Assembly (NCBI GenBank): GCA_904381285.1
Contig: CAJFII010000003.1
Span: 78,292 to 142,291, forward strand
DNA: 64,000 bases
Origin: an uncultured Clostridia bacterium
Lineage (GTDB): Bacteria > Bacillota > Clostridia > TANB77 > CAG-508
Reading direction: 5' to 3'
Made by a program: the position numbers and the translations under genes. Shown here piece by piece: positions 1-64,000 of the stretch (the first letter of the stretch is position 1; every line of letters begins with the position of its first letter). The notes below the pieces were generated by a model. It had not been told where the DNA came from and searched no databases. It saw only the letters and a list, made by a program, of their open reading frames with translations.

Positions 1-84
1 TAAAAAAATTAATATAGTTTGAATTATATCAACTTTTTTTGAGAAATCTGTTATTCTTTTATTAATAACACTTTCATTTTCCAT
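1..84 (-). CDS. N-terminal part of a CDS running off the window edge (MENESVINKRITDFSKKVDIIQTILIFL...)
   Basis: AAAGGAGG RBS upstream of ATG at 84; frame open to the window start. Confidence 0.55.
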   Translation of the reverse strand, partial: MENESVINKRITDFSKKVDIIQTILIFL

Positions 85-342
85 TTACATTTCCTCCTTT
101 TATAAAATAGAGCTCTATAACAAAATATATTAAAATGATAATTACTTAAATGTTCATATTAGCTCATTTTAAGTTATTATATCATAAATAATTTTGTTTT
201 CAATATTATATATTCAAGATATCTACAAAACATACAGTATATAAGACAAAAAATTCTGGGCTACCATTGAAAAATATAGATAATTAATGTATAATATTTC
301 TATAAAAAATTAAAAAGATAATATAGGAAGAGATGATAAATA

Positions 343-1248
343 ATGGGTTTTTTTCATAAATTAAAAGAAGGACTAAACAAAACAAAAACATCTTTTGATG
401 AAAAATTAAATAATGCTTTTAGTTTATTTAGAAAAGTTGATGAAGAATTATTAGAAGAACTAGAAGAGATACTAATTATGTCGGATGTAGGATTAGAGAC
501 TTCTACTAGTATTATTTCAAAGTTACGTGATAGAATAAAAAAAGAAAATATAAAAGAAATAGAGCAAGTGAAACAAGCTCTAAGAGAAGAAATGCAAAAA
601 ATATTAGATGAAGTTGACAATAAACTTAAATTAAATACTAAACCGTCAGTTATTTTAGTAGTTGGTGTAAATGGTGTAGGAAAAACAACATCGATTGGAA
701 AAATTGCTAATAGATTAAAAAAAGAAAATAAGAAAATTGTAATTGCAGCAGCAGATACTTTTAGAGCAGCAGCTGTAGAACAGTTAGAAATATGGGCAAA
801 TCGTGCAGGATGTGATATAGTAAAAAAAGAAGAAGGAGTAGACCCAGCATCTGTTGTATATGAAGCAATAAAAATTACAAAAGAAAAGAATGCAGATATA
901 CTAATTTGTGATACAGCAGGAAGATTGCATAACAAAAAATATTTAATGGATGAACTAGAAAAAATAAATAGAGTAATTAATAAAGAATTACCAGAAGCTT
1001 CAAAAGAAATCTTATTAGTGTTAGATGCAACAACTGGTCAAAATGCAATATCACAGGTAAAAGCATTTAAAGAAGCAACTAATGTTACAGGGTTAGTCTT
1101 AACAAAACTTGATGGTACTGCAAAAGGTGGAGTGGTAATTGGAATTGTAAATGAAAATAAAATACCAGTTAAATTTATTGGTGTAGGGGAACAAATAGAA
1201 GATATGGAAATATTCAACAGTCAAGATTTTATAAAAGCAATATTATAA
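343..1248 (+). CDS. ftsY: Signal recognition particle receptor FtsY
   Basis: GVNGVGKTT, DTFRAAA, DTAGR and TKLDGTAKGG motifs. Confidence 0.97.
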   Translation: MGFFHKLKEGLNKTKTSFDEKLNNAFSLFRKVDEELLEELEEILIMSDVGLETSTSIISKLRDRIKKENIKEIEQVKQALREEMQKILDEVDNKLKLNTKPSVILVVGVNGVGKTTSIGKIANRLKKENKKIVIAAADTFRAAAVEQLEIWANRAGCDIVKKEEGVDPASVVYEAIKITKEKNADILICDTAGRLHNKKYLMDELEKINRVINKELPEASKEILLVLDATTGQNAISQVKAFKEATNVTGLVLTKLDGTAKGGVVIGIVNENKIPVKFIGVGEQIEDMEIFNSQDFIKAIL

Positions 1249-1258
1249 GGAGGTAATT

Positions 1259-4102
1259 ATGCAAGAAGAAAAAGTAGAAGTAAAAAATAATGTACCAGAA
1301 AAAAAAGCAAAAAAAATAAGAACAAGAGTAATACTTGTTTTGGTGTTTATTATTTTAATAGCTATATTTGCATATATTTCATATAGAGGTACTTATTTAG
1401 AAACAATTGAAATTGGAGAAAACTTTAAACAAGTATTTACTACAAATTTAAAATATCAATATATAACAATAGGAGTAAATTTTATACTACTATTTATAGT
1501 ATTTTCGCTTGCTAACAGAAGTATAAAAAAAGGATTAAAAGCTTTTTTTGATGAAGAAAAGAAAGACATGCCTAAGTTACCAAGTAAATCAATTGCATTT
1601 ATATTATCTGTGATTGTAAGTATTATTGTTTCTTATGTGTTTTCAGAACAAATAGCTTTATTTATTAATAAAGCATGGTTTGGAATTAATGACCCGGTGT
1701 TCGGAGCTGACATAGGATTTTACATTTTTGAACAACCATTTTATGAGAATTTAATTTTATATTTTATGGCAATTATTGTTGGAATAATGATATATGAAAC
1801 TATCTATTATATTATAATTTTCAATATATATTTTGATGGAATTAATGTTCAAACACTTAAAAAGAGCAAATTTTTAAAACAAATTATGAATAATATTATA
1901 ATTTTATCTTTTGGAATAGCTGCATACATTTTAGTATCTACACAAGGAATGGTTAATGATAAATTTTTAATTTTAAATGATGATAACTCTACTGGAATTT
2001 ATGGAGCTGGAATTACTGATGTTACAATTAAATTATGGGGATATAGGATTTTTGCAATAGTAATAATAGCTTGTGTTTATAGAGCAATTAAAGCATTTAA
2101 AGAAAAGAAAAATAAAAAAGTTATTACATCTATTTTAATAGTGCCTGGGTATTTAGTAATACTTTTTGCGGTAATGGTAGGCTTTAAGTTAATTTACATT
2201 AATACAAATGAATTAGATAAGGAAAAACAATATTTAGCATACAATATTGAAAATACAAAATCTGCATATGGAATAAAAATAGATGAAATAGATATAAACA
2301 ATACTGAGGATACATCTAACTTAGATGAAATTGAATCAAACATGGAGCTTATAAAAAATGTTGCAATGGTAAGCCCAGATGTTACTTTAAAAACTATTGG
2401 TGTAACTCAAACAAGTACAGGATACTACACATATAGAAATTCTAATATTGCAAAATATAATATTGCAGGAAAAGAAGAATTAGTATATATTTCTCCAAGA
2501 GAAATTCTAAGTAGTGGAGATAGAACTTATAACAATAAAACATATGAATATACACATGGTTTTGGAGCAATTATAACAAGTGCTAGCTCTACAGATGAAT
2601 CAGGTAATATTAAATATCTTCAAAAAGATTTTGTAAGCGATAATCAGGCAGTAGAAATATCACAACCAAGAATTTATTTTGGATTAGAAACTAATAATAC
2701 AATTGTTACTAATACAGAAAACAAATCAGAATTTGATTATCCAACTACAACTTCACAAAATGCAGAATATACATATGATGGTCAAGCAGGACTTAAATTA
2801 AATTTTCTTGATAGAATAATATTAGCTATAAAAGAAAAAGATATTAATTTGGCTTTCTCAAGTAATATGACAGACAATAGTAAAATATTAATAAATAGAA
2901 ATATTATTGAAAGAGCTAAAACAATAATGCCATATTTAATATATGATGAAGAACCATATTTAGTAATAAGTGATGAAGGAAGATTAGTATGGGTATTAGA
3001 TGCATATACTGTAACAGATAAATATCCATATTCACAGTATACAACAATTCAACATGATGGTATAAAAGAACAAATAAATTATATTAGAAACTCAGTAAAA
3101 GTATTAATAGATGCATATGATGGAACAATGAGTTTCTATATAACTGATAAATCAGATCCAATTGTAATGGCATATAGAAATATTTATCCTGATTTATTTA
3201 TGGATTTAGATGCTACAATACCAGAAGATATTGCAAGTCATTTTATATACCCAGAATTTTTATATAATATACAAGCCTCAATATTACAAAGATATCATAA
3301 TGTTAGTACAGATGTTTTGTATAGAAGCGATGATGTCTGGGAAATTGCAAAAACTTCACAAGGAACAACAAATTCTACTTCATCAAAAGGAGTTGCACAA
3401 GAACCATATTATACAATGTTAAAAACAATTGATTCAGATGATTATGAACTAGGACTTGTATTACAATATACACAACTTGATAAGCAAAATTTGCGAGCAT
3501 ACTTAGTAGGAAGTTATGATGAAAATGGTAATGCAAAATTAAAACTATATAAATTTTCACAAGATAGTAATATACTAGGACCAATGCAATTAGATACTCT
3601 ATTAAATCAAGATGAGACAATTTCGCAAGAATTAGAAACATTGAATGTTACTGGAACAAGAACTATAAAGAATATGATTGCAGTTCCAATAAATAACACT
3701 ATTCTTTATGTGGAATCTATCTATCAAATATCTTTAAATGAAGCAAAAAGTACGCCAGTACTGAAAAAGGTTGTAGTAGCAGCTGGTAATAAATTAGCAA
3801 TAGATGATACTTTAGAAGGGGCAGTTAAAAATTTACTTTCTCAATCAGCGGTTAATATTGAAGTTGAAAATACAGACACAATAGAAGATTTAGTAGATGC
3901 AATAATAAAGGCAAATACAAATTTAACTACTTCTTCTAACAATAATGATTGGGAAATGATAGGAAAAGATTTGAAAAAATTGCAAGAATTGATTAACAAA
4001 TTGGAAATACTACAAGAAGAAAAGAAAGAGGAAGAAGAAGAGAATATACTAAATACAGAAACTAATATAATAAATTTAAATAATCAAAACATAATACAAT
4101 AA
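1259..4102 (+). CDS. UPF0182 family membrane protein
   Basis: 947 aa; N-terminal TM helices, DPVFGxDIGFY, YTHGFG, PRIYFG, NYIRNSVKVxIDAYDG. Confidence 0.85.
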   Translation: MQEEKVEVKNNVPEKKAKKIRTRVILVLVFIILIAIFAYISYRGTYLETIEIGENFKQVFTTNLKYQYITIGVNFILLFIVFSLANRSIKKGLKAFFDEEKKDMPKLPSKSIAFILSVIVSIIVSYVFSEQIALFINKAWFGINDPVFGADIGFYIFEQPFYENLILYFMAIIVGIMIYETIYYIIIFNIYFDGINVQTLKKSKFLKQIMNNIIILSFGIAAYILVSTQGMVNDKFLILNDDNSTGIYGAGITDVTIKLWGYRIFAIVIIACVYRAIKAFKEKKNKKVITSILIVPGYLVILFAVMVGFKLIYINTNELDKEKQYLAYNIENTKSAYGIKIDEIDINNTEDTSNLDEIESNMELIKNVAMVSPDVTLKTIGVTQTSTGYYTYRNSNIAKYNIAGKEELVYISPREILSSGDRTYNNKTYEYTHGFGAIITSASSTDESGNIKYLQKDFVSDNQAVEISQPRIYFGLETNNTIVTNTENKSEFDYPTTTSQNAEYTYDGQAGLKLNFLDRIILAIKEKDINLAFSSNMTDNSKILINRNIIERAKTIMPYLIYDEEPYLVISDEGRLVWVLDAYTVTDKYPYSQYTTIQHDGIKEQINYIRNSVKVLIDAYDGTMSFYITDKSDPIVMAYRNIYPDLFMDLDATIPEDIASHFIYPEFLYNIQASILQRYHNVSTDVLYRSDDVWEIAKTSQGTTNSTSSKGVAQEPYYTMLKTIDSDDYELGLVLQYTQLDKQNLRAYLVGSYDENGNAKLKLYKFSQDSNILGPMQLDTLLNQDETISQELETLNVTGTRTIKNMIAVPINNTILYVESIYQISLNEAKSTPVLKKVVVAAGNKLAIDDTLEGAVKNLLSQSAVNIEVENTDTIEDLVDAIIKANTNLTTSSNNNDWEMIGKDLKKLQELINKLEILQEEKKEEEEENILNTETNIINLNNQNIIQ

Positions 4103-4151
4103 TGTATAGAATTCATAAAAAAAACCACCCTATATAATATAAGGTGGTTTT

Positions 4152-4445
4152 ATGTTTATAAAAAAATCAAAATTAGAGAAATTAATGAAAAATATAGATA
4201 AATTAAATTTTACTTTAACTAAAAATAATTTAATAGATTTAGCAGAAATTCTAGGAAATAGGAAGGAATTACTAATTAGAAACTTAATTGCAGGAATGGC
4301 AAAGGGGATAGGAATTGGTATAGGATTTTCTCTTCTTACAGCAGTATTAATTATTATATTACAAAAAATAGTAACCTTAAATATACCGGTTATAGGGGAT
4401 TATATAACTGATATAGTAGAAATAGTAGATAGAAATAGAAGATGA
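4152..4445 (+). CDS. Small membrane protein (DUF5665-like)
   Basis: NLIAGMAKGIGIGIGF segment and IPVIGDYI tail. Confidence 0.65.
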   Translation: MFIKKSKLEKLMKNIDKLNFTLTKNNLIDLAEILGNRKELLIRNLIAGMAKGIGIGIGFSLLTAVLIIILQKIVTLNIPVIGDYITDIVEIVDRNRR

Positions 4446-4554
4446 TATTATTATTAAAAAAGAAAATATAAAATTATTCTATTTAGTATTTTCTTTTTTA
4501 GTTATTTTGTATATAATAGGAGAAGTTATAATAGATATATAATAGGAGGAAAAA

Positions 4555-7163
<2,609 letters not shown>

Positions 7164-7180
7164 TATTTTAAGGAGAAAGA

Positions 7181-7420
7181 ATGGAAGGAATCTACACTTT
7201 TGAAAGATTTAATAATGAATTAGACAATGGTTTTCAAATATATTTTACCTATGTTAATAATAGATATTTAGTTTTTAAAACCTCAGAAAATTGTTATACA
7301 CAAAAATTAATATCCACTCATGAAAAGAACCCACAACCAAGAATGCTAATGATTACGCACAAAAGATTAAAAGAATTATTTCCACATATGACAGAAATTG
7401 AATATAAAGTAATGCTATAA
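7181..7420 (+). CDS. Hypothetical protein
   Basis: 79-aa ORF with AAGGAG RBS, directly after ligA. Confidence 0.7.
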   Translation: MEGIYTFERFNNELDNGFQIYFTYVNNRYLVFKTSENCYTQKLISTHEKNPQPRMLMITHKRLKELFPHMTEIEYKVML

Positions 7421-7527
7421 TAAAAGGTTTAAGAATTCGTTAATTGAAAATTAAGATTTATGTGCTATTATAAGATTATAAAATGTAGGACAAATGAGAT
7501 AAAATATGAACTAAAAGGGGTGTAATT

Positions 7528-8205
7528 ATGGAGGAGAGTAAATTTCAAAAAATTAAGAGTCAAGTTATTAAAATATTTTGGGTTTTTTTAATAGGTAGTG
7601 TTATTGGGTGTATATTAGAAACAATTGTAGGATTAATTTTTGATAAAACTTTTCAAATTAGGCAAGGCCTTATATATGGACCTTTTATTCCTGTATATGG
7701 AATAGGACTTGTTATGTATTATGTAATTATAAGCAATGTAAAGGATATAAAAAAGGTATTTTTATTAAGTATGCTTTTAGGAGGAGCTATTGAATATTTT
7801 TGTTCACTATTTCAAGAAATATGTTTTGGAACTGTTTCATGGGATTATAGTGATATGTTTTTAAATATTGGAGGAAGAACTAGCTTATTATTCTGCTTTT
7901 TCTGGGGAATAGCAGGTGTAGTTTTCGTCAAATTTATATTGCCACTTTTAAGAAAAATAGATATGTATTTATATAGTAAAAAATTTAAGTGTGTTACAGC
8001 AGTTTTAGCCGTATTTATGGTGATGAACATAAGTATATCTTGTATGGCAGGTGCAAGACAGAACGAAAGAATGCAAAAAATAGAAGCAAGTACAAAGGTA
8101 GATGCATTTCTGGATAAATATTATCCAGACTGGGTGATGAATAAAGTATATTCAAACAAAATTAATAGAACTAGAATGCCAAAAGCAGAAAAAGTAAACA
8201 TATAG
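7528..8205 (+). CDS. Putative ABC transporter permease-like membrane protein
   Basis: GLIYGPFIPVYG, WDYS...NIGGRTSL motifs; paralogous to 52733..53299. Confidence 0.75.
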   Translation: MEESKFQKIKSQVIKIFWVFLIGSVIGCILETIVGLIFDKTFQIRQGLIYGPFIPVYGIGLVMYYVIISNVKDIKKVFLLSMLLGGAIEYFCSLFQEICFGTVSWDYSDMFLNIGGRTSLLFCFFWGIAGVVFVKFILPLLRKIDMYLYSKKFKCVTAVLAVFMVMNISISCMAGARQNERMQKIEASTKVDAFLDKYYPDWVMNKVYSNKINRTRMPKAEKVNI

Positions 8206-8214
8206 TCTAATAAC

Positions 8215-8250
8215 AATAAAGGAATTAGTGATATTACTAATTCCTTTATT
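8215..8250. terminator. Bidirectional intrinsic terminator
   Basis: 15-bp inverted repeat AATAAAGGAATTAGT/ACTAATTCCTTTATT between convergent genes. Confidence 0.8.
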
Positions 8251-8259
8251 CATACAATA

Positions 8260-8962
8260 CTAATTATTTTCGACTTCTTTTTTTTGATCTTCTGTTATAT
8301 AGCCATATTTAACCATTGCATTTAATACAGAGGATTGTCTCTTTTTCGCTAAATCTGGATTTTTGGTAGGAGAATATACACTTGGTGCATTAGGGAGTCC
8401 AGCAAGCATAGATGCTTCATCTAAATTTAAATCTTTTGGTTCTTTATTAAAGTAACCGCATACTTGCTTCTCGTATACCATAATATCCATCGCCATAATA
8501 AATAATATTAATATATAATTCTAAAATTTCATCTTTAGAATAATTTTTTTCTAAATCAAATGCTACAAATAATTCTGCTACTTTTCTTGTAAAAAGTTGT
8601 TCTTGGGTAAAATATAAAAGTCTTCCAGTTTGCTGACTAATAGTACTTCCTCCTGCAACAATATCCTTTTCTCTAATGTTTTCAAGCATTGACCTAGCGG
8701 TTGTAATTAAATCAATACCATTATGTTCTTTGAATCTATGATCCTCAATAGCAATAATGGCATTTTTAAAATTGTCTGGGATATCATTTATAGATGTGTA
8801 ATTTTCATTGGACTTAATTTCAGCTATTTTGTCAGCAATACTAGTTTGGCTAATGGCATTATGATACATAATGTAGCCCATAAGGGTAATACCACTAACA
8901 AGTAAAATTAAAATTATTAAAATTGCTAAAATTATTCTTTTAAAAATTTTCACAAATATCAC
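8260..8962 (-). CDS. Monofunctional peptidoglycan transglycosylase (GT51), 233 aa after a +1 shift at CGG 8456-8458
   Basis: EDHRF, GGSTISQQ, RKVAE, ELYIN in frame 0; ATG C GGT TAC TTT joins GYFNKEPKDLNLDEASMLAGLPNAPS. Confidence 0.85.
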
Positions 8963-9030
8963 ATCCTATATAATACATTTTATAAATAGAGTTTTTTCTA
9001 CATTATACACTACTTTTATTAAATAACCAA

Positions 9031-10770
9031 TTAATTTTTTATTAATTTTATATAGTCGTTAGGATGTACATTTACTGTTGAGTAATTTGTATATATAACC
9101 ATTCCAGGTTTTGCTGAAGATGGTTTTTTTACATATCTTACAAAGGTATAATCAACGGCAACATTTGAAGAAGATGATGCCTTACTATAAAATGCAGCAA
9201 GACTTGCACATTTATTAATTAAATCTTGTTCAATTTCATTTCCATTTGTCCTTAATACAACATGACTTCCATGAACATCTTTTGTATGAAACCATAAATC
9301 GTTTTTATGTGCGAATTTTAAAGTTAAGTAATCATTTTGCTTATTGTTTTTACCAACATAAACAGTATAATCATCAATAGTATAAACGAAAGGCGAAAAA
9401 CTTTCTTCTTTGTTTTTCTTTTTAGGTGTATTCTTCTTTGAACTTGTTTTGGAATTAGAAAGTGTATTTTTAAACAATATGTTCTCTGATATTTCTTCAT
9501 ATATTAAATTTATATCTTCAATAGTTTTGGCATTTTCTAATTCATATATTATACTTTCGAGATAATCAATTTGCACAGAAGTATCTTTCTTTTGAAGATT
9601 CACTATTTGTAAAGCATTTTTAAGTTTGTTATACTTTTTAAAATATTTCTTTGCGTTATATGAAACAGATATAGTTTTATCAAGTGGAATTTTAATTAAA
9701 TTATTATTATCATAATAATTTTCTAGTTCTATACTATCAACATTTATATTATTGTTTATTTTATATAAATTAGCAGTAATTAATTCTCCATATAATTTAT
9801 AGGTATCCATTTTATTACATTCTTCTAATTTTTGATTAATATTAGAAAGTCTTTTTGTATATTTTTTTAATTCAGCCAATATAAGTTTTAGAATATTATT
9901 TCTATAATTTTTAAAACCATCTTCTAATTCTTTTGTTGAATAAAAGGTATCTATAAAAGAATTAACCTCTAAAGTATCCGCTTCTTCTGCTATATCAATA
10001 ATATAATCATTTTTATTATTGTACTTATAAGGTAAACAGCACAAAAAAGGAGAATTAATAATATTTTTTATATAATTATATAGTATTTCTAAATCGTTCT
10101 TGTTTATTGCGTTGGTAGAAAGGTGTAACTTTTCTAATAAATATTGTAGAAAAGGTTTACTAAAACCTGTAAAAGTATTAATAATAGTATCTATAATATT
10201 TGAATTTTCTGCATTTATAACAGTGTTATAGAATTCACTAAAAGATGTTAAATTTATAAAACTAATTTTATTATTAGAAGGCAAGACATATTTATGAGCA
10301 GGTAGTATATCTCTGGTAGAATGCGTATAAGTATCAAGATGTCGTAAGCTATCAATTATAATATCATTTTCGTTTAATAATATTACATTACTATGTTTAC
10401 CCATAAGTTCAATAATAAGTTTTTTTGTAGTTAAATCATTTAATTCATTAAAACCTTCTAATTCAATAATAATAATTCTTTCTAAATCATAATTATATAT
10501 TGATTTTATATGCATGCCTATTAAATGCTTTCTAAGTAACATACAAAAATTAAATGCATTATTTGGATTTGGTTTAGTAGAAGAAGTTATATGAATTCTA
10601 TAATTAACTGGATTAATACATATATTTAATAAATAATTTTTTCCATTAGAATAAATACCTAATAAAATTTCATTTTTATTAGGTTCATATACTTTTGTTA
10701 CTTTACCATTTAATAAACAAGTATTTAATTCTTTTGCAACTTGTCTTAAAACTATACCATCAAAAGCCAT
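9031..10770 (-). CDS. rqcH: Rqc2/RqcH (FbpA/NFACT) ribosome quality-control protein
   Basis: MAFDG start, IELMGKHSN, VGKNNKQND, WFHTKDVHGSHV, KPGMVIY. Confidence 0.9.
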   Translation of the reverse strand: MAFDGIVLRQVAKELNTCLLNGKVTKVYEPNKNEILLGIYSNGKNYLLNICINPVNYRIHITSSTKPNPNNAFNFCMLLRKHLIGMHIKSIYNYDLERIIIIELEGFNELNDLTTKKLIIELMGKHSNVILLNENDIIIDSLRHLDTYTHSTRDILPAHKYVLPSNNKISFINLTSFSEFYNTVINAENSNIIDTIINTFTGFSKPFLQYLLEKLHLSTNAINKNDLEILYNYIKNIINSPFLCCLPYKYNNKNDYIIDIAEEADTLEVNSFIDTFYSTKELEDGFKNYRNNILKLILAELKKYTKRLSNINQKLEECNKMDTYKLYGELITANLYKINNNINVDSIELENYYDNNNLIKIPLDKTISVSYNAKKYFKKYNKLKNALQIVNLQKKDTSVQIDYLESIIYELENAKTIEDINLIYEEISENILFKNTLSNSKTSSKKNTPKKKNKEESFSPFVYTIDDYTVYVGKNNKQNDYLTLKFAHKNDLWFHTKDVHGSHVVLRTNGNEIEQDLINKCASLAAFYSKASSSSNVAVDYTFVRYVKKPSSAKPGMVIYTNYSTVNVHPNDYIKLIKN

Positions 10771-10785
10771 TTTATATTCTCCAGT

Positions 10786-11518
10786 CTATTTAGTAAATTT
10801 AATAACAGAATGTAATGTTTTTTCATCTTCACTTTTTATAATTACATAATGTATATCTTCTATATTAGAATAAAAACATTTTACTGTTTCTCCAAGTTTT
10901 ATTTCTTTTTTATACATAATTTCAAAATTATTAAATTCATAATTATAATATATATCATCTGGAAGTGTTTCATAAGCCAAATCTAAGTAATATACATTAT
11001 GCATATGGTTATTAATATCGATATCCTTTCTTTGAACTTTATATGTTATGAAAGAAGAATATTCTTTTGGAACAGCTATTTTTCCAATTTCCGCTTCACC
11101 TTCAAAAACACTAATATTTTCTGGATGATATTTAGAAATTAGCTCTTCAGATATTTTCTTTATTTCCATAGTTTTTGCATCTAATAACAACCATTTAGTA
11201 GTTGCTATAGCAAGTGTACTATTATTCATATCAAGAACTTCAAAATCACGATATGTATAAAATTTCTCTGAATTTCTTGCCCAAGTTTTTATGAATATTT
11301 TTTCTCCGTAAATAGGACGTTTTAATACTCTAACTTTCCAGTTAAGTAGTATCCATGTAAGTCCAGTTTTTTCGATATCATTTAGTCCATATCCAACTTC
11401 ATTTGAATGCATACCGAGCTATATCTTCAAGGTATCCAATTAAAGCTCTATTTGTTAGTTTATTACTTTTTCCAACATCTTTAAACCCAATTTCAAAAGT
11501 ATGATCAAATGTTCCCAT
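10786..11518 (-). CDS. Acyl-ACP thioesterase, 243 aa after a +1 shift at CGG 11414-11416
   Basis: RBS plus ATG at 11518 (MGTFDHTFEIGFKDVG...LEDIA); GCT C GGT ATG CAT joins the ORF with DIDINNHMHN motif. Confidence 0.85.
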
Positions 11519-11557
11519 TTTTACAATCAACTCCTATAAATATTTTATTAAAAAAGA

Positions 11558-11586
11558 TTGACAAAATTAATTGTAACACATATAAT
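11558..11586 (+). promoter_or_regulatory. Consensus sigma-A promoter of tRNA-Thr
   Basis: TTGACA-17 bp-TATAAT. Confidence 0.85.
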
Positions 11587-11601
11587 GTGTTCTGTAAATA
11601 T

Positions 11602-11677
11602 GCTTCTATAGCTCAGTTGGTAGAGTGCTACCTTGGTAAGGTAGAGGTCACCGGTTCAATCCCGGTTAGAAGCTCCA
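11602..11677 (+). tRNA. tRNA-Thr(GGU)
   Basis: Cloverleaf; anticodon stem CTACC/GGTAG with loop TT-GGT-AA; GTTCAATC T-loop; encoded CCA. Confidence 0.95.
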
Positions 11678-11679
11678 GG

Positions 11680-11714
11680 GAACTAGATTTGTTAGAATAA
11701 TCTAGTTCTTTTTA
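11680..11714 (+). terminator. Intrinsic terminator after the tRNA
   Basis: GAACTAGATT/AATCTAGTTC stem followed by a T run. Confidence 0.75.
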
Positions 11715-11853
11715 TAGATTAGTTGATAAAATTATAAAAGGTTCTGTTTTATATTGTTTAGTATATTTTAAAAGTTTATAATTATTTTATAGATTTTTAT
11801 ATTACTTTGTGATAGAATAGGAAAAGCTAAAAAAGTTAGGAGAGATAAAAGAA

Positions 11854-12945
11854 ATGAAAATAGGAATCGTTGGACTTCCAAATGTAGGAAAAAGTACAAT
11901 GTTTAATGCTATAACAAACGCGGGAGCAGAATGTGCTAATTATCCATTTTGCACAATAGAACCAAATGTGGGAGTAGTACCTGTTCCAGATGAAAGATTA
12001 GATAATCTTGCAAAAATGTATAATCCACAAAAAATTACACATGCTATTATAGAATTTGTAGATATAGCAGGACTTGTAAAAGGAGCAAGTAAAGGTGAAG
12101 GATTAGGGAATAAATTTTTATCACATATACGTGAAGTTGATAGTATAGTTGAAGTGGTAAGATGTTTTGAAGATCCAAATGTAGTTCATGTTGACGGAAA
12201 TATTAATCCTTTAAGAGATATTGAAACAATAAACTTAGAATTAATTTTTGCGGATATTGAAACTGTTGAAAAAAGATTAGATAGAGCAAAAAAACAATTA
12301 AAAGCAGATAAAAAATATCAAGCAGAAATAGATTTATTTGAAAAAATAAAGAAAACATTAGAAGAAGGAAAGTCAGCAAGAACAATTGATTTTTCAGAAG
12401 AAGAAAAAGATTTATTAAAAGATACATATTTACTAACATTAAAGCCTATACTATATATTGCAAATGTATCAGAAGAACAATTAGCAACAATAGATAGTGA
12501 TAAATATGTAAAACAAGTACAAGATTACGCAAAAACAGAAAATGCAAAAGTAATACCTCTTTGTGTTAAAATTGAAGAAGAACTATCAACTCTAGATGAA
12601 AATGATAAAAAAGAAATGTTAGAAGCATTAGGACTAGAAGAATCAGGATTAGATAAAGTAATTAAAGCTAGTTATGATTTGCTTGGACTAATGAGCTTTT
12701 TAACAGCAGGAGAACCAGAAGTACGTGCTTGGACTATAAAAAAAGGTACAAAAGCTCCACAAGCTGCTGGAAAAATTCATTCTGACATTGAAAGAGGTTT
12801 TATTCGTGCAGAAATTGTATCTTATGATGATTTAATCAAAGAAGGTTCTATGAATGCAGTTAAAGAAAAAGGATTATTACGTTCAGAAGGAAAAGAATAT
12901 GTAATGCAAGATGGCGATGTTGTACTATTTAGATTTAATGTATAA
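11854..12945 (+). CDS. ychF: Ribosome-binding ATPase YchF
   Basis: GLPNVGKST, NYPFCTIEPN, DIAGLVKGAS, EYVMQDGD. Confidence 0.97.
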   Translation: MKIGIVGLPNVGKSTMFNAITNAGAECANYPFCTIEPNVGVVPVPDERLDNLAKMYNPQKITHAIIEFVDIAGLVKGASKGEGLGNKFLSHIREVDSIVEVVRCFEDPNVVHVDGNINPLRDIETINLELIFADIETVEKRLDRAKKQLKADKKYQAEIDLFEKIKKTLEEGKSARTIDFSEEEKDLLKDTYLLTLKPILYIANVSEEQLATIDSDKYVKQVQDYAKTENAKVIPLCVKIEEELSTLDENDKKEMLEALGLEESGLDKVIKASYDLLGLMSFLTAGEPEVRAWTIKKGTKAPQAAGKIHSDIERGFIRAEIVSYDDLIKEGSMNAVKEKGLLRSEGKEYVMQDGDVVLFRFNV

Positions 12946-12966
12946 GTTTAAAGGAGGAAATAAATT

Positions 12967-34743: not shown

Positions 34744-35115
34744 TTAAGAAATTTTTTTCTTTGAATAATATATAACTCTTTTCTTTCGTTGATGCTCTAA
34801 CCTACAATTTTTAGAAACATTATAGCCTACAGAATAACTGCTACTCTTCTTAGATAATAAATATTCATAAGTATGATACAATAAACAATTTCTTAAATCT
34901 TCTAAATCTGAGTCTTTATCTATTGCATAAACTTTATGAAAATTAAAAGCATATAACTCTAAAGCATCTAAAATTAAATCTAATTGACCTTCTAAAAGTT
35001 GTAAATGAATATCGTTAATAACATCAGTATTAAAAATATATATCCCCCCTATTCTCAAGTATAAACAAATTATACTACATTTATGTAAACACGTCAAATT
35101 TAATAAAAATGACAA
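34744..35115 (-). CDS. Prophage hypothetical protein (start uncertain)
   Basis: ORF track; AGGGGGG RBS near 35045 is followed only by ATA/ATT codons. Confidence 0.5.
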   Translation of the reverse strand: MSFLLNLTCLHKCSIICLYLRIGGIYIFNTDVINDIHLQLLEGQLDLILDALELYAFNFHKVYAIDKDSDLEDLRNCLLYHTYEYLLSKKSSSYSVGYNVSKNCRLEHQRKKRVIYYSKKKIS

Positions 35116-35172
35116 ATTTCGACATACAAAAAAATATTACAATGATATACTATTTAAAAGGGGGAAATAAAA

Positions 35173-35583
35173 ATGAATAAAAATATTATTAAAATTCTAT
35201 TAGTAATAATTTTAATAGCAATATTAGTATTGTTAATAAAAGCATTTACGCCAAAAAAAGAAACAGAAATAAAACAAACTGTTTCTAAAACTAGCTACAG
35301 TAACATTAAACAAGAAAATGAACAACAAAATACCGAGCCTAAAAAATTATATATTAAAGAACATAAAATGAGTAACAACTCTATAAGTGGAATTGTAAAA
35401 AATAATACTAATAATGTAATTAAAAACATTACAATAACAGCAGATTGCTACGATAAAGATAATAATAAAGTTGGAACAAGTATGGACATGATAAACGAAT
35501 TAAAACCTGGTGAGACATGGAAATTTAACATGTGGGCATATTCTACAGCAACTAAATACAGAAATATAAAATTAAAATATTAA
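35173..35583 (+). CDS. Membrane-anchored FxLYD-like domain protein (prophage cargo)
   Basis: TM anchor, then GIVKN...ADCYDKDNNKVG...LKPGETWKF. Confidence 0.7.
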   Translation: MNKNIIKILLVIILIAILVLLIKAFTPKKETEIKQTVSKTSYSNIKQENEQQNTEPKKLYIKEHKMSNNSISGIVKNNTNNVIKNITITADCYDKDNNKVGTSMDMINELKPGETWKFNMWAYSTATKYRNIKLKY

Positions 35584-35608
35584 GAAAGAGGCATATATCC
35601 TCTTTCTT

Positions 35609-36637
35609 TTATACTACTTCCCTACATTCAAATGGATTAAAATCAATTATATTACTTTCTAAATTCAATTTAAATCTTTGGCTTAAATCTATATTTACAG
35701 ATTTCAAATCTTTAATATTTTTATAAAATACGGTCTTTGAAGTTCTATTTTTTACATTTGTGACGCCATCAAGCATAATGCTACAATAAAAGTTATATAA
35801 ATTTCTTGCCCTTGTAGAAGAAAAACAAGTATTCAAACGTCTTTCAATATCATCTTTATTTCTAACTATAGTTAAATCGCTTTCAAACATCTTTAATAAT
35901 TTCATAAATTCATCACTCCAAACTTTTTTTAAATCTTCATATATTACATTTTTTACTCTAATATATTTTTTATTATAAATATCTTCTAATTTCTTTTTCT
36001 TTATTTCACATTCAAAACGTATAAAACCTTTAATTTCTTCTAAATAGCTATCTATATTAAAATTAGAATTAAATAATTTTTTAATATCATGTTTTCTAAA
36101 TTCTAACATTTTATTATATATTTTTAATGTTGTAGTTGTTCCAGAAGTATAAATACTCTCATCTTGATAATGTTTTATATTTCTTCTAGGATAATTACAA
36201 AAACTTAAATTATTAATATATTTTCTAACTTTATCATTAGAACCTAAATCAAATACAATAGCAATATCAATTCGCTGCAAAAACCAATGATTTAAATTAG
36301 GTAAATTAATATTATAAGAATATTCTACAGCACCAATAAGCCATTTCACAATTTTTGTTAAATTATAAAAGCCATTGTGAGAATTATACCCACGAATTAT
36401 TTTATGATAAGAACCTTCAATTTCTAAATAATACATATCAACAAACTTATATTTACTACCACAACCAACACGAACTGACAATGAAGAGCTATAAGACCCC
36501 TCTAATTTATCATTAACAATTTCATAATAGATTTCGCCGTCTTTTTGATTATAGCTTGTTTTTAATATAGAATTATGGTATATTTTGTCATATGTATTTT
36601 TATTTATCATAGTATATATTTTTATTGTATCTATCAT
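35609..36637 (-). CDS. Phage/plasmid rolling-circle replication initiator (gene II/X-like)
   Basis: MIDT start, EGSYHK...GYN, RIDIA, LKIYNK, IRFECE. Confidence 0.8.
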   Translation of the reverse strand: MIDTIKIYTMINKNTYDKIYHNSILKTSYNQKDGEIYYEIVNDKLEGSYSSSLSVRVGCGSKYKFVDMYYLEIEGSYHKIIRGYNSHNGFYNLTKIVKWLIGAVEYSYNINLPNLNHWFLQRIDIAIVFDLGSNDKVRKYINNLSFCNYPRRNIKHYQDESIYTSGTTTTLKIYNKMLEFRKHDIKKLFNSNFNIDSYLEEIKGFIRFECEIKKKKLEDIYNKKYIRVKNVIYEDLKKVWSDEFMKLLKMFESDLTIVRNKDDIERRLNTCFSSTRARNLYNFYCSIMLDGVTNVKNRTSKTVFYKNIKDLKSVNIDLSQRFKLNLESNIIDFNPFECREVV

Positions 36638-36661
36638 ATTAGTACCTCTTTTTTATAAAAT

Positions 36662-36706
36662 AGTCCCATTTTTGGGACTTTCGGAGGGTGTTACTAAGAA
36701 CCCTCC
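36662..36706. other. Putative double-strand origin (two hairpins upstream of rep)
   Basis: AGTCCCA-TTTT-TGGGACT and GGAGGGT-GTTACTAAGA-ACCCTCC. Confidence 0.55.
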
Positions 36707-36712
36707 TACTTT

Positions 36713-36979
36713 TCAACTATTTAACAATTTTATAAAATCATCAATTAAATCATTATTTTCATTATAGGGTATATTAAATTTATTATATAAATTTGAAAAT
36801 TTATCAGAAAGTTTTAATATTCTATTTATACCAGAATCAATAGTGTTAGAATAAGCATTTAATTCTAAAAGCTTAAATCTACTTTTACAATTATATAAAT
36901 AAATAATAGAAGTATCTAAACAATTTAATAATAACATAACTTCATCTTCTGATAAACTAATAGATTTTTTTTTAGACAT
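36713..36979 (-). CDS. Prophage hypothetical protein
   Basis: AAAGGAG RBS before ATG 36979. Confidence 0.6.
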   Translation of the reverse strand: MSKKKSISLSEDEVMLLLNCLDTSIIYLYNCKSRFKLLELNAYSNTIDSGINRILKLSDKFSNLYNKFNIPYNENNDLIDDFIKLLNS

Positions 36980-37112
36980 AATAACTCCTTTCACTCAAGC
37001 GCCGTGAAGGCTGTCAGCTCCCTACGGGCTCCACTCGCTACACTCGTTCCCCAAAATTTTTTGTAGACAATACTAAAGAAGTAAGGCAAAAAATTTATTA
37101 TTTAAGGAAAAA

Positions 37113-37340
37113 CTATTTACAACCAGAAGCGAAAAAGTACTTTAATAATAAATCATATAACTTACATAAACCTAAATATATTAAATAATATATTAAAATA
37201 CCTACCCAAAAATTAGGTATAGCACTAGAAATAACCCAGTACAAAAAAATTGAAAAAAGAACAACTATCATTATTTTATTTTCATTGTTATTTAAAAATT
37301 TTCTCCACTTTTCTTTATCTCTTAAATTTATTTTTCTCAT
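37113..37340 (-). CDS. Prophage small two-TM protein
   Basis: GGAGAGAGG RBS; two hydrophobic stretches. Confidence 0.6.
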   Translation of the reverse strand: MRKINLRDKEKWRKFLNNNENKIMIVVLFSIFLYWVISSAIPNFWVGILIYYLIYLGLCKLYDLLLKYFFASGCK

Positions 37341-37343
37341 ATA

Positions 37344-37520
37344 CTATAACCTCTCTCCTATATAAACTTTATTATTTTTAAAATCTTCTATTAATCCTAA
37401 AACAGAATTATAATCTTCTTCATTTGCATTATCTTGAGAATATAGCTTTTTTAATTCTATTAAACCAGAAATTACATAGCCACATTCAAAATCATTTAAC
37501 TCTTTAACTTTTATTCCCAT
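37344..37520 (-). CDS. Prophage 58-aa hypothetical protein, absent from the ORF track
   Basis: MGIKVKELNDFECGYVISGLIELKK...; ATG abuts the pI stop, AAAGGTGG RBS. Confidence 0.6.
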   Translation of the reverse strand: MGIKVKELNDFECGYVISGLIELKKLYSQDNANEEDYNSVLGLIEDFKNNKVYIGERL

Positions 37521-38399
37521 TTAAATACCACCTTTATATTTTGATATTAGATCAGATAATTTTTGTGTATCTGATTTTGAGACACTTAAGTCTTTCATAA
37601 TTTCCTCAGTATTATATTGCTTTCGTATATAATCATAAGCAATAAATACATCACGCTTTACAGTTCTTCTTTTGCGACTTCCTTTATCAAATTTTTCATC
37701 ATTTGCAATATATTCAGCTGTATTATAATATTTATTAACTACTAAACGTCCCATTAAAAAGCTTTTACATTCAATAACAAAATTAGTTTGTTCACGTAAT
37801 TTTTTATTAATACGTGTAAAAACTTGAGAACTTGAAACAATTTGCTTATGTAGTTTTCTTTGCTGTGAAATATAATCAAGTAAATTGTCTGGAGCATCTT
37901 CCCACTTTGTACTTTCAAATGTAAGATGTATCTCATCAAAGCCATAAATTACGCCATTATTTTTCTCATAAAAGAAAAATAATTCACTATCAATAACCTC
38001 AATCCAGACTTTACGATACCATTTTTTATACTTATAATATTCTTTTTCAGTAATCTCAACAATTTCTATATTATTAGTCTCTATTAAATCTCGCCAAGAA
38101 TTTATATGAGCATCTGCAACAGAACATTCAAAATTAGTTAATATTTTAACTTTAGGATACTTTTCACGCATTTTAATAAGATAATTTACAATAGATATAG
38201 TCTTACCACTACCACCTAAACCACAAAAAGCCCAGAAACCATAGCCACGAAAAACAGTTTTGTCCATGCGATAAATATCTCTAATAAATAAAGGAATAGC
38301 TTTAAAAAATTTAATTAAAAAATTGCTTAAATAAAAACCAGTTAATAAATTAACAATATTAAAAATCATAAATATAGCAAAAAAAATCCAAAAATACAT
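37521..38399 (-). CDS. Inovirus pI/Zot-like assembly ATPase
   Basis: N-terminal TM, Walker A GLGGSGKT, Walker B FDEIH, SQQRK, SSQ. Confidence 0.88.
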   Translation of the reverse strand: MYFWIFFAIFMIFNIVNLLTGFYLSNFLIKFFKAIPLFIRDIYRMDKTVFRGYGFWAFCGLGGSGKTISIVNYLIKMREKYPKVKILTNFECSVADAHINSWRDLIETNNIEIVEITEKEYYKYKKWYRKVWIEVIDSELFFFYEKNNGVIYGFDEIHLTFESTKWEDAPDNLLDYISQQRKLHKQIVSSSQVFTRINKKLREQTNFVIECKSFLMGRLVVNKYYNTAEYIANDEKFDKGSRKRRTVKRDVFIAYDYIRKQYNTEEIMKDLSVSKSDTQKLSDLISKYKGGI

Positions 38400-38455
38400 A
38401 TAATTTTCTCCTCATATTGATTGTCCACACGCGACATTATGTCGCGTGTGTGTGG

Positions 38456-38701
38456 CTATACATTAAGATGAACAGCACTAGCAACAATACTGAATAATCT
38501 AAATAATAAAGTAAATCCTATACACATAAAAATAGAGATAAATGCCTCACTAATTGGTAAATATATATTAAAGCCAAAAATAACCCTTAAAATCTGAGGC
38601 AAAGTAGTTATAAGCCATGCTGGAGTTTCTAAAACAGGTAACATAGAAACAATAAAAAAAAGTAAAGTATCAAAAACTTGCAGTAATAAATAAACTATCA
38701 T
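38456..38701 (-). CDS. pVI-like minor coat protein
   Basis: 81-aa hydrophobic ORF between the pIII-like and pI genes. Confidence 0.65.
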   Translation of the reverse strand: MIVYLLLQVFDTLLFFIVSMLPVLETPAWLITTLPQILRVIFGFNIYLPISEAFISIFMCIGFTLLFRLFSIVASAVHLNV

Positions 38702-40034
38702 TTATCAGTCCCCCCTTTAGAATTAATAGAACTATCAACAGAATTCATACCTTGTGTAGAACCATATTTAAGAACATATTTGACAATATAAACTAAAGCC
38801 ATAGCATAAACAACAAGCATTAATAAAGTACGTACACTCATTCTGTAAGGCTCATAAGCATTTAATACGTTAGTAAATTCATAATCATTTGTTTTAAAAT
38901 GTATAGACCCTAAATTAAACTCCCAACCAGAAATCTTAATATCAAGAAAATCCTCGTTAAATACTTCTTGCTTAACTTTTTCTACTTCATCAGAGAAAAA
39001 AGTTACAAAAGGTATATGATTTTTAAAAGTATTTCCTAAGTCTGTATAATCTTGTTTTATAGCTTCCCATTGCTCATCAGTTGGTACAACAATATGTATT
39101 AAAAAATCAAGGAAAGCATCAAAAAAATTAGTAAACCAATTCCAAATATAACCTATATTTTCAACCATGCCAGAAAAGAAATCACTAATATTAGTCCATA
39201 AATTACTAAAGAAATTTCCTATAGAACTTCCTAAATCAGAAAACCAATCACCAATATTAGAAAACCAATTAGATAAATTTGTACCTAAATTACTAAAAAA
39301 TTCACCTATAGAATTTACCAAATTAGAAAAACCCTCAGTAAGATTATTCCAAAAGCCATTAAAGAAATTACCTATAGATGTAGCCATTTCTTGGAGCTTA
39401 GTAGGTATACTAGACAAAGCGTTCCAAATATTATCAAACCAACTGGAATCAGGATGATAAGTATCTTCGTTATCACCGACGGTATTTCCTCCACCTGGGT
39501 TGGTCTCATCAGAGTCACCTGTGGAGGTCGAGGAAAAAAAAGAGTACCATCAGAATTATAAATTTCACCAGAAAAAACGGAATAGTGACGAGTTTCAAAA
39601 TCTTTATATATTCTAAACGAATCACTAGTAAGTTCATTTTGATAACATGTAGATATTCCATCTTGATTTCCATCACGTCCGCCCCAGATATAATGTTGAA
39701 CTGGATTATCTAGTAAATCAAAAAAGTTAACTTCATAATACGTATCGGTTTCATTCACAATAGTAAGTCTAGCACTATCTGAAGATGTATAATGTAAAAC
39801 TGTCCAATCAATCCAGTTATTAAGAGTATCAGTATAATAAGTTTTAGGGCTTTTACCTTCTTCTATTCCTAAAAGATTTCCAAAATTATAAGTCATTGGG
39901 AGCCAAGATTGAGTAGAATTATTATAATAATCTGATGTTATACTAAAAGCACTAACACAAGAGCTAAAAAGACAGATACTTACAAAAGCAAAAATACAAA
40001 TAAATAACTTACTTTTAGAAAAAATTTTAAACAT
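38698..40034 (-). CDS. pIII-like adsorption protein, 445 aa via a -1 shift at the T8 run (39534-39541)
   Basis: Signal peptide; -1 frame open from the slippery run through an S/G/D linker into W/F amphipathic repeats and a C-terminal TM. Confidence 0.7.
39372..40034 (-). CDS. Unshifted 220-aa product ending in a major-coat-like tail
   Basis: C-terminus VEEIPSVITKILIILIPVGLIIFGTLCLVYLL aligns without gaps to the 53-aa coat protein. Confidence 0.7.
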   Translation of the reverse strand: MFKIFSKSKLFICIFAFVSICLFSSCVSAFSITSDYYNNSTQSWLPMTYNFGNLLGIEEGKSPKTYYTDTLNNWIDWTVLHYTSSDSARLTIVNETDTYYEVNFFDLLDNPVQHYIWGGRDGNQDGISTCYQNELTSDSFRIYKDFETRHYSVFSGEIYNSDGTLFFPRPPQVTLMRPTQVEEIPSVITKILIILIPVGLIIFGTLCLVYLLSSKKWLHL

Positions 40035-40115
40035 ATAATTCTCCTTTCTTAAAAAAATAAAAGACCAGGGACTACGAAAAAATCCCTAGCCCGAAAATTG
40101 GACTATACCTCTTAA

Positions 40116-40277
40116 TTATAAGAATGTATATATAACTCTCTTTATTAAGCTAATACCAATAAAAGTAGCCATAATTCCTATACCTATAGGAATAAGAACA
40201 TTTAAGCCACTGTTAATAGCATTTGTTACAGGGGAAACAGTATTAGCAGTAATTTCAAAAGCACCTACAGTATTCAT
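40116..40277 (-). CDS. Major coat protein (pVIII-like), 53 aa, absent from the ORF track
   Basis: AAAGGAG RBS; MNTVGAFEITANTVSPVTNAINSGLNVLIPIGIGIMATFIGISLIKRVIYTFL (amphipathic, TM, basic tail). Confidence 0.8.
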   Translation of the reverse strand: MNTVGAFEITANTVSPVTNAINSGLNVLIPIGIGIMATFIGISLIKRVIYTFL

Positions 40278-40379
40278 AGTAGACTCCTTTCTGAAAACTT
40301 AATTAAGTTTTCAAATAAAATACCAATCTTATAGACATCTATTTAATTGGGGGAATTTTACATCAAAAGATGTAAAAAA

Positions 40380-40547
40380 TTAAAAGCTTATAAAATTAGA
40401 TATAGATTTATATAATAAGTAACAAACAAATACTGCAATAATTCCACCTAAAAAATAAAGTATTGCAGTAGTAGAAACATTTAAAGAAGTTTCTATATTT
40501 GTTACTTTATCAGCTATAGTGTTCAATAGAATAATTTCATTATTCAC
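40380..40547 (-). CDS. pVII/pIX-like minor coat protein, 55 aa, absent from the ORF track
   Basis: GTG start overlapping the upstream stop; single C-terminal TM. Confidence 0.55.
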   Translation of the reverse strand: MNNEIILLNTIADKVTNIETSLNVSTTAILYFLGGIIAVFVCYLLYKSISNFISF

Positions 40548-40809
40548 TAATATCGACCAACCTTACATTCCATGTATTATTAGTATAAAGTAATTTAAAA
40601 GATACATTTAATAATTGTAAACCTACAAAATTAGAAGTTAATATCTTTTTCATTACTTCTTTATCAAATACAAAAAATCTACAAGGATTATTATTTTTAT
40701 CTAATAAATTTAAAATAATAAAATTTCTTTCATCTTCTGGTAATTCATTAGCATTTTTCTTTTTCATAAGTTCTAAATTCAAATACTTAAATTCTTCAAT
40801 AAAATCCAT
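40540..40809 (-). CDS. Putative ssDNA-binding protein (pV position)
   Basis: 89-aa soluble beta-rich ORF just before the coat genes; positional inference. Confidence 0.5.
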   Translation of the reverse strand: MDFIEEFKYLNLELMKKKNANELPEDERNFIILNLLDKNNNPCRFFVFDKEVMKKILTSNFVGLQLLNVSFKLLYTNNTWNVRLVDISE

Positions 40810-40894
40810 ATTAAAAACTCCTAACTATATAAAATTTAAATAAAAAAATAAGCCGAGTTAATCGACTTAAATATTACAACAATGAACAAAATAT

Positions 40895-40996
40895 CTTTCC
40901 TTTTGCGCAATGTTATATTTTTATTTTTTAGGGATTTATTTTCCCCTATCGATTTACTTGACTTATTATAAACATATAAATTTTTAAATGTCAATA
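40895..40996. repeat. Right 102-bp direct repeat (attR side)
   Basis: Begins CTTTCC-TTTTGCGCAAT; preceding arm is degenerate (GAACAAAATAT). Confidence 0.9.
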
Positions 40997-41047
40997 ACAA
41001 AAAAGACGTAGATCATTTTACCTACATCTTATATATTTTCAAATTTA

Positions 41048-42370
41048 CTATTTATATTGTTTTAAAAAGATTTCCATTTTTTCTAAAAATTCTTTATTTG
41101 TTTTTGTTGCAACTAATTGATTTAGTAATTGTTCTGTAACTTCAGCTACTGACATATTTGACATCGCTTTTCTTAATGCAAATACAGTTTCTAATTCCTT
41201 TTCATCTAGAAGTAAATCCTCTCTTCTTGTTCCAGATTTATTAATATCTATTGCTGGGAAAATACGTTTTTCAGATAATTTTCTATCTAAATGAACTTCC
41301 ATATTACCCGTTCCTTTGAATTCTTCGAAAATCACTTCATCCATTCTACTTCCTGTTTCAACTAAAGCTGATGCAAGTATAGTTAAACTTCCTCCATCCT
41401 CTATATTTCTTGCTGCACCAAAAAACTTTTTAGGTTTATGTAAAGCACTTGGATCAAAACCTCCAGATAAAGTTTTTCCAGATGAAGGAATTACTAAATT
41501 ATATGCTCTTGCTAATCTTGTAATACTATCTAATAAGATAACAACATCTTTTTTTTGTTCTGTAAGCCTTTTTGCTCTTTCTAACACCATTTCAGCTACT
41601 TTTACATGGTGTTCTGGTAATTCATCAAATGTTGAATATATTACTTCACCTTTTATAGAACGTTTCATGTCTGTAACTTCTTCTGGCCTTTCATCAATTA
41701 ATAGTACAATTAGTTCAACTTCTGGATTATTTGTACTTATACTATTTGCAATTTTCTTTAAAAGAGTAGTTTTTCCAACTTTTGGAGGAGCAACAATCAT
41801 ACCTCTTTGCCCTTTTCCAATAGGTGAAATTAAATCTATTAATCTCATTGCATATTCATTAGGTGTAGTTTCTAATCTTAATCTTTCTTGTGGATAAATT
41901 GGTGTTAAATCATCAAAGTTTTTTCTTTTATATGCTTTTTCTGGTGCTTCACCATTTACTTCTCCAACAAATATTAAAGCAGGAAATTTTTCTCCTTCTT
42001 TTGGTTGTCTAGATATACCTTTTATTTTGTCACCTGTATCTAATTTAAATCTCCTTATTTGGACTGGTGAGATATAGATGTCATTTGGTGTAGATAAATA
42101 ATTCTCTCCTCTTAAAAAACCATAACCATCTGGTAAAACTTCTAATATTCCTTCTACTATTTGATCATCTTCATTAGTAACTTTATAAGTATCGTTTAAA
42201 TGATTTGATTCTTTTTCAGAAGTGTTTTCATCTTTATCTTTATTTAAATTTTCATCTAAATTTTGTAATGCTATAATTAATTCATCTTTTTTTAATTTAG
42301 AAACATTTTTAATTTCTTTTTCTTTTGCTAACTGCCTTAATTCTGCTAAAGATTTTTCTTCGTACCCCAT
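41048..42370 (-). CDS. rho: Transcription termination factor Rho
   Basis: [36 protein letters not shown]. Confidence 0.97.
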
Positions 42371-42481
42371 ATGTACCTCCATACTATTAAAACTTTCCCT
42401 TATGTATAATATTGTATCATATAAATCTCTTAAACTCTAGTGCTTAAATGAAAATAATCTATAAAACATAAGTTCTACAGA

Positions 42482-42754
42482 TTACTTTTTTATATCTATA
42501 TATACTTTTTCATTTGGCAAATACATATCTAATTTTTCACGTGCCAATTCTTCAATATATTCTGGAGAAGATATATTTTCCTTTGTTGCAAGTAACGTTT
42601 GATTATATTCTTCTTGTTCTTGTATTTTTTCCTTTAAATTAGCTTGTTGATTGTTATAAGCATTAATTGCTTTTTGTTGATTTATAAAAGTTATTGAAAC
42701 ATACAATATAACAATTACAAGAAAAAATTTTTTAATTAATTTATTTATTTTCAT
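42482..42754 (-). CDS. divIC: Septum formation initiator DivIC/FtsB
   Basis: TM, coiled coil, YIEELAREKL...PNE; yabP-yabQ-divIC synteny. Confidence 0.85.
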   Translation of the reverse strand: MKINKLIKKFFLVIVILYVSITFINQQKAINAYNNQQANLKEKIQEQEEYNQTLLATKENISSPEYIEELAREKLDMYLPNEKVYIDIKK

Positions 42755-42850
42755 AAGTATATTACACTCCAATTTATCTTTAAAATGTTAAAATTTCCTA
42801 CGGAAACTTACTATATATATATTTCTACATATATGTCAAAAATCCTTCAT

Positions 42851-43330
42851 TTAGTTTTCATTTTTTGTAGTTTTTTGTGATTTTTTTATAAAATCTAATA
42901 AATTTCCCTTATTTTTTGTAAAAATTTTTCTCATATTTATAATTATAAACGAAATTGGTCGAAATAATATCTTTTTTATTATATTAATCAATAACTTAAT
43001 TGGATATGTTATAATTTTTATTATATTTTTAATAGTGGAAATTATAATTATACTTACTTTCATGAAATATTTACTAATTGTTAAAATATAAATTGAAATT
43101 CCAAGTATAATCCCTAGAAATATAAAAAAGCGTATTTCACCATTGTTATAACAAAAAATAAAATATAGTGTTAGAACTCCTGCTCCAATCCAAAACATGA
43201 TATCTTCTATGTATGTAATAATATCTGAAGTTTTAAATGATTTTCGTAATACTCTAAAAATGTCAAATAGAATACCTATTAAGATGCCATTAATTACAAA
43301 AATTACAAATAAAAAAGCCTGATTATTCAA
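42851..43330 (-). CDS. yabQ: Spore cortex protein YabQ
   Basis: GILFDIFR, EDIMFW, NNGEIR; synteny. Confidence 0.85.
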   Translation of the reverse strand: MNNQAFLFVIFVINGILIGILFDIFRVLRKSFKTSDIITYIEDIMFWIGAGVLTLYFIFCYNNGEIRFFIFLGIILGISIYILTISKYFMKVSIIIISTIKNIIKIITYPIKLLINIIKKILFRPISFIIINMRKIFTKNKGNLLDFIKKSQKTTKNEN

Positions 43331-43347
43331 TGCGCAACACCTATTTT

Positions 43348-43644
43348 CTATTTAAAAATTTTTCCTAGAATACTTCCACCCTTTTTTTCCATTTCTTTTT
43401 CACTATAATTCATGCTAAATATATCACCTTCAACCACAACTTCTGAAGTATCTATACTTAGTTTATTTATTCTTAAATCCTCACCTTTTATAGTTAATAA
43501 CCCTAATTCAGTTTCTATAATTACTACTTGGTCATCAAAACTTAATACATCTAATACACCTGATACAGATAATTTTTCTCTGTTTTCTAATACTAAATTT
43601 TGAATAACATTATTAGAAATACTTTTTCTTTCTTCTGAAACCAT
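43348..43644 (-). CDS. yabP: Sporulation protein YabP
   Basis: LENREKLSVSGV.DV.SFD, ET.LG.L.IKG. Confidence 0.9.
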   Translation of the reverse strand: MVSEERKSISNNVIQNLVLENREKLSVSGVLDVLSFDDQVVIIETELGLLTIKGEDLRINKLSIDTSEVVVEGDIFSMNYSEKEMEKKGGSILGKIFK

Positions 43645-43798
43645 TTAATTCAACTCCTATCTAACTTTTCGGTCTAAAGTATATATATTCATAACTTGCC
43701 CAACTTAGAACTTTATATAAATTAAATTTACAAAAAAGACACAAAAAAAGAACTATTTAGTACATTAAACTAAATAGTTCTTTAATAATAATTTTATA

Positions 43799-64000: not shown

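What the first reader, a model, noticed from the sequence alone, without database searches (positions are those of the whole stretch)
39372..39541. Possible natural phage display: a -1 frameshift switches the adsorption domain between a pIII C-terminus and a coat-like anchor
Seen (minus strand): CTT TTT TTT (U8), a 6-nt spacer, then a stem-loop CCTCCAC...GTGGAGG with an inner GGT..CTC/GAG.ACC helix (39488-39527). The next ~54 codons make sense in two frames. The -1 frame reads SSTSTGDSDETNPGGGNTVGDNED...WFDNIWNAL into the 38698 ORF (445-aa pIII-like protein). The 0 frame reads QVEEIPSVITKILIILIPVGLIIFGTLCLVYLL, which aligns without gaps to the 53-aa coat protein (TVSPVTNAINSGLNVLIPIGIGIMATFIGISLI; shared V, I, L, LIPxG, I, T, L). 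Established: slippery heptamer, short spacer and hairpin is the standard -1 PRF layout. Inference: the same N-domain is displayed both at the tip and along the filament at a fixed ratio. Poly-T phase variation or transcriptional slippage could give the same two products.
Basis: partly seen in the sequence, partly recalled or inferred. Interest (0 to 1): 0.82.

Follow-up and report, generated by a model that had tools for sequence, protein, structure and literature searches.

The report
Frameshift gives phage adsorption protein two tails
A filamentous prophage of a chicken-gut Clostridia bacterium appears to make two versions of its host-binding protein from one gene by a conserved ribosomal slip, one ending in a copy-like version of the phage's own coat protein and one in a long tip-protein domain.

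Summary
On the minus strand a T8 run (39541-39534) lies in the phase CT[T TTT TTT]. A 6-nt spacer and a stem-loop (39527-39488) follow it, and about 54 codons are open in two frames. It is not an assembly error: three independent DNA assemblies and one RNA-library contig carry T8 with no indel.

The layout is a family trait. All 28 resolved loci have a T5-T9 run in the same codon phase, with the -1 frame opening 0-44 nt before it. 15 of 28 have no start codon in the overlap. One further locus has A AAA AAA plus a strong hairpin at that place. No fused copy was found, but distant relatives encode both halves in one ORF.

The 0-frame tail is carried at the C-terminus by 302 protein clusters with otherwise unrelated N-domains. 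It resembles the phage's own major coat protein specifically: hhalign 89.5% against 0.3-5.3% for three control membrane helices, and it changes with the coat type across subfamilies.

Best reading: a programmed -1 frameshift makes a coat-anchored short form and a pIII-like long form. Display on the virion and the ratio are untested.

The parts
39372..40034 (-). N-ORF, the 0-frame 'short form' (220 aa, P0001). It has a signal-peptide-like N-terminus, a variable N-domain and a conserved C-terminal tail, and stops at TAG 39374-39372.
   Evidence: The tail family is found at the C-terminus of 302 cluster representatives.
39534..39541 (-). T8 run. The heptamer T TTT TTT (39540-39534) in the 0-frame phase CT[T TTT TTT] CCT is the proposed -1 slip site (Phe166-Phe167).
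   Evidence: T8 with no indel in 3 DNA assemblies and 1 RNA-library contig. A run of T5-T9 in the same phase in 28 of 28 loci. Replaced by A AAA AAA in L048.
39488..39527 (-). Stem-loop 6 nt after the run (CCTCCAC/GTGGAGG with an inner helix); a possible stimulator of the slip.
   Evidence: z -3.0 with the run, -0.79 without. Stems at +4 to +7 with different sequences in relatives.
38698..39534 (-). -1-frame segment (P0002, 278 aa plus stop). It has a Gly/Ser/Thr/Asn/Asp-rich linker, a helical repeat region like tape-measure repeats, a beta-hairpin and a C-terminal membrane helix. It forms the C-terminal part of the 445-aa 'long form'.
   Evidence: No conserved start codon.
39372..39541 (-). 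Dual-coding overlap (170 nt). Both frames are conserved and the GC content is raised.
   Evidence: Third-position identity 0.77 against 0.51. GC 0.44 against 0.29. 2 of the 37 substitutions of a variant contig fall here.
39375..39497 (-). Coat-like module of the short form (residues about 180-220): an amphipathic stretch, a membrane helix with Pro+23 to the C-terminus, and a basic end.
   Evidence: hhalign 89.5%, P 2e-6, 40 gapless columns; controls 0.3-5.3%. Pro+23 in 139 of 150 tails. Co-variation with coat type.
40116..40277 (-). Major coat protein gene (53 aa), the model for the tail.
40062..40092 (-). Terminator-like hairpin (12 pairs plus a T tail) between the coat gene and the N-ORF.
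   Evidence: Similar hairpins in L040, L042 and L043.
38456..38701 (-). 81-aa membrane protein in the position of g6 (context).
   Evidence: Conserved in L005 and L006.
37521..38399 (-). Zot-like / pI-type assembly ATPase (context).
   Evidence: phrog_197, E 1.8e-8.
35609..36637 (-). Inovirus G2P-type replication initiator (context).
   Evidence: PF05144, E 3.4e-14; phrog_702, E 3.8e-31.

Best explanation
The gene in the g3 position of this inovirus prophage is decoded in two ways.

1. Most ribosomes read straight through the T8 run. They make a 220-aa type-I membrane protein: signal peptide, a variable (presumably receptor-binding) N-domain, and a C-terminal module that copies the membrane and DNA-proximal part of the phage's own major coat protein.
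2. A fraction of ribosomes slip back one base on the U run. tRNA-Phe can re-pair on U UUU, and in the window both tRNAs can re-pair on U UUU UUU. The slip is probably helped by a stem-loop 6 nt downstream. These ribosomes continue in the -1 frame through a Gly/Ser-rich linker into a 240-aa helical C-domain with its own membrane anchor. The result is a 445-aa protein with the architecture of a filamentous-phage tip adsorption protein.

Shown here: the conserved dual-coding layout, the slippery run at the frame junction, the lack of an independent start, and the specific and co-varying likeness of the tail to the coat.

Inferred: that the slip is ribosomal, its efficiency, the role of the hairpin, and that the coat-like module takes the short form into the virion lattice.
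For: 1. The run is real. Three DNA contigs from three studies span 38698-40034 with 3-4 substitutions and 0 indels. An RNA-library contig spans the run with 0 gaps.

2. The layout is conserved. In 28 of 28 resolved loci (window included) there is a T5-T9 run in one codon phase. The -1 frame opens 0-44 nt before the run and the overlap is 150-200 nt. L048 has A AAA AAA at the same place, followed by a hairpin of -21.9 kcal/mol, z -3.8.

3. There is no independent start. 15 of 28 loci have no ATG/GTG/TTG in the -1 frame of the overlap. The other loci have them at different places and without a usable Shine-Dalgarno sequence.

4. No fused copy was found in this family. The 36 strong homologues of the C-part (of 41 hits) are 156-290 aa. 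The genomic open frames of the C-part are 230-305 aa.

5. Outgroups carry both halves in one ORF with one signal peptide: bajarodino virus 43 at 380 aa; P0039 at 371 aa and P0040 at 413 aa; L058, L059, L064 and L069 at 468-608 aa.

6. Both frames are coding. Third-codon-position identity in the C frame is 0.77 in the 3' overlap and 0.51 downstream (Mann-Whitney p 3e-8). Identical-codon use is 0.82 against 0.61.

7. The tail family is large. 302 representatives of 50%-identity clusters match at E<=1e-3 and 90 at E<=1e-10. All 150 listed carry the tail at the C-terminal end and are 60-358 aa long. N-domains are alike in 0.9% of pairs and tails in 97.1%.

8. The tail is coat-like. hhalign gives 89.5%, P 2e-6, over 40 gapless columns. 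Controls give 0.9%, 0.3% and 5.3%. With the tail HMM, the coat ranks 3rd of 16,027 scored six-frame ORFs of the genome. The distance from the conserved Pro to the C-terminus is 23 residues in 139 of 150 tails, as in the coats. Tail classes 1/2 match coat classes 1/2 (0.18-0.27 identity) and not 3/4 (0.07-0.10); classes 3/4 match 3/4 (0.26-0.40) and not 1/2 (0.02-0.12).
Against: - No protein or read-level evidence of the slip exists. All runs are held as contigs, which cannot show minority T9 transcripts.
- 11 of 28 loci have only [GC]TT TTT, where the P-site tRNA cannot re-pair canonically.
- The downstream structure is weak in the window when the run is excluded (z -0.79). It is absent by z-score in L029 (+0.27) and L030 (-0.17). 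Only 15 of 28 loci reach z <= -2 with mononucleotide shuffles.
- The stems overlap conserved codons (Ala-Pro ... Val-Glu), so coding constraint could mimic structure.
- Openness of the -1 frame in the overlap is not rare once the codon content is given: 8-62% of codon shuffles keep it open.
- The linker half of the overlap shows no codon periodicity in either frame.
- The coat-tail likeness concerns short membrane helices, and subclasses 1 and 2 are not told apart.
- The loci are related to one another, so the counts overstate independence.
Confidence: 0.78

Rival explanations
1. Two separate genes. The N-ORF is the complete adsorption protein, and the downstream ORF is translated on its own from an internal or non-canonical start or by re-initiation.
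For: Gene callers annotate it so: 36 strong homologues are called as separate proteins of 156-290 aa. In the window an ATG lies 12 nt before the N-ORF stop, and a TTG overlaps the stop in L005.
Against: The candidate starts are not conserved. 15 of 28 loci have none in the overlap, and L025, L027 and L028 have none up to 75 nt beyond it. No Shine-Dalgarno sequence lies at a proper distance. The -1 frame stays open and Gly/Ser-rich from the run onward. The C-part has no signal peptide of its own, yet its outgroup homologues are exported as one chain with the N-domain.
Confidence: 0.08
2. The two products arise at the nucleic-acid level. Either RNA polymerase slips on the T8 run and adds a U to some transcripts, or the DNA run varies in length between cells (phase variation).
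For: T8, T9 and A7 runs occur in 16 of 28 loci and in L048. By recall, runs of that length are known to let polymerases slip. The contigs laid cannot show minority variants.
Against: 11 of 28 loci have only T5, which by recall is too short for efficient polymerase slippage. Run lengths of 5-9 all keep the same frame relation, and none of the 28 loci is in the fused state. Four independent contigs of the window's phage all read T8.
Confidence: 0.08
3. The split is an assembly error or a decaying gene (pseudogene).
For: Homopolymers are error-prone. Some relatives do look degraded: in L022 the N-ORF and pI are broken.
Against: T8 appears in 3 independent DNA assemblies. The split is conserved in 28 of 28 loci, with both frames under constraint. 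The tail is conserved in 302 clusters.
Confidence: 0.01
4. Same frameshift, different role for the short form. It stays in the cell membrane as a decoy that occupies the phage's own receptor or entry machinery (superinfection exclusion), and is not built into virions.
For: The short form carries exactly the N-domain of the phage's adsorption protein, so its specificity would always match. In L037, L038, L041 and L048 the N-ORF is intact while the long form needs a further frame change. By recall, producing pIII N-domains makes Ff hosts resistant to infection.
Against: A plain anchor would not need to copy the cognate coat protein in length, charge and sequence class.
Confidence: 0.3

Closest known systems
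Gene III protein (pIII/g3p) of Ff phages M13, fd and f1 (recalled)
   Same: The gene lies between the major coat gene and the g6/g1-type genes. The long form has a signal peptide, an N-terminal binding domain, a Gly/Ser-rich linker and a C-terminal domain ending in a membrane anchor.
   Different: There is no sequence or profile similarity (Pfam gives 0 families for the N-part, and the PDB search returns only tape-measure-like hits for the C-part). Ff pIII is one ORF. Here the two halves lie in different frames, and a second product with a coat-like end is made.
Programmed -1 frameshifts that give two proteins with one N-terminus: tail chaperones gpG/gpGT of tailed phages, dnaX tau/gamma, and T7 capsid 10A/10B (recalled)
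   Same: A homopolymer-type slippery heptamer, a short spacer and a downstream stem-loop. The two products share an N-terminal part, and their ratio would be set by slip efficiency.
   Different: The gene class is new (the adsorption gene of a filamentous phage). 11 of 28 loci lack a canonical heptamer. The 0-frame ending is a mimic of another virion protein rather than a short extension or truncation.
Engineered pVIII display (hybrid 'type 88' phage display; recalled)
   Same: A foreign domain with a signal peptide is fused to the N-terminus of a coat-protein-like helix and made alongside an excess of wild-type coat protein.
   Different: This one is natural and conserved in 302 clusters. The module is a diverged paralogue-like copy (20-40% identity), not the coat itself. 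Incorporation into virions is not shown.
Single-ORF relatives: bajarodino virus 43 (PQ006155.1, CDS 4206-5348), proteins P0039 and P0040, and loci L058, L059, L064 and L069
   Same: A signal peptide, a variable N-domain, the same kind of helical repeat or LNPFSENF-type C-domain, and a C-terminal membrane helix.
   Different: They have one reading frame, no overlapping tail ORF and no slippery-run junction.

Membership tests
Programmed -1 ribosomal frameshift site | Slippery heptamer X XXY YYZ in the 0 frame | tested here: met
   Window: T TTT TTT at 39540-39534. The heptamer is present in 17 of 28 loci, and L048 has A AAA AAA. The other 11 of 28 have only [GC]TT TTT.
Programmed -1 ribosomal frameshift site | Stimulatory RNA structure about 5-9 nt downstream | tested here: inconclusive
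   Window: 6-nt spacer plus stem-loop, z -3.0 with the run and -0.79 without it. Across 28 loci the mean z is -1.83, with 15 at z <= -2 and 25 below 0. L029 and L030 show none. The stems overlap conserved codons.
Programmed -1 ribosomal frameshift site | The -1 frame is closed upstream, opens at the site, and encodes a conserved protein with no start of its own | tested here: met
   The frame opens 0-44 nt before the run in 28 of 28 loci. 15 of 28 have no start codon in the overlap. The C-domain is conserved. Dual-coding signature.
Programmed -1 ribosomal frameshift site | A trans-frame protein is made at a measurable rate | not testable with these tools
   Only contigs of public runs were available. 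There are no proteomic data.
Inovirus pIII/g3p-type adsorption protein | Gene order and domain architecture (signal peptide, N-domain, Gly-rich linker, C-domain with membrane anchor) | tested here: met
   Gene order: coat, N-ORF/C-ORF, 81-aa protein, Zot-like ATPase. The architecture is complete only in the frameshifted product. The signal peptide was judged by eye.
Inovirus pIII/g3p-type adsorption protein | Sequence or profile similarity to described pIII families or solved pIII structures | tested here: not met
   Pfam: 0 families for P0001 and only sub-threshold hits for P0002. PHROGs and PDB return tape-measure proteins only. The AlphaFold model was too poor for a fold search (pLDDT 45).
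Inovirus major coat protein (for the 0-frame tail) | Specific similarity to the cognate coat protein | tested here: met
   hhalign 89.5%, P 2e-6, 40 gapless columns. Three other membrane helices of the same phages give 0.3-5.3%. The coat ranks 3rd of 16,027 scored ORFs. The coat HMM scores >=8 bits on 26 of 145 N-ORFs and on 0 of 132 reversed ones.
Inovirus major coat protein (for the 0-frame tail) | Same geometry: length from the conserved Pro to the C-terminus, and a basic end | tested here: met
   Pro+23 in 139 of 150 tails, and in the coats by my own count of the coat sequences (the script measured tails only). Net charge of the last 10 residues is +2 in 121 of 150 tails.
Inovirus major coat protein (for the 0-frame tail) | Co-variation with the coat across phage lineages | tested here: met
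   Across 26 loci in 4 coat classes, tails match their own super-class (0.18-0.40) and not the other (0.02-0.12). Classes 1 and 2 are not resolved.
Inovirus major coat protein (for the 0-frame tail) | Incorporation into the virion lattice | not testable with these tools
   It needs virion proteomics or imaging.

The most novel reading that the evidence does not exclude
These Clostridia inoviruses practise natural polyvalent display. The frameshift sets a fixed ratio between a tip-anchored long form and a short form that co-polymerises with the major coat through its coat-mimicking helix, so the same exchangeable receptor-binding domain decorates both the tip and the shaft (or a ring next to the tip). 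A sub-clade (L037, L038, L041) may need a second recoding event, a +1 shift at a CGG codon for which the host seems to lack a tRNA, in order to complete the long form.
Probability: 0.3. Interest if true: 0.92.

Novelty: new variant of a known kind. Interest (0 to 1): 0.82.

Why it matters
Programmed frameshifting is well known. I found no report of it in any filamentous phage in seven full-text searches, and two key inovirus papers do not mention it.

If the reading is true, it matters in five ways:
- It explains why the adsorption gene of a large group of gut Clostridia inoviruses is annotated as two 'hypothetical' genes.
- It gives gene callers a rule for finding the real 445-aa product.
- It shows a natural counterpart of coat-protein phage display.
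- It offers a compact recoding cassette with natural variants (U5 to U9, A7, and different hairpins) for studying what makes a site slippery in low-GC Firmicutes.
- The hypervariable N-domains on a constant cassette mark the host-range module of these little-known phages.

Tried and rejected
- Close relatives in IMG/VR: none with either half as query. With alignment A1 the scan returned only an unrelated tape-measure-like locus, L019.
- Word-based search with the window's own tail: it found only itself, so I used a profile search instead.
- First tail-coat tests with few sequences were weak: rank 12 of 17,964 six-frame ORFs given to the search (14,337 listed) at E 4; rank 32 of 14,096 and hhalign 15.9%. 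They became clear only with 147 tails and 12 coats.
- Complex prediction (4 coat copies plus the tail) gave no verdict: score 0.00, controls not run. This is no evidence either way.
- The AlphaFold2 model of the C-part had mean pLDDT 45.3. I made no fold search because matches would be meaningless.
- Rfam returned only a chance sub-threshold snoRNA hit in the region.
- A test of -1 frame openness by codon shuffling was not decisive: 8-62% of shuffles stay open.
- My regex-based site finder picked the wrong Phe codons or the coat gene in several loci. I replaced it with the tail-anchored procedure.
- Loci not used in the 28-locus table:
  - L022: degraded.
  - L028: a fragment nearly identical to L025.
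  - L020, L021, L032-L035, L044 and L046: duplicates of loci already used.
  - L047, L055, L060, L061, L063, L065-L071 and L007-L019: partial or tape-measure-type matches, not analysed.
  - L058, L059, L064 and L069: unsplit outgroups.
  - L048: the A-run locus, treated separately.
- Supplementary files of papers were not consulted. The supplementary tables of PMC6813254 may list gene families that bear on novelty.
Full report
CONTEXT

The window's minus strand between about 35.6 and 40.8 kb carries a small filamentous-phage (inovirus) prophage. Its genes are:
- a G2P-type replication initiator (35609-36637; PF05144 E 3.4e-14, phrog_702 E 3.8e-31);
- a Zot-like pI-type ATPase (37521-38399; phrog_197 E 1.8e-8);
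- an 81-aa membrane protein (38456-38701);
- the two ORFs of the finding;
- a 53-aa coat protein (40116-40277);
- two small upstream ORFs.

The host genome is 1.47 Mb in 19 contigs and holds the element once. Public runs holding the stretch are mostly labelled chicken gut metagenomes, from 11 studies.

THE OBSERVATION

- T8 lies at 39541-39534 in the phase ACT CTT TTT TTT CCT.
- The spacer is CCTCGA.
- The arms CCTCCAC and GTGGAGG lie at 39527-39521 and 39494-39488.
- The 0 frame ends in a hydrophobic tail (P0001, 220 aa).
- The -1 frame is closed by TGA five codons before the end of the run. It then runs open for 278 codons through a Gly/Ser-rich linker into a conserved domain (P0002).

A slip on the run would give 167 + 278 = 445 aa. 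The fold of 66 nt including the run is -21.3 kcal/mol with z -3.0. The 60 nt after the run alone give z -0.79. The hairpin in this one sequence is therefore not convincing by itself.

NOT AN ERROR

Contigs from three DNA runs of three studies cover 38698-40034 with 3-4 substitutions and no indel. An 812-nt contig from an RNA library, a 95%-identical variant, covers 38863-39668 with 37 substitutions and no gap.

Only 2 of those 37 substitutions fall in the 170-nt overlap, and both are in the loop of the stem-loop. Because these are contigs, they say nothing about minority transcripts.

THE SPLIT IS THE RULE IN A LARGE FAMILY

The 36 strong homologues of the C-part (E <= 2.4e-23, of 41 hits) are all 156-290 aa. 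Gene callers start them at different residues.

I collected DNA loci from related genomes, public MAGs and metagenomes. In 28 of 28 loci where the junction could be resolved (the window included; several are close kin), the following hold:
- The N-ORF ends in a conserved tail.
- A run of T5 (11 loci), T6 (1) or T7-T9 (16) sits in one and the same codon phase.
- The -1 frame opens 0-44 nt before the run.
- The overlap is 150-200 nt.

A canonical X XXY YYZ heptamer is present in 17 of 28 loci. The other 11 read G GTT TTT C or A CTT TTT C.

In a further locus, L048, the U run is replaced by A AAA AAA at the same place. It is followed 6 nt later by a hairpin of -21.9 kcal/mol, z -3.8. A change of the encoded residues (Phe-Phe to Lys-Lys) that keeps slipperiness is what a recoding site predicts.

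Run lengths from 5 to 9 all keep the same frame relation, and no locus is in the fused state. This argues against phase variation.

NO START OF ITS OWN

In the -1 frame, 15 of 28 loci have no ATG, GTG or TTG anywhere in the overlap. L025, L027 and L028 have none up to 75 nt beyond the N-ORF stop. Where candidates exist they lie at different positions and lack a Shine-Dalgarno sequence at a useful distance.

The C-part has no signal peptide, yet it ends in a membrane helix. Its more distant homologues are single ORFs with one signal peptide, an N-domain and the same kind of C-domain. These are bajarodino virus 43 (380 aa), P0039 and P0040 (371 and 413 aa), and L058, L059, L064 and L069 (468-608 aa). 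Fusion of the two halves is thus the ancestral or alternative state, and only a frameshift restores it here.

BOTH FRAMES ARE CODING

- In the 3' half of the overlap, third-codon positions of the C frame are 0.77 identical across nine loci, against 0.51 downstream (Mann-Whitney p 3e-8). Identical residues use identical codons in 0.82 of pairs against 0.61.
- GC content rises from 0.23-0.30 upstream to 0.40-0.46 in the overlap.
- The linker half shows no periodicity in either frame.
- Given the codon content, an open -1 frame is not rare: 8-62% of shuffles keep it open. That test adds little.

DOWNSTREAM STRUCTURE

Stems start 4-7 nt after the run in most loci and differ in sequence between subfamilies:
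- CCUCCAC/GUGGAGG
- GCUCCAC/GUGGAGC
- GAGCUCCUC/GAGGAGCUC
- GCCCCUGUC/GGCGGGGGC
- CCCCUACUAC/GUGGUAGUGGGG

With dinucleotide shuffles, z ranges from -2.9 to +0.27 in ten loci. With mononucleotide shuffles the mean is -1.83, with 15 of 28 loci at z <= -2. Two loci show nothing. The arms coincide with conserved Ala-Pro and Val-Glu codons of the 0 frame. I therefore regard the structure as likely but not proven.

THE 0-FRAME TAIL

A profile of ten tails finds 302 representatives of 50%-identity clusters (90 at E <= 1e-10). All 150 listed are 60-358 aa and carry the match at the C-terminal end. By eye, nearly all full-length ones begin with a signal peptide.

Among 144 of them, N-domains are alike in 91 of 10,296 pairs (0.9%) and fall into 69 groups. 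Tails are alike in 97.1% of pairs. This is the pattern of an exchangeable host-range domain on a constant cassette.

THE TAIL COPIES THE COAT PROTEIN

With few sequences the likeness was not significant. With 147 tails and 12 coats the picture is clear:
- hhalign gives 89.5% probability, P 2e-6, over 40 gapless columns that cover nearly the whole mature coat.
- The same tails score 0.9% against the 55-aa membrane protein, 0.3% against the 81-aa protein, and 5.3% against the long form's own C-terminal helix.
- The tail HMM ranks the coat 3rd of 16,027 scored six-frame ORFs of the genome.
- The coat HMM scores >= 8 bits on 26 of 145 N-ORFs and on none of 132 reversed ones.
- The conserved proline is followed by exactly 23 residues in 139 of 150 tails, as in the coats by my count of the sequences. 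The last ten residues carry a net charge of +2 in 121 of 150.

Most telling, the tail changes with the coat. Phages whose coat ends ...RKGIAFVQxxLHxA or ...FRKGWSFLKGEIRKA have tails ending ...LRKALKTLxNFLHKA or ...LRKGWTFLKKALKKA.

In a C-terminally anchored gapless comparison of 26 loci, tails match coats of their own super-class at 0.18-0.40 identity and the other super-class at 0.02-0.12. Classes 1 and 2 are not told apart, and L052 mixes types.

MECHANISM, AS FAR AS IT CAN BE REASONED

The invariant core is UU UUU with UUU as a 0-frame Phe codon, so tRNA-Phe can always re-pair one base back. In 17 loci the neighbouring tRNA can re-pair too.

The host has one tRNA-Phe(GAA), one tRNA-Val(UAC) and one tRNA-Leu(UAG). 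The codon after the run is often the rare CAG (2.29 per 1000, against 27.09 for CAA). This could favour a pause with tRNA-Phe in the P site, but that is inference.

Polymerase slippage may add to the effect in the T8, T9 and A7 loci, but it cannot be the common mechanism with T5.

WHAT THE PRODUCTS DO

The long form has the architecture, though not the sequence, of a tip adsorption protein. Its C-part matches only tape-measure-type helical repeats, and the model was of low confidence.

The short form places the same N-domain on a coat-like helix. Co-assembly with the coat lattice is the simplest reason for such mimicry. A membrane-bound decoy for superinfection exclusion is a live rival. Neither could be tested here, and the complex prediction gave no verdict.

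KNOWN OR NEW

Seven full-text searches found no report of frameshifting in an inovirus gene. For these I saw the search listings only. Term searches inside PMC10061712 (gut Enterocloster inoviruses) and PMC6813254 (cryptic inoviruses) found no mention of frameshift or pIII. Supplements were closed.

Comparisons with Ff pIII, gpG/gpGT, dnaX, T7 10A/10B and type-88 display rest on my recall.

VERDICT

The frameshift and the coat-like tail are well supported by comparative evidence. Display on the virion, the product ratio and the role of the hairpin remain open.

Noticed in passing
L037 (reverse strand, about 1660-1690), L038 (reverse strand, about 1740-1760), L041 about 750-775, L048 about 1095-1110: In four relatives the C-domain leaves the -1 frame again shortly after the N-ORF stop. 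An extra C (in L048, two bases) precedes a Gly codon, so the incoming frame reads the rare codon CGG and soon hits a stop. The rest of the C-domain stays open for 180-202 aa in another frame. This could be a second recoding site (+1 at a hungry codon) or recurrent damage.
   Followed up: partly
Whole genome G000: aragorn finds 34 tRNAs and no tRNA-Arg(CCG). CGG is used 28 times in long ORFs (0.11 per 1000 codons), which makes it the rarest Arg codon.
   Followed up: partly
window 40062-40092 (-): A terminator-like hairpin (12 pairs plus a T tail) lies between the coat gene and the N-ORF. Strong hairpins sit at the same place in L040, L042 and L043. By recall, Ff phages have a terminator after gene VIII.
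   Followed up: partly
L022 about 3936-4833; L041 about 1596-2226; L043 about 2478-3147: The Zot-like pI gene is split into two frames just before its Walker A motif in three relatives, while it is intact in the window and most other loci.
   Followed up: no
L040 647-1006; L042 497-937; L043 580-952; L052 433-821: Two tandem copies of the major coat gene lie upstream of the N-ORF.
   Followed up: no
L058, L059, L064, L069: Prophages in the same host family have an unsplit 468-608-aa homologue (signal peptide, N-domain and LNPFSENF-type C-domain) and a different coat type.
   Followed up: partly
window 38698-39417 (-); P0002 residues about 31-190: The C-part matches tape-measure protein families of tailed phages (phrog_58 E 1.9e-14; PDB tape-measure chain 9d93 E 1.2e-6) through GxFFxNLWxN-type helical repeats.
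   Followed up: partly
window 40965-40994 (-) and 41003-41030 (-): A perfect TTGACA-18-TATAAT promoter-like site lies just downstream of a terminator-like hairpin that follows the host rho gene (41048-42382), at the upstream edge of the prophage.
   Followed up: no
window 38863-39668: A contig from a chicken-gut metatranscriptome library (X19) covers the junction region of a 95%-identical variant. This is compatible with transcription, but DNA carry-over cannot be excluded.
   Followed up: no
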